Below, piece after piece: positions 1 through 64,000 of a DNA stretch of 64,000 nt. Each line of letters opens with the position of its first letter. The stretch's first letter is position 1. This DNA is from an uncultured Planctomycetaceae bacterium (GTDB lineage: Bacteria; Planctomycetota; Planctomycetia; Isosphaerales; Isosphaeraceae), in assembly GCA_963833985.1 (NCBI GenBank), contig CAWIAD010000002.1, positions 2,752,001 through 2,816,000 on the forward strand. The letters are read 5' to 3'. A model generated the notes under the pieces. That model searched no databases, had not been told where the DNA came from, and saw only the letters and a list, made by a program, of their open reading frames with translations. A program made the position numbers and the translations under genes.

Positions 1-234
1 AGGAACCTCGTGTTTTTCATCGATGAAGGCGCGGGTTTGCGACCGCGAGTTGGTGGCCACAGGCGCCGCCGAGGACGAAGGCAGGGGGGCGGGTGCCGAG
101 CCGGTCACCGGCGTGGCTTGCTGCTTCGGGCTCGACGCGGGCCTTGCCGCAGAGCTCGGCGGATTTCTCTCCTCTTCGCACCCGCCGCAAAGCACGATCA
201 GGACCCAGGCACTCGCTGCGCCGAATGATCGCAT
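1..234 (-). CDS. Putative lipoprotein, N-terminal part (runs off window start)
   Basis: Own translation from ATG at 234: MRSFGAASAWVLIVLCGGCEEERNPPSS..., hydrophobic stretch and lipobox-like CGGC, then Pro/Ser-rich linker; open to position 1. Confidence 0.6.
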   Translation of the reverse strand, partial: MRSFGAASAWVLIVLCGGCEEERNPPSSAARPASSPKQQATPVTGSAPAPLPSSSAAPVATNSRSQTRAFIDEKHEVP

Positions 235-401
235 GGCATGAATCTCACGTTGATTCGAGTGGAACGGACGTGGAAACATCGGACGCTGGACAGGGATGTT
301 GACACGTTGGACGTACGAAGATACCCGCCACATCCCGTGGAAGGCAAGGACAACTCTCATGCATGCCTCCTGGCAACGGAAGGCTGCCAATGACCGTGTG
401 G

Positions 402-2384
402 TCACTCCAGGCCGGCCACGGCGTGGCGGATGGCGGTGGCGATGCGGTCCAATGATGCTTCGGAGGTGCAGAAGGGGGGCATGGCGTAGAGCACCGAGCC
501 GAGCGGGCGCAGCAGCACGCCGTGCTCCAGGCACGCCGACCGCAACTGGGTGCCCACGGGTGCGAGGTAGCCGCCGGAGAGATTGAGCTCGACGGCGGCG
601 ATGATGCCGCGAATGCGGATCTCGCGCACCAGCGGGTGCTCACGCAACGGCTCGAGGGCGCTGGTCCAGAACGCCTCCATGCGGCTTGCCGCCGTCGGTG
701 GGGCGGAGGTGAGCAGCTTCCAGTTGGCCACGGCGACGGCGCAGGCCTGGGGGTGGGCCGTGAAGGAATGGCCGTGGAAGAAGGTGCGGCTGCGGTCTGC
801 TGTCTCCCAGGCGGCCACGATCGACGGCGCGGCGAGCGTCGCCGCCAGCGAGAGTAAGCCGCCGGCGAGGGTCTTGGCCGCGCAGATGAGATCGGGCGCA
901 ATACCCGCGGCCTGGTGGGCCCAGAGCGTTCCCGTGCGGCCGCCGCCGGTCATGGCCTCGTCGGCGATGAACAGCACGCCGTGCCGGTGCGCCGCTTCGG
1001 CCATCGCGGCCAGCTCCGCGGGCGAGTGCATGCGCATGCCCCCCGCGCCCTGCACCAGCGGCTCGACGATCACGGCGGCCACCTTCCCCGCGTGCCGCGT
1101 CAGGGCGTCGTCCAGCCGCTCGGCGACCGGCGGGACCATCTCGGCCTGGAAGAGCAGGGGCTCGAACCGGCCGAAGAAGAGCGGGTCGCGGCCGACCGAC
1201 ATCGCGCCGAAGGTGTCGCCGTGGTAGCCTCCTTCCAGGCCCAGAAAGAGCGTGCGGCCGGGCTCGCCCTGGTGGCACCAGTACTGGTAAGCCATCTTCA
1301 GCGCCACCTCGACCGCCGTGCTGCCGTTGTCGGAGTAGAACACGTGCCCGCCGGGCCAGGGCGCCGTGCTCAGCAGCAGCTCGGCCAGGGTGACGGCGTG
1401 CGGATGGGTCACTCCCGCGAAGTGGACGTGGTCGAGCTCATCCGCGGCCCGGTGGAGCGCCGCCATGAGTGCGGGAGGGCGGTGCCCGTGCAGGATCGTC
1501 CACCACGAGGAGATGCCGTCGATGATGCGCGTGCCATCGGCCAGCTCGAGGAATTCGTTCTCGGCCGCCACGGCGACCAGGGGTGGGACCGGGTCCCGGA
1601 GCGAAGTGTACGGGTGCCAGACGAATTGCCGATCGGCGGCCAGAACCTGCTGGGCATCGCAGCGTTCGCGATCCGGGAGGCGCGGTGGCGCGGAAAGTGC
1701 GCTCCCGGCGCAGACCGAGGGGCCTGCCGCGGTCTGTCTGGCGAGCAGGGCCCGCAGCGCGTGCAGCACGGCGGACTGCCCGCGCGCCGAGGCCGCCACG
1801 CCCGCTTCATCCCAGGTGGGAGGGAACTCCAGGTGGAAGCATGCCGCGTGCGGGGCGTGGCGGCCGATCTGCTCCAGCGCGAAGAAGTCGGGGGGGCCGA
1901 TGAGGATGACCGCCCCGGGATGGACGCCGTGCTGGTGCAGGGCGTTCAGGCATTGCAGCGTCCGGCCGATGGCGCCGACGGCCGACGAGCAGGTCAAAAC
2001 AGTGGGAAGCCGAAGCGCGTGGATCAGTACGAGTTGCAGTTCCGTCTCGTTCAGGGGCGAGAAGGGGCTGCCGAAGGTCTCGACGAGCAGGTGGCGCCGG
2101 GGGAATTGCAGTTGCGGCCGGCGCGCGGCGATGATATCCGCACGGGGGATCTCGCGGCCGGCCCCGCGCGCGGCCAGCAGCGGCGCGACGGGCTGCTCGA
2201 ACCGCTCAAGTGCAGGATGAACATGCGCTGCCGGCAGGCAGCGCCGGATGCGCTCTGAGTCCGGGTCGCCGGTCTCCAGGGGCTTCCAGTACTCGTAGTC
2301 TTCCGGGAATGCCGCCAGCCACAAAAGCGCGAGTGTGGTCTTCCCCTGGTCGGTATCCGTGCCCATGATCAACAGATCGCTCAT
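402..2384 (-). CDS. bioD-bioA: Fused dethiobiotin synthase / adenosylmethionine-8-amino-7-oxononanoate aminotransferase (BioD-BioA)
   Basis: N-terminal GTDTDQGKT P-loop and YWKPLETG (BioD); C-terminal VWHPYT, DGISSWWT, YSDNGSTAVEVALK, YHGDTFG and PLP lysine in CAAKTLAGG (BioA). Start placed at MSDLL within ORF 402..2555. Confidence 0.92.
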   Translation of the reverse strand: MSDLLIMGTDTDQGKTTLALLWLAAFPEDYEYWKPLETGDPDSERIRRCLPAAHVHPALERFEQPVAPLLAARGAGREIPRADIIAARRPQLQFPRRHLLVETFGSPFSPLNETELQLVLIHALRLPTVLTCSSAVGAIGRTLQCLNALHQHGVHPGAVILIGPPDFFALEQIGRHAPHAACFHLEFPPTWDEAGVAASARGQSAVLHALRALLARQTAAGPSVCAGSALSAPPRLPDRERCDAQQVLAADRQFVWHPYTSLRDPVPPLVAVAAENEFLELADGTRIIDGISSWWTILHGHRPPALMAALHRAADELDHVHFAGVTHPHAVTLAELLLSTAPWPGGHVFYSDNGSTAVEVALKMAYQYWCHQGEPGRTLFLGLEGGYHGDTFGAMSVGRDPLFFGRFEPLLFQAEMVPPVAERLDDALTRHAGKVAAVIVEPLVQGAGGMRMHSPAELAAMAEAAHRHGVLFIADEAMTGGGRTGTLWAHQAAGIAPDLICAAKTLAGGLLSLAATLAAPSIVAAWETADRSRTFFHGHSFTAHPQACAVAVANWKLLTSAPPTAASRMEAFWTSALEPLREHPLVREIRIRGIIAAVELNLSGGYLAPVGTQLRSACLEHGVLLRPLGSVLYAMPPFCTSEASLDRIATAIRHAVAGLE

Positions 2385-2553
2385 CGTGAACCCCGCACTG
2401 GCATACGGCGTGGTCCCGGGCCCGTCCGATGCGTGACGGAACTCCAGGGTAATTCGCGAGTACTGATTGTCGAGCCGGCTTGCCGGTTCGTAAAATGAGT
2501 TTGCTGGTGCGGTGGGAAAGGTGCAAGTGCCCGAAACGAAAGGCCAGGCCAGC

Positions 2554-3933
2554 ATGCTTCAACGGGGCCGTAAGCGGAAAGCGTGGGAGTGCGGGGCGGT
2601 TGCGCTGGCGGCCTGGCTGCTGGCCTGCGCCCAGGCCCGGCCAGACGTCATCGAGCTCAGGGGCGGAGGCGAGATCCAGGGAAAAGTGATCGCCGATCCC
2701 GCGAAGCCGGAAACGGTGCAGGTGCTGCTGCTGAAGGGGAAGAACCCGCTCACGTTCCAGAGCAAGCAGATCCTCAAGGTGATTCCCAAGGCCAGCCCGC
2801 TGGACGAGTACCTGCGCCGCAAGCAGCAGATGTCGGCCACGGCACCGGCCGAGCACGAAATGGGCCTGTGGTGCGAGCGGAACGGGCTTCCCGACCTGGC
2901 ACGGGCCCACTTCGAGGCGGCGATCACCCAGGATCGTGCTTACGAGCCGGCACGCAAGAAGCTGGGCCATATCCAGATTGGCGACCAGTGGTTCTCGGCC
3001 GACGAACTGCGTCAGATGCAGGGAATGGTGAAGTACAAGGGGCGCTGGATGACCGAGGAGGCACGCGCCAAGATCGAGGAGACCGCGCACCTGACCGCGA
3101 ACCAGGCGACCTGGGCGCGGCGCATCAAGATGCTCCGGCAGGCCATCGTCACCGGTCCCGACGATCGACGCCGGGAGGCGGAAGCCGAGCTGATGCGGAT
3201 CCACGAGAGTGAGGCCGTGCATCCGCTCGTGAAGGTGCTGGGCAGCGACCTGGCGCCCATTCGCACCATGCTGGCGCACGTCCTGGGGGCGATTTCCGCC
3301 AAGGAGGCGGCGCGGGGCCTGGCGGACATGCTGCTGGCCGAGCCCGAGAACGATGTCCGGATCGTGATCCTCGACGAGCTCAAGGCCAAGGACGACCCGG
3401 GCGCCGTACCGTACTTCGTCAAGGCGTTGCGGACCGGAAATGTGAAGGTGGTGAACCGGGCCGCGTGGGCCCTGGGGAACCTGGACGCCGTGGCTGCGGT
3501 GCCGCATCTTGTAGCGGTACTGCTGACCAGCGAGGACCGGATGATCATGGTCCCCGAGACCCAGGGAGCGAGCTACACGGCGGGGCTTGGCCCGGGCCCG
3601 GCGCTCATGGCCATGGCGCCCACCGCCCTGGCGTACCTTTCGCCGCCGACCGTGGGGCCGGGCGTGGTGGCCTACGGTGCCTTCGTCACGCCGTACTACG
3701 GCCCGGACCAGCTTCTGGGCGGGGGGGGCGGGATGCTTGGCGTGGTGCCTCCGCCCAGCCGTTCGCCCTCGCCTCGCGTGGTCACCTACACCTATGAGAA
3801 CGTCGAGGTCCTGGCCGCGCTCGTGAAGCTGACCGGTCAGGATTTCGGTTACAACACCGGCGCCTGGCGGCGATGGATCAACACCTCGTTCAATCCTAAT
3901 CCGATGCCCGTCCGGCAGATTCCCCAGCCCTGA
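2554..3933 (+). CDS. Secreted HEAT-repeat protein
   Basis: Signal peptide, DVIELRGGGEIQGKV, HEAT-like repeats (VNRAAWALGNLDAVAAVPHLVAVL), C-terminal LVKLTGQDFGY. Confidence 0.75.
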   Translation: MLQRGRKRKAWECGAVALAAWLLACAQARPDVIELRGGGEIQGKVIADPAKPETVQVLLLKGKNPLTFQSKQILKVIPKASPLDEYLRRKQQMSATAPAEHEMGLWCERNGLPDLARAHFEAAITQDRAYEPARKKLGHIQIGDQWFSADELRQMQGMVKYKGRWMTEEARAKIEETAHLTANQATWARRIKMLRQAIVTGPDDRRREAEAELMRIHESEAVHPLVKVLGSDLAPIRTMLAHVLGAISAKEAARGLADMLLAEPENDVRIVILDELKAKDDPGAVPYFVKALRTGNVKVVNRAAWALGNLDAVAAVPHLVAVLLTSEDRMIMVPETQGASYTAGLGPGPALMAMAPTALAYLSPPTVGPGVVAYGAFVTPYYGPDQLLGGGGGMLGVVPPPSRSPSPRVVTYTYENVEVLAALVKLTGQDFGYNTGAWRRWINTSFNPNPMPVRQIPQP

Positions 3934-3967
3934 GCCGCGCCCGGCGGCCTGGTGGAAAGGTCTTCAC

Positions 3968-4975
3968 GTGCACGGTGATGAGCAGGGGCAAGAGCAGGGC
4001 CAGGGCGGAGATTCGGCCGGAAGATTGATTCGCGAGCTGCGGCAACGGCTGGAGGGCCTGCACCGCGCGGGTGTGCGCGACCTGCCGCGCACCAGCCTGC
4101 CCTTGCTTGCAAGGGCGAATCGAGCCGCGCGTGGTCAGGTTGCCGGGAATGCGGAGCCGGCCAGCGTTGCCATGCCGCAGCCCGCGGCGCGGCCGCCCGC
4201 GGCCAGCCCGCCACCCGCGGGGCGTTCCGCGGAACTGCCTGACGCGGCCCCGATCGTGAAGGAGCCCGCGCGGCCGCCCGCGGCGCCGCCGGCTCGCGCT
4301 GCGGCTCCCCCACCCGTGCCTTCCCGACCCGTTGCCTCGCTCTTCCAGGAGCCGGGCTTCGAGACGCCGCCCACGGACCCGGCGGAGCGTCCGCGGGTAC
4401 TGCGCGTGCTGGCCGACGAGGTGGCCGCCTGCCGCAAGTGCGCCCATCTGGCGGCGAGCCGGACGCAGACGGTCTTCGCCGACGGTTCCGCGACGGCCCG
4501 GCTGATGTTCGTGGGCGAAGCGCCGGGGGCCGAGGAGGACCGGACCGGAATCCCGTTCGTCGGCCGCGCCGGTCAACTGCTCACCGACATGATCACCAAG
4601 GGCATGGGACTGAACCGCCAGGACGTGTACATCGCCAACATCCTCAAGTGCCGGCCTCCCGAGAACCGCTTGCCCACCGGCGAGGAGTGCGCGAACTGCT
4701 TGTCGTATCTGGAACGCCAGATCGAGATCATCCGGCCCGAGTTCCTCTGCCTTCTGGGGCTGGTGGCCGCGTCCAACTTGCTGGCGACAACGCTGAGCGT
4801 CGGCAGGCTGCGCGGTAAGTGGCACCGCTACCATGGCATCCCCACGCTGGTCACCTACCATCCGTCCTACCTGCTCAGAACCCCAAGCGCGAAGAAAGAG
4901 GCATGGGCGGACTTGCAAATCTTGATGAACGCGATGGGTGTGCCCATCCCGTCGCGAACCAGGGGCCAGGCCTGA
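3968..4975 (+). CDS. Uracil-DNA glycosylase family 4 with Pro-rich N-terminal extension
   Basis: CRKCAHL Fe-S cysteines, [41 protein letters not shown]. Confidence 0.93.
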
Positions 4976-5149
4976 GGCGCGCCCGCGACGGCTTGCAGCA
5001 CCCCCGCGCAGGGGCGGGAACCGCGGCGCACCCTGCCCGCGGCGCGGCCGATTCGCACAACCTGCCCTGCTGCGCGCGTATGATGGTAGTAGGCCGCGTG
5101 CTCATCCACGCCGTGGGTTTGCCTGGCCCCAGGACCGAGATACTCATTC

Positions 5150-7119
<1,970 letters not shown>

Positions 7120-7203
7120 CGTGGTAGCTCGCGGTCGCCGATTGCCGATTGCCGGCTGCCGCGATTCCGACCCTGGCGGCCAGGGCTGCACGCCCGAGCG
7201 TGG

Positions 7204-10430
<3,227 letters not shown>

Positions 10431-10436
10431 GAGCCC

Positions 10437-11132
10437 TCACTCGATCGGCTTGATCCAGATGTTGCGGTACTGGACCGGGTTGCCGTGGTCCTGCAAGAGG
10501 ATCGGGCCGTCGTGGCCCTCGGGTGTTCCCATACCGCCCGGAGTGGGGGAAATCTGCGCGTCATCGATGATCTTGATGCCGTTCTGGATCACGGTGATGC
10601 GCGCTTTTTGCGCGACCTTCCCGTCCGCTAGCTTGGCCTTGTGGAAGGTGATGTCGTAGGTCTGCCACTGGAGCGGGGGCTTGCAGGCGTTGACCGCCGG
10701 CGTGACCTGGTGGTAGATCGAGCCGCAGTCGTTGTCCTGGCTCTTCTGGCCATACGAGTCAAGCACCTGGAGCTCGTAGTTGCCCGTCAGGTAAACGCCG
10801 CTGTTGCCCCGGCCCTGGCCGTGTGCGCTGGGCATGTAGGGAATGTTGAACTCGACGTGCAGCTCGAAGTTCCCGAACGGCTTGTCGGTCATGATATCGC
10901 CGCCGCCAACCGTGAGGATGCCGTCGGCGAACTTCCAGTGCGCCGGCGTCTTGCTTGCCGCGCCAACCCAGCCTTCGAGACTTCCAGAGCCAAGCAAGGC
11001 GATGGCACCGGCCGGCGGCCTGGCGCCCAGGGTGGCGTCACCAGGCTGCTGCGGGGGCTCGGCTGCGGGCGCAATGGTCACGGCGAAGGCGGTGGCGAGT
11101 CCGAGGATGGCTGTCAGAAGCGGCAAACGCAT
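10437..11132 (-). CDS. DUF1080 / 3-keto-disaccharide hydrolase family secreted protein
   Basis: Signal peptide; FGNFELHVEF, GNSGVY, YELQVLDS, WQTYDITF, LQDHGNPVQYRNIWIK. Confidence 0.9.
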   Translation of the reverse strand: MRLPLLTAILGLATAFAVTIAPAAEPPQQPGDATLGARPPAGAIALLGSGSLEGWVGAASKTPAHWKFADGILTVGGGDIMTDKPFGNFELHVEFNIPYMPSAHGQGRGNSGVYLTGNYELQVLDSYGQKSQDNDCGSIYHQVTPAVNACKPPLQWQTYDITFHKAKLADGKVAQKARITVIQNGIKIIDDAQISPTPGGMGTPEGHDGPILLQDHGNPVQYRNIWIKPIE

Positions 11133-11316
11133 GGTGAGTTTCCTCCGGAAGCAACGTTCAGCGCGGGGCGATCCCAGCATCGATCATGAGCAATTCCCGT
11201 TTCTTCTCTCGCCTGCCAGTGTACCCTGGTGGAACCGGAACACAAGCTGCCCGCGCCCCGGGGAGCAGGGCGAATGAACAGTATGATCCCGCGATGCGAC
11301 CCACGCGACGAAAGGA

Positions 11317-12087
11317 GTGACGATGTGCCCGACGGACCGCCCTGACGACGAGCCAATCTCGGACGCCGAGGATCCGGCGTCGAACGACACCGGCGTCTGG
11401 CCGCTTCCGCCGGTCCTCGATGCCGCTCCCGCCGGCTCTTCCCTGGATTCGCAAGATCAGGCCGTCTGCCCCGAAGACCGGAACGACGCGCGGGCGGGCT
11501 CGAAGGAAATGCCCGCGCGCGGAGGTCACGAGCCGGATCGCACCCCAGAGCTTCCCGCTGACTCGGCACCGCGCATCATCGCCGCGATTGGCCAGCTTGA
11601 AAGGCTGGTGGAGGACCGGCTCACCGCCCTGCAAACGCTCTTCGACCGCGAGGTCCGCGCCGAGGCGACCCGCGAGCGGATCGTCGATCGGCTGCACGCC
11701 GAACTACAGGATTACAAGCAGGATCTGCTGCTGAAAGTGCAGAGGCCGATCTTTCTGGACCTGATCCAGCTCCACGACGATATCGGCAAGATGATCGAGG
11801 CCCAGCCGGCCGGCGATCTCGACCAGGCCGAAGCCATGCGCGGGACCCTGGAGTCGATCCGCACCGCCATCGAGGACACGCTCTATCGCCAGGGAGTCGA
11901 GCCATTCCAGAACCAGGGGGACGAGTTCGACCCGCGCCGCCAGCGATCGGTCAAGACCCTGCCGACGGACGACCCCGAGCGCAACAAGGCCATCGCGTCC
12001 CGGCTCCGGCCTGGCTTCCAGTCCGGCGACAAGGTCATCCGCCCCGAGATCGTGGCCGTGCACGTCTTGAGGAAAGCCGCGCCGTGA
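11317..12087 (+). CDS. grpE: GrpE-family nucleotide exchange factor
   Basis: Coiled-coil then GVEPF..GDEFDPRRQ and RPGFQSGDKVIRPEIVAV C-terminal motif. Confidence 0.8.
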   Translation: MTMCPTDRPDDEPISDAEDPASNDTGVWPLPPVLDAAPAGSSLDSQDQAVCPEDRNDARAGSKEMPARGGHEPDRTPELPADSAPRIIAAIGQLERLVEDRLTALQTLFDREVRAEATRERIVDRLHAELQDYKQDLLLKVQRPIFLDLIQLHDDIGKMIEAQPAGDLDQAEAMRGTLESIRTAIEDTLYRQGVEPFQNQGDEFDPRRQRSVKTLPTDDPERNKAIASRLRPGFQSGDKVIRPEIVAVHVLRKAAP

Positions 12088-12183
12088 CGCGCGGGTTCCT
12101 GCAAGGCCGCGGGAACCGCCACCGGAGTGCGACTCCGGCGCAGGCTCCCTGCATCGTTCATGTGCCGGCCCCGGCCCCTGGCC

Positions 12184-14572
12184 TTACGGTTCGATGCGAT
12201 AGACGGTCCCGGCCAGCTTGACGGTCACCGGCTCGGCGAACGTGAGGTACTGGTTCAGCTCGGCGGATTGCGACCGCGACAGGGTGAAGAACTCGTCACT
12301 GAACTGGCGGATCTTGCGCGCACGCGTTTCCTCAGCCGGCTGCACGGTCGAATCCACCCAGTGATTGTCCTTGAAATAGAACGTCTTGGAGCCAAGCTGG
12401 CGAAGCCTCGTCTGGACATTCCGGGCCAGTTGCTGTGCCTCGCTCAGAGGTTCGCCCGGCTGGCTGGCAGGAGACGCGGTAACGTTGAGCGCGGGCACGG
12501 CCTGCTGCGCGGGAGCCGCACCTCGACTGTCGCTGTGCCCGTACCCGTAACCGCCCACGCCGGCAGCCTTCGCGGGGGCCTGGACCTGGCCGTTCTGCGT
12601 CATCGCGCCGCCCATCATCCGGCCGCCGACGGAGCGAAGGATGAGGTCGGTCTTGCCCAGCATCTTGGCCTCCTGGCTCTGCGCCGCGGAGTCAGCCTGC
12701 ATGTACGACTGCTTCAGGTCGCGCTGCGCGACGCCGAACTCGCCGCTGACGGAGTTCAGGGCGTCGAGGGATTCCCTCGTCCGCCCGGCATTCTCGAGCG
12801 CCGCATGGAGCGGCACGCGCTCGTCGGCCAGGAACGCCGTGTAGGGGGTGAGGATGCCGTAGCGGGTGCTCAGGCTCACCAGCTCGTCGACCAGTTCCCG
12901 GTTCTGTCCGGACATATCGATCTGGTCGATCAGATACCCCACACGGCGCGTGGCCCAGAGCCGCTCCACGAACTCATGTTCGCTGCCGTGGCCGGTATCG
13001 GCCAGCTCGGCCGGGAACTCGAACGTCCTGCGCTCACCGCCGACCTTCCCCGTGATGCGGATGGTCGTCCTGCCGGGCTGGCGATAGCGGCCCACCCAGA
13101 TGATTTGCCCCCCCTCGAAGAGATCGGGCACGTCCCCGGGGTAGGTCCGGTTGACGTCGATGCCCGAGAGCTCGACGCGTGGCCCGGCCAGCACGGGGCT
13201 GGTCATCTTGCCGTAGAAGCGGCCCACGTGGGCCTCGATGTCTTCGTCGGGCTTGACGTACTCGCTGGTGCCGCTGTTGCCTCCGCTCAGCCGGTCGAGG
13301 AGCCGGGCGTTGACGTCGTAGCCCACGCCGAAACAGAACAGCCGCGCCCGATTCCGGTTAGCGTGCCGGCAGTTGTCCGCAATCTTCAGCTCCTGAGTCT
13401 CGCCGCTGGTGGGCAGACCATCGGTCAGGAAGAGGATGTAACTGGGCCGGGAATCGTCCCGCACCTGTCCGAGGGCTGTGTCAAGCGCCGCGGCGATGTT
13501 GGTCGAGCCGCCCTCCCGGATGTTGTCGACGAACCGCTCGGCGTCCCGGCGCGACTGCGGTCCGTAGCGCTCCAGCTCGGGCCGGTAGCTCTCGACGCGG
13601 TCATCATAGACGACAATGTTGAACAGGTCGTCATCCCGGAGGTTGTTGAGCACCGATTTCAGGGCGTTGCGCCTGCTCGATCTTCTTGCCGGCCATCGAT
13701 CCGGAGCGGTCGAGCACGAAGATGACCGTCTTGGGCAGGGGCCGGCTGTCGGCCGCCTTCACTTCCGGGCTGGCCAGCAGCAGGAAGTAGCCGTCGTCTC
13801 CGGAGCTGGGCCGATAGCTCAGGAGCGATGCCCCGACTGTCCCGTCGCCGAGCCCGTAGATCAGCCGAAAATCATTGGTTGGCACAAGATCGCGCCGTTC
13901 CAGGCTGACCCGCGCCTGATGATCGCCCGCACGGTCGATGCGCGCGTCGTCACCCGGACAGTAGACCGACTTGATGGCGTTCCGGCTCTCCAGCAGCACG
14001 TGCACCGCCAGCCGCTGGACCGGCCTGGCCGTGAACCTGGCGGTACTCAGAGGATAACTGAACTCGACCAGGTCGCGGTCGCGGCGACAGAGCTGCGTGT
14101 AGCGCATCGTCACCTTGCGGTCAGCCCCCGGAGGAATCGGGAAGACACTCGTGCGGTAGAGCCCCCGCCCCATGTATTCCAGGAGGGCCGGGTCGCGCCG
14201 GGCGCGGACGATTTCCTCGTAGATCCGCCGCGCCTCGTCCTTGTTCATCAACCGTCCGGGCAGCTCCTTGCCGTCGACCAGCAGCACAAAGTTCTGGACG
14301 GCCCCATCTTCGGGCAGAGGGAAAAGGAACTCCGACTCGATCGGGGCGGACCCCGGGTTGTGAAAGGTCTGGGAGATCTGGACCTCGGCAACCTGGTCGC
14401 GCACCCGGGCGTCGATGCTCACCTCGCGGATCTCGTACGATCGTCCCACCGGAACGGTCCGGCGCTGATCGACAATGAAACCCTGCGACCGGGCTGGCTG
14501 GCCGGAGCCGAGCACAAGCAGGGTCGTTCCCACCGCCCACACGCTCCATCCTCGAAACTCGCGCGCATTCAT
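12184..14572 (-). CDS. Secreted VIT + VWA domain protein, frameshift near 13670
   Basis: VIT (QTFHNP, EFLFPLPE, YEEIVR..RDPALLEY), MIDAS VLDRSGSM, GGSTNI, FLTDGLPT, FGVGYDVN, ERLWATRRVGYL. Confidence 0.88.
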
Positions 14573-14740
14573 GGCCGTTTCGCTCCTCGGTTCTGCCGCT
14601 GGTCCCGTACCCGCTGATACCGCTTCCCACCAGTTAGACGGCCGAAGCGTTCGGTCCTGAGACAAGCAGCAAGATTTCTCGAGCCGAAACGCCCGCGAAC
14701 GTCCCCTATTTCGGACTTGCGAGTGCCATGGAATGCCTTC

Positions 14741-14833
14741 AACCACAGAGAGCACAGAGAATGCAGGAAATAAGAATCAAGGACGTTTGAATTGTTCTTC
14801 TCTTCCTCTGTGTTCTCTGTGCTCTCCGTGGTT
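14741..14833. repeat. Intergenic inverted repeat (ACCACAGAG family, REPIN/MITE-like)
   Basis: AACCACAGAGAGCACAGAGA (14741-14760) vs TCTCTGTGCTCTCCGTGGTT (14814-14833): 19/20 complementary, AT-rich spacer. Confidence 0.8.
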
Positions 14834-14950
14834 AGTTGCCTTGGAGGTTTTGCGCGGACCATCTGGCTTCGCACTTGAGTCGACATTCCATGCCGACCCA
14901 AAAGGACATGAGCACGATGCCAGGCGCTGCCGACCGCGCGCGACGCCAGG

Positions 14951-16132
14951 TCAGATCGTGATTTGCAGGCCCGGCAATGACTTGAGTAGCCGCCTGATCC
15001 CTTGGGGCGTGACCTTCGTCTTGCCGAGATCAAGGGACTTCAGCATCTTCAGCCCCGTGAGCAACTCCAGCCCCTTGTCCGATATTTGGGTATAGTTTAA
15101 ATCCAGAGTCACCAGGCTTCTCATCTTGCCCAGGTGCACAAGCTCCTCGTCGTTGATCGGGCAGGAGCCGAGGTCGAGCTCGCGAACTTGAGGCAGCTTC
15201 CCGAGTTGAACGAGCCCGGCGCTCTGCAACTTGCAGAACGAAAGGTTGAGGAAAGCCAGCGCGGACAGGCCGCTGAGCTCGGCGAGACCGTCTCCTGAAA
15301 TCTGCGTGCCCGCGAGGTTCACGGAGTGAAGTTGCTTGAGCGTTCTGAGGTGCGGTAGTGCACGGTCCGTGATATGGGTGTTGCCGAGGTTGAGCACTTC
15401 CAGATGCGTAAGCGGCTCCAGGCCCACGAGTCCATCATCACTCACCCGGCTGCTATCGAGCGAGATGGACTTCAGGCCGGCCATGCCGGCCAGGTTGGCC
15501 AGACCGTGCCCGTCGATGGCGGTGCCGTTGAGCGACAGGGACGCCAGCTTCGTCAGACCGCGGGGAGCTTCCTGTCCCCCGTCGGAACCCGTCACCCGGA
15601 AAAAGACCAGTGCCTTGTCGCTGATTCCCGTGAACCCGAGGTCCAGTGCCCGCAGCGATGACATGCTGGAGATCCTGGCCAGCCCTTCATCGCCCAGAGG
15701 TGTGCACTGCAAGTTCAAGACCTGGAGCCGGTGCAGCGTGCCGAGACGCAGCAGCCCGGCACCACGAACCCGGGTGGACATCAGGTTCAGGCTGCGCAGC
15801 TCGGAAAGCTCGCTGATCGGGATGATGTCCTCGTCAGTGACCGGCGTCTCCAGGAGACTGAGATATCTCAGGTGGGGCAGTCGGCCCACGGCCCTGATGC
15901 CATCGCCGTCGACTTCGCTGAACGAGAGATCGACCCTGATGATGGGCTTGTCCGGAAGCGTCTCATCAATCCGATACGACCCGGCGCAGTCCGCAATCTC
16001 GGCGATGGCTTGCTCCTGCCCGGTGCCAAAAAGCTCGAGCCGCATGTTCTTGCAAAAATGGGAGATGGAGCTGCCGAACAGCGCGACTGGCAGGAGTGCC
16101 AGAGGGGCACTCCGGAGGATTCGCCACTTCAT
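14951..16132 (-). CDS. Leucine-rich repeat protein
   Basis: Repeated LxxLxxLxLxxTxIxDxGL units; C-terminal TKVTPQGIRRLLKSLPGLQI; GAGGA RBS upstream. Confidence 0.88.
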   Translation of the reverse strand: MKWRILRSAPLALLPVALFGSSISHFCKNMRLELFGTGQEQAIAEIADCAGSYRIDETLPDKPIIRVDLSFSEVDGDGIRAVGRLPHLRYLSLLETPVTDEDIIPISELSELRSLNLMSTRVRGAGLLRLGTLHRLQVLNLQCTPLGDEGLARISSMSSLRALDLGFTGISDKALVFFRVTGSDGGQEAPRGLTKLASLSLNGTAIDGHGLANLAGMAGLKSISLDSSRVSDDGLVGLEPLTHLEVLNLGNTHITDRALPHLRTLKQLHSVNLAGTQISGDGLAELSGLSALAFLNLSFCKLQSAGLVQLGKLPQVRELDLGSCPINDEELVHLGKMRSLVTLDLNYTQISDKGLELLTGLKMLKSLDLGKTKVTPQGIRRLLKSLPGLQITI

Positions 16133-16326
16133 GTGCTGGGCTCCTCGATGGTAGATTTGAGACGGCGTCATCATAACGCGATCGGTGCCCAAAAAATGCA
16201 AAATCCCGGCGTTCGCCCGTTCCTGAACTTTGTGTGTGGCCTGTGCATCGAGGCGTGCGTGGTTGGTGGCGCATGGAAGGTGATACGACGGCGGCTGAGT
16301 GCCGGCACCGGCAGCGAGGTGTGCTG

Positions 16327-16902
16327 ATGAGCAAACGCGATGCCCGCCGGCCGCGGCCAGCCTCCGCGGCCGCATCCAGACCCGGCAAGCCGGGGGGACC
16401 ACGGCCTGCCGGCGACCCGGTTGCTGCCGCCAGTGCCATCCGTCTGGCCGAGGTGCCGGCCGGCTCGGGATACTTCGAGCTGGACCACCCGGCTTGCGTC
16501 TTCGAGCGGGAGCCCGATTATCGGGAGGGCCTGGAACTCTGGAAGGCCGGCGATCCGGAAGAAGCGCGCGACGCCCTGCGGTATGCGCTCGAGGGGTGCG
16601 CCTCCAACCTCTGGGTGCACGCCGCTCTGGGGCGGATCGCCCTGGAGGCTTTCAACGATCCCCAGCTGGCCCGAGGGCACCTCGGCTACGCGGTGGAGCT
16701 GGCGCGGCAGGCACTCCCGGCGGGATTCGCCGGGCGTCTGCCGCGGCAACGCCCGGCCAACGCCCCGTTTTACGACGCCGTGGACGGGCTGGCGCAATGC
16801 CTGCGCAAGCTGGGCAAGAGCGCGGACGCCGACCGCTTGACGGCGTTCGCCCGGCGGCTGGAAAACGGGGCTGGCGGAGGCCCGGGCAGGCCTCTTCCAT
16901 GA
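16327..16902 (+). CDS. TPR-like hypothetical protein
   Basis: Helical TPR-like pattern (GDPEEARDALRYAL, HAALGRIALE, ARGHLGYA). Confidence 0.65.
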   Translation: MSKRDARRPRPASAAASRPGKPGGPRPAGDPVAAASAIRLAEVPAGSGYFELDHPACVFEREPDYREGLELWKAGDPEEARDALRYALEGCASNLWVHAALGRIALEAFNDPQLARGHLGYAVELARQALPAGFAGRLPRQRPANAPFYDAVDGLAQCLRKLGKSADADRLTAFARRLENGAGGGPGRPLP

Positions 16903-17080
16903 GCTTTGAAAAAAATTCAAAGCCAGTCCGTCGCCCGATCTGCGTCGATTTCGACTTTAGGGCTTTTTCGGGCTTGCGGGGATCGGTCGATCGGTATAGA
17001 ACGACCGCCCTGTGGGACTGGCGACCCGATTGAATGGCAGGGTCGATGGCCTTGCGGCTCTGCGAATCAGGATGCCACCC

Positions 17081-17959
17081 ATGATGCTTCGTTCCATCGC
17101 CGGCGGCGTGGAAGTCCTCGCGCCGGCGAAGTTAAACCTGTTCCTCGAAGTCCTGGCGCGCCGGCAGGACGGTTATCACGAGATCGAATCGCTGATGGTC
17201 GCCGTGAACCTGTACGACACACTGACCGTCACCGATCACGACTCGGGAGCCATCGTCCTGGAGTGCGACGACACGAGCTTGCCCGCCGGTCCGCAAAACC
17301 TGGTTGTGCAGGCTGCCGAACGACTCAGGTCCGCAACCGGCTGCACGCACGGGGCGCGGATCCGCCTGCACAAGGTCATTCCAGCCCAGGCGGGACTGGG
17401 CGGCGGCTCAAGCGATGCGGCCGCGACTCTCGCCGCGCTGGTTCGGCTCTGGGACCTGGGGATGCCCGCCACTGCGCTCGACGCGGTCGCGGGTGAAGTT
17501 GGCAGCGATGTGGCCTTTTTCTTGCACGCACCCGCGGCAATCTGCCGGGGGCGCGGCGAACGTGTGCAAGCCGTAGCGATCCGTCAGCCCTTACACTTCG
17601 TGCTGGTCGCCCCGACCATCGGCTCGAGTACGGCCGAGGTGTACCGCAACGTGAGACCGCCCGAGACGACCCACAGCCTCCAGGCGGTGTGTGGCGCGCT
17701 GGCCGGCGACGGCACGGCCGCCCTGGGTCGAAGCCTCTTCAATCGGCTTCAACCCGTTGCCGAAGCGCTCCAGCCCGAACTTCTCCGGGTGCGTGACGCT
17801 CTGGCGAACCTGGACCCTCCCCTGGAAGGGTCCCTCATGAGTGGCAGCGGCTCGGCCTACTTCGGCCTTTGCCGCGATACCACCGCGGCAGAGAAGGCCG
17901 CGGAAGATCTGCAACCGCTCGGACTAGGATGGGTCCGGGTCGTGACCTGCGGCCCCTGA
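17081..17959 (+). CDS. ispE: 4-diphosphocytidyl-2-C-methyl-D-erythritol kinase
   Basis: APAKLNLFLEV, DGYHEI, KVIPAQAGLGGGSSDAA, GSDV, LMSGSGS. Confidence 0.95.
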   Translation: MMLRSIAGGVEVLAPAKLNLFLEVLARRQDGYHEIESLMVAVNLYDTLTVTDHDSGAIVLECDDTSLPAGPQNLVVQAAERLRSATGCTHGARIRLHKVIPAQAGLGGGSSDAAATLAALVRLWDLGMPATALDAVAGEVGSDVAFFLHAPAAICRGRGERVQAVAIRQPLHFVLVAPTIGSSTAEVYRNVRPPETTHSLQAVCGALAGDGTAALGRSLFNRLQPVAEALQPELLRVRDALANLDPPLEGSLMSGSGSAYFGLCRDTTAAEKAAEDLQPLGLGWVRVVTCGP

Positions 17960-17995
17960 GCAGAGAAGCAAAGCCCTCGTAAAGGAGTACCGGCT

Positions 17996-18643
17996 GTGGA
18001 GATCACTGAAGTTCGCATCAAGCTCATGGAAGACAACTCGGGCAGCAACGAACGCTTGCAAGCCTTTTGCAGCATCACGTTTGACGACATGTTCGTCATC
18101 CGTGACTTGAAAATCATCGAGGGCGCCAAGGGCTTCTTCGTGGCCATGCCCTCGCGCAAGCTCACCGACCGGTGTCACAACTGCGGCACCAAGAACCACC
18201 TGCGCAGCCGTTTCTGCAACCAGTGCGGCTGCCGCCTGGACGAGAACCGCGCCCTTCGGGACGCCGATGGACGGGCGAAGCTGCACGCCGACATTGCCCA
18301 CCCCATCAACTCGATGTGCCGCGAGAAGATCCAGTCCGCCGTCCTGGCCTCGTACGCCGAAGAGCTCGAACGTGCCAAGATGCCAGGCTACATCTCGCGC
18401 TACGACGATTATGAGGTCGACGACTTCGACGTTCCATTCGACAACCACGCCCCCGCGGGCCACGCCTCCGCCGGCGAGCCGCCGATCCGTCGCGGTCCTT
18501 TGCGTGGGCACACGCAACACGCTCGCGGCAACCAGTCGGTGCTCCGCGGTCCCCACGTTCCGCCCCGGCGGGACAGCAGCGAGCAGGAAATCGCGTCGGA
18601 ATACCATCGTCGCGGGGAGTCGTCCTTCGGCAACGGCATCTGA
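17996..18643 (+). CDS. spoVG: SpoVG family nucleic-acid-binding protein with Zn-ribbon insertion
   Basis: [42 protein letters not shown]; inserted CHNC...CNQC; AAGGAG RBS. Confidence 0.9.
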
Positions 18644-18920
18644 GCCACCCGTAGGCCCAGCCGGCGCGTTCCCGGGTGCAACCGCGGGTGCCAGCAATCC
18701 TTGATTCCTCATCATCCCCGCTGCCGATAGCCGCCGCCTGCTCTCACCCGGGGCACTCGCGGCCAGCCCCATGACCCAAGCCCACCCCCTGGTTCACTCA
18801 GCCGGGCTCGTTGCGCTGCGGTTCCAACCGCTGCACCGGTCCCGGCGTTTTGTTTTTGCCGGTGGCGCCTTGCTGGTAAGATATCCAGCAGCCGCCACGA
18901 CCTTCGGCACCCAGCCCCTC

Positions 18921-19865
18921 ATGAGATTGACCTTCCGACCCGCGCGTCAGACTCACGGCCAGCCCGGGGCGCAGCCGCCCACGGGACCGCGGGTCTCACG
19001 GTCCGGGCGCTGGCGTTCGCTGCTGGCTGTCACCGCGCGTTTGCTGTTTCTGGTCCTGCTGGGTTTCCTCACCTTGCTCTACTTACTTCAAGACCGCATG
19101 ATCTTCCCGGGAACTGCCACGCAAGGCAGCCTGGAAGCGGCCGTGCATCCCCGGTCCGGCGCCGAGCGCATCGAGCTGGCCACGCCGCGAGGCGATCGCG
19201 TGATCGCACTCTACGGTCCGGCCCTCTTGCCAGACGGCTCTCCCCACCCTGACCCATCCACCCAGCCGGCGCTGGCCTACTTCTACGGCAACGCCATGTG
19301 CCTGGCCTACGCCGAGCCAGAGTTCGAACGCTTCCGGCGCCTCGGGCTGAACGTCCTGATTCCCGACTACCTGGGATACGGCTGTAGCACGGGGAAGGCG
19401 TCAGAAGCGGGTTGCCGCGAGACGGCCGAGGCCGTCTACCAGGCACTTCGGGACCGCGGGTTCGCGCCGCCGCGAATCATCGCCGGCGGCTGGTCGCTGG
19501 GCGGCGCGGTGGCGATTGACCTGGCTTCGAGACGGCCGGTCGGCGGCCTGATCGCCTTCAGCACGTTCACCAGCACCCACGACATGGCCCTCGCAATCTG
19601 CCCCATGCCCCTGCCGCGCTGGTTCTTCGCCCACAAGTTCGATAGCCTGGGGAAGCTTCCCTCCATCACCTGCCCGGTCTTGCTCGGGCATGGCCGACAG
19701 GATCGCCTCGTTCCTTTTTACATGTTCCAGCGGCTGGTGTCTGCCGTTCGCGGGCCACTCTCCACCATCGTGCTCGATCACGCGGAACACAACGACTTCT
19801 ACGATGTGGGCGGCCGGCGGATCGACGACGCCATCCTCCGGTTTGCCGACCATTTGTCCCCGTAG
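18921..19865 (+). CDS. Alpha/beta hydrolase (ABHD13/YfhR-like)
   Basis: TM anchor, YFYGNA, DYLGYGCSTG, GWSLGG nucleophile elbow, HGRQDRLVP, AEHND. Confidence 0.88.
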   Translation: MRLTFRPARQTHGQPGAQPPTGPRVSRSGRWRSLLAVTARLLFLVLLGFLTLLYLLQDRMIFPGTATQGSLEAAVHPRSGAERIELATPRGDRVIALYGPALLPDGSPHPDPSTQPALAYFYGNAMCLAYAEPEFERFRRLGLNVLIPDYLGYGCSTGKASEAGCRETAEAVYQALRDRGFAPPRIIAGGWSLGGAVAIDLASRRPVGGLIAFSTFTSTHDMALAICPMPLPRWFFAHKFDSLGKLPSITCPVLLGHGRQDRLVPFYMFQRLVSAVRGPLSTIVLDHAEHNDFYDVGGRRIDDAILRFADHLSP

Positions 19866-19931
19866 GTTCGCCGTGGCCGTATGCACGCGGGCCCTCTCTG
19901 TTCGCTGCCCGTCCTGTGCCGGGAATGCCCC

Positions 19932-20471
19932 ATGCAAACGCTGCCCTGGATCGACCACCTGACCACCGAGCGGCTGATCCTGCGGATGTTTCGCGACAGC
20001 GACCTGGACGCCTACGCCGACATGTGCGGCGACGCCGAGGTGATGAGATACCTGGGCGGCATCACCATGAGCCGCGCGGAGGCCTGGAGAAACATGGCGA
20101 CGGTGGTGGGGCACTGGCAGCTACGCGGTTTCGGGCTGTACGCCGTGGAGGAGCAATCGACCGGCACGATGGTGGGCCGGGTGGGCTGCTGGCAGCCGGA
20201 AGGGTGGCCCGGCATGGAACTCGCCTGGACCCTGCGCCAGGCGTACTGGGGGCGCGGCTACGCGACGGAGGCCGCCAGAACGGTGCTGGACCTGGCCCTG
20301 CAAGGCGCCCGGCAGACGCGCCTCATCAGCATGATCCACGCCGACAACCAGCCGTCGATCCGCGTGGCGCAGCGGCTCCGGATGCGGCTGGAAGGCCGGA
20401 CCGCGCTGCTGGGTGATCCGGTCGTGGTTTATGGAATTCGCCGCTCGCCTGCCGTGGCGCAGCCTGGCTGA
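19932..20471 (+). CDS. GNAT N-acetyltransferase (RimJ/RimL family)
   Basis: TTERLILR, WGRGYATEAA, IHADNQPSIRVAQRL. Confidence 0.9.
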   Translation: MQTLPWIDHLTTERLILRMFRDSDLDAYADMCGDAEVMRYLGGITMSRAEAWRNMATVVGHWQLRGFGLYAVEEQSTGTMVGRVGCWQPEGWPGMELAWTLRQAYWGRGYATEAARTVLDLALQGARQTRLISMIHADNQPSIRVAQRLRMRLEGRTALLGDPVVVYGIRRSPAVAQPG

Positions 20472-20742
20472 GCGGACCTGGCCGGGCTGGCGGCGTGCCG
20501 CGCCACAAATCTCCGACAGGCATCTGGCAACGGGGTTTTTATTCCGATTCACCTTTCTTTTGCGTCGATGGATCTCTATACTTGGCTCGGTTGGAGGCCG
20601 ATGAGTGCATGCCGTGATTTCTTTCAGGCTCTCACTCTGCCTCATCCGGGGCTTTCCACCGGTCGGGCCTCCAGCGGCCGTCATCGGAGGGGGGCCCGGC
20701 ACGTTCGTCGTGTGAACTGCCGCTTGTTTGAGGAGTTTGACG

Positions 20743-21072
20743 GTGGGCAAGAAACTGTACGTGGGAAACCTGACCTATCGCACGAACGGCTCCGATCTGG
20801 AGCAACTGTTCTCGCAATTCGGCACCGTGGAGAGCGCGGAGGTCATCTCCGACCGGGAGACCGGACGAAGCAAGGGCTTTGGTTTCGTCGAGATGGGCAC
20901 CGAAGCCGAGGCCAGGGCGGCGATTGAAAACCTGCACGAGCACGATGTGGATGGACGCCGCCTCACCGTCAACGAGGCGCGTCCGCGCGAGCCACGCAGC
21001 GGAGGCGGTGGATACCGTGGCGGCTCCGATGGCGGCAGCCGCGACGGCGGCTACGACAGCCAGCGCTACTGA
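20743..21072 (+). CDS. RRM RNA-binding protein with Gly-rich tail
   Basis: RNP2 KLYVGNL, RNP1 KGFGFVEM, LTVNEAR; GAGGAG RBS before GTG. Confidence 0.93.
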   Translation: MGKKLYVGNLTYRTNGSDLEQLFSQFGTVESAEVISDRETGRSKGFGFVEMGTEAEARAAIENLHEHDVDGRRLTVNEARPREPRSGGGGYRGGSDGGSRDGGYDSQRY

Positions 21073-21148
21073 GCCGGCCGGCTCTGGTGCCGGCCTGGCG
21101 GTGGCAGTGATCCGGCAGTTGCTGAGCTGAGCGCCGCGAACCGCGCGC

Positions 21149-21610
21149 TCAGCCGTCGGCCTTCTTCGGTGCGGCCGCGAGCGGCCGGAGTACCGCCAGC
21201 ATCGTGTTCAGGTGCGCCAGCCGGGGGCCGAAGCGATCGACGAAATCGCTCAGCGAGAAGTCGCCCTCGAGCAGGTTCTCATGGTTCTCATCGACATACG
21301 TAGCAAGATCACCCATGAGTGACGCATGAACTTGCTCGAGCCGCCCTAGCGTGTCGCGGCAGGCCTCGATCACATGCTCATGACCGACTTGCCAGCGCTC
21401 GAGCTCCGCGCTTCGCCGCGCCCGCTGCTCGCGGTTGACCTGCACCATTTCCCGCGACAGGTCCAGTTGCTGGCGCTGCACTTCCAGAAGCTGACGCAAC
21501 GCGTCGACGGTCTGGTTTTGCAGGTTGACCATGAGGTGGAGCAAAACGATCGGTTCGTTGGCGTTCGACGAGCCGGCCGCGGCGCCCGGTCCCGTGGGAG
21601 AGACTTCCAT
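21149..21610 (-). CDS. Hypothetical coiled-coil protein
   Basis: Host-like codon usage and helical composition; no family recognised. Confidence 0.65.
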   Translation of the reverse strand: MEVSPTGPGAAAGSSNANEPIVLLHLMVNLQNQTVDALRQLLEVQRQQLDLSREMVQVNREQRARRSAELERWQVGHEHVIEACRDTLGRLEQVHASLMGDLATYVDENHENLLEGDFSLSDFVDRFGPRLAHLNTMLAVLRPLAAAPKKADG

Positions 21611-21866
21611 GCGATAGGTCCAGGCCGCAGATGATGGGTTCTCGCGAGATGACAATCCAACCTCCTGCGTTCCGTTGGGCATCAGGATCGTGGCGACAGA
21701 TTCCCGGCCCTGGCCGCTCGGGCAGATCTGCGTGTTCAAGCCAATCTAAGTATACCCGAGGGGGGAAGGGTGGCCTAGGCCATTGGCCGCGTGATTCTGC
21801 GAAGCCTTCCCGGTCAACCGCCTGCCGGAGCGGCCCGCTTCCGGGAGAGCCCGCGCGCGGACGCCG

Positions 21867-22766
21867 TCAGTCTTCTTCGTCCCCCTGGCCGGCATGGTCA
21901 AATGCGTCGGGCAAGGCGTCCACGATATCGCCGGCGATCATGCCGATCGTGCCGCTCTGATCGCGCGCGATGTCGCCGGCGAGTCCGTGCATGTAGACGC
22001 CAAGCTGCGCGGCATCGAAGGCCGTGAGCTTTTGCCCCAGCAGGGCCGCGATCACACCGGTGAGGACGTCGCCCGCACCGCCGGTCGCCATTCCGGGATT
22101 GCCGGTACGGTTGACATACACCCGCCGGCCATCGGTCACCACCGACGCCGCACCCTTGAGCACGACGACCAGATGGTCCGAACGGGCGGCTAGCCTGGCG
22201 GCACTCTGCGTGCGGTTCGCCTGCACCTCGGCGACCTCGCTGCCCGAAAGCCTGGCGAACTCGCCCGGGTGCGGGGTCAGCACCACCGGGTGCTTCAACG
22301 ACCCCAGCAGTTCCGGCTGGGCCGCCAGCGCATTGAGCCCGTCGGCGTCGATCACCAGCGGCTTGTCAGTCGCGGTGATGAGCCACCGGACGAGCCCCCG
22401 GATATCGTCCGACTGCCCCAGCCCGGGCCCGATCGCCACCACGTCCGCGGAGACGATCAGCCGCTCCAGCACCGGAATGGACGGCGCAAGATGCACCAGG
22501 CCGTCGGCGTCGTGGGGCAGGGGGTAGGTCATGTAGCAGGGCTCGAAGCTCGCCACCGTGGATTGAACTTCCTGGGGCGTGGCGACGCGGACCAACCCCG
22601 CGCCGGAACGCAATGCCGACGCCCCGCAGAGCGCCGCGGCGCCGGCCATGCCGCGGCCGCCGGCAATCACCAGCACGGACCCGTACATCCCCTTGTGGCC
22701 ATCGCTCACGCGGGGTCGCAGAGCGGGCAGAGTCTCGATCATCTCAAGGTTCATGGGCAGTTCCAT
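21867..22766 (-). CDS. nnrD: ADP-dependent NAD(P)H-hydrate dehydratase
   Basis: HKGMYGSVLVIAG, AIGPGLG, VIDADGLN, LTPHPGEFARL, GNPGMATGGAGDVLTG. Confidence 0.93.
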   Translation of the reverse strand: MELPMNLEMIETLPALRPRVSDGHKGMYGSVLVIAGGRGMAGAAALCGASALRSGAGLVRVATPQEVQSTVASFEPCYMTYPLPHDADGLVHLAPSIPVLERLIVSADVVAIGPGLGQSDDIRGLVRWLITATDKPLVIDADGLNALAAQPELLGSLKHPVVLTPHPGEFARLSGSEVAEVQANRTQSAARLAARSDHLVVVLKGAASVVTDGRRVYVNRTGNPGMATGGAGDVLTGVIAALLGQKLTAFDAAQLGVYMHGLAGDIARDQSGTIGMIAGDIVDALPDAFDHAGQGDEED

Positions 22767-22774
22767 CGCGTGTC

Positions 22775-23620
22775 TCATTCGCTCGCAGCGACCGCCTGGC
22801 CGGTACGGTTTCCACCGGGTGCATCGCCGGCGCCGGCACTCGCGCTGGCTCCGATCCGTGCCAGTCCGGCGCAGCGCGCAATCAGCCCGGCCATGTGCCC
22901 GCCGTTGAAGCCCGCGTCGATGTTCACCACCACCACGTTCGAGGCACAACTGTTCAGCATGCCCAGGAGCGCGGCCAGCCCCTGGAAATGGGCACCGTAA
23001 CCGATGCTGGTGGGGACCGCGATCACCGGGCAATCGACGAGTCCGCCCACGACGCTGGGCAGCGCCCCTTCCATTCCCGCCACCACGACCAGGGCGTCGG
23101 CGTTCCCCAGGCGGGGCAACTGGTGCAAGAGCCGGTGCAGCCCGGCCACGCCCACATCGGCCACCAGCGCCACGTCGCAGTTCCACGCCTCGGCCGTCAC
23201 GCGTGCTTCCTCGGCCACGGGCAGGTCGCTCGTGCCGGCGGTGACGATCACCACCCGGCCCACCTTGGCAGCACCCGCATCGGGCCCCTCGATCCGGAAG
23301 GTCCGGCCCAGAACGTTGTGCCGGCCCTCCGGGAATGCAGCCCGCAGATGGCCGGCCGCCGCCGGGTCCACCCGCGTCACCAGCCCTCCCTGGCCGTGGG
23401 TGACCAGCGTCCGCAGGATCGCCTCGATCTGCTCCGCCGTCTTCCCTTGCCCGAAGATCACCTCGGGAAAACCGCAGCGGAGGCGCCGGTGCAGGTCCAC
23501 CTTGGCGAAGCCGCCGGCGTCCACGTAAGGCTGGGTGCGGATTCGCTGCACGGCATCAGCCGAGGTCAGTGTTCCCGCCGCGACCGCGTCCAGCAAGCGT
23601 GTGAGCTCTTCTGGGTCCAT
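22775..23620 (-). CDS. larB: Nickel pincer cofactor biosynthesis protein LarB (PurE-like)
   Basis: RRLRCGFPEVIFGQGKT, TAGTSDLPVAEEA, DVGVAGLHRL, AGMEGALPSVVGG, VPTSIGYG, NIDAGF. Confidence 0.92.
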   Translation of the reverse strand: MDPEELTRLLDAVAAGTLTSADAVQRIRTQPYVDAGGFAKVDLHRRLRCGFPEVIFGQGKTAEQIEAILRTLVTHGQGGLVTRVDPAAAGHLRAAFPEGRHNVLGRTFRIEGPDAGAAKVGRVVIVTAGTSDLPVAEEARVTAEAWNCDVALVADVGVAGLHRLLHQLPRLGNADALVVVAGMEGALPSVVGGLVDCPVIAVPTSIGYGAHFQGLAALLGMLNSCASNVVVVNIDAGFNGGHMAGLIARCAGLARIGASASAGAGDAPGGNRTGQAVAASE

Positions 23621-24322
23621 GAACCTTGCCACCCCCTGAAACAGCAGCCCCGGCGTCGACTCACGCTTGATGTTCTCTTGTAACCCCCCGACCCGTGGCA
23701 TGCAACCCACCGCGCTGCCATTGCAGGCCGCGCAGTCGTCCCACGCATCATTCTGCCCTCTTTCCGGCCGCTTACGCCACGTCACCCGCGGTTCGATCCC
23801 CGGCGCACCGGCAGGGCAATTTGGGTTCGATTTGCAGATCCGCAAGCAAAGCCATCGGACGCAAACCGTTCGGGGGCATGAGGGTTATCTGCTCATTCTT
23901 CCATTTTCGGTTGGCCGATGATCTTTGTTCTGGCTACTCTTGGGTCTGGACTCCAGGGCGCCGCCCGGAGGCGGAGGCGACGCGCTGGATAGAACCATCG
24001 ATCAGGTTGTCAAAGAGCACTGGCACCGTACCGTCTCATTCAGTCTACGCTGGGAACGGCGGCCGCTGGCGAGATTCGTTGCGGTTTGCTCCGCTTATGC
24101 CCGCGCGGTCAGATCCGTTCGCCTCAGTTGTTCCATGCGATTGCTCGTCTGCTCGATTCACTACTACCTCGACCGCTCTGGCGGCGAGTCCCTCTACACG
24201 CGAGCTGCTGGAAGCGCTCGCTGCGCGGGGGGCCTGAGGCGTCAGCCTGGGCAGCACCTCGCCGCATCACGTGCACAGCCACGGAGCGGGTCCGCCGGTC
24301 CCGGCGTTCGGGTGCAAGGTCC

Positions 24323-24579
24323 ATGGCCACGTGCGTGAGCACGTGGTTTTCACGGGCGTAGCCCCCAACCTCGGGCGTGAGCCCGACCAGTGAGGAAGCC
24401 AGTGCCGCAAATCGGTGCGTCGTCGCTGCGCTTGACACACCCTACGCAACAGCCTCCGTCCGGGGCCTTATGGACACCGCGGCGTCCGCTTCCACTTCGG
24501 CCCCCGCGGCCTATGGCCACGTGCGTGAGCACGTGGTTTTCACGGGCATAGCCCCCAACCTCGGGCGTGAGTCCGACCA
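24323..24579. repeat. Two direct copies of a 67-bp repeat (ATGGCCACGTGCGTGAGCACGTGG...CCGACCA), 190-bp period
   Basis: 24323-24389 and 24513-24579 differ at 2 positions; internal hairpin CCACGTGC-GTGA-GCACGTGG; related copies at 47735-47917. Confidence 0.88.
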
Positions 24580-24639
24580 CCTGGTCGCCGCATCACGCGC
24601 AGTGCAACCGCGAAGCGTAAACGGAAATGAAGACACCTG

Positions 24640-24809
24640 ACCACATAGAGCACAGAGAGAACTCCGTAGGGGATCGTATCGAGGCAGCCGCACATTCCGG
24701 CCTGGCTTCGCCTGAACCCTGGTTCCCCGGCCCATGAACGATCCCGTTGACCTTCCGCTGTCGATCAATTCTGCGCTCGTCCATCGTCTTCTTTCTGACC
24801 TCTGTGGTT
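24640..24809. repeat. Degenerate second ACCACAGAG-family inverted repeat
   Basis: ACCACATAGAGCACAGAGA from 24640 and CTCTGTGGTT ending 24809 resemble the arms at 14741-14833. Confidence 0.55.
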
Positions 24810-25044
24810 CCCTGGTTCGGGCGCCGATCAGGGGTTCGTGGCGATTGATCATTCTCTCTATCGCAGACGGGCGGGGCACGGACTCGTGGAATGAGACCGC
24901 CATGGCATCCAGCCGATTTGAACTTTCGAGCCGCGCGGTGGGCGTGGTAAGTTCGAACATCCGAGGACCGCGGCTGGACCGGAAGCCTCGACTGTGGGCA
25001 CGGTTCCCGCAGGCGGGCCGGCGGGCACGGTAGCGAGCTTGCGC

Positions 25045-26061
25045 ATGGCCGTCAAGGCGTCGAAACCCCAGGCGATCCGGGCCCCGAGCGACTTCCCGGC
25101 GGGGCCGGCCGGGCACTCCGGCGCCCCGGCTCTGCTGCCGGCCGCGGAGCAGCAGCCCTCGCTCGCGGAACGTCTGGAGGACTGGGCGTTCCTGGCCTGG
25201 GAACAGCTCTGGAACCCCGTGAGCTTGCGGAGCTGGGGCGGTGCGGTCGGGCTCCACGGCTTCCTGCTGGTCTGCCTGGCGCTCTGGTACTTCTCGCCGC
25301 CCGTACACCGGCCGATCCATTTTGACAGCCGCCTTGCCGGCAGCCCCAAAGGCGTTCCCGAGGGCCTGTCGCTGAGCGGGGGCATGAACACGCCGCTGGC
25401 CATGCCCGACGTGCCCGACAACCTGCTTCCCGGTGCCGACGAACCGCTCCTGGAGCTGGTCGCGCCGCCGCTGGAGCCGGCCGAGCTGGCGCTGGCCCGG
25501 GGCGGCAGGCCAAGCGGAGGGGGCGGCGTCGCGAACAACAACCCGGGCGCCGGTGAGGGCGACGGATTCGGCCTGGCCCGCTTCGGCGAAGGGGGCGAGG
25601 TGGTGCGCGGCGTCTCGGTCAAGGTGGGCGACCCACAGTTCACGCTCATCTGGGACAGCTCCGCCGACCTCGACCTCCACGTCATCGAGCCAGGCGGCAA
25701 GGAGATCTACTGGGAAGAGCCCAAGGGCGCCCGCGGCGGTGAGCTCGACGTGGACAACACCAAGGGGTTCGGCCCGGAGAACGTCTACTGGCTTGTGGAG
25801 TCGGATGGCCCGGGCTCGAAGAAGGTGAAGGGTCCTGGACCGGCTGGCGCGTACCAATGGTTCGTCGTCTACTGGGGCGGCTTCGGCGGCATCCCCAAGC
25901 CCACGCACTGGAAGGTCCGCATCAAGCACAATGGCAAGCTGACGATCGTCAACGGCAAGTTCCAGGCCCTGAACGAGCACAGCAAGACGTACACCTTCAA
26001 GGTCGACGCACCCGCACCTGTCCTGGGCGGCGACACCCCCATTCCCGCCGAGACGCCGTGA
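25045..26061 (+). CDS. Membrane-anchored protein with C-terminal YfaP/DUF2135-like domain
   Basis: TM helix (GLHGFLLVCLALWY), Gly-rich linker, FTLIWD..ADLDLHVIEP, GGELDVDNT.GFGPENVYW. Confidence 0.75.
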   Translation: MAVKASKPQAIRAPSDFPAGPAGHSGAPALLPAAEQQPSLAERLEDWAFLAWEQLWNPVSLRSWGGAVGLHGFLLVCLALWYFSPPVHRPIHFDSRLAGSPKGVPEGLSLSGGMNTPLAMPDVPDNLLPGADEPLLELVAPPLEPAELALARGGRPSGGGGVANNNPGAGEGDGFGLARFGEGGEVVRGVSVKVGDPQFTLIWDSSADLDLHVIEPGGKEIYWEEPKGARGGELDVDNTKGFGPENVYWLVESDGPGSKKVKGPGPAGAYQWFVVYWGGFGGIPKPTHWKVRIKHNGKLTIVNGKFQALNEHSKTYTFKVDAPAPVLGGDTPIPAETP

Positions 26062-26298
26062 TTGCCCCGCAGGCTGGGCGAGCTGGCCGACGGACGTCGC
26101 GAGCTGCATAGCGGGTCCGCGACCGTCCGGATAACCCGCTGCGGCCCTCGCCCATCGAGCTGCCGGATGCGGGGAGAGCCAGGATTGCCCGCGCGATGAC
26201 GTGGGTGGTCGCGGCATGTGGGCCCGCCGTCGAGAGTTGAGCTGGTTCCTCGCCGAGCCAGGCGATGTGGCCGGGTTTCTTGATCTCGCACGCAGACC

Positions 26299-28243
26299 CT
26301 ACCGCGCCGCGGCCGCCTCTCCGCGGGCGATGGCGGAGGGTGAATCGGAGGCTGGCTTCCTGGTGATCACCAGGCAGTCGGCCATCTCGCCGGAATCCGT
26401 CCAGGCGCGGTACGTCAGGCGGTCTTCCACGTCGTCGATCTCGATCGTCTGATAAGTCGGAGTGGACGTCAGGCCGACCTCCATGTAGTCGCGCGGGGGC
26501 TGGTCGCAGAACTTGTCACCGGCCACCGAGACGACGTAGACCGTTCCCTCGTGCGGGGTCGAGCCGGGCACGTGCGCCGCGCATCGGATAGGTGCGCATG
26601 TACGCGTGGTCGTGGCCCTGAAAAACCATGTCCACGCGGTGCTTGTCGAAGATCGGCACCCAGTAGCGCCGCATCGCCGGCTCGTCGCGCGTGGGGTGCG
26701 AGGGATACGTCGGGTGGTGGAACATCACGAACTTCCAGCGCGCGGACGTTCGCGATAGCGCATCGTCCAGCCACAGGGCCTGGACCTGGGCGGCCCGACG
26801 ATCGGACACCGCCAGCGTGCTGTCGAGTACCGCGAAGAAGGCCGTGCCGGTCTCGAAGTGGTAGACCAGCCCGGTGTCGATGCCGGCAGGGCCGTTGGTC
26901 GGCAGGGCGAGGTACGATTGGTAGAGCCAGGGGCCGCGGTCGAGGTATTCGTGGTTCCCCACGCAGGGCATGAGCGGGATGCGCTCGAAGATAGGCTCGG
27001 CGCGGAGGAAGAAGTGGTCCCAGTTGGTCCGCTCGTTGCCGCGGTCGACCAGGTCGCCGGCCATGAGGATGAACTCGATGCCCGGGTGCCGCCGGTAGGC
27101 GCTGAAGAGCCGTTTGCCCCAGTCTTGCAGCCCGGTCTGGGCATCGCCCATGTAGAGGAACTCGAGCCGTCCCGGTCTGCTCTTGCCGGTCTTGGCGGTG
27201 CGCCACGGTCCCCAGCCCGGCTTCGAGCCGTCGGCCAGCGAGTAAAGGTAGACCGTGTCGGCCGCCAGCTCGCCGGCGCGCACGACGTGGCGGCGGATGA
27301 CCGGATCGTTGAGCAGGTTCTGTGAGTGGACGAGGCTGGACGTCCCCTCGATCACGCGCACACCGGTGAGGTCGGGGTCCTGGCGGGCCTCGTTCTCGGC
27401 CGAGGAGAAGCGGGCCGGCACCATGCGGATGGCCGTCCGCCCCACGTCCGCCGCCGTGCGCCAGCTCCAGGTCAGCTCGTGGGCCGGATCGGCACCATAG
27501 CTGATGGTCACCTGGTCGGCGGCCTGCGCCGCCGGGACGTGCGTTTTCCAGACCCGGCCCGTGGCCAGCAGCGTGCCGTGGCGGGACTCGTGGCGGGGTT
27601 GCAGCAGGATCGAGCCGATCAGCTCCTCGGGGAGCGCCTCGAACGGCCGCATCGAGTCGCTCGCCGCGCTGCTGCCGGGCCGGGCAATGACCGGGCGCCA
27701 GGAGCCGCTCGGGAACTCGTCGTGACCCAGGTGGATGGCGGATTCGCTGAGCGCTGGCTGGCCCGGTGGCGTTCGCAGGAAGACCACGTAATGCGCTGGC
27801 GGGGTGCGGTCCAGGCCGTTCACCCCCAGGCCGATCCACCCCGCAGGGAAGCTCTTGCGAAAGAGCGTCCAGCGACCGTCTGGGTTGGCCAGCTTCGTCT
27901 CGACGGCCTTGAAGCTCTGGTCGGCGATCCAGAACGGCACCGATCTGGAGGGCGCGGCCACGTAGACAACGACCGGAACCTCGGTCTGGAACCTGAGGTA
28001 GCCTCGCCCCAGGGCATCGCGCTCGCTGTCCCACAGTGTGGCAAGCAGCTCCGGCCCGTGCGTGGCCAGTACCGTGAGCCGGGCCTCGGAGAGCGCTGCG
28101 CTGAGGCGGCGTCCGGCGTCCGCGAGCGTCTGGTCGACGGAAGGCAGAGATTCCACGGGGCTCTGCGGCTGGCAACCGGCAAGCAGTGCCAGCGCCAACA
28201 CCATGAGCCTGCGGCCCCGCATTCTCCGCATCATATCATCCAT
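26299..28243 (-). CDS. Lipoprotein metallophosphoesterase (purple acid phosphatase-like), frameshift near 26570
   Basis: Lipobox LAGC; YMGDAQ, AGDLVD, VGNHE, FHHP, QGHDHAYMRT; tail GTVYVVSVAGDK in another frame. Confidence 0.85.
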
Positions 28244-28334
28244 GACGCCGGCCCCGACATCCTTCCCTGGCGCAGGCGCAGTCACGAGCGTAGATAACGC
28301 ATCCGCGACTAAATTGTAATGGCGTTTTGGAAGA

Positions 28335-29552
28335 TTGGCCGTGGGCGCCGTGGGCCGTGGGGCACCCGTCGGCCATCTGTGGTCCGAGGGGGCCGTAGCC
28401 GCTCCGGGTGGAAGGGAGGCCGGCGTGTCGCGATCCGCGGTGGAGTGGACTCTCGGCTTGCTTGCGGCCGGGACCGCCATGTTCCTGGCCCGGATGTTCC
28501 CGGGCCTGCGCGGCCTGGAGCCCTGGCTCGCCGCGCTCGCAGGGGGAGTGGTGTTCCTCATCGCCTGCCTCATCCGCGGCCCGGGCCGGAGACCCGATCG
28601 GCAGCCCGCTCGATGCCATCCGCCCGCCAGCGCGCTGGCCCCTGGCTCCTCGCCCGCGCTCTCGATCGTCTCGCTTCAGGGCGTGCGGAAGGCGGCCAAC
28701 TTCCGTGATCCGCGGTTCTTCCGCTACGATGCCGGGGCGGAGGCTGCGCCGGACCCGGCTCATCCTCCAGCCGCTTATACCGGCCGGCCGGGCGCACAGC
28801 CGCCGGCATTGCTTGGCAACTGGGCCCTGGTGTCGGTCTTCGCGGGATGCGATGGACGGTCATGGTCCGAATCCGAGATCGCCGGCCGCCTGGACGGCTT
28901 GATCCAGGCTGCGCAGTGGCTTGCCGGCGAGGCGGCCCGCTACGGCGCAGCGGTGCGGCTGGGCGTGTGTGATACGTATCTGGCCATCGACGACGACTCC
29001 GTTGAACCGGTCGAGATTGGATTTGCCCCCCAGGGGAATGAGATCGCGCCTTTCGAGGGGGATCAGGAGGCACGCGCGTTGGTGCTGATCAGCCGCGGCG
29101 CGCGGCAGATGGGCTTTCGCGATGCGGCTGAGCTGGTGGCGCAGGTCGAATCGCGGCTGTCTGGCTGGAGGAGCGTCTGGCTGCTCCATGTCCGCCGGGC
29201 CGGTGGCTCACTGGCCATTCCCGCGGACCTGGCTGACCTCCCCGGCGTGAGCCTCGCGGTCTGCTACGCTCGGGAAGCCAGCTTCACCGAGCCGGTGGTG
29301 CGCGTACCTGCCGCGGATCCGGTCACCTTCGTGCACGAGGTGCTTCATCTCTTCGGCGCGACCGACAAGTACGGGAGCAAGCTCGATGCCTTCGCGCCGG
29401 GCAGCGTGACGGCTTCAGAGATCATGCGGCTGGATCGGGACCGCCTCGATCAGCTTCGTATCGATGCGCTCACCGCCGAGGAGATTGGCTGGTGCGCCCG
29501 GCCAGGCAATGCGGAACGCGACCGAACCGTAGGGGACGGACCGCCGGGCTGA
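28335..29552 (+). CDS. Membrane-anchored putative zinc metallopeptidase (start uncertain)
   Basis: Two N-terminal TM helices; HEVLHLFGATDKY (HExxHxxGxxD) followed by SEIM Met-turn-like motif. Confidence 0.65.
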   Translation: MAVGAVGRGAPVGHLWSEGAVAAPGGREAGVSRSAVEWTLGLLAAGTAMFLARMFPGLRGLEPWLAALAGGVVFLIACLIRGPGRRPDRQPARCHPPASALAPGSSPALSIVSLQGVRKAANFRDPRFFRYDAGAEAAPDPAHPPAAYTGRPGAQPPALLGNWALVSVFAGCDGRSWSESEIAGRLDGLIQAAQWLAGEAARYGAAVRLGVCDTYLAIDDDSVEPVEIGFAPQGNEIAPFEGDQEARALVLISRGARQMGFRDAAELVAQVESRLSGWRSVWLLHVRRAGGSLAIPADLADLPGVSLAVCYAREASFTEPVVRVPAADPVTFVHEVLHLFGATDKYGSKLDAFAPGSVTASEIMRLDRDRLDQLRIDALTAEEIGWCARPGNAERDRTVGDGPPG

Positions 29553-29649
29553 GAGGCGGCCCGCCGAGCCCAAAAAACAACCGTGACCCATCATCGCAGG
29601 CGCGACGAGGATCACGGTTCGTTCGATACCGGGAGGATCGAGGAACAGT

Positions 29650-29892
29650 TCAGTTCGATTCCGGAGAGCTGGCTGCCTTGCCAAGCTGATTCACCAGGTT
29701 GGCGGCATCCGTCGCGCGCCGGAAATCCGAGTACTTCGCCATGGGCGCTGAACAGCTTTCGTCCCTGTAAACGCCGACGACCGTGTATAGACCATTCATC
29801 TCGCCCGTCTCGGCCCTGAGGAACAAACCCGACCGGATCAGCGATGCCAGGTTATGCTGCCACAGTTGGGTTTCGGCCAGTTTCGCAGTCAT
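29650..29892 (-). CDS. Small hypothetical protein
   Basis: MTAKLAETQLWQHNLASLIRSGLF..., protein-like composition. Confidence 0.6.
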   Translation of the reverse strand: MTAKLAETQLWQHNLASLIRSGLFLRAETGEMNGLYTVVGVYRDESCSAPMAKYSDFRRATDAANLVNQLGKAASSPESN

Positions 29893-30669
29893 GGCGAGCC
29901 TCACTTTTCATCTCGGGAAAGTTCGACCTCGATCTGTGGGACATTGAAGAGGGAGAGCCAGACTGGAATCGAGTTCTCTCTCACGGGTAACCAGTAATGG
30001 ATTCGTTGCCCCGGCTGAAAGCTTCTCACCGGCACAGTATTCCCGATTTCCTCTTACTCGTGTAGACGATCTTCGAGCCACGTCGGTTCGCTTGATCCGT
30101 CATGACTGAAGATGTTGCCTCCTATAATCAAACTGTAGCCCAAAAGCGGCCTTCAGAAAGGGGGAAATCGAGAATTACGCGGGTGACGGTCGGGACATTC
30201 CAACAATGAGCAAACGCAAGGCCGATTCTCGAGAAAGCGCCACGGCACCCGCCGGGCGCCGGCTGGGACCGCTGGTTCAATGCCTTGCAGCGCCGCCTCC
30301 GTGGTGCTTGCCTGGGTCGTCAACCGTTCTCGCCGCAGTTCCGCGCGGCGGATTCAACTCGAACGTCCTTCGCGAGTTAAGAAAAAACATTGGACTGGCC
30401 GGCATGCCCTGCGCCCGCCCGCTGCCGTGACTTTCGACGTCATCGCAGCGGTTTCGACCACACGTGGTTTGACCATATTCCATGGATAAGCGATCTCGGC
30501 CTGCATTTCAAGGCAGCAGATCCCCTACGTCAACTTTGCAACAACGGCAAGCAAACGCTGCACAGGTTCTAGACGACGGAGACAGCCGCGCGAGCAGGGT
30601 CGACGCGAGGGTCCGCGTATGGATCGTCGTCGGGGCGAGCCGTGGCACGATCACTCCATTCAGGCCCGT

Positions 30670-31674
30670 TCAGTCGCTCTCTGGCCGAGCCCGGTCCGCC
30701 AGCGCCAGGGCCCCGTGCACGACCACCTGCTCGCCGAGCGCGGCCGGGACGATGTCGAACGTGCCGCGGAAGGGCGGGAACACGCTGGCATCGACCAGCG
30801 CCCGGATGGGCCCGAACCAGTGCGCCTCGCCGATCAGCGAGACTCCCCCTCCCAGGATGATCCGCCGGGGTGAGCAGAGCGCGATCGCCTGGCGAAGCGC
30901 GAACGCCAGGCTCCGCCGGGCGGCGTCCAGGATCGCCGCGGCGCGCTCATCGCCGGCGAACGCGGCCTCGGCGACCATCTCGGTGGTGATGGCTCCCGGA
31001 TCGGCACCCGCGGCCTCGAGGACAACCCAGTGCCCTTTTGACTCGGTCCCGGGGGCGATTGCCTGCCGGCGTGCTTGCCGCGCGATGCCCCAGCCGGAGG
31101 CCGCGTCCTCCAGGGGCACGATCTGGACATCAGCCCCCGCACCAAGGGGAACTTCCGTGTGGCCGATCTCCACGGCCCCCACGCCGCAGCCGCGGTAGAT
31201 TTGCTGCTCAATGATGAGAGCGCCGCCGATGCCGCTGCCGATCGTCAGGTAAAGCAGTGGCGAGCAACCCGCTCCCGCACCGAAGATCGCCTCGGCCAGG
31301 CCAGCCGTATCGGCGTCATTCTCGACCACGGCCCTGGCAATCCCGGTGCTTTGCCGCAGCCGCTCAGCCAGAGGGAAGTCCGACCATCCCTCGACCTGGT
31401 AGGACGTTCGCACGCTTCCAGCGGATGAGTCCACGGGCCCGCCAAAGCCGACGCCCAGCGCCCGCAGGTCTTCGGCTCTCAGCCCGGTGCGCGCCAGCAA
31501 GACGCCAAGTGCCTCGTCGATCTGGTCGAGGATGCCGCCGGCACCGCGGGCGGGATCGACCTTGCGGCGCTCCAGCACGCGGATTGAACCGTCGCCCCGG
31601 CCGATACCAAGCTGGAGCTTCGTGCCGCCGATCTCGATCCCGAGCAGCCAGCCCTGGTCCCGCGTCGCGTTCAT
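30670..31674 (-). CDS. ROK family sugar kinase
   Basis: GIEIGGTK, GVGFGGPVD, ENDADTAGLAE, LTIGSGIGG, EIGH, ILGGG. Confidence 0.92.
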   Translation of the reverse strand: MNATRDQGWLLGIEIGGTKLQLGIGRGDGSIRVLERRKVDPARGAGGILDQIDEALGVLLARTGLRAEDLRALGVGFGGPVDSSAGSVRTSYQVEGWSDFPLAERLRQSTGIARAVVENDADTAGLAEAIFGAGAGCSPLLYLTIGSGIGGALIIEQQIYRGCGVGAVEIGHTEVPLGAGADVQIVPLEDAASGWGIARQARRQAIAPGTESKGHWVVLEAAGADPGAITTEMVAEAAFAGDERAAAILDAARRSLAFALRQAIALCSPRRIILGGGVSLIGEAHWFGPIRALVDASVFPPFRGTFDIVPAALGEQVVVHGALALADRARPESD

Positions 31675-31693
31675 CGGCCCGCTTCAGCCTGAC

Positions 31694-32305
31694 TCAGTGC
31701 GCGCCGGCTCCGTTGAGCGCGGCGACTTTCTGGGAGAACCGCCGGTGCAGGTCGTCGATCAGCCAGTGGAAGACCACCTGGTGCAGCGACTCGGTGACTC
31801 CCATGTCGTCGATGCCCACGTGCAGGTTGTGATGGGCCAGGGTCTTCAGTTTCCCGCCCGAGAACCCCGTGAAACCGACGGTGACCAGCCCGGTACGGTT
31901 CGCCCACTCGACGGCCCGCAGGATGTTGGGGCTGTTGCCGCTTCCGGAGATGGCCAGCAGCAAGTCACCCGGCGAGGCCAGGTTCTTGAGCTGCTCAAGG
32001 AAGACGCGCTCGTAGCCCTCATCATTGGCCCAGGCCATGATGCCGGCCGTGTTATCGGTGAGGCTGAGCACCTTGAGCCGCTTCTGGTTCTCGAAGTCGC
32101 AGAGGGTGCACTTGGCGAGGTCCTCGCAGAGGTGCGACGCGTTGGCCCCGGAGCCGCCATTGCCGATGATGAAGACGAAGCGACCGGAATCGTAGGCCTG
32201 CTCGATCAGGTCGCTCACGTTCTCGACCTGGGCAGTGTCGAGCCGCTGGATCTCCTGGCAGACGCGTGCAAGGTAGTCGTCCGCCGACATCGTCGCTCCG
32301 ATCAT
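31694..32305 (-). CDS. SIS-domain phosphoheptose isomerase-like protein (GmhA family)
   Basis: IGNGGSGANASH, ANDEGY..F..Q, AISGSGNSPNI, GFTGFSGG, ESLH. Confidence 0.88.
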   Translation of the reverse strand: MIGATMSADDYLARVCQEIQRLDTAQVENVSDLIEQAYDSGRFVFIIGNGGSGANASHLCEDLAKCTLCDFENQKRLKVLSLTDNTAGIMAWANDEGYERVFLEQLKNLASPGDLLLAISGSGNSPNILRAVEWANRTGLVTVGFTGFSGGKLKTLAHHNLHVGIDDMGVTESLHQVVFHWLIDDLHRRFSQKVAALNGAGAH

Positions 32306-32404
32306 TCTGATTCTCCGGGTGCTCCATGGCCATGGGACCATGGATGAAATGCCATGACGCTACAGCGAGATCATAATCTTCGCTGCCGGGTGGCGTAAAG
32401 CGAA

Positions 32405-33322
32405 TCAGCCCGGCAGCGCGGGGGCGGGGTGGTAAATCTCAACATTGGCGTGAACGCGGAGCCACACCTGGACGCCGATGCTCTTCAGCTCCTCACTCGT
32501 GAGCGGTTCGGCCGCGGCCATGGCGGGCGTCCGGGCCACCGTGTAAATCTGCACCCGGGCGATGCGGCCTCCCGAAACGAGAATTCTTTTCAGCTTCTGG
32601 CAGTAGGCATCGACCTCCATACCCGATGGCCCGAGGCCCTGCCAGCGCAGGAACAGGCTCTGGATCACCACCGGCCGGACCCACGCGGCTGCCTTGATGT
32701 TGGCCTGAACGCTGAGAAAGGGGACGCTGGTCCGGTGGATCGCGCGGTAATAGCCCTCTGTCCCGGCGTCGAGCTTGGCCCAGATCTCTCCGCCACTGGC
32801 GTCGAGCGTCCGCAACGCCCTCTCCACTCCGGGCCGGTGCAGCAAGGTGGCATTGGTGATGAGCACGAGCTTGACTTCGTCCAGGTGCCGGGCGCGCCGC
32901 AAGTCCGCCACGCGCGTCACGATGCGCTCGAAACCGGGGTAGGCCGTCGGCTCGCCGTCGCCGGAGAACGCAATGTCGTTCAGTCGCCGTAGCGACGTGG
33001 GCACGCCCGCGAAGCGCTCGATGCCGAAGATCCGCCCCGAACGCACCAGCTCGACGGTGGTTTCCAGCTCCTGCATCAGCCGGTCTTCGTCCACCTCCGT
33101 CGCAATCGCCGGCCTTTGCCTGTCCACCTGGCAGTAGACGCAATCGAAGTTGCAGCTCTTGTCCGGGTTGAGGTTGATGCCGATGGAGATCCCCCAGCTG
33201 CGCCGTGAGAGCACCGGGTAGACGTACAGGTTCTCCTCGAATTGCCGCGCATGGTCGGCATACAGGCCGCCCGGCATTTCGGCGGCAGGCTCGGAAACGG
33301 ACTCTGAAGATGGTTTGCGCAT
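32405..33322 (-). CDS. Radical SAM protein
   Basis: YPVLSRRS, CNFDCVYC (CxxxCxxC), AFSGDGEPT, LITNA, WAKLDAGT. Confidence 0.9.
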   Translation of the reverse strand: MRKPSSESVSEPAAEMPGGLYADHARQFEENLYVYPVLSRRSWGISIGINLNPDKSCNFDCVYCQVDRQRPAIATEVDEDRLMQELETTVELVRSGRIFGIERFAGVPTSLRRLNDIAFSGDGEPTAYPGFERIVTRVADLRRARHLDEVKLVLITNATLLHRPGVERALRTLDASGGEIWAKLDAGTEGYYRAIHRTSVPFLSVQANIKAAAWVRPVVIQSLFLRWQGLGPSGMEVDAYCQKLKRILVSGGRIARVQIYTVARTPAMAAAEPLTSEELKSIGVQVWLRVHANVEIYHPAPALPG

Positions 33323-33468
33323 GCTCGAGAACCGCGGTCTGGTTCGGGAAGCTCCGGCACTCTTTTCCTGACCAGTCTACCGCAGACCGGCCAGGGTGGC
33401 CCACGGCGCAGACCCTCGGTTCAGGAATTCTCTGGAGAAGAGGCTGCACGCTGAGCCTTGCAGCGTGG

Positions 33469-35919
33469 TCATTCCACCTCCCACTCGCTGATGCCGCCAG
33501 ACCAGCCGGGCCGGAGCTGCACTTTCAGGCGCAGAGCGGAAGTGGTGACGGGCGGGAAGGAGGTCTCGTTGAACTGGTCGGCACGCACGCCGTAGCCGGA
33601 GACGTTCTGGAGCGGAGTCCACGCGGCACCGTCCCGGTAGAGCAGACGCCACGATACGGGCAAGTCGCAGCCGCCCCGGGCCGGGCGGTCGGCGAACCAG
33701 TAGACGCGTGATCTGGAGAGCGTCGTGGGTGCCGGGAAGTCGTACTGCACCCACTCCGCCGTCCCCTTGCGATCCCACCAGCTCATCCGGGGCTTGCCCG
33801 TATCGCTGGAGCGCGCCGGGACAATGCCATCCTGGAGCGCGGCGAGTGAGTCTCCCGCGTAGCAATGGGAAGCGGAAACGGTGGCCAGTTGCGCCAGGGT
33901 GGTCTGTTCCGCATCCGCTTCGTTCTCGGGAACCCAGACACGCAGCTCGGAAGGGCCGCGGTTCAGGTAGGCGAAGTAGGGAATCGCATCGAGTGCCACA
34001 GGCCGCGCGGAGGGTTGACCTTTCTGGCGTGTCATCAAGCCGCTTTTGACCACGACGACTCCGCCCAGCCGATCGGCACGGTACGCCGATGAGAGCGGCG
34101 CATCGGGCGGCAAGAACAGGCTGCCGGCCGCATACCGGGCAGCGACCGGCTCGAAGGCGTACACCACCGGGCCGCGCTTCAGCGCAACGAGCCCCTTATC
34201 GGCCGGGACCCCTGGAGCCCGCACCCGGCGGACCGGCATCTCCATGATCACGTCCACAAGGTCTCCCGGCTTCCAGGTCCTGTGGATCCGGGCGTAGCCC
34301 TTGCGGACGACCGGCTGGAACTCCGTTCCATTCACCCTGAGCCGGAACGCCCCCTGCTCGGGCAGGCCTTCCACCTGGTAGAGAGCGTCGGCAGACGCTT
34401 TCCCCTGGCACCAGCCAGGCACGCGCACACACAGGTCGAAGGCTCTGTCGCCATCGGGCTCGACGGCGATCGACACCGAGCCGTCCCAGGGATATCGAGT
34501 CTTCTGCCGCAGCACGACGTTCCGGCCGCCAGCAGCCACCCTCGCCTGGCAGCCGATAAACAGGTTCACGTACACGGCGCCGGCGTCCTGAGCATAGATG
34601 TAACCCGGCAGCGCGCCGATGAGCTTCAAGAACATGGGCGGGCAGCAGGGGCAGTCGTGCCAGCTCCAGCGCGCCTGTCCGCGCCCGAAGGCGAGCGGGT
34701 TCACGTAGGAATAGGTGTTGCCCGCCTGCGACGTGTGCCCGAGCGCTCCGTTGTAGAGCACCGTTTCCAGCTCATCCACGAACCGGGCGTCCCCGAAGAC
34801 GCGGTTCATGTTCTGGCTGAAGAAGCCGCCGCCGATCGCCGCGCAGGTCTCCAGGTAGCCCGTGTTGGGTAAGTCGTAGTCCGGACCGAACGCCTCGCCC
34901 TCGCTGGTCGCCCCCACGCCGCCGGTGATGTACAGCTTGCGCCCGGCCATGTTCTCCCAGAGCCGGAGCGCCGCTTGCTGGTACTCAGGGCGGCCGTTCG
35001 CCGCCGCCAGCGCCGCGACGCCGGTGGCCATGAGCGTGGCGCGGACGGCGTGCCCCTCGATGGTGCGCTGGTCGAAGACGGGCTGGTGGTCCTGGTCGTA
35101 GGCCCCGAAGTCCTTGCGTCCTGCGTGATGCCCGCGCGCCTCGATGAAGAACTCGGCGAGCCGGAGATAACGCACCTCGTCGACGGGGAAACGCAGCCGG
35201 GCCTTGAGCGCGGGCTGCTCGCGAAACAGCTCATACATCCGCACCAGCGCTTCCTCCGCCAGCGCATGTCCCGGGACGACGTTCTGTCGGGGAGGCGGGC
35301 CGATGGTCTCGCACATGAGGTTCGCCATCCGGACCGCGGCCGCCAGCAGGTCGGTCTTGCCGGTGGCGCGGTAGAAGTGCACTCCGGCCTCGATCAGGCA
35401 GCCGGCGTTGTACACGTCGTGCTGCTGGACGTCGTTGCCGCCGTTCAGCCCCCACCGCTTCCCCGGCGCCACGAGCTGCGTCCAGGTATTGAGGTAGCCG
35501 TCCGGCTCCCTGGCCTGGGCCGCGACGATGCGTGCGATGTAGCCGTCCAGCCGTTTTTCGAGCGCAGGGTCGGGCCGCTGGGCCAGGAAGTCGGCCGCGC
35601 CGCGGATCATCTCGTAGATCAGCCCATCGTACCACTCCGGCCCGGCATGCCCCCCGCGCTTGCCGTCGCGCACCCGGTCAAAGTTGTGGATCGCCCCACC
35701 TCGGTCGTTCTCGAACTTGGTGAAGCAGTCGTTGATCGTGACCGTGCGCCAGACTTCCAGCCGGGGCGACCAGAAGGCGTCGTCGATGACCACCCGCGAG
35801 ATGGGAACCGGAGCCAGGGGGTGCGGGTCCGGCCGCGGCTCACTGGCATGGGCGAGAGTCGCCAGGCAAGCGACCAGAAGCAGTGGACCGGGTCTCGAGA
35901 CAAGTCTGAGCGTCTTCAT
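33469..35919 (-). CDS. Glycoside hydrolase family 127 (beta-L-arabinofuranosidase-like) with C-terminal discoidin-like domain
   Basis: Signal peptide; DGYLNT, EGHAVRA, GEAFG..YDLPN..YLETCA, WHDCPCCPP, TRYPWDG, RGPVVY. Confidence 0.9.
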   Translation of the reverse strand: MKTLRLVSRPGPLLLVACLATLAHASEPRPDPHPLAPVPISRVVIDDAFWSPRLEVWRTVTINDCFTKFENDRGGAIHNFDRVRDGKRGGHAGPEWYDGLIYEMIRGAADFLAQRPDPALEKRLDGYIARIVAAQAREPDGYLNTWTQLVAPGKRWGLNGGNDVQQHDVYNAGCLIEAGVHFYRATGKTDLLAAAVRMANLMCETIGPPPRQNVVPGHALAEEALVRMYELFREQPALKARLRFPVDEVRYLRLAEFFIEARGHHAGRKDFGAYDQDHQPVFDQRTIEGHAVRATLMATGVAALAAANGRPEYQQAALRLWENMAGRKLYITGGVGATSEGEAFGPDYDLPNTGYLETCAAIGGGFFSQNMNRVFGDARFVDELETVLYNGALGHTSQAGNTYSYVNPLAFGRGQARWSWHDCPCCPPMFLKLIGALPGYIYAQDAGAVYVNLFIGCQARVAAGGRNVVLRQKTRYPWDGSVSIAVEPDGDRAFDLCVRVPGWCQGKASADALYQVEGLPEQGAFRLRVNGTEFQPVVRKGYARIHRTWKPGDLVDVIMEMPVRRVRAPGVPADKGLVALKRGPVVYAFEPVAARYAAGSLFLPPDAPLSSAYRADRLGGVVVVKSGLMTRQKGQPSARPVALDAIPYFAYLNRGPSELRVWVPENEADAEQTTLAQLATVSASHCYAGDSLAALQDGIVPARSSDTGKPRMSWWDRKGTAEWVQYDFPAPTTLSRSRVYWFADRPARGGCDLPVSWRLLYRDGAAWTPLQNVSGYGVRADQFNETSFPPVTTSALRLKVQLRPGWSGGISEWEVE

Positions 35920-36140
35920 GGCGGCTCTTGAGGTCTTGCGGTCTTGCGGTACGAAGGCGGGGAGGAACGAAGGCACGGAGCGCGAGGTCGAAAGGCCGGC
36001 GACATCGCGCCTCGATCCATTCTGGCGCGCCGGCTGGCGGTTTTCCATTCACAGCGAGCGGTCTTCCTTCATTGTGCTCACATCGACGCCCTGGCTCCTC
36101 ATGGCCGGCCGCATCCCAGAAAGGCAATCGCTAAACAGAG

Positions 36141-36208
36141 AGGACAAGCAATGTAGCCCTTTTTTCGAGGGCAGGCTGCATTGCCTGTCCTTTACCTTTT
36201 TTACCTTT
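36141..36208. repeat. 51-bp hairpin mini-element (two inverted copies of the CAWTGCNTGTCCT motif) plus junction stutter
   Basis: AGGACAAGCAATGTAGCC (36141-36158) vs GGCTGCATTGCCTGTCCT (36174-36191): 16/18 complementary; TTTACCTTT x2 at 36191-36208. Confidence 0.75.
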
Positions 36209-36370
36209 TCTAGAGGCAGCATGCTGGAACCGCCAAATGAGCACGGGTCAGCAAGTCTTCCCGCCCCCAACTGAGGAAGCTATTTCGTGATATGCCATCT
36301 CAGTTCAGGATGAGATAATAGCCCCGCTACGTTGGCATGATTGAGACCGATCGTTGTCAAGGACCGAGCA

Positions 36371-37516
36371 ATGGATGAGACGAAGAGCCTGTCTGAAAAT
36401 GAAGGCACGAAACCGCCCACTGAGGGGTCGAATGACTTTTCAGAAGGCGATGTCAAGAAGATCGGGCGTTACACGATCCTCGGGATCTTGGGCAAGGGCG
36501 GGTTCGGAAGGGTCTATTTTGCCCACGACGATGACCTCAACAGGGCGGTTGCGATCAAAGTTCCCCGCCCAGATCGAGTCTCGCAGCCCAAGGATATCGA
36601 CGCATACCTCAACGAAGCCCGCATCCTCGCCAGCCTCGACCACCCCCATATCGTGCCTGTTTATGACGTGGGACGTAACGACGATGGGCTATGTTTCGTT
36701 GTGTCCAAGCTCATCGAGGGAAGTGACCTTGCCAAGAGGATCAAGGAAAGCCGCCCCGGCTTTCACGAGTCTACGGCACTGGTGGCGACGGTCGCAGAAG
36801 CCCTGCATTACGCTCATACTCGTGGCTTGGTCCACCGGGATATCAAGCCCGCCAACATCCTGATTGATTCCTCGGGCAAGGCGTTCGTTGCCGATTTCGG
36901 ACTTGCCCTCAGAGACGAAGACTTCGGCAAGGGTGGAGGGATCGCCGGGACACCTGCCTACATGAGCCCGGAGCAGGCGTGCGGCGAGGGGCATCGTGTC
37001 GATGGTCGATCTGACATCTTCAGTTTGGGCGTTGTTTTCTACGAGTTGTTGACCGGGAGGCGGCCTTTCACAGCGAATGCTGAGGACAAGAGCGATGCTC
37101 TCGACGAACTCTTAGAACTCATCACCATGATCGAGCCTCGTCCACCCCGTCAGGTCGATGACACAATCCCGAAGGAACTCGAACGGATTTGCTTGAAAGC
37201 GATGACTAAGCGAGCGTCCGACCGGTACACAACCGGACGGGACATGGCTGAGGATCTTCGGGAGTTTCTCAAAACGGCAGGTGCTACGGTCACACTTCCT
37301 CTCCCTGCGGTTCCGGTCGCCATCTCACCGGCATCGACCCTCGAAGCCGCTCCACCCCCCACTACTTACAGGCAATCGGACTCCGACCAGCGACCGATCA
37401 ACATCGTCCCGAAGGGTCTGCGGTCGTTCGATGAGCATGATGCCGACTTTTTCCTGGAATTGCTTCCTGGTCCAAGGGACCGAGATGGTTTGCCCGACAG
37501 CATTCGATTCTGGAAG
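36371..37516 (+). pseudogene. Hanks-type Ser/Thr kinase gene truncated by the IS3 element
   Basis: [31 protein letters not shown]; next domain begins ([17 protein letters not shown]) and is cut at the IS left end after FWK. Confidence 0.85.
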
Positions 37517-39111
37517 TGTCTTGCTTCAGCCGGAAATGGAGAGACGTACCACCCGAGTTATACGACAACTCGGCAGGAGTCTCACCATGCGAAAGCCCCG
37601 CAAGAACTATACGCCTGTCGAGAAGGTCGCCATCCTCCGGCGCCACCTCATCGATCGCGTCGCCGTTTCCGATCTCTGCGACGAGCACCAGCTGTCGCCC
37701 ACGTTGTTCTACCTCTGGCAGAAGCAGTTCTTCGAGGGGGGCACGGCGGCCTTCCAGCGCAAGAACGGACCCTCTGAGAGCCAGCACCTTCGCACCATCG
37801 CAGCCCTCCGCGACAAGCTCCAGCGCAAGAATGAAGTCGTCGCCGAGCTCATGGAGGAACACATCCAGCTAAAAAAAGAGCTTGGGGAGCTCTGACCAAG
37901 GCATGGGTTCCCCACGATACCCGCGACGGCATCGTTGACTTCGTCAGGCGCTGGTCGCAGCGAACCGAGATCCCCGTCGCCAGGTTCATCACCTGGCTGG
38001 GGATCGCAGCCAGCAAGTTCCAGAACTGGAAGACTGGCTATGGACTGGCCAACGAGCACAATGCCTTGGTTCCACGCGACTGGTGGCTGGAGCCGTGGGA
38101 AAAGCGAGCCATCATCGAGTTCCACAAGGACCATCCCGTCGACGGCTACCGGCGACTGGCGTTCATGATGCTCGACGGCGATGTCGTCGCGGTCAGCCCT
38201 TCCAGCGTCTATCGCGTGCTCCGTGATGCGTGGTTGGTAAAGCATCATAACAGCAAACCTTCACTCAAAGGCAAAGGCTTCCAGCAGCCACTTTTGCCCC
38301 ACGAGCACTGGCACGTGGACATGTCGCACATCAACGTCGCCGGCACGTTCTACTCGCTTTGCAGCCTGCTCGACGGCTGCAGCCGGTTCATCGTCCACTG
38401 GGAGATCCGCGCGAGCATGACCGAGGCTGAAGTCGAGACGATCATCCAGCGCGCACGCGAGCGATACCCTGACGCCCGCCCGCGGATCATCTCTGACAAC
38501 GGGCCCCAGTTCATCGCCAGGGATTTCAAGGAGTTCATTCGGATTTGCGGTATGACACATGTGAGAACATCGCCATATTATCCGCAAAGCAACGGCAAGA
38601 TCGAGCGCTGGCACCGCTCGCTGAAATCCGAGTGCATCCGGCCCGGCGTGCCGCTGTCGCTGGAGGATGCCCGTCGTCTCGTGGAACGTTATGTTGATCA
38701 CTACAATCAAGTGCGTCTTCATTCTGCGATCGGTTACATCGCCCCGGCCGACAAGCTGGCCGGCCGTGGTCCAGCGATCTTCGCCGACCGCGACCGTAAG
38801 CTGGAGACTGCCCGTGAAAGGAGGGAACAGGTGCGTGCGACGACCCGAGCGACGGGTTGATCACAGGGAGGCGATTGTCTCGTTCAGCTCGGTGCGGCTA
38901 CGATGAGAGATGGCCTGGGCGGAAGGTAGGGCAACGTGGCGACACGACCTGAGCGCCGACCCAGGGACCAAGACCGAAGGGGGCGGCACGATGCCGCCCT
39001 GTCTTCTCCTTCGGGATTGGTAAGAAAGCGGAAAACCGGTCCATCTGTGTGAGTGTTCACTCCACCTTATCTTTCGACCCCGGTTTCTCCATTTCACGCT
39101 GAACCATTACA
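37517..39111 (+). mobile_element. IS3-family insertion sequence (1595 bp)
   Basis: Terminal IRs TGTCTTGCTTCAGCCGGAAATGGAGAGAC and GTTTCTCCATTTCACGCTGAACCATTACA (TG...CA ends); orfA/orfB organisation. Confidence 0.92.
37587..38860 (+). CDS. IS3 transposase OrfAB via -1 programmed frameshift
   Basis: OrfA HTH 37587..37895; A7G slippery site 37871-37878; OrfB DDE motifs [35 protein letters not shown]. Confidence 0.92.
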
Positions 39112-39304
39112 CTTCGGGGGTAGTCGCACCTTTCAAATGAAGCACAAGAAGCGGAGAGAGTTGAAGGCCTCGGTTGAGCTCACTCATGGCAGTCTACTTA
39201 TCATGCGAGGCGGCACCCAGGCGAATTGGCTGCACCAGATTCCAAAGACGGCGAAGCCAGTTCCCGAGCGGCTCAATCTGACGTTCCGCCGGATTGTCAC
39301 GTAA
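39112..39304 (+). pseudogene. C-terminal fragment of an AlkB-family 2OG-Fe(II) dioxygenase
   Basis: FGGSRTF, LTHGSLLIMRGGTQANWLHQIPKT, RLNLTFR; the N-terminal HxD part is missing, replaced by the IS. Confidence 0.85.
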
Positions 39305-39317
39305 GCCCACTTCTCTC

Positions 39318-39647
39318 TCAGCTTAGCTCCGCCGCCACATCGGCGAATTCCACATTGTCATACTCATCAATCACTGCGACGGCCGACCCGGTGATGACCT
39401 CACCTGTTGGCCGGTTTGCTTCGTCCGTGCCTTCCATCACAAAGGTGAAGTCGGCCCTGATTGGGTCTCCGGTCTGAGAGTCTTTGACGGTGAACGACTT
39501 CATGAACCAGGAATATGTGTCGAGTGACTCTTGAAGCTTGCTTACCGGTTCCTCGTCAGCCACGTCGGTCCAACGGCTCTGAAGGAACACCGCAATCTGG
39601 TCTTGCCGTTCGTCTTCATCATCCGAGATGTAATCTTGAAGGGGCAT
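39318..39647 (-). CDS. Small, strongly acidic hypothetical protein
   Basis: 109 aa, 26 D/E vs 7 K/R by manual count. Confidence 0.6.
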   Translation of the reverse strand: MPLQDYISDDEDERQDQIAVFLQSRWTDVADEEPVSKLQESLDTYSWFMKSFTVKDSQTGDPIRADFTFVMEGTDEANRPTGEVITGSAVAVIDEYDNVEFADVAAELS

Positions 39648-39921
39648 CAGTCGCTCTCTCGTTCGACGCCTCACAGCACCAACCCAGCCTCGACGCTAAA
39701 GAACGGGGGGTGCGGTAATATCGCTCACTTCATTATAGAACCGGCCTAGGCGACCCAGAAGACGGCAGGGTCTTTCGCCACGGGGAGGAAGGCTTTCCTT
39801 CCTGGGGGACCCACCTTCGTGCCAGACTTGGAAGAGATTTGGGAGTATCGAGTCATGGAAATCTCTTTGACCGCTGACGTCCGAAGGCCTTGTCTCGCAA
39901 GGCTGGTAGCGACAAGGGAAC

Positions 39922-40434
39922 TCAGAGGAGTTCTGAAAAACTGGCAAATGTGAGTGTAAACTTATGCTTCGTTTGCCATTCTACTTTTAGGCCGTCTGCT
40001 ACTTCAACGCTCAGGGCATTGGCTCTCAGGAGCGAGAGAATTAAGTCGACAGTGCCCAATACCTCAAGCGACGAGTCGAAACTCGCACATCGCTTGCGGG
40101 CAAGCCTATCATCTAAGGCGACGACATAGGACTGCACCGAGGCAAGAGCGATGGCAGCACACTCTCCCAACCCAAGCCGTCCGTCGGCTGTGAGGTGGGC
40201 AAAGGTTTCTAGCTCTTTGAGGCCCGTTACACTGACCTGCTCAAGTAGCTGCGCGTCGAGGGCTATATCAAGCCGGGCCAACTGGTCGGCATCGGTGACT
40301 TCCCCTCGCACGTGGTCTGTGACAAGGAATCTGTATTGCGGATGAGACGTGAGGAGGTCTACCCGGTCAACCGCGAGGAAGTTTATCAGAACCGATGCAT
40401 CGATAACGACTATTGAACGGCCATCCGTGGCCAT
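39922..40434 (-). CDS. PIN-domain protein (VapC/DUF3368-like)
   Basis: VVIDASVLINF, VTDHVRGEV, LGLGECAAIALA, LDDRLAR, GTVDLI. Confidence 0.85.
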   Translation of the reverse strand: MATDGRSIVVIDASVLINFLAVDRVDLLTSHPQYRFLVTDHVRGEVTDADQLARLDIALDAQLLEQVSVTGLKELETFAHLTADGRLGLGECAAIALASVQSYVVALDDRLARKRCASFDSSLEVLGTVDLILSLLRANALSVEVADGLKVEWQTKHKFTLTFASFSELL

Positions 40435-40446
40435 GCTCCTGCTCCG

Positions 40447-41682
40447 TTAATCGTGGGGATCGTTCAAAGCAGCCTCGCCTAGGTCGAGTAAATCCTTGGC
40501 GGGAATGTCGAGCAACCGGCTCAGCTCCTTCAGCCGAGACTTCGTGATCTCTTCGCGCCTGTAAGCTTCGATGGCCAAGTGGGCGACCTGACTTACAAGC
40601 TCAGAGTCATTTCTCGGACTGCCATCTGCATGGAGAATGTCGATATACCTGCGCCCCGCATCGGCCTTCTCAATGAGCGCTTCGCGCTCCGGGAACGTGA
40701 CAATTCTCAGATCGCTTAGCCGATACACCGCGGCATGGTAGCTGACCCCAAAGTGGTGGGCGAGCGCAGCGACGTCCTGATACGTAATTTGCTGAGTGCC
40801 CGGTACGGTGCGAGCTTCGGTAACCACCTCCTCACAGGCAGTCTCATCGTAGCTCAGATAGAGGTGACGGCTAGGTCCCCCCTTCTCAAGCCGGTCTAGG
40901 AACCCCTCGATGCCCGCTACCGGCATTAAGAACCCGCTTGCGAAAGCATTTGCTCGTCTCTCAATGAGGTCTTTCGAGTTCTCGCTTGTACTCACGATTG
41001 CCGACACGTTCCTGTCGAGCAAGGCGTGCGCATACTCATGAGCGTAGGAGAACCGCTTCCTCGCCCTGGGATGGGAGAAATTCACCAGGATGAACATCCC
41101 AATCGACGAATCGCGAAGGAAGAGCCCGGACATTTCATCAGGGAGCTTCGTCCCAGACGCCCAAATCCCCTGACTAGAGATGAGGTCGGCCATGTCGGCG
41201 ATAGCCCCGTGACCGAGTCCAAGCCGTTTCCGCTCCTCGGCGGCAACGCGGAGGCCTTGCTCAATCGCGTCCGACGCTTTCGTGAGGGGCGGCAGCTCAT
41301 AACTCGGGACCCGCACCCGTCGCGAATACCCGAGGAGGTTTTCAAGCTTCACTCCCTCGCGGCAGATGCCGACGCATCGAGTGACTTCTTGCCTCACCTC
41401 TGGATTGTCGCGGTACCCGACGGGAAGACGGTGGAGAGCCAGAAGGGCGTCTTCCGCAGCCGGCGAAGCTTCCTCCTGGACGAAAAAGTCGGTGATGCGC
41501 CGACCGTAGAGTTCGGCCAGGCCGGCAAGTTCCAGGGTGGAAAGAGTTCGGTTTCCAGCCTCGATGTTAACCATCGCCGTGCGCTGGATCCCGAGGTTCT
41601 CTGCTGCCTGCCCTTGGCTGAGACCACAGTTGACGCGAGCCTCCTTGAGCCTCCTTCCTAAAGTCTGCTGATCTAATGGCAT
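40447..41682 (-). CDS. XRE-HTH fused to ImmA/IrrE-type (DUF955) metallopeptidase
   Basis: LGRRLKEAR..LSQGQAA..IEAGNR HTH; RKRFSYAHEYAH (HExxH), ERRANAFASGFLMP, FGVSYHAAVYRL. Confidence 0.92.
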   Translation of the reverse strand: MPLDQQTLGRRLKEARVNCGLSQGQAAENLGIQRTAMVNIEAGNRTLSTLELAGLAELYGRRITDFFVQEEASPAAEDALLALHRLPVGYRDNPEVRQEVTRCVGICREGVKLENLLGYSRRVRVPSYELPPLTKASDAIEQGLRVAAEERKRLGLGHGAIADMADLISSQGIWASGTKLPDEMSGLFLRDSSIGMFILVNFSHPRARKRFSYAHEYAHALLDRNVSAIVSTSENSKDLIERRANAFASGFLMPVAGIEGFLDRLEKGGPSRHLYLSYDETACEEVVTEARTVPGTQQITYQDVAALAHHFGVSYHAAVYRLSDLRIVTFPEREALIEKADAGRRYIDILHADGSPRNDSELVSQVAHLAIEAYRREEITKSRLKELSRLLDIPAKDLLDLGEAALNDPHD

Positions 41683-41856
41683 AGCAGAATTCCTTTAACA
41701 GGGACTGACGATCGCTTGGGCTCCCAAGAAGCCTTGCCACAGCACGCGAAGTACGTAAATCGTTAAGAGCAAACGATTTTCTGATTGGATGGACCGACTC
41801 TCGGAGAGCCGGAGCCACCGTACCGGTGCCGGACAACCAGGTCAAGTTCTATCTCT

Positions 41857-41885
41857 AGTGTACAGCCAAAATACAAAAGAGTCAA
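41857..41885 (-). promoter_or_regulatory. Sigma70-type promoter towards the HTH-peptidase/PIN pair
   Basis: Minus strand TTGACT (41885-41880), 17 bp, TACACT (41862-41857). Confidence 0.6.
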
Positions 41886-41893
41886 AGCCTTCC

Positions 41894-41921
41894 TTGACTG
41901 TCTGAATTTCGGACATACAAT
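41894..41921 (+). promoter_or_regulatory. Sigma70-type promoter for the CBASS operon with palindrome in its spacer
   Basis: TTGACT (41894-41899), 16 bp, TACAAT (41916-41921); imperfect palindrome TGTCTGAA-T-TTCGGACA at 41899-41915. Confidence 0.65.
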
Positions 41922-41985
41922 ATAGGCAGGAGGGCTGAGGGTCCAGCTCCGTAGAACATGGCCGAGTGAAGGGGGGTTCAAGGAA

Positions 41986-43140
41986 ATGGCGACGATGCCA
42001 AAGATGGTGACGGCCTCGATGAACGTGGCTCTTGATAGCTTGCTCGAGGAGTTGTGCGAGACGGTCCAACTGACTGAAACGCAGTTTAAGGAGGCTAGGG
42101 GCCACTATCATGCGGTCGGCGACTGGTTGGCCGACCCGAAGAACCCCTTTGCCATCTATAAACCAAGGATTCGCTCGCAGGGCTCAGCGAGGCTAAAGAC
42201 CACCGTAAAGCCGGTCAGGCAGAACGAACACGATATCGACCTCATCCTGTTTCTCGACCTACCTTACAGCAGCTTCTCTCAACCAAAGGCCGTCTTTGAC
42301 CTTGTCGAAGCGAGACTTTGCGAGAACGAGTTCTTCCGGAAGAACATGGAGCACTACAAGCGGTGCATCCGAATCACGTATGCATCTGAGTTCCATCTCG
42401 ACATCACCCCCGCCCGTCAGGACTGGACCCGTGGGGGAAACAACATGCTCGTCCCGGACCGGAAAATCCGGGAATGGAAAGAGTCGAATCCTATCGACTA
42501 CGCCGACTTCTGGTTCGACTCCCGCGCATTGATGAGCCGGACCACAAAGGCGGCACGTTACATCGAGTCGCTTCCGGAGCGGGAGTCGGCTCGGCAGAAG
42601 GCCCCGCTGCGCCGCGCTGTGCAGCTCATGAAGCGGCATCGGGACATTCGTTTCAAGGACGACCCGGATGCTCCACGGTCGATCGTCTTGACCACACTCG
42701 CCGGGCTCCATTACGGAGGCGAAGAGCTTGTCTCGGACGCTCTTCTTACCGTCCTAGACGGCATCGTCGACCAGATCGCATCGGAACCCAATGGCGTCAT
42801 TGAGGTGCCGAATCCGGTGAACCCGGCTGAGATGTTTTGTGAGGCCTGGGCGAAGAACCCTGAGGCGTACCAGAAGTTCGTCAACTACGTTCAAGACTTC
42901 CGAGCCAAGCTCGTTCAACTTCTCTCGACGAGAGGCCTTGAGAACATTGCCAAGGGGCTCAACGTGCTCTTTGGCGAACCGCTCACGAAGCAGGCCGTTG
43001 CGTCCTACACGCGCAAGTTCCAGCACGACCGCGATAGCGGCCGAGTCGAGTTCTCAAAGACGAACGTGGGCCTTTCAACGGCGGCCTCGGCCGTAGCCGC
43101 CACCCGCACTGTCCCGGGGAACACTTTCCATGGGGACTAG
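41986..43140 (+). CDS. cGAS/DncV-like nucleotidyltransferase (CD-NTase, SMODS)
   Basis: QLTETQFKEARGHYHAVG, QGS..LKTTVKP, HDIDL, RCIRITY..FHLDITPA, SNPIDYADFWF, LRRAVQLMKRHRD, SIVLTTLA, NPVNPAE; ends TFHGD. Confidence 0.92.
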   Translation: MATMPKMVTASMNVALDSLLEELCETVQLTETQFKEARGHYHAVGDWLADPKNPFAIYKPRIRSQGSARLKTTVKPVRQNEHDIDLILFLDLPYSSFSQPKAVFDLVEARLCENEFFRKNMEHYKRCIRITYASEFHLDITPARQDWTRGGNNMLVPDRKIREWKESNPIDYADFWFDSRALMSRTTKAARYIESLPERESARQKAPLRRAVQLMKRHRDIRFKDDPDAPRSIVLTTLAGLHYGGEELVSDALLTVLDGIVDQIASEPNGVIEVPNPVNPAEMFCEAWAKNPEAYQKFVNYVQDFRAKLVQLLSTRGLENIAKGLNVLFGEPLTKQAVASYTRKFQHDRDSGRVEFSKTNVGLSTAASAVAATRTVPGNTFHGD

Positions 43141-43609
43141 CCAGGTCTTGAGGATTCACACCCTCGGGATCCACGAGCAGGCCGCGTGGATGCGGCGAGA
43201 ACATCCGGGGTTCAAAACCCGGGTTGACGGCGGTCTGCTTGTGACTCGTGGCCTCGTGCAGCCGACCGAGCTTAACGACACCTACCAGGTCCGTGTTGAA
43301 TACCGAGCGTGGGACCCTCCGAGGGCCTGGGTTGAGGAGCCGAAGCTCAAGAGGCTAGAGACCGATGAGCGGATCCCGCACACCTACCTCGATGACGATG
43401 GTACTGAGCGGCCGTGCCTGTATTTGCCCCAGACCGGCGAGTGGTCCACTGAAAAGAAGCTCGCCCTGACAATCATCCCCTGGTTATCGGTCTGGCTCCT
43501 CTTCTACGAGACGTGGCGGGTGACGGGCGAATGGCTAGGTGGTGGGGTCCATCCGGCGCCGCAGGAGCCCATCGTCAGACGTCCCATAACATGGAGTCCC
43601 AATCGGTGA
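43130..43609 (+). CDS. Stand-alone E2-like CBASS accessory protein (type II short-like)
   Basis: YQVRVEY, PPRAWV..P.L, IPHTY, PCLY (putative catalytic Cys), EW, TIIPWLSVWLLFYETW..TGEWLGGG.HP; overlaps CD-NTase stop. Confidence 0.82.
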   Translation: MGTSQVLRIHTLGIHEQAAWMRREHPGFKTRVDGGLLVTRGLVQPTELNDTYQVRVEYRAWDPPRAWVEEPKLKRLETDERIPHTYLDDDGTERPCLYLPQTGEWSTEKKLALTIIPWLSVWLLFYETWRVTGEWLGGGVHPAPQEPIVRRPITWSPNR

Positions 43610-44592
43610 GCCGATTCCGGATCTTGAGCCTTGATGGCGGGGGTATTAAAGGCACCTTCACGGCGTCTTTCCTCGCTGAACTGGAGAGCATGACCAAGAC
43701 ACCAATTCATAAATATTTTGACCTAATAACCGGTACCTCAACCGGCGGGATCATCGCCATTGCCCTCGGCTTGGGAATCCCGGCGTCCGAAATTCTCGAT
43801 TTCTACGTTAAGAAGGGCCCGGAGATTTTCCCCGCCATCGGCATCAAGAAGAAATCTCAGCACTTCCTCCGCTGGATGTTTCGGACCAAGTACGGCCAGA
43901 AATCCCTCTTAAACGCCATCGGCTCGGTGACCGGTAATCGCAAGCTCGGGGACTCGAAAGTGCGGCTTGTCATCCCCTCGTTTAACGCGGTAAACGGCAA
44001 CGTCCAGCTCTTCAAGACTTCGCACCACCCGAGGCTTCGTCGCGATTACCTTCGCCCGGCTGTCGAAGTTGCTCTCGCGACGTCTGCGGCCCCAACCTAC
44101 TTTCCGGCGTTCATCGGTGAGGATGGTCTGGCCTGCATCGACGGTGGTATCTGGTCCAACTGCCCTGCCGCAGTCGGCGTCATCGAAGCCATTTCAGTCC
44201 TTGGCCAGGATCTGAAAGACGTCCATGTTCTCAGTATCGGAACGACGGACGTGCCCTACCACGTCTCAGAGGCACGACGTCAAAAGGGAGGCGTGCTTCG
44301 CTGGGGCCTTTTTAGCAAAGACTTCATCGGACTCCTGATGCAGGCGCAGATGCGGGCCTCGATTGCACAGGCCAAGGTCATGTTGAACTATGACGAGGAG
44401 CCCCACAGGTTCCACCGCATCGACGAGGTGACCAACCCGTCACGCTTCAGCTTGGATAGCGTCTCCGGGATTCCCGACTTGAGGGCCCTGGGTGCCGAGA
44501 CCGCCCGACACCAGGCAAGCGTTGTCCAGCGCCTCTTTCTGGACAAGGAAGCCGACCCCTTTGTCCCTTGCCATTCCCTCCCCTGTCTCTAG
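43606..44592 (+). CDS. Patatin-like phospholipase CBASS effector (CapV-like)
   Basis: ILSLDGGGIKG, FDLITGTSTGG (GxSxG), ATSAAPTYF, DGG; GTGA overlap with E2 stop (alternative in-frame ATG at 43591). Confidence 0.92.
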   Translation: MSRFRILSLDGGGIKGTFTASFLAELESMTKTPIHKYFDLITGTSTGGIIAIALGLGIPASEILDFYVKKGPEIFPAIGIKKKSQHFLRWMFRTKYGQKSLLNAIGSVTGNRKLGDSKVRLVIPSFNAVNGNVQLFKTSHHPRLRRDYLRPAVEVALATSAAPTYFPAFIGEDGLACIDGGIWSNCPAAVGVIEAISVLGQDLKDVHVLSIGTTDVPYHVSEARRQKGGVLRWGLFSKDFIGLLMQAQMRASIAQAKVMLNYDEEPHRFHRIDEVTNPSRFSLDSVSGIPDLRALGAETARHQASVVQRLFLDKEADPFVPCHSLPCL

Positions 44593-44750
44593 GAAGGTCC
44601 CAGCGATCAAGGCAGCGTCATGGAAGCGGAAGCGAAGCTTCGGTGACATCCTTCGGCAGCTTCGCCTAGCCATCGGCGTGAACGATGCAGTCTCTTAGCG
44701 TACAACTTTTCCCGTTTCCAGGTCACTGTTCGTCCTAGCCGGGGACTATC

Positions 44751-45137
44751 ATGCCCAGCCGAAAGCCGCTAATTCCGCCAAGCTGGCAGCGTTACGACGT
44801 GAGTCACCTTGTGCAGGAACACATCAACTCGTGGCAGGCCTTTTGCCGCCAAAGGGATGTGCTTCAACAAGGCCCCCTCGGGCACTCCCCAGGCGAGATG
44901 CATCGGAAGAACCGAGAGCGTCCTCGCTTGGAAACCACAACTAAATTGCTCGACATCGCCCTGCGAGTGACCGGACCCGTGCGATTCAACGGCCGGCTCT
45001 ACAAGTCCTCGGAATCTACGTACATGGGCACCGAGCCAGCCGATGGCTCGGTGCAAGCTGCCGAAGGCTTGTTCGTCGAGATCCATTCACCAATTAACGG
45101 CCTAGGCCGACTCGCACCGGCAAAGCAACGCAGGTAA
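44751..45137 (+). CDS. Hypothetical protein
   Basis: 128-aa ATG ORF co-oriented within the island; no motif recognised. Confidence 0.4.
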   Translation: MPSRKPLIPPSWQRYDVSHLVQEHINSWQAFCRQRDVLQQGPLGHSPGEMHRKNRERPRLETTTKLLDIALRVTGPVRFNGRLYKSSESTYMGTEPADGSVQAAEGLFVEIHSPINGLGRLAPAKQRR

Positions 45138-45183
45138 CCTGCCACGCCACCGACAGCGAGGCCTTAGGAGCCCTTATCCCCCA

Positions 45184-46035
45184 ATGCTTTCCGTACGTGT
45201 AATCACGTTCCCTGGACTAAGAGGTGCAGACTTTGCTTACAACTACGTTGGCACCGACGATGGAGTCGCGATTCATTTCTCAGTCGATATGGCCCAGGTC
45301 TTTGGCGAGCGTCAAGCGTTTAAGCTAGTTGAGGAACGGATCCAAAAGACTGAGCTTGACTGGGTTAGGCCCGGAGCCGACCGCTGGGTCATATACCTCG
45401 ATAGACTTAAACGACCAGGTACCCCCTTAGCTGAGCTAGATTGGCTTCAAGGCAAGGCGGAAGTTAGACCTGAGCTAGACGTAATAGTGAGCCCCCCAAA
45501 TCTCTCGGGCTTGATGGCATCTTGCCCGCCTCAAGGTCGAGTAATCCTTTTCATTCGACCGGAGAACGTCATGAGCAGCGTGGCCGGTATCCCACTCTTT
45601 TACAGCTATTCACATGCAAATGAGCGGTACAGGAAACAATTGGAAACCCACCTTAGCACCCTAAAGCGGGAAGGCCTTATATCAGAATGGCATGACCGCG
45701 CTATTACACCGGGCAGTGAATGGAACAAGGAGATCCGGAGGCAACTTGAAACCGCCCGCACCATCCTTCTCTTGGTCAGTGCCGACTTTATCCATTCCGA
45801 GTTCTGCTCGAGCGTTGAGCTAAAACGAGCCATGGAGCGCCATGAGTCCGGCGATGCCCGCGTCATTCCCATTATCGTAAAGCCCTGCGATTGGCACTCA
45901 GCCCCCTTTGGGAAGCTCCAGGCGCTGCCGAAGGATGGAAAGGCGATTACGACCTGGAAGAACAAGGACGGAGCTTACCTTGATATCGTAAACGGCATAC
46001 GCCGTGTCATTGAGGAGTTGAACGAGCACCCTTAG
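45184..46035 (+). CDS. TIR-domain protein with unrecognised N-terminal region (alternative start 45571)
   Basis: LFYSYSH, WHDRAITPGSEW, LLLVSADFIHSEFCSSVEL (catalytic-position Glu), VIPIIVKPCDW, LQALP. Confidence 0.85.
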   Translation: MLSVRVITFPGLRGADFAYNYVGTDDGVAIHFSVDMAQVFGERQAFKLVEERIQKTELDWVRPGADRWVIYLDRLKRPGTPLAELDWLQGKAEVRPELDVIVSPPNLSGLMASCPPQGRVILFIRPENVMSSVAGIPLFYSYSHANERYRKQLETHLSTLKREGLISEWHDRAITPGSEWNKEIRRQLETARTILLLVSADFIHSEFCSSVELKRAMERHESGDARVIPIIVKPCDWHSAPFGKLQALPKDGKAITTWKNKDGAYLDIVNGIRRVIEELNEHP

Positions 46036-46064
46036 ACGCCCCACCGCCGGATTCACGGCTCGAG

Positions 46065-46557
46065 GTGGCAGGGGCAGAACGAGACAAGAGCCAGAAGGCC
46101 AGCACCACGGCTGGGGCGTTGGAGGCGCGTCTGACGACCAATGTCTCTGACCAGATGCTTAAGACGGTGGGTTGTCCCAGCCTTTTACTTACTCTTGTCT
46201 GTCGCGGTACGAAACCCGCTCGCATTCGCGGAGCTGAGCTTAGACTCAAAGGCCCCCAGTTTGTGGCCTTTCTTAAGTCACTTGAGCATGCGTTCGGCAG
46301 CGACTTTGATTACAAGCCTGTCGGGAAGGAACCTCACTCGACCGGCGACTGTGCAGCGGTGTCCTTTCTACCAGCCTCCCGGCCAATTTCACCGAACGGG
46401 TTTATCGTCGAGCCGGATGACGTGTGCCATTTCATCCTACCCGCATTAGGGATCCCAGTTACTTTCGCCGAGAGCCCACCTGACGACCTGTCTGTCGCTG
46501 CTATTTTCTTCGACGAGAGCGAGGAGACAGTCCTTGAAGGCGAGAAGGTCTCTCTCC
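46065..46557 (+). pseudogene. Hypothetical protein apparently truncated at the Y1-element left junction
   Basis: Protein-like ORF runs into (AAGACGAAA)3, giving an artefactual DEKDEKDEK tail. Confidence 0.45.
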
Positions 46558-46660
46558 AAGACGAAAAAGACGAAAAAGACGAAAAAAGGACATGCATTGC
46601 AGTCTTCCGCTGGCCGGGCCGATCTGGTAGATTGCGTGGATCTTGCCAGGAGGGACGGCC

Positions 46661-47696
46661 ATGACGATCGCGCGCTGCGCATCTGGTTGATCCCAGTGTC
46701 ACCCGCTGGTATCACTGCATCACGCGGTGCGTGCGGCGGGCGTTTCTGCTGGGGGAGGGCGGGCTCGACCGCAAGGAATGGATCGAACGGCGAGTCCAGG
46801 AACTTGCGGAGATCTTCTCCGTGGCCGTGGGCGGGTTCGCCATCCTCGATAACCACCTGCACCTGCTGGTGCGGCTCGACCCGGATGTGGCGGCGGGGTG
46901 GTCGGATGAAGAGGTCGTGCGGCGCTGGGGGAGGCTGTTTCCGCCCCGCGACAGGGCGCGGCGGGCACTGCCGGTCTCGGACGGGTGGGTCCAGGAACGG
47001 CTGAAAGACGTGAAGTGGGTGGCGATGGCACGCCAGCGGCTGCAAGGCCTGAGCTGGTTCATGAAGTGCCTGAAGGAGCCGCTGTCGCGACTGGCCAACC
47101 GCGAGGAGAACACCCGCGGGGCGTTCTTCGAGGGGCGGTTCCAGAGCGTGGCGATCCTGGATGAGGAATCTCTGCTGGCGACGTGTGCTTATATCGATCT
47201 GAACCCGGTGGCGGCGGGGATCGCCCAGGTTCCGGAAGCCAGCCCGCACACGTCGATCAAGCAGCGAGTGGAGCACGTGCAGGAACAGGAGCGCGCGGAG
47301 GATCTGCAAGCCGCGAAGCAAGGCAGCGTGGCGGGGTCGAAAGCGGCGAGTGGGATGGAGGAGCAGCTCTGGCTCTGTCCGATCGAGGACCGCCGGGGGC
47401 TCGACTCGATGCGGGAAGGGATGCTCGAGGGGTTCTCGCTGGGGAACTACCTGCTGCTTGTGGACTACACCGGGCGGCTGTTTCGCGAAGGGAAGGCGAT
47501 GATCTCGGCGGAGCTGGCCGGGATATTGGAGCGGCTGGGGAGCAACTCGGAGAACTGGCAGGCGCGGCTGCTGAAGCTGGCCGGTGGCCGGCTGCTGGGC
47601 CGGTTCTTTGCGGCGAGCCGGGAACGGCTGCGGGATGTGGCCGGGCGGCTGGGCCGGCATCACCTGGCGAACCTGGGCGGGTGCCCGGCGCGGTGA
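46661..47696 (+). CDS. HUH Y1 tyrosine transposase / RAYT-like nuclease, frameshift near 46675
   Basis: WYHCITRCVRRAFL, ILDNHLHLLV (HUH), LSWFMKCL, FFEGRF, CAYIDLNPVAAG (catalytic Tyr); GGAGG RBS before ATG 46661. Confidence 0.9.
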
Positions 47697-47734
47697 AGCC
47701 GCGGCGAGATGCGCGGCGTGTTGGTCTCAGGTGC

Positions 47735-47917
47735 TGGTCGGCCTCACGGCCGAGGTTGGGGGCTGCACCCGTCCGAACCACGCGCTCACGCACGTGGTCA
47801 CGCGTATCAGCCTGGCGGGATCGCCCAGCCGAGCCACATGATCACGTACATAGGTGCCGACCTGAGCGGAAGTGGAGGCCGCGCCCGTCCGACCCACGCG
47901 CTCACGCACGTGGTCAC
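47735..47917 (-). repeat. One full and one partial inverted copy of the 67-bp repeat found at 24.3 kb
   Basis: Reverse complement of 47735-47801 matches 24323-24389 at 57/67; 47884-47917 repeats the CCACGCGCTCACGCACGTGGTCAC half. Confidence 0.85.
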
Positions 47918-48003
47918 TCACCCCGCGCCAGGCAGATGACGAGATCGCGTGGCGAGCCTTTCGCCGACTGTCATTACAGGTTCGTGGATGACCGCGAGAA
48001 CCA

Positions 48004-48192
48004 TCCGGCCACGGTTCCACGAATGGTGGGCCTCGCGGGGACGCTCGACCCACCCTACCGGGCGGCCAATCCCCGGGCCAGTTCGACGCGCTTCCGGCCA
48101 CGGTTCCAGGAAAGGTGGGCCTCGCGGGGACGCTCGACCCACCCTACCGGGCGGCCAATCCCCGTGCCAGTCCGACGCGCTTCCGGCCACGG
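48004..48192. repeat. 89-bp tandem duplication, each unit containing a GTAG-type REP
   Basis: Units start 48004, 48093, 48182 (partial); minus-strand GTAGGGTGGGTCGAGCGTCCCCGCGAGGCCCACC at 48025-48058 and 48114-48147. Confidence 0.85.
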
Positions 48193-48342
48193 CAACGAGC
48201 ATGGGATTCGGTTGCTGAGCCGATCAAGGGACGCCCTGGGAGGGAGAGAGTCCAATGCCTGTCCTTTCTTCTCTCTTCTCCTTTCTTCTCTCTGTCCTTT
48301 CTTCTTCCTTTCTTCTCTCGGCATGGCGGCCGCCAGGCAGCC

Positions 48343-48821
48343 TCATGTCTTCCTGGGCGTCTTTCGCTTCGACTCCGAGACCGAAGCCTCGCACCGCGCG
48401 ATATACTTCCGCGCGGGTACGCGCCGGATCGTGTCGCCGATCACCTCGAGTGCCAGGTCGTCCAACTTCTTGAAGCGGATGCACGACTTGCCCATGTCGA
48501 GTTTCTTGCCGGTCTGCGCCAGGCCTCCCGAAACGAGTTCGCCTGCTCGCTGTCGGCGTAGACGCACATCAGGTAAAGCGACATGTAATTCTTCTGCGAG
48601 GCAAGCGCCGCGAACGGCAAGGGTTGCTTCGGGTCGCAGTGGTAGCCCGCCGGGTGCACGCGGTGCGGCACATAATACCCGATCATGCCGTACTGGATGC
48701 CTTCTTCGTAGTCCTTGTCCAGGTTCCTGAGAATGACCTGGCGCACTCCCTGGAGCGCGCTGCGGCGATCCTCCGGCAGTGCGGCGAGATACTCTTCAAC
48801 GGTCGCGGGCTTCTCGGGCAT
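48343..48821 (-). CDS. DUF1801 domain protein, frameshift near 48530
   Basis: TVEEYLAALPEDRR, YGMIGYYVP, ALASQKNYMSLY, then LDMGKSCIRFKKLDDL in the next frame. Confidence 0.88.
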
Positions 48822-49478
48822 GGGGCACCTCAGGCGGTGGGGAAGGGTTGGGGACAAGGATGGGGAAGGCTGCGGTCGACATCGTCCTGAGCCGGTGAGC
48901 GGGGGGACCGACATGGTCCTTGAGTAACGCCTGGATCGCCTCCTGATCTCCTGGGTAAGTCGGAAGGCGGCGATGTGGTTGGGCACCTTGACGCGCAGTA
49001 CGAACGGTTCGTCGACCCACTCCCACCCGCGGATCCTGTCCCAGGAATAGAAATTGGTACTCCACAAGAGCCCGTGCTCGCGGAATTCGAGATAGGTAGG
49101 GCGTAGGCAAGGGTACATGCAGACGAGTGCCCCGCAGGTTCCCAGGATCCAGACATCAACCAGATTCATCACGACATCCGTCGTGGTACATGCCCTGCCG
49201 GGGGCAGGGGAGTTAATTGCCACCCGGTGGCTCATGGGGACGATCAGCAGCAAGCCGCAAGCCAGGGCGAGGACTCTCTCCCAGCGTTGCGCACGCGGGC
49301 GAACGGCCGTGTATTGCCGGCTGCCCGCCTGCCTGAGGTGTTGCCAGCGCACCACCCAGCAGTGGCATACGGGAAAGATCATGGGCAGGAACGCCACGCC
49401 CGCGCCGAGCACCAGTGCGACGGCCGCCACCGCGACCATCATTCCCCGGATCGAGAAACGCAGCCAGTGCAACCGCAT
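48796..49478 (-). CDS. Hypothetical membrane protein, probable frameshift near 48955
   Basis: MRLHWLRFSIRGMMVAVAAVAL leader, TM helices, GGAGGA RBS; 3' end uncertain. Confidence 0.55.
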
Positions 49479-49501
49479 GACGCTTCCTCCGCTTGGTTCG
49501 C

Positions 49502-49939
49502 TCAATGGGCGCGCTTCAGCCTGCGCCAGGTCTCGTCGACGTCGATGGCCGTCCCGGGGGCGGACCTGATGGATAGCTCATCCCCCTTGTACTTGAGGAT
49601 GTAGGCGTATTCGTTGCCCTTGAGGTGGTCGAAGCCCGGGCTCACGAACTCGCATTTCTCTCGGTAGATGTCGCCGCTGAGCGTCCACGTTCCGCCCGCG
49701 GTGGCCAGCACGGTCATCTTCTTGGTGTCGTAGGTGACCCACGTGAAATGGGTGGAAGTGACGTGCTTGATGCTCTTCACGTCCTTGAATTGCGCGGGGA
49801 GCCGCAGTGAGAGGTTCATCCAGGTGCCGAGTATCCCGTTCTTGATGCGCTCCTCGTCCGGCTCCGCTCCATTCCCGCCAGCCGCCCGCAGAGCCACCAG
49901 CCCGATCGCGATGCCGATGAGCAGCCTCTTCATGGTCAT
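49502..49939 (-). CDS. Secreted hypothetical protein (lipocalin-like beta-barrel)
   Basis: Signal peptide; ILGTW, GGTWTLSGDIYRE, DETWRR. Confidence 0.7.
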   Translation of the reverse strand: MTMKRLLIGIAIGLVALRAAGGNGAEPDEERIKNGILGTWMNLSLRLPAQFKDVKSIKHVTSTHFTWVTYDTKKMTVLATAGGTWTLSGDIYREKCEFVSPGFDHLKGNEYAYILKYKGDELSIRSAPGTAIDVDETWRRLKRAH

Positions 49940-49984
49940 GCCCCTTCCTGTCCGATGTCACCCGCAGCCGCGTGCGGCGCAACG

Positions 49985-51238
49985 TTATTTGTGGAATTCA
50001 GGCGCGGGCAAGAAACGATTGTCGTGCAGGTCTCCATGCTCGTTGAAGTAGCGCTTGCGCTTGGCCGAGTTCTGATAGAAAGTGGTCAAGGACGGGTAGG
50101 CCAGCAGCAGGACCAGGACCAGAACGTATGCCGGCCGGCCCAGCCGGGCGCGCACCACCCGCGTGCCCTCGGCGATCATCAGGTAAAACGGAGGCACGAG
50201 CTCGATCATCAGGCGACCATGCAAGGGATATTTTCTCAGGCCGGCGGCCGCCACCGCCAGCAAAATCGGCAGCGTGAGGACGAGCCATGCCGCGCCGTCC
50301 CGCGCGGCCATTGAGCCGGCACCGATCAGCAGCAGCACGATGGGCAAGGCCACCCACCAGGCCGGCAGCACGGGTGCCAGCAGGTTGAGCGGGTTGACGA
50401 AGATCTCCAGCAGCACTCCCGCCACCTTCACCACGTCCGCCCAGCCTGACGGCGGCAAGGGCAAGAAAGCAAAGTTCCAGAACACATACATGGAGGTCGC
50501 GGGATGCAGCAAGGCGTGTGATGCCCGGTACGCCAGGGTAAAGTTCAGGGTCCAGCCCGCGGCGATGGCCAGCAGCCAGCCGACTTCGGCCCACGCTCGT
50601 TTTGACAGCCGGTTGATCAGCAGGGCCGTGCCGCACCCGGCGATCACGAACGACGAAGAGAACGAGAACCAGGGGGCCGCAACCATGAGCACGACGAGCG
50701 CCGCCAGCGCTCTGCCGCGCAGCGCGCCGTCGAGCCATTGCAGGCTCAGCAGCGTGATCGCCAGCCCGATCAGCAGATCGCAGGAATATGGCTTCAGCTC
50801 GCTGGAGTAATAGACCATGTCGTCCGACAGGGCAAAGAGCACCAGGGCGACCATCGCGGGCCCGGGCGCGAGCAACCGGAAGGCCAGCCGCTTGAACAGC
50901 CAGAGTGACGCGATGCCGCAGATGAGCGGGACCAGGCGCGTGGCGTAGCCCGAGGTCCCAAGGAGCGTCACGATCACCCGCTCGACGATCACGAAGCCGA
51001 AAGGCGCGAGCTGGTCGCCGCTGAGACAGGTGGAGAAGTCGAGGATCCGCACTCCGATGAAGTTGCTCAGAAGCGAGCCCTCGTCCATCCAGTAGGGGCG
51101 GTTCCAGAGATACGCCACAACCCGCAGCAGCACACCCAGCCAGCAGAGATCCTCGACCGGATGATCCCTGAGGGCCAGCCAGAGGGGTCGCAGGTCGACC
51201 TCCATGGAGAGGATTCGCCGGGACAATCCCATGAGCAT
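49985..51238 (-). CDS. GT-C fold membrane glycosyltransferase (ArnT/PMT-like), start uncertain
   Basis: RPYWMDEGS, APFGF, TRLVPLICG, YYSSELKPYSCD, many TM helices. Confidence 0.8.
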   Translation of the reverse strand: MLMGLSRRILSMEVDLRPLWLALRDHPVEDLCWLGVLLRVVAYLWNRPYWMDEGSLLSNFIGVRILDFSTCLSGDQLAPFGFVIVERVIVTLLGTSGYATRLVPLICGIASLWLFKRLAFRLLAPGPAMVALVLFALSDDMVYYSSELKPYSCDLLIGLAITLLSLQWLDGALRGRALAALVVLMVAAPWFSFSSSFVIAGCGTALLINRLSKRAWAEVGWLLAIAAGWTLNFTLAYRASHALLHPATSMYVFWNFAFLPLPPSGWADVVKVAGVLLEIFVNPLNLLAPVLPAWWVALPIVLLLIGAGSMAARDGAAWLVLTLPILLAVAAAGLRKYPLHGRLMIELVPPFYLMIAEGTRVVRARLGRPAYVLVLVLLLAYPSLTTFYQNSAKRKRYFNEHGDLHDNRFLPAPEFHK

Positions 51239-51412
51239 GCGCCCTCGAACGTGGCCTCGAGCCTCGACTTCCCTCAAAAGAATGAGGATATCGTCACCAT
51301 GCCGGATCTGGCTGTCAATCGAGCGCAGAGCGGCTGCAACGTGCCTGCGGGGGCCGGACCCGGTAAACTGGAGCACCAGCCCGAACGATCCTGACCCGAG
51401 GGCACCCTCACC

Positions 51413-52075
51413 ATGCGCATCACCTGGTACGGCCACGCCGCGTTCCTCATCGAAACGGAGGGATCGCGGATCATCCTTGACCCGTATCGCTCGCCCGATT
51501 CGGGCGGTTATTTGCCGATCGACGAGCCGGCCGACATCGTGGTCGTCAGTCACGAGAACGACCGCTACCACAGCCACACCGGGCAGATCGTGCCTCCCTT
51601 CCAGCTCATCCGTGCTCTCGATCTGCCGCCCGCCGGAAACGAGGCCCGCGGCATCCGCTTCCGGGCGATCCACGTATTCGAGACGCCCGAGCGCAAGGCC
51701 GAGGACGAGGTGACCATCGTCCACTTCACCACGGAAGGGCTGCACCTGGTGTTCCTGGGCGACCTGGGGCATGCACTCGAGGAAGCGGATCTGGTCCCCC
51801 TGCGCGGGGCCGACGTGCTGCTGGTGCCGGCCGGAGGGCCCCCGACCATCGATTTCCCGCTCATCCCTGCCCTGGTCGACGCCATCGGCCCCCGGCTGGT
51901 GCTGCCGATGCACTACAAGACGCCGAAGATCAACCTCAACATCCAGCCCGTGGAGCGGTTTCTGGCGGTGCTGCCGGACGAGCTTGTGGAGCGCGCTGGG
52001 GCAAGCTCGGTCGAAGTCACGCGAGCCAGCTTGCCGGCACGGCGGACAATCGTCTTGCTCGACCACGCACGCTGA
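51413..52075 (+). CDS. Metallo-beta-lactamase-fold hydrolase
   Basis: MRITWYGHAAFLIE, ILDPY, VVSHENDRYHS, FLGDLG, LPMHYKT. Confidence 0.9.
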   Translation: MRITWYGHAAFLIETEGSRIILDPYRSPDSGGYLPIDEPADIVVVSHENDRYHSHTGQIVPPFQLIRALDLPPAGNEARGIRFRAIHVFETPERKAEDEVTIVHFTTEGLHLVFLGDLGHALEEADLVPLRGADVLLVPAGGPPTIDFPLIPALVDAIGPRLVLPMHYKTPKINLNIQPVERFLAVLPDELVERAGASSVEVTRASLPARRTIVLLDHAR

Positions 52076-52179
52076 AGGGCCAGGACAGGAAACCGCCGGG
52101 TGGACGCTTGACCGGGCTGGTGGCACCGCGTCCAATGAGCTTCCTGGGGGAAAGAACAACCTGACGCTGGAAACCGAGC

Positions 52180-53673
52180 ATGAAACGTTACCTTGCGGTG
52201 GCCCTGGTCGCTTTTGGCGGAACCCTTGTCTCGGCGGCCGAGCCGGCCGCGGCACTGCCGCGTTCCAGTCCCGAGGCCCAGGGAATGGCCTCGTCGGCCA
52301 TCCTGGCGTTCGTCGAGGCAGCCGACAGGTCGGTGGATGCGATCCACAGCGTCGTGGTCGTGAGGCACGGGCACGTCGTCGCCGCGGGCTGGTGGTCTCC
52401 CTACGAGGCCGGCTCACCGCACTCGCTCTACTCGCTGAGCAAGAGCTTCACCTCCACGGCCGTGGGGCTGGCTGTGGGCGAAGGCAAGCTGAGCGTCGAT
52501 GATGAGGTGCTCAAGTTCTTCCCGGATGAGGCCCCCGAGTCACCGAGCTCCAACCTCAAGGCCATGCGCGTGCGCGACCTGTTGCGCATGTCCACCGGGC
52601 ACCAGTCCGAGCCGAGCGTCAACGGCAAGCCGAACTGGGCCAGGGCCTTCCTGGCGCAGGCGGTCCCGAACAAGCCGGGGACGCATTTCCTGTACAACAC
52701 GGCGGCCACCTACATGCTCTCGGCCATCGTCCAGAAGGCCACCGGCATGACGGTGCTCGACTACCTGCGGCCCCGCCTCTTCGACCCGCTGGGCATCGAA
52801 CATCCCACCTGGGGCACCAGCCCGCAGGGCGTGTCCCTGGGCGGCTACGGCCTGAGCATCCGCACCGAGGACATCGCCCGCTTCGGCCAGCTTTACCTCC
52901 AGAAGGGAGAATGGCAGGGCAGGCAGCTCGTCCCCGCAGCCTGGGTGCACGCCGCCACGGCGCGTCAGACCTCCAACGGCAGCAACCCCAGGAGCGACTG
53001 GGAGCAGGGCTACGGCTACCAGTTCTGGCGCTGCCGGCATGGAGCGTTTCGCGGTGACGGAGCCTTCGGCCAGTTCTGCATCGTGCTTCCCGAACAGGAC
53101 GCGGTCATCGCCATCACCAGCGGCACGAAGAACATGCAGAACGTGCTGAACCTGGTGTGGGAGCACCTCCTGCCCGCCATGAAGCCCGCTCCTCTGGCCG
53201 AGGACGAGAGCGCCCGCAAGGCGCTTGAGCATGCCCTGGGCAGCCTCGCGCTGCACCCGCAGGAGGGTTCGGGCACGCCCTCCGCCGCGACCATCGCGAG
53301 CCTGATGAACAAGAAATACGTCTTCCCCGAGAATGACCGCAAGCTCGAGGCCATCACGCTGGAAGGCGGAGGCCCCGGCGGCGAGACGACGATCGTGGCG
53401 CGCACGGGGGGCAGCGACCAGCGCATCGTCTGCGACCGGGGCGCCTGGCACAAGGGCGAGCTGGCGCTCGGGATGCTGCCACGGCAGCCGGCGGCGGCCA
53501 GCGGCGCCTGGACTGCCGACGACACGTTCACGGCCCGGATCTGCTTCTACGAGACGCCCTTCCTGTACACGCTGCACTTCAAGCTTGCGGACGGGAAGCT
53601 GCTCCTGGATGCGGAGTCCAACGTCGGCTTCGGGCCCACCCGGCAGCCGCAACTGGTCGGAACCACGGAGTGA
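52180..53673 (+). CDS. Secreted serine hydrolase, beta-lactamase (class C-like) family
   Basis: Signal peptide; YSLSKSF (SxxK), LLRMSTG, FLYNT, YGYQFW, GDGAFGQ. Confidence 0.9.
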   Translation: MKRYLAVALVAFGGTLVSAAEPAAALPRSSPEAQGMASSAILAFVEAADRSVDAIHSVVVVRHGHVVAAGWWSPYEAGSPHSLYSLSKSFTSTAVGLAVGEGKLSVDDEVLKFFPDEAPESPSSNLKAMRVRDLLRMSTGHQSEPSVNGKPNWARAFLAQAVPNKPGTHFLYNTAATYMLSAIVQKATGMTVLDYLRPRLFDPLGIEHPTWGTSPQGVSLGGYGLSIRTEDIARFGQLYLQKGEWQGRQLVPAAWVHAATARQTSNGSNPRSDWEQGYGYQFWRCRHGAFRGDGAFGQFCIVLPEQDAVIAITSGTKNMQNVLNLVWEHLLPAMKPAPLAEDESARKALEHALGSLALHPQEGSGTPSAATIASLMNKKYVFPENDRKLEAITLEGGGPGGETTIVARTGGSDQRIVCDRGAWHKGELALGMLPRQPAAASGAWTADDTFTARICFYETPFLYTLHFKLADGKLLLDAESNVGFGPTRQPQLVGTTE

Positions 53674-53692
53674 CAGCCGGACCGCGCGGCGG

Positions 53693-54241
53693 TCACGAGG
53701 GGTCCTCCGTGACCCGCACGCCGTGCGCCGCGGCGCGTTCCAGGATCTCGTCGAGTGCTTGCTTCACCAGGTCTCCGGCGTGCACGGTCTGTGTCTCGCC
53801 CGACCTGGTCAGGCAGTTCAGGTGGACGTTCACCTTCCCCCGGGCTCCCCGCACCCGCGCGATGTGGATCTCGCGCAGGCTGTCGAAGCGGATGCTGTGC
53901 ACCGTTGGGCTGAACCACATGCCGTAGCTGCACTCGAAGTGCTGGTCGTCCACCACCACGCGGTTACTGTACATGGCCGGCACCACCGCAACCAGCAGGA
54001 ACGGACCCAGGAACAGCAGGCCATAGCCCATGCGCTTGTTGACCGAGCGCAGGAACCATCCGGCCGGCAGCGCGGCGATCGCTCCGGCGATGATCGCCGG
54101 GCCCATCCACCAGGCGAAGTGGTAGACCGGCTGATCTCCTTTCTCGACGCGCTCGTAGCAGCCCGAGAAGAACAGCAAGGCTGGCAGCACAAGGGAAGCG
54201 GCCAGTCGTGGCACACAAGGTGTGGGAAGTGGACGTTCCAA
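53693..54241 (-). CDS. Hypothetical lipoprotein / membrane protein
   Basis: LFFSGC lipobox-like motif and two TM helices. Confidence 0.65.
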   Translation of the reverse strand: MERPLPTPCVPRLAASLVLPALLFFSGCYERVEKGDQPVYHFAWWMGPAIIAGAIAALPAGWFLRSVNKRMGYGLLFLGPFLLVAVVPAMYSNRVVVDDQHFECSYGMWFSPTVHSIRFDSLREIHIARVRGARGKVNVHLNCLTRSGETQTVHAGDLVKQALDEILERAAAHGVRVTEDPS

Positions 54242-54372
54242 GTTATGTGTCCTCCGGAAACGCTTGAATCGGGTACCCTTGCGGTCCGCGCAGCAGCGAA
54301 CCCCGAGCGCCGCTGCCGGTGAGATGCACGATCACTTCCGTAGCAGGCGATTTTCGGCCGCTGACAGGGCGC

Positions 54373-55533
54373 TCATAGTTCGCGTAAGGCCGCGATGACC
54401 TCCAGGCGCACGGCGCGGAGAGCCGGCAGCATGCCGCCGAAGAGTCCCATGGCCAGGGTCATGATCACCGCCACCGCGGCGACCGTCCAGCCGAACCGGA
54501 ACGAGATCGAGATCGAGGCGAAGCTGCCCATGTTGAAGGTCTCGATCGTCAGGAAGTTGAGCGGCAGCGTGGCCAGCAGGCCCAGTGCGCCGCCCAGGGC
54601 GCACAGCAGGAACGATTCGCCCAGGAAGGAGATGAGGATATCGGACTGGGGGAACCCCAGGGCCCTCATGGTACCGATCTCGCGGGTCCGCGAGCTGACG
54701 GCGGCGAACATCGTGTTGGCCGCGGCGAACATGGCTCCGAAGGTGAGCAGCACGGCGATCAACGTTCCGGCGGCCTGAAGGAACAGGCTCATGCGCGATT
54801 GTTCCTCGAAGTAGGCCTTCTCGGACTTGGCCTCGAGCTTGAACTCGGTGTTGTCGTTGATGGTCTTCTGGAGCTTCTCGAAATCGGGCAGGCTGGCGGC
54901 GCGCAACTGGACACAGGAGACCGATCCGTCCCGTCCCGTGTTCTTCTCGACGTCCTTCAGATCGGCCCAGACCTCGCTCTCCGCCGCACTGCCGCCGGCC
55001 GTGAAGATGCCCACCACGCGGTACTGTTCCTTGTCGCCGAAGGAGAGCAGCCCGCCGATCTGTCCACCCTTGAACTTACGCGCGATCGTCTTGCTGACGA
55101 TGCACTCGCCGCGGCCCTCGACGAAGTCGCGCCCGGCCACGATCTTGAACTCGGGCCGCAGCAGACGAGACGCCGGCTGCACGCCCCGGATGATGATGTT
55201 GTTGCGGGTGCCGTTGGCGCGCTCGCCGTTGGCGATGTTCAGCAGCTCCTTGGCGGCCAGCGGCATGCCCGAATTGTGCTCGATGCCGTCGAGGGTCAGC
55301 AGCTTGTCAGCCTTGTCGCTCTCGAACCCGCCCGACGTCTCATTCGAGGAGCCCTTGCGGAGCACGATCAGGTCGAGCGGATCGCCCGAGATCTTCAGGC
55401 TGTACTCGAGACCCTCCACCAGGCCGAAGAGGATGCACGACGATGCCACCAGGAGCGCCGTGCCGACGACCGTCATGAGCGTCGTCTTCCAGCGGACCCG
55501 GAGGTTGCGCACGTTGTATTTGAGCGGGATCAT
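54373..55533 (-). CDS. ABC transporter permease (MacB/FtsX family)
   Basis: RWKTTLMT, YRVVGIF, ESEVWADL, RTREIGTMRALGF, GGMLPALRA. Confidence 0.92.
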   Translation of the reverse strand: MIPLKYNVRNLRVRWKTTLMTVVGTALLVASSCILFGLVEGLEYSLKISGDPLDLIVLRKGSSNETSGGFESDKADKLLTLDGIEHNSGMPLAAKELLNIANGERANGTRNNIIIRGVQPASRLLRPEFKIVAGRDFVEGRGECIVSKTIARKFKGGQIGGLLSFGDKEQYRVVGIFTAGGSAAESEVWADLKDVEKNTGRDGSVSCVQLRAASLPDFEKLQKTINDNTEFKLEAKSEKAYFEEQSRMSLFLQAAGTLIAVLLTFGAMFAAANTMFAAVSSRTREIGTMRALGFPQSDILISFLGESFLLCALGGALGLLATLPLNFLTIETFNMGSFASISISFRFGWTVAAVAVIMTLAMGLFGGMLPALRAVRLEVIAALREL

Positions 55534-55539
55534 GACGAC

Positions 55540-56742
55540 TTACACCACCTTCCTCAGTCCATTGATCACCGACGAATTGGCTGCGAGGAGCGCGGGGGCC
55601 AGGCCGCTGGCGAAGCCAACGAAGAGCGCGACGCCCAGGCCGAAGAGGGCGATGTCCCAGGAGACGTAAAAGAACGGCAAAAAGCCGCCGGTGTAGGGGG
55701 CGATGTCGACGAAGTCGAAGAAGTACTTGCTTCCCACCGCGCCGATCAGGCCACCCAGGCCGGCCACCAGAACGGCCTCGGAGAGCACCAGGAAGAGCAC
55801 CAGGCCCTTGGGGAAGCCGATCGCCTTGAGGATCGCGACCTCGCTGGTGCGCTCGCGCATCGCCATCGCCATGGCGTTGCCCGCCACGAACAGCAGCGCC
55901 ACCACGATCGCCAGGCCAATCCCGTAGATGGCATAGCGCAGGTCGCCCAGCATGTCGGCGAACATCTTGTCGAAGGCTTCCTCCGTCTGGGTGCGCGTCG
56001 GGTAATTGCTGTTGCGGTACAGGTCGTCGATCTTGTTGCCCAGCGAGGGCATGATATTGCCGTTCTTGCACTTCAGAAAGATGATGCCGGCGTTGCCCGA
56101 GACACGGGCGCTGGCCGGCGCCAGCGAGCCGCCGGAGGCCGCGCTCATCGTCACCCGCTTCAGCGCCTCGTCGAAATAATCAAAGTGGAACAGGCACATC
56201 CGCTGGTCGCTGTTCGATGGGCCGCTGTAGATTCCGCGGATGGTCAGGTTCATGTCCACCGGGTAGAGGTCGCCCTTCAGCGGCAGCGAGTCGCCGACCT
56301 TCAGGCCGCGGTCCCGGGCCAGTTTGGCGCCGATGATGCAGCCGTCCTTGTTCGCCTTGAAAGCCTGAAGCTGCGCGGGCGGCACGACCAGCTCATCCAT
56401 GACGTTGAAGATGGTCTCCGCGTCAACCGCGAACTGGGAGAACGGCACGACCTCGTCATGGTACTTGCCGCCGTACCAGTTGAAAGGAGTGGCCGCCAGC
56501 ACGCCGTCCATCCGCGCCACCTCGCCCACGAACGAGATCGGCACCATCCCGGCGAAGCCGTTGGCGTTCATCGTCACCAGGCGGTTGTGGATCTTCGATG
56601 CCGCGGCGATCTCGTTGTTGATGGCGAAGAACGCCAGCAGCAGCATCATCAGGAACAGGCAGATCGCCGTCGAGGCGATCGTCAGCAGCGATCGGACAGG
56701 ATTGCGGCGCGCATTCCGGAAGATGTAAGGGAGGTGCTTCAT
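55540..56742 (-). CDS. ABC transporter permease (MacB/FtsX family), paralog B
   Basis: RNARRNPVRSLLT, GDSLPLKGD, RERTSEVAILKAIGF. Confidence 0.92.
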   Translation of the reverse strand: MKHLPYIFRNARRNPVRSLLTIASTAICLFLMMLLLAFFAINNEIAAASKIHNRLVTMNANGFAGMVPISFVGEVARMDGVLAATPFNWYGGKYHDEVVPFSQFAVDAETIFNVMDELVVPPAQLQAFKANKDGCIIGAKLARDRGLKVGDSLPLKGDLYPVDMNLTIRGIYSGPSNSDQRMCLFHFDYFDEALKRVTMSAASGGSLAPASARVSGNAGIIFLKCKNGNIMPSLGNKIDDLYRNSNYPTRTQTEEAFDKMFADMLGDLRYAIYGIGLAIVVALLFVAGNAMAMAMRERTSEVAILKAIGFPKGLVLFLVLSEAVLVAGLGGLIGAVGSKYFFDFVDIAPYTGGFLPFFYVSWDIALFGLGVALFVGFASGLAPALLAANSSVINGLRKVV

Positions 56743-56747
56743 GACCG

Positions 56748-57953
56748 CTAGACTACCTTCCTCAGTCCATTGATCACCGACGAGTTGGCGGCCGTGAGGG
56801 CCGGCACCACCCCGCTCACCAGCCCCACCAGCACGGACACCGCCAGGCCCAGGCTTGCCACGCGCCAGGGCACGAAGAACACCGGCAAGAACCCGTTCGT
56901 GTACCGGGCCACGTCCACCAGGTCGCACAGCGCCTTGCACCCCAGCGTCCCCAATGCGCCCCCCACACTCGCCACCAGCACCGCCTCGGTCAGCACCAGG
57001 AAGAGCACCTTGGCCCTGGAGAAGCCGATTGCCTTGAGGATCGCGACCTCGCTGGTGCGCTCGCGCATCGCCATCGCCATGGCGTTGCCCGCCACGAACA
57101 GCAGCGCCACCACGATCGCCACGCCGATCCCGTAAATTGCGTTTTGCAGGTCGCCCATCATGTCGGCGAACATCTTGCCGAACGCCTCCTCGGTCTGCGT
57201 CCGGGTGGGAAACTCGCTGTTGTGATAGAGGTCGTCGATCTTCTGGCTCACCGCCGGCATGACATCGGCGTTCTTGCACTTGATGAACACCATGCCGGCG
57301 TTCCCCGAAGTCCGCGAGCTGTTCGTGGCCAGCGAGCCGCCGGAGGCCGCGCTCATCGTCACCCGCTTCAGCGACTCATCGAAGTACTCGTAGTGGAACA
57401 GGCACATCCGCAGGTTGCGGTTCGAGGGGCCGTCGTAGATGGCCTTGATGGTGAGGTCCATGTCCACCGGGTAGATGTCGCCCTTCAGCGGCAGCGAGTC
57501 TCCGACCTTCAGGTCCCAGTCGCTGGCCAGACGCCGCCCGATCGCGGCTCCGTCCTGGCTGGCCTGGAAGTCCGCGAGCTGCTTCTCGGGAACGTGGAAT
57601 TCATTGAGCACCTTGAAGACGGTGCCGGCGTCCACGGCAAACTGCGCGAAGGGGAGCTGCTGGTCATGATACTTGCCGCCGTACCAGCTAAATGGGCTGA
57701 CGGCCAGGACGCCGTCGAGCTGCGCGATCTCGGGTACCCGGCCGATGGGCACCATGCCGGCAAACCCGTTCCTGTTCATGCAGATGATGCGGTTGAACAC
57801 CACGTTCGACCGCGCCGCGTCGTCACGCATGGCGAAGAAGGCCAGCAGGATCATCATCAGGAACAGGCAGATCGCCGTGGACGCCACCGTCAGCAGCGTG
57901 CGAATGGGGTTCCTGCGGGCGTTGCGGAAGATGTAGGTGAGGTACTTCATCAT
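56748..57953 (-). CDS. ABC transporter permease (MacB/FtsX family), paralog A
   Basis: RNARRNPIRTLLT, GDSLPLKGD, RERTSEVAILKAIGF; collinear with paralog B. Confidence 0.92.
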   Translation of the reverse strand: MMKYLTYIFRNARRNPIRTLLTVASTAICLFLMMILLAFFAMRDDAARSNVVFNRIICMNRNGFAGMVPIGRVPEIAQLDGVLAVSPFSWYGGKYHDQQLPFAQFAVDAGTVFKVLNEFHVPEKQLADFQASQDGAAIGRRLASDWDLKVGDSLPLKGDIYPVDMDLTIKAIYDGPSNRNLRMCLFHYEYFDESLKRVTMSAASGGSLATNSSRTSGNAGMVFIKCKNADVMPAVSQKIDDLYHNSEFPTRTQTEEAFGKMFADMMGDLQNAIYGIGVAIVVALLFVAGNAMAMAMRERTSEVAILKAIGFSRAKVLFLVLTEAVLVASVGGALGTLGCKALCDLVDVARYTNGFLPVFFVPWRVASLGLAVSVLVGLVSGVVPALTAANSSVINGLRKVV

Positions 57954-58693
57954 GACACCGCCGAGACCCGGGCTTCCTGGATCACGTCATCGACGAGCCG
58001 GCCCTTGTCCAGGTGCAGGATGCGGCTGGCCCGCGCCGCGGCCAGCGGGTCGTGCGTGACCATGACGATCGTCTTTTGAAACTCGCGGTTGAGCAGCTCC
58101 AGGAGGTCGAGGATCTCGCCGGCCGTCGTGCGGTCGAGGTCGCCGGTGGGCTCGTCGGCCACCAGCAGGTACGGATCGGTGACGATCGCGCGGGCAATGG
58201 CCACGCGCTGCTCCTGGCCGCCGGAAAGCTGCCGGGGGTAGTGATGCTCGCGGCTTTCCAGGCCCACGATCCGCAAGGCCGTCATGACGTTCTCGCGGCG
58301 CTTGCGGCGTGAGAGGTGCGTGAGCAGGAGCGGCAGCTCCACGTTCTCGAACGCCGTGAGCACCGGGATCAGGTTGTAGGTCTGGAAAATGAAGCCGACG
58401 TTGTTGGCGCGCCAGCGAGTGATCTCGGCCTCGGAGAGCTCGCCCAGCGGCTGGTCGTGGACGACGACCTCGCCCTTGGTCGCCTGGTCCAGCCCGGCAA
58501 TCAGGTTCAATAGGGTGGTCTTCCCCGATCCCGACGGCCCCATGAGCGCCAGGTACTCGCCCTCCGCCACCTCCAGGTCGAGGCTTGCCAGGACGGGCAC
58601 CACGAATTCGTCCCGGCGATACTCCTTGTACACGCCCCTGAGCACGATCGACGACGTCTGGCCCATGTCAGGAATCACCTTTCGCTTCGCCAC
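57950..58693 (-). CDS. ABC transporter ATP-binding protein (LolD/MacB-like)
   Basis: [26 protein letters not shown]. Confidence 0.95.
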
Positions 58694-58717
58694 AAAAAAG
58701 TCCCGGCGTCCCAGGCG

Positions 58718-60010
58718 TCATTCGGCGATCCGTACCTCTTCATTGTCTTTGAACGTTTTCGGAGGATTCAGCACCACGGTCTCGCCCGCGGCCAGCCCGG
58801 ACTCGACCCGGGCCAGGTCCTCGCGCGTTGTGGCCACTTCCACCTGCCGCTTCAGGAGCCGCGACCTCGGGCCCACCACCCACACGTAATCGTGCCCGTT
58901 CTGCTGGAACACGGCCGACTTGGAGACGAACAGGTACGATTTCGAGGTCTCCGCTGCGAGGCCCGTCTTGAAGGGAAGGAAGTGGACCGTCGCCGCCAGC
59001 TCGGGGAAGAGTTTCTCGTCCGGGTCGATGATCTCCACCTTCACCTTCACGGTGCCGCGGGTGCGGTCGCCCATGGGGATGATCTGCCGCAGCTTGCCGT
59101 GATAGCGCTTGTTTGGATTGGCGCTCACGGACACCTCCGCGGGCTGGCCCAGCTCGATCCGCGACATCATGTTCTCGGAGATGTCGGTCTCCACGTCCAT
59201 GTGGGCCAGGTCGGCAAGCGTGACCACCGCCGAGCGGCCCAGCGACGAGCTCATGGCCATGGGCGAGATGATCTCGCCCACCTCGCCCTGCTTCTCCACC
59301 ACGGTGCCGTCAAACGGCGCCACAATCTGCATCTGGTACTTGCGGGTGTATTCCATCTCGTCGATATTGGCCTTCATCATCTTGATGGAAGCCTCCAGCG
59401 CCGCCACCTTGGCGGTGGACATCTTGCGCAGCGACGATGCCTTCTCGAAGTCTTCCTGGGGGAGCATCTTCTTGGCCACCAGGCGTTCGGACCGCCTGGC
59501 TTCGCGGTCCTTCTCCCAGAGGTCGGCCTTGGCTTCCTCCAGCTCGGCCCGCGCGCGCTCCATGCCGGCCTTGCGCTGCTCGATCATGGCCAGCAGGTCG
59601 TGATGCTCGATGATGGCCAGGATATCGCCTGTCTTCACCTGGTCGTGCTCCTTGACGCGCATCTCCTCGACACGGCCCGCGACCTTGGTGCCGATCATCG
59701 CCTGCTTCTGAGACTTGAGATAACCCTTGGCGGTGAGCAGCTTCTCGGCCTCGCCGGTGGTCATCTGCTGGACCAGGCCAACGGTCACCTCCGGCCGCGA
59801 GCGCACGCGGTCGTACTCGCGGTAGCCGACAATCCCGGCCCCGCTGACGACCCCCAGCGGTATCAGCCACAGCAGCCACGAAAGCAGCCGCAGCCCGCCC
59901 CCCCGGCGGCGGTATTCGGTACCTGTCTGCCCCTTGCTGCTGGCCGGACGGAACTGGTCCGGCCGCTCGATCTTGAGCGACGCAAGCTCGTCGCGCAGTG
60001 TGCTCGCCAT
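58718..60010 (-). CDS. Periplasmic adaptor / membrane fusion protein (MacA-like)
   Basis: TM anchor, GRVEEMRVKE, coiled coil, IVAPFDGTV, VESGLAAGETVV. Confidence 0.92.
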   Translation of the reverse strand: MASTLRDELASLKIERPDQFRPASSKGQTGTEYRRRGGGLRLLSWLLWLIPLGVVSGAGIVGYREYDRVRSRPEVTVGLVQQMTTGEAEKLLTAKGYLKSQKQAMIGTKVAGRVEEMRVKEHDQVKTGDILAIIEHHDLLAMIEQRKAGMERARAELEEAKADLWEKDREARRSERLVAKKMLPQEDFEKASSLRKMSTAKVAALEASIKMMKANIDEMEYTRKYQMQIVAPFDGTVVEKQGEVGEIISPMAMSSSLGRSAVVTLADLAHMDVETDISENMMSRIELGQPAEVSVSANPNKRYHGKLRQIIPMGDRTRGTVKVKVEIIDPDEKLFPELAATVHFLPFKTGLAAETSKSYLFVSKSAVFQQNGHDYVWVVGPRSRLLKRQVEVATTREDLARVESGLAAGETVVLNPPKTFKDNEEVRIAE

Positions 60011-60137
60011 GAGAGCTCAAAGCCTTTCTGGACCAGGAAACGGACGCCGAGTCCTTGGAACGGCAGGCGAAAGCACCACCCACTTTAGCACAGATCGGTA
60101 TCGGCATCGAGACTGAACTGACCGCCTGCCCAGGCGC

Positions 60138-61877
60138 GGGTGTAAGACGCGGTTCGCGCCGCCCGAGGCCGGTGGTAGCATGTCAAGTCAAGTTTCCCAA
60201 ATTGTCCGTCACCGGAAGTCCAAGGAGGGACCTGCTATGCCTTTCCGTAAGTCACCATCGATGGATCGCACCGGGGTCGAGCAGATGGCCAAAGGGTGGG
60301 GGAAAACTGTGGCGCGACGGGTCCACGAAGAAGTTGGGCCTGACCTGGACCTCGATGCCGACGACATGGAACAAATGGCCATGACCGCGGCCTGTGCCGT
60401 GGCCAAGGGAACCATCGAGGAACTCCTGAAGCAGAAAGCCTCCCTCTTGGGGGCCGAGCAGCCTTGTCCCAACTGCAAGCGGCTCTGTCCGGTGCAACGC
60501 AACGATCGAACCATTGAATTCTGGGGAGGCAAGGTCACCTACGCCGAACCGAAGTGCCACTGCCCGGCATGTCGCCGGGATTTTTTTCCCTCAGCGTCCG
60601 GCCTTGCGCCTCACGCCACATGACTACAGCCCTTCGGTGCTGCGCAAGATCGTCCGTTGCGGTGCCCGGGAGCCCTCCTTCCGGGAGGCGGCCGAGGCGA
60701 TGGCGGAATTGGCCGAGGTGACCATCGGCAGTCGGCAGATCGGCCGCATCGCCCAGGAGGTCGGCCAACAATTGCAGGCCGAGAGAGATCAGCATGTGAG
60801 CGAACTTCAAGCCCATAAGCTCGAGCCGCGAGTCGAGACACGGCCGGCTCTGGCAGTGGTCGAGGTTGACGGCGGCCGGCTGCAGATTCGCGGCCAGGGG
60901 GAAGGGCCCGGTGCCCATGATGCGTCCTGGCGTGAGGACAAGATCGCGATTCTGGCCACCATGGCCAATGTCGTCTCGGACTGCGACCCGGAGCCGGAGT
61001 TGCCCGCCTGCTACCGCGACCGGGGATACGTCGAGAAGCTTGTCGGCGGGATCAGCGGGTCGAGCTCGATGGGCCTACAGGAGGCCCCGGCGGAGAACAT
61101 CGACGAAGCATCTCTGCCGTCCCCCGGGGATCGGTCCGAGCCGAGGGAAAGGCCCGAACTGGTGGTGCGGACTTACGTGGCGAGCACCTGCTCCAGCGAG
61201 CAATTCGGGCCGATGGTGGCCGCGGAGGCGTGGCGACGCAATCTCATGAAAGCGGCTCATCGGGCGTTCCTGGGGGACGGCTCGGCCTGGATCTGGAAAT
61301 TGCAGCAACGGCATTTTCCGACCTTTCTGGCCATCGTTGATTTTCTCCACGCCCTGGGTCACCTGTTCGCGGCCGCCAAGGCTGCGGCGATCGAGACCGA
61401 AGGCCGCTGGGAGTTGTTCCAGGCATGGGCGGAGGCCTGCTGGAAGGGACGCGTGGGCCAGGTGATTGAGGAACTCCGTACCCTGCGAGATGCCCAGGCG
61501 TCCTTATCCGGAGACGAGCTCGAACGGCTGGCCGACGATGACCCGCGCAAGATCATCGCCCAAGAACTCGGCTACCTGGAGCATAATCGAGAGCGGATGG
61601 ACTACCCTGCTTATCGACGCGGGGGATTGCCGTGGACGAGCAGTCACGTGGAGTCGACCGTGAAGATCTTCAACCGGCGGGTCAAGGGGTCGGAGAAATT
61701 CTGGAGCGACGCCGGTGCCGAGACGATGCTTCAGCTTCGAGCGTCGTTCCTCTCGGAGGACGGACGCCTGGATCGGTACCTCAAAGAGAGGCCCAGCAGC
61801 CCCTTCCGCAACTATAAAGCCAGGGAAACTGGGAAAGCGGCGTAGGACCTCAGAAAAACGAACCGTGTCTTACACCC
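60138..61877 (+). mobile_element. ISKra4-family-like insertion sequence (1740 bp) with 9-bp target duplication
   Basis: IRs GGGTGTAAGACGCGGTTCG and CGAACCGTGTCTTACACCC (18/19); flanking CCCAGGCGC at 60129-60137 and 61878-61886. Confidence 0.9.
60237..61845 (+). CDS. ISKra4-like DDE transposase, -1 frameshift at T7CCC (60581-60590)
   Basis: CPNC/CPAC Zn motif, then VEVDGG, FLGDGSAWIW, VDFLHA, RMDYPAYR..GLPWTSSHVESTVK, KGSEKFW. Confidence 0.85.
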
Positions 61878-62693
61878 CCCAGGCGCGCTGGCGGGGCATC
61901 GATTCCCTATATGTGCAACCATGCGTGATACACAAAGAAAGAAGTTCGAAGAACACCGGAAATCGTGGAAGGATCGAGGTGCCAACGCATCCTCTGCAAA
62001 CTCGCGGATGGCGTCGATACACCCTCTACCGGTGGATCAGCACTCTGCACCTCTTGGCCAGGGGCCCCGGGGTTCACGGAATCAGGCCCCACTGGCATGC
62101 AGGAATCCGCGATCGCAAAGCGCTTGGAGTGAATGGTCAAGGAGAAGGTAGTAAAGCGCCTCGATCACGGGAAGTCGGTGTCGGAGAGGTCAAAGACTGC
62201 GATGGCATGCGTGGAAACGCTGCTCAACCTCGGCTCACCGAATTCGGCTCGCCTCAGGCGGGATCCCCTTGTGGCTGCCTCACGGGACGGTATCTCGAAC
62301 GCTGCTCCACAAGTTCAAATCTGCACCCGGTGCCCGTCGATCCCCGCCTCCTTTTCCACTTCCAGGCTTTCGCAAGGAGACGCGATGCCGCACGAGGATC
62401 CGGCGCGCTCTGGCGGAACACGCCGCGGAAGTGCGTCAAGTTCCGGGAGGGGAACGCGGGCGGCCGCTTCCCACGAATGCGATCGCGAACCCGGGCCGGA
62501 CCGTCTGAGCGAGCGCACGGGCGGCGTGCTCTCGGCTGGACGCGGCACAACCGGGTTCAGGGACGCTGATTCTGCCACGCCACGCTAACCCCGCACTCGC
62601 AGCAGCCTGGCGCTGGGGCAGGACAGAGTCGGACCGCGCGCATTTCCCAGCAAGCCGTGGGACTTTCTTTCAAACTCAACAGGAGCCACACCC

Positions 62694-64000
62694 GTGCTTC
62701 GATCCTCACCAAGATCCGGGCGACATGCGGAAGAGCCGCCTCGGCGGCAGGCCGGGCGGCGGTACCGGCGTCCCGCCATCGATTTGCTGGAGAGCCGCCA
62801 GTTGATGGCGGCCGCCTTGACGGCCAGCAGCGTGCCGCTTGTTCCCTCACCTATTGAAGGTCAGTCCTTCACCGGGATCGTCGCCCGTTTCAGCGACGCC
62901 GATTCAAACACCGATCCCACCGCATATGCGGTGTCGGTTCAGTGGGGTGACGGCACGGCCTCGCAGGGCACGGTGACGGTCGATCCGAACGGCGGGTTCG
63001 ATGTCACCGGTACGCACACTTACGCCAGGCCCGGCGCAGTTCCGGCTCACGGCCCAGATCGCCGACCAGGACGCCGACGCGACCTCGATCTCCACCACCA
63101 ACGTGGTCTCCGAGGCCGCCATCACGGCCGCGGGGACGACCATCAACCTGATGCACGGCAGAATGCTGTCGAACGTCGTCGTGGGCACGTTCACAGACGC
63201 TGACCCGGCCCTTCGTGCCTCGGCGTTCTCCGCAACGATCGACTGGGGCGACGGACGAACCTCGGTGGGACGGGTTGTGGCGCTCAGGTCCGGAGGTTTC
63301 GAGGTCCGGGGTTCGCATACTTACGCCGCGCCCGGTTCCTATGCCGCGAGCGTGCACATCCAGCAAGGGAAGCTGGGTAGCCCGGCCCAGTTCTTCACGG
63401 AGTCCGACCTCATCTCCGATGGGTCGATCCCCGCCGACCACATCGACCCGGAGCTGGTCAATCCCTGGGGGCTGGTGGCGAGCGGGGCCAGCCCGTTCTG
63501 GGACGGCAATAACGGAACCGGGACATCCTCGCTCTTTGATGGAGCGGGCAATGTGAGCACGGGTCTGCCCTTCGTCACCGTGCCTCCGCCTGGCGGCAGC
63601 GCGCCGGGAACGACGTCGGCACCTACCGGAATCGTCGCGAACGGGACCTCGTCCTTCGTGGTGAGCTTCACAAACGCCCAGGGCGTGACAACCAGCGGGC
63701 CGTCGGCGTTTCTCTTCGCCACCGAGGACGGCACCATCAGCGGCTGGAACCCCAGGGTCTCGCCCACCGGATCCAGCTTCTCGGTGCAGGCCGTGCTCGG
63801 GGTGGACAACTCGGCCTCGGGTGCGGTTTACAAGGGTTTGACCGAGGTGACCTTCGGTACTGGCGAGGCACTGCCCGCCGGTTCGTACCTGTTCGCCACG
63901 AACTTCCATGCCGGCACGATCGACGTATTCAACTCCAGCTTCCAGCCGGTGAGCGTTCCCGCCGGGGCGTTCCAGGACACCAGTCTGCCCGCCGGCTACG
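62694..64000 (+). CDS. Exported protein: PKD-like repeats plus TIGR03118-family domain, frameshift near 63035, runs off window
   Basis: LLESRQLM export motif; two WGDG..G.HTY repeats; DPELVNPWGL, PFW..NNGTG, PTGIV, FLFATEDGTISGWN, GAVYKGL. Confidence 0.8.

Follow-up and report, generated by a model that had tools for sequence, protein, structure and literature searches.

Tip-anchored stutters around a defective copy of a multi-copy HUH/Y1 element with inverted tips, possible scars of its own enzyme

The 64,000-nt stretch of DNA analyzed here (the window) contains a defective copy of a multi-copy HUH/Y1 element with inverted tips, and the nested short repeats outside those tips (stutters) are, on balance, likely to be scars left by the element's own enzyme. 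We know of no long TnpA-REP-like Y1 enzyme that has been studied at the bench; the tips and stutters supply candidate DNA sites for these enzymes and hint at where the enzyme acts. Array growth at a defined junction would also serve as a simple read-out for the 2012 prime-and-rejoin model, which to our knowledge has never been shown in cells. In large environmental genomes, the stutters additionally point to an origin of rapid repeat variation at single loci and of changes to gene ends.

Layout of the window element

The window element is 1.68 kb long, with its gene placed between inverted tips, GGACAKGCATTG, at 46588 and 48264. The 15-nt motif AAAGGACAKGCATTG is present at 46585–46599 (plus strand), at 48253–48267 (minus strand) and, with one mismatch, at 36179–36193 (minus strand); these three occurrences compare with 0.11 expected, and three were reached in 0 of 100 shuffles. 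The arms that flank the gene, GAAAAAAGGACATGCATTG and GAAGAAAGGACAGGCATTG, match at 17 of 19 positions, and the agreement is 74% over 39 nt.

The left tip, GGACATGCATTG (46588–46599, plus strand), forms the 15-nt motif together with the AAA at 46585–46587, and its GGACA marks the start of homology among the left ends of 12 paralogues. A conserved leader runs from the tip to the ATG (46600–46660, plus strand), as seen in a gapless alignment of 12 left ends, so that 73 nt separate the left tip from the start codon; the left-end profile (nhmmer) matches C2:2798586–2798663 with an E-value of 1.9e-17. The left outer stutter (46558–46587, plus strand) abuts the left tip and is made of (AAGACGAAA)x3.2 and an A run, where the tandem repeat itself has a period of 9 and 100% matches at 46558–46586. 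This stutter encodes DEKDEKDEK, the last codons of an orphan ORF (46065–46664) for which 40 other genomes of the same family yielded no homologue.

Downstream of the stop codon, a GC-rich 45-nt hairpin unit (CCACGCGCTCACGCACGTGG type; repeat family D2) is present three times (47757–47917, plus strand), and a repeat search located an 89-nt unit with the palindrome GGTGGGCCTCGCGGGGACGCTCGACCCACC in 2.1 copies (48004–48192, plus strand). Arrays of the 45-nt unit lie 3′ of the gene in all paralogues, and at least four copies of the 89-nt unit are found in paralogue cp3. The right tip, identified by motif search, is inverted (48253–48267, minus strand; AAAGGACAGGCATTG when read on the minus strand) and begins directly past the position where homology to paralogues cp1 and cp3 changes (..GAGTC). 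In the right outer stutter (48268–48319, minus strand), the flank units measure 8, 11 and 14 nt and every one of them is followed by 3–5 nt of tip start; the tract at 48259–48321 comprises four uneven copies (family D3; period 17, 2.7 copies, 92%). On the minus strand, the tract reads GAGAGAAGAAA–GGA–AGAAGAAA–GGACA–GAGAGAAGAAA–GGA–GAAGAGAGAAGAAA–GGACAGGCATTG, which is a flank unit followed by the first 3–5 nt of the tip, iterated.

A miniature doublet (36142–36209, no strand assigned) includes the motif at 36179 as one of its arms; its two inverted tip prefixes (49 bp, 36142–36190) are followed directly outside by (TTTACCTTT)x2.1 at 36191–36209. The sequence-only reading of this DNA had described three repeats of AAGACGAAA outside the left end, four uneven copies at the right end and a third motif at 36179 with its own stutter, all of which agree with the coordinates above; each tip does carry an outward stutter of its own, built from local flank and tip start. 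Comparison of the left and right flanks with 13 genomes of the genus gave no uninterrupted orthologous locus fixing the element boundary, and Rfam returned no family at gathering score for 44000–50000.

The transposase gene and its product

The tnpA-Y1 gene (46661–47696, plus strand) begins with an ATG at 46661 and ends with a stop codon at 47694–47696. One extra base near 46673–46676 shifts the frame, which is open from 46665 to the stop, and eleven paralogues are in frame at that point (ATGACGATYGC...GCGCATCTGG). The window copy is thus defective, its frame broken just after the ATG, and any activity here would have to act in trans. The neighbouring DUF1801 gene is also frameshifted.

The window copy scores 22.1 bits (E 1.7e-4) against the Pfam family Y1_Tnp (PF01797), for which the cut-off is 23, and a precomputed PF01797 match exists for many close homologues. 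The HUH motif, H64-L65-H66 (DNHLHLL), is encoded at 46854–46862 and is located on strand E64–71 of the structural model; H64 is kept in at least 90% of 23 aligned family members. The putative catalytic residue, Tyr176 in AYIDLNPV (47190–47192), lies on helix 167–183 of the model, and its position is occupied by F or A in 3 of the 23 aligned representatives.

Searching the PDB by sequence gave no match at E <= 1, and we therefore used a fold search. The AF2 model has a pLDDT of 88.4, the modelled protein in the fold match being paralogue cp2. As judged by Foldseek against the PDB, the best match of cp2 is TnpA-REP (4er8_A; E 6.3e-5, TMt 0.68), followed by transposase chains of ISDra2, IS200 and IS608 at a probability of 1.00. 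The NCBIfam model REP_Tyr_transpos gives E 4.9e-10 and 39.5 bits (cut-off 80), transpos_IS200 gives 14.8 bits (cut-off 55), and the JGI name for close homologues is RayT. The protein has 344 aa, with about 90 helical residues between strands 64–71 and 160–164 and a helical tail at 197–343. Judged from the model, the encoded protein has the HUH/Y1 fold and is of the long TnpA-REP-like kind, for which we count 9,346 cluster representatives at E <= 0.001. The HUH motif, Tyr176, the fold match and the 17/19 arm match bear out the earlier description of a RAYT-like HUH/Y1 gene between inverted tips.

Tips and stutters in the genome

The genome contains 13 full-length paralogues, at 87–93% amino-acid identity, and about 30 fragments; the median dN/dS among the 13 full-length copies is 0.14. 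Allowing up to 2 mismatches, the tip motif is matched 52 times, compared to 16 times for a reversed control. Solo tips are found as well as six inverted doublets of 46–53 bp, three of which have the same inner sequence. The hairpin doublets are stuttered on both sides, and tips that have no inverted partner are also stuttered. We also examined strand bias relative to replication, for which the GC skew was too weak in both contigs to place the origin or terminus.

Nine arrays hold 40 tip-prefix copies of 5–72 nt, 23 of which are 5 nt long. Each array is composed of a copy of the local flank followed by the first n nt of the tip, the fillers being locus-specific flank copies. At least two extra GGACA occur within 150 nt upstream of 9/20 left tips, as against 0.68% of 20,000 random windows, and among the 12 left ends that adjoin a gene, 5 are without any tip-prefix copy of at least 5 nt. 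In a 557-nt case, an identical left end is repeated with the same 11-nt filler (C2:3954754 and 3955311). Filler lengths peak at 4 and at 9–12 nt within a range of 2 to 77; they cluster but vary, and a fixed outer break point was rejected on that ground. Comparing the outer 10 nt of the left side with those of the right side of the same element gives a mean agreement of 4.4 of 10 positions (n = 16). The same genome provides a control in the form of a DDE-type 928-bp TIR insertion sequence with 7 independent copies, where 13 of 14 flanks show 0 repeated 9-mers.

The 1-base frameshift in the window gene and the other in the DUF1801 gene could hint at indel errors, and the assembly consists of two contigs and is presumably based on long reads. 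An assembly or sequencing artefact in low-complexity DNA is nevertheless extremely improbable as a source of the stutters, since the same architecture is built from different units at 9 loci of the genome and recurs across many taxa that were assembled independently, and the flanks of the control insertion sequence are clean.

The base that precedes the start of a copy is A in 44 of 49 cases, while A makes up 41% of those regions. Nearly every copy, whether true tip or prefix, follows A, often as GAAA, which could be read as repeated insertion of the element into its own target, each prefix being a truncated or one-ended insertion beside a kept target, similar to the re-use of TTAC by IS608. 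Retention of the target at the left flank is established for IS608 among Y1 elements (PMC10288648), and repeated insertion would fit this behaviour. However, the fillers copy the local flank and not a donor, insertions of 5–7 nt are implausible, and units of 557 nt and 72 nt share an identical local filler, and we consider this explanation to have little chance of being correct.

A stronger competitor, though one to which we still give clearly less credence than to an enzymatic origin, is replication slippage or template switching without a nick, where replication would stall at a transposase-bound or folded tip and realignment on a purine-rich flank would duplicate stretches of the junction. 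Such a process agrees with unit end points that vary at both sides, with flanks that are 60–95% purine over 60 nt at many copies, with the hairpin nature of the doublets, and with the existence of pure flank repeats that lack a tip prefix, as in (AAGACGAAA)x3 of the window. It does not readily explain why partnerless tips stutter when 12/13 copies are without a right tip, or why the inverted repeats of the DDE insertion sequence in the same genome are essentially stutter-free. Moreover, arrays are found in non-purine flanks of distant homologues (CGTAATCGT at locus L170 and GATATCAA at L134), and 44/49 copies share their preceding base with the true tip, which likewise argues against slippage.

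Relatives and the status of the right tip

Distant loci were collected with a 6-sequence alignment. Distant homologues from Gammaproteobacteria, Verrucomicrobia and Bdellovibrionota, as well as family relatives, have GGACAYCCA tips, inverted pairs and mirror-image stutters. Among the family relatives, mirror-image arrays are present at L069, L070, L073 and L086, and left arrays at L076, L066, L073 and L084. In 52 distant loci, the density of repeated 9-mers per kb is highest upstream (25.6), lower downstream (12.1) and in the far flank (5.5), and lowest in the ORF (1.1). The association of motif and stutter with this transposase family elsewhere was a test set beforehand, and the arrays in this genome, in relatives and at distant loci all display it.

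We analyzed whether the right inverted motif is the element's own end. Only one of the 13 full copies, the window copy, has an inverted right tip within 4 kb, and the doublets show that inverted tip–tip joints arise alone; both observations would suit a leftover tip from a second, opposite element or from an abutting fold-back product. We nonetheless regard a leftover tip as unlikely, because (i) an inverted tip 150–650 nt past the stop is common in relatives (L069, L070, L073, L086, L078 and L081), (ii) an exact inverted repeat of at least 11 nt that holds the tip is found at 16/52 distant loci, and (iii) a decayed look-alike, GTCAAGYCGTCAC, occupies the same place in cp1 and cp3. Inverted ends, which had been claimed as a trait of the element, stand for the window copy and for relatives, while in this genome they are the exception (1/13 full copies).

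Two other assignments at the 3′ side were revised. The 95-nt two-box module (CGAAGCCAAT...GAACGAACCCAAT) that lies 3′ of 8/13 copies was considered as a right end and proved to be a separate dispersed repeat with 49 pattern matches. The right motif was also considered as an unrelated solo tip, with 12/13 paralogues lacking one, a view that was changed in light of the inverted right tips with mirror stutter in relatives.

Proposed mechanism

Based on the make-up of the arrays, we propose a nick-and-copy origin for the stutters. The enzyme would nick one strand at or just outside a tip, producing a 3′-OH on the flank and a 5′-phosphotyrosine link, and a host polymerase would extend the flank 3′-OH inward, copying between a few and some hundred bases of the element. 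Following a second cut, or by means of the free new end, the phosphotyrosine link would be attacked, adding a further tandem copy of whatever lies between the two break points. Repeated firings with differing end points would yield a nested ladder, at each tip independently. This scheme takes the model published for BIME amplification (PMC3333891, Figure 7B), transfers it to a TIR-type element and lets it stop early. Known chemistry speaks for it (PMC8266576, PMC3333891): HUH enzymes leave a 3′-OH able to prime synthesis, the 5′P-Tyr link can be resolved by any 3′-OH with the right last base, and TnpA-REP requires no more than a dinucleotide for cutting, which can take place up to >400 nt away from where the enzyme binds.

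No single fixed nick site is evident, since fillers (2–77 nt) and prefixes (5–72 nt) both vary. If a simple nick were made precisely at the tip boundary, prefix–prefix joints free of filler would be expected, and the rarity of such joints counts against this. Low-complexity, purine-rich flanks are prone to ordinary slippage, which counts against nick-and-copy.

A more far-reaching and doubtful possibility is that the ladders log successive firings of the enzyme and thereby reveal a third mode of HUH transposon movement. Opposite-strand nicks would be made at both tips, the flank 3′-OH ends would prime inward strand-displacement copy-out, and aborted firings would be resealed as partial tip copies. 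If so, tip arrays would constitute a fast, enzyme-written repeat class able to remodel neighbouring gene ends, for which the DEKDEKDEK tail that the left array encodes for the upstream ORF would be an example.

Comparison with known systems

The window had been put forward as holding a candidate for an undescribed system, whereas the kind of element matches two published descriptions, TnpA-Y1 subclass 2.3 (Quentin et al. 2018, PMC6006769) and TIRtron/TIRYT (Di Nocera, De Gregorio and Rocco 2013, PMC3733652). Subclass 2.3 contains the longest Y1 proteins, with a median of 325 aa (344 aa here), and resembles our protein in its large core insertions, its long two-part C-terminal tail and the class-2 Y---NP motif (YIDLNP here); it is common in Gammaproteobacteria of the Alteromonadales/Chromatiales type (PMC6006769), a source of our distant loci too. 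In the text of that survey, no DNA sites were seen adjoining the gene (PMC6006769), whereas the element and relatives likened here to subclass 2.3 by its published description have inverted tips, GGACAKGCA or GGACAYCCA, stuttered on the outside.

TIRtron/TIRYT elements likewise carry a RAYT-like tyrosine transposase gene within terminal inverted repeats, and their repeats also exist elsewhere as singles, dimers and clusters (PMC3733652), comparable to the doublets and solo tips described here. They differ in their common TIR motif, GGGGWSAS (PMC3733652), and in that both tips are retained in only 1/13 copies of this genome, although several relatives keep both. Of the TIRtron examples, 20/26 belong to subclass 2.1 (PMC6006769), and the words partial, truncated and slippage are absent from the text of PMC3733652.

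The statement that no described mechanism fits was too strong, given that nick, priming, second cut and strand transfer have been modelled for BIME amplification (Ton-Hoang et al. 2012, PMC3333891), which involves the same enzyme superfamily and our best fold match (4ER8). In that model, a host polymerase extends the 3′-OH left by a first cleavage, the newly made strand is cleaved in turn, and the first Tyr-5′P link then comes under attack; a tandem unit is gained in this way, and strains differ in how many units they have (PMC3333891). The units there are whole REP/BIME hairpins beside a single-copy domesticated gene (PMC3333891), in contrast to nested partial copies of tip and flank, anchored at the outer edge of the tip, with a multi-copy gene. 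With respect to events in vivo, tandem copying by cut-and-prime is a model both for BIME and for the present element. Literature searches at the level of main texts brought up no account of partial copies that are nested and anchored at a tip.

The IS200/IS605 elements (IS608, ISDra2) share the HUH/Y1 fold, single-strand chemistry and an orientation-specific relation to a short flank sequence. As described in PMC3333891, their two ends differ from each other and carry subterminal hairpins, inverted termini and duplications are lacking, and the enzymes have 130–155 aa, whereas the present element combines inverted tips and stuttered junctions with an enzyme of 344 aa. The ‘fuzzy ends’ of Replitron-1 (Craig 2023, PMC10288648), an HUH transposon, are similar in that extra sequence and target duplications, both of variable length, occur at one end, which was read as imprecision of the transposition machinery. 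Replitron-1 is, however, eukaryotic with a Rep-type enzyme, and each of its insertions is described with a single tract of extra sequence, on the right, in place of two-sided nested ladders (PMC10288648). Finally, REPIN-RAYT/REPtron systems combine a single-copy, vertically inherited gene with hundreds of GTAG-tagged REP hairpins, in contrast to the 13 full copies and many fragments of this genome, whose 52 tip matches carry no GTAG tag.

Inverted tips and stuttered junctions in the window

A motif search for the 15-nt tip motif AAAGGACAKGCATTG of the HUH/Y1 transposase element gave matches at 46585 (+) and 48253 (−), on either side of the transposase gene, and a match with one mismatch at 36179 (−); 0.11 matches are expected by chance in the window, and three were reached in 0 of 100 shuffles. 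The gene-bracketing pair forms an inverted repeat with 17/19 matches that extends to 39 nt at 74%. Outside the left motif lies the repeat (AAGACGAAA)x3.2 (46558–46586), and outside the right motif a tract of four uneven repeats (48259–48321), which on the minus strand reads GAGAGAAGAAA-GGA-AGAAGAAA-GGACA-GAGAGAAGAAA-GGA-GAAGAGAGAAGAAA-GGACAGGCATTG, i.e. a flank unit plus the first 3–5 nt of the tip, iterated several times. A 49-bp inverted doublet (36142–36190), made up of two tip prefixes, has the third motif as one of its arms and is directly followed by (TTTACCTTT)x2.1. Every part of the motifs and stutters described in the sequence-only reading was thus recovered by the motif search with shuffles and by inverted-repeat and tandem-repeat analysis, and the feature is real and not due to chance.

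The left stutter forms the tail of an orphan ORF directly downstream of a gene for a TIR-domain protein (PF13676, E 9e-15; 45184–46035, +). Beside the right stutter, a DUF1801 gene (48343–49505, −) is split by a frameshift or assembly indel across two overlapping frames, ORF 48441–49505 covering PF08818 profile positions 1–42 and ORF 48343–48567 positions 55–83; the former also has a membrane-like N-terminal part with a weak DUF5673 match.

The transposase and its paralogues

The open frame of the transposase gene (46665–47696) encodes H64-L65-H66 (46854–46862) and Tyr176 in AYIDLNPV (47190–47192). The window copy scores 22.1 bits against Pfam Y1_Tnp, slightly short of the 23-bit cut-off, and NCBIfam REP_Tyr_transpos matches an intact paralogue (cp2) with E 4.9e-10 at a score under its 80-bit cut-off. 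A sequence search of the PDB gave no match at E up to 1. For an AlphaFold2 model built from a 23-sequence alignment (mean pLDDT 88.4), the predicted fold is closest to E. coli TnpA-REP with bound REP hairpin (4er8_A, E 6.3e-5, TMt 0.68), followed by the ISDra2, IS200 and IS608 transposases. Eleven paralogues are in frame as ATG ACG ATY GCN ... GCG CAT CTG, whereas the window copy has one additional base past the fifth codon, and the frame from ATG 46661 hits a stop at 46686–46688. The window copy is broken, the extra base being either a mutation or an assembly error.

The 10.16-Mb genome (two contigs, C1 and C2) contains 47 transposase matches (E up to 0.001), of which 13 are full-length, stop-free copies with 87–93% amino-acid identity to the window copy. 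As judged by pairwise comparison (median dN/dS 0.14, median dS 0.35, dS 0.017 for the closest pair), the copies are maintained by selection, and their multiplication was spread over a long time. In the closest pair, C2:4966011 (−) and C2:6223797 (−), the left ends are identical from CTTGAC to ATG, while tip positions 11–17 differ (ACGCAGC vs ATGTATT) and the outer fillers, the stretches between successive tip prefixes, are wholly different; the tip has either been rewritten faster than the gene or been exchanged between copies. Three copies, C2:801186, C2:6222675 and C2:4163373 (all −), have 1.45–1.8 kb of downstream DNA in common at 93–97% identity, in which an ORF starting VATTAQIAANRRNAAKSTGPKS is a possible passenger gene.

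Left-end arrays

The left end can be aligned without gaps in 12 of the 13 copies, with homology starting at GGACA, 73–76 nt upstream of ATG, and a left-end profile search returned 20 full matches. Nine arrays upstream of left tips hold 40 exact tip-prefix copies (counted from 5 nt), 23 of them 5 nt long and the others 6, 7, 9, 10, 12, 24, 33, 37, 40, 42 or 72 nt. The fillers are copies of each locus's own flank (e.g. GAAGCAGCAA at C2:6223797, AGGTCAAAAAAA at C2:2547749 and AGAAAGAAA at C1:3168171). At the large extreme, ~557 nt are duplicated (C2:3954754 and 3955311): the left end and codons 4–161 come first, after which the 11-nt filler recurs and leads into a second, identical left end. Two or more additional GGACA within 150 nt upstream were found at 9/20 left ends, compared with 0.68% of 20,000 random windows, and the copy start is preceded by A in 44 of 49 cases, A making up 41% of those regions. 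Six miniature doublets (two tip prefixes head to head, 46–53 bp) carry stutters on both outer sides; three of the six share their inner sequence, at different loci.

The right end

Of the 13 copies, that of the window is the only one for which an inverted tip was found within 4 kb downstream; the paralogue cp9 has a one-mismatch match at 3.5 kb, without stutter. The right motif was initially read as an unrelated solo tip, a reading dropped in view of three lines of evidence: (i) homology of the window copy with paralogues cp1 and cp3 spans the hairpin and 89-nt repeats up to ..GAGTC at 48252, where both carry a decayed tip look-alike, GTCAAGYCGTCAC; (ii) relatives from the same bacterial family have inverted tips 175–430 nt past the stop with mirror-image arrays, as at locus L069, whose array has units of 43, 43, 16 and 16 nt, each ending ATGCATGTCC and each then followed by TTTACTTCC, and which the right ends of L070, L073, L086, L078 and L081 resemble; and (iii) an exact inverted repeat of at least 11 nt containing the tip (G/A)GACAYCCA occurs at 16 of 52 distant loci, ~80 nt before the start and ~200 nt past the stop. 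Together these observations argue that the basic family layout is a gene between inverted tips, and that the right tip was lost or has decayed in most copies of this genome.

The 89-nt unit, with palindrome GGTGGGCCTCGCGGGGACGCTCGACCCACC (48004–48192), is present in 2.1 copies in the window vs four or more in cp3 (downstream of C1:2894925). At L170 (Pseudomarimonas salicorniae), both ends carry an identical 9-nt stretch outside the tip (CGTAATCGT), in inverted orientation, which recurs in the stutter fillers and behaves in this element as part of the inverted repeat; C precedes all three stutter joints there.

Generality of the stutter

At thresholds of E 0.001 and 1e-30, the protein family counts 9,346 and 1,069 cluster representatives, respectively. 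Of 41 related genomes including that of the window, 15 contain a member at E up to 1e-20. Using a six-sequence alignment, we fetched 80 distant loci from Shewanella, Endozoicomonas, Thiodiazotropha, Pseudohongiella, Verrucomicrobia, Planctomycetes and Bdellovibrionota; 58 entered the repeat-density sample, and the 52 with enough flank were scored for 9-mers repeated within 150 nt. The density per kb was 25.6 over 400 nt upstream, 12.1 over 1,000 nt downstream, 5.5 for a far flank and 1.1 inside the ORF, and exceeded 20 at 18, 11, 3 and 0 of the 52 loci, respectively. Ladders of filler plus tip prefix were seen in 6/6 loci inspected by eye. Homologue flanks, where the sequence-only reading had proposed looking for the motif with tandem micro-duplications, do contain them.

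The control was a 928-bp insertion sequence whose inverted repeats, GAGGGAGTTTGGAAAGTTG, are of the classical type (C1:2893957–2894901; 8 copies at 99.5–100% identity). No repeated 9-mer was found in 13 of 14 flanks of 7 independent copies. Stuttering is thus not something that inverted repeats, or sequences of this assembly, show in general. One copy of the control element sits 29 nt past the stop of cp3.

Origin of the stutters and relation to known systems

The stutter units span the flank–tip junction, consist of local sequence, and arise at each tip, and also at solo tips, in independent events, which fits an origin in which (i) the Y1 enzyme would break a strand at the tip or just outside it, (ii) short DNA synthesis would start from the freed 3'-OH, and (iii) the product would be resealed onto the 5'-phosphotyrosine-linked strand. 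We lean towards this origin on the basis of the junction sequences. Breakage, 3'-OH priming and rejoining are all established properties of HUH enzymes, and TnpA-REP is reported to need no more than a dinucleotide for cutting, which can occur >400 nt away from its binding site, and to accept foreign 3'-OH ends (passages in PMC3333891, PMC8266576). Its weak points are that neither break point is fixed, as judged by filler and prefix lengths, and that the flanks are purine-rich and prone to plain slippage. At 5 of 12 gene-adjacent left ends, the window's included, such a flank stands without any tip-prefix copy of at least 5 nt. A rival that we consider rather unlikely is slippage without a nick, at a tip that is bound or folded.

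That no described mechanism fits was too strong a claim, since Ton-Hoang et al. had put forward the same order of steps, break, synthesis and resealing, to explain how BIMEs are amplified in tandem (PMC3333891, legend to Figure 7B). Here, in contrast to that model, a multi-copy element provides the substrate, namely its inverted-repeat tip, and nested partial copies are the result. Nor is the system itself undescribed: the protein agrees with TnpA-Y1 subclass 2.3 in length, insertions, tail, Y---NP motif, copy number and host range, flanking structures of that subclass being unreported in the portions of Quentin et al. drawn on here (PMC6006769), and the layout agrees with TIRtron/TIRYT as outlined by Di Nocera et al. 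(excerpts of PMC3733652). The element departs from the REPIN-RAYT definition in being multi-copy, without GTAG and with few repeats, and from that of IS200/IS605 in its inverted tips and long enzyme. The window element is a defective member of a described kind. We found no description of tip-copy ladders in the text of the literature searched, and the junction signature appears to be unpublished, with a published model available for it; the signature makes that prime-and-rejoin model testable, which matters to specialists in transposition.

Other repeats in the genome

A dispersed module of ~95 nt with two boxes, CGAAGCCAAT ... GAACGAACCCAAT, ~81 nt apart (e.g. C2:4964206, C1:3166465 and C2:799341, all −), gives 49 pattern matches genome-wide and lies downstream of 8/13 transposase copies. 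A second hairpin repeat, GGACAGGCATTCTTGCCTGTC (e.g. C1:1082049–1082961 and C2:5714558–5714668), has the core GGACAGGCATT in common with the tips and is itself bordered by short (GGCAGTG)n-type tandem units.
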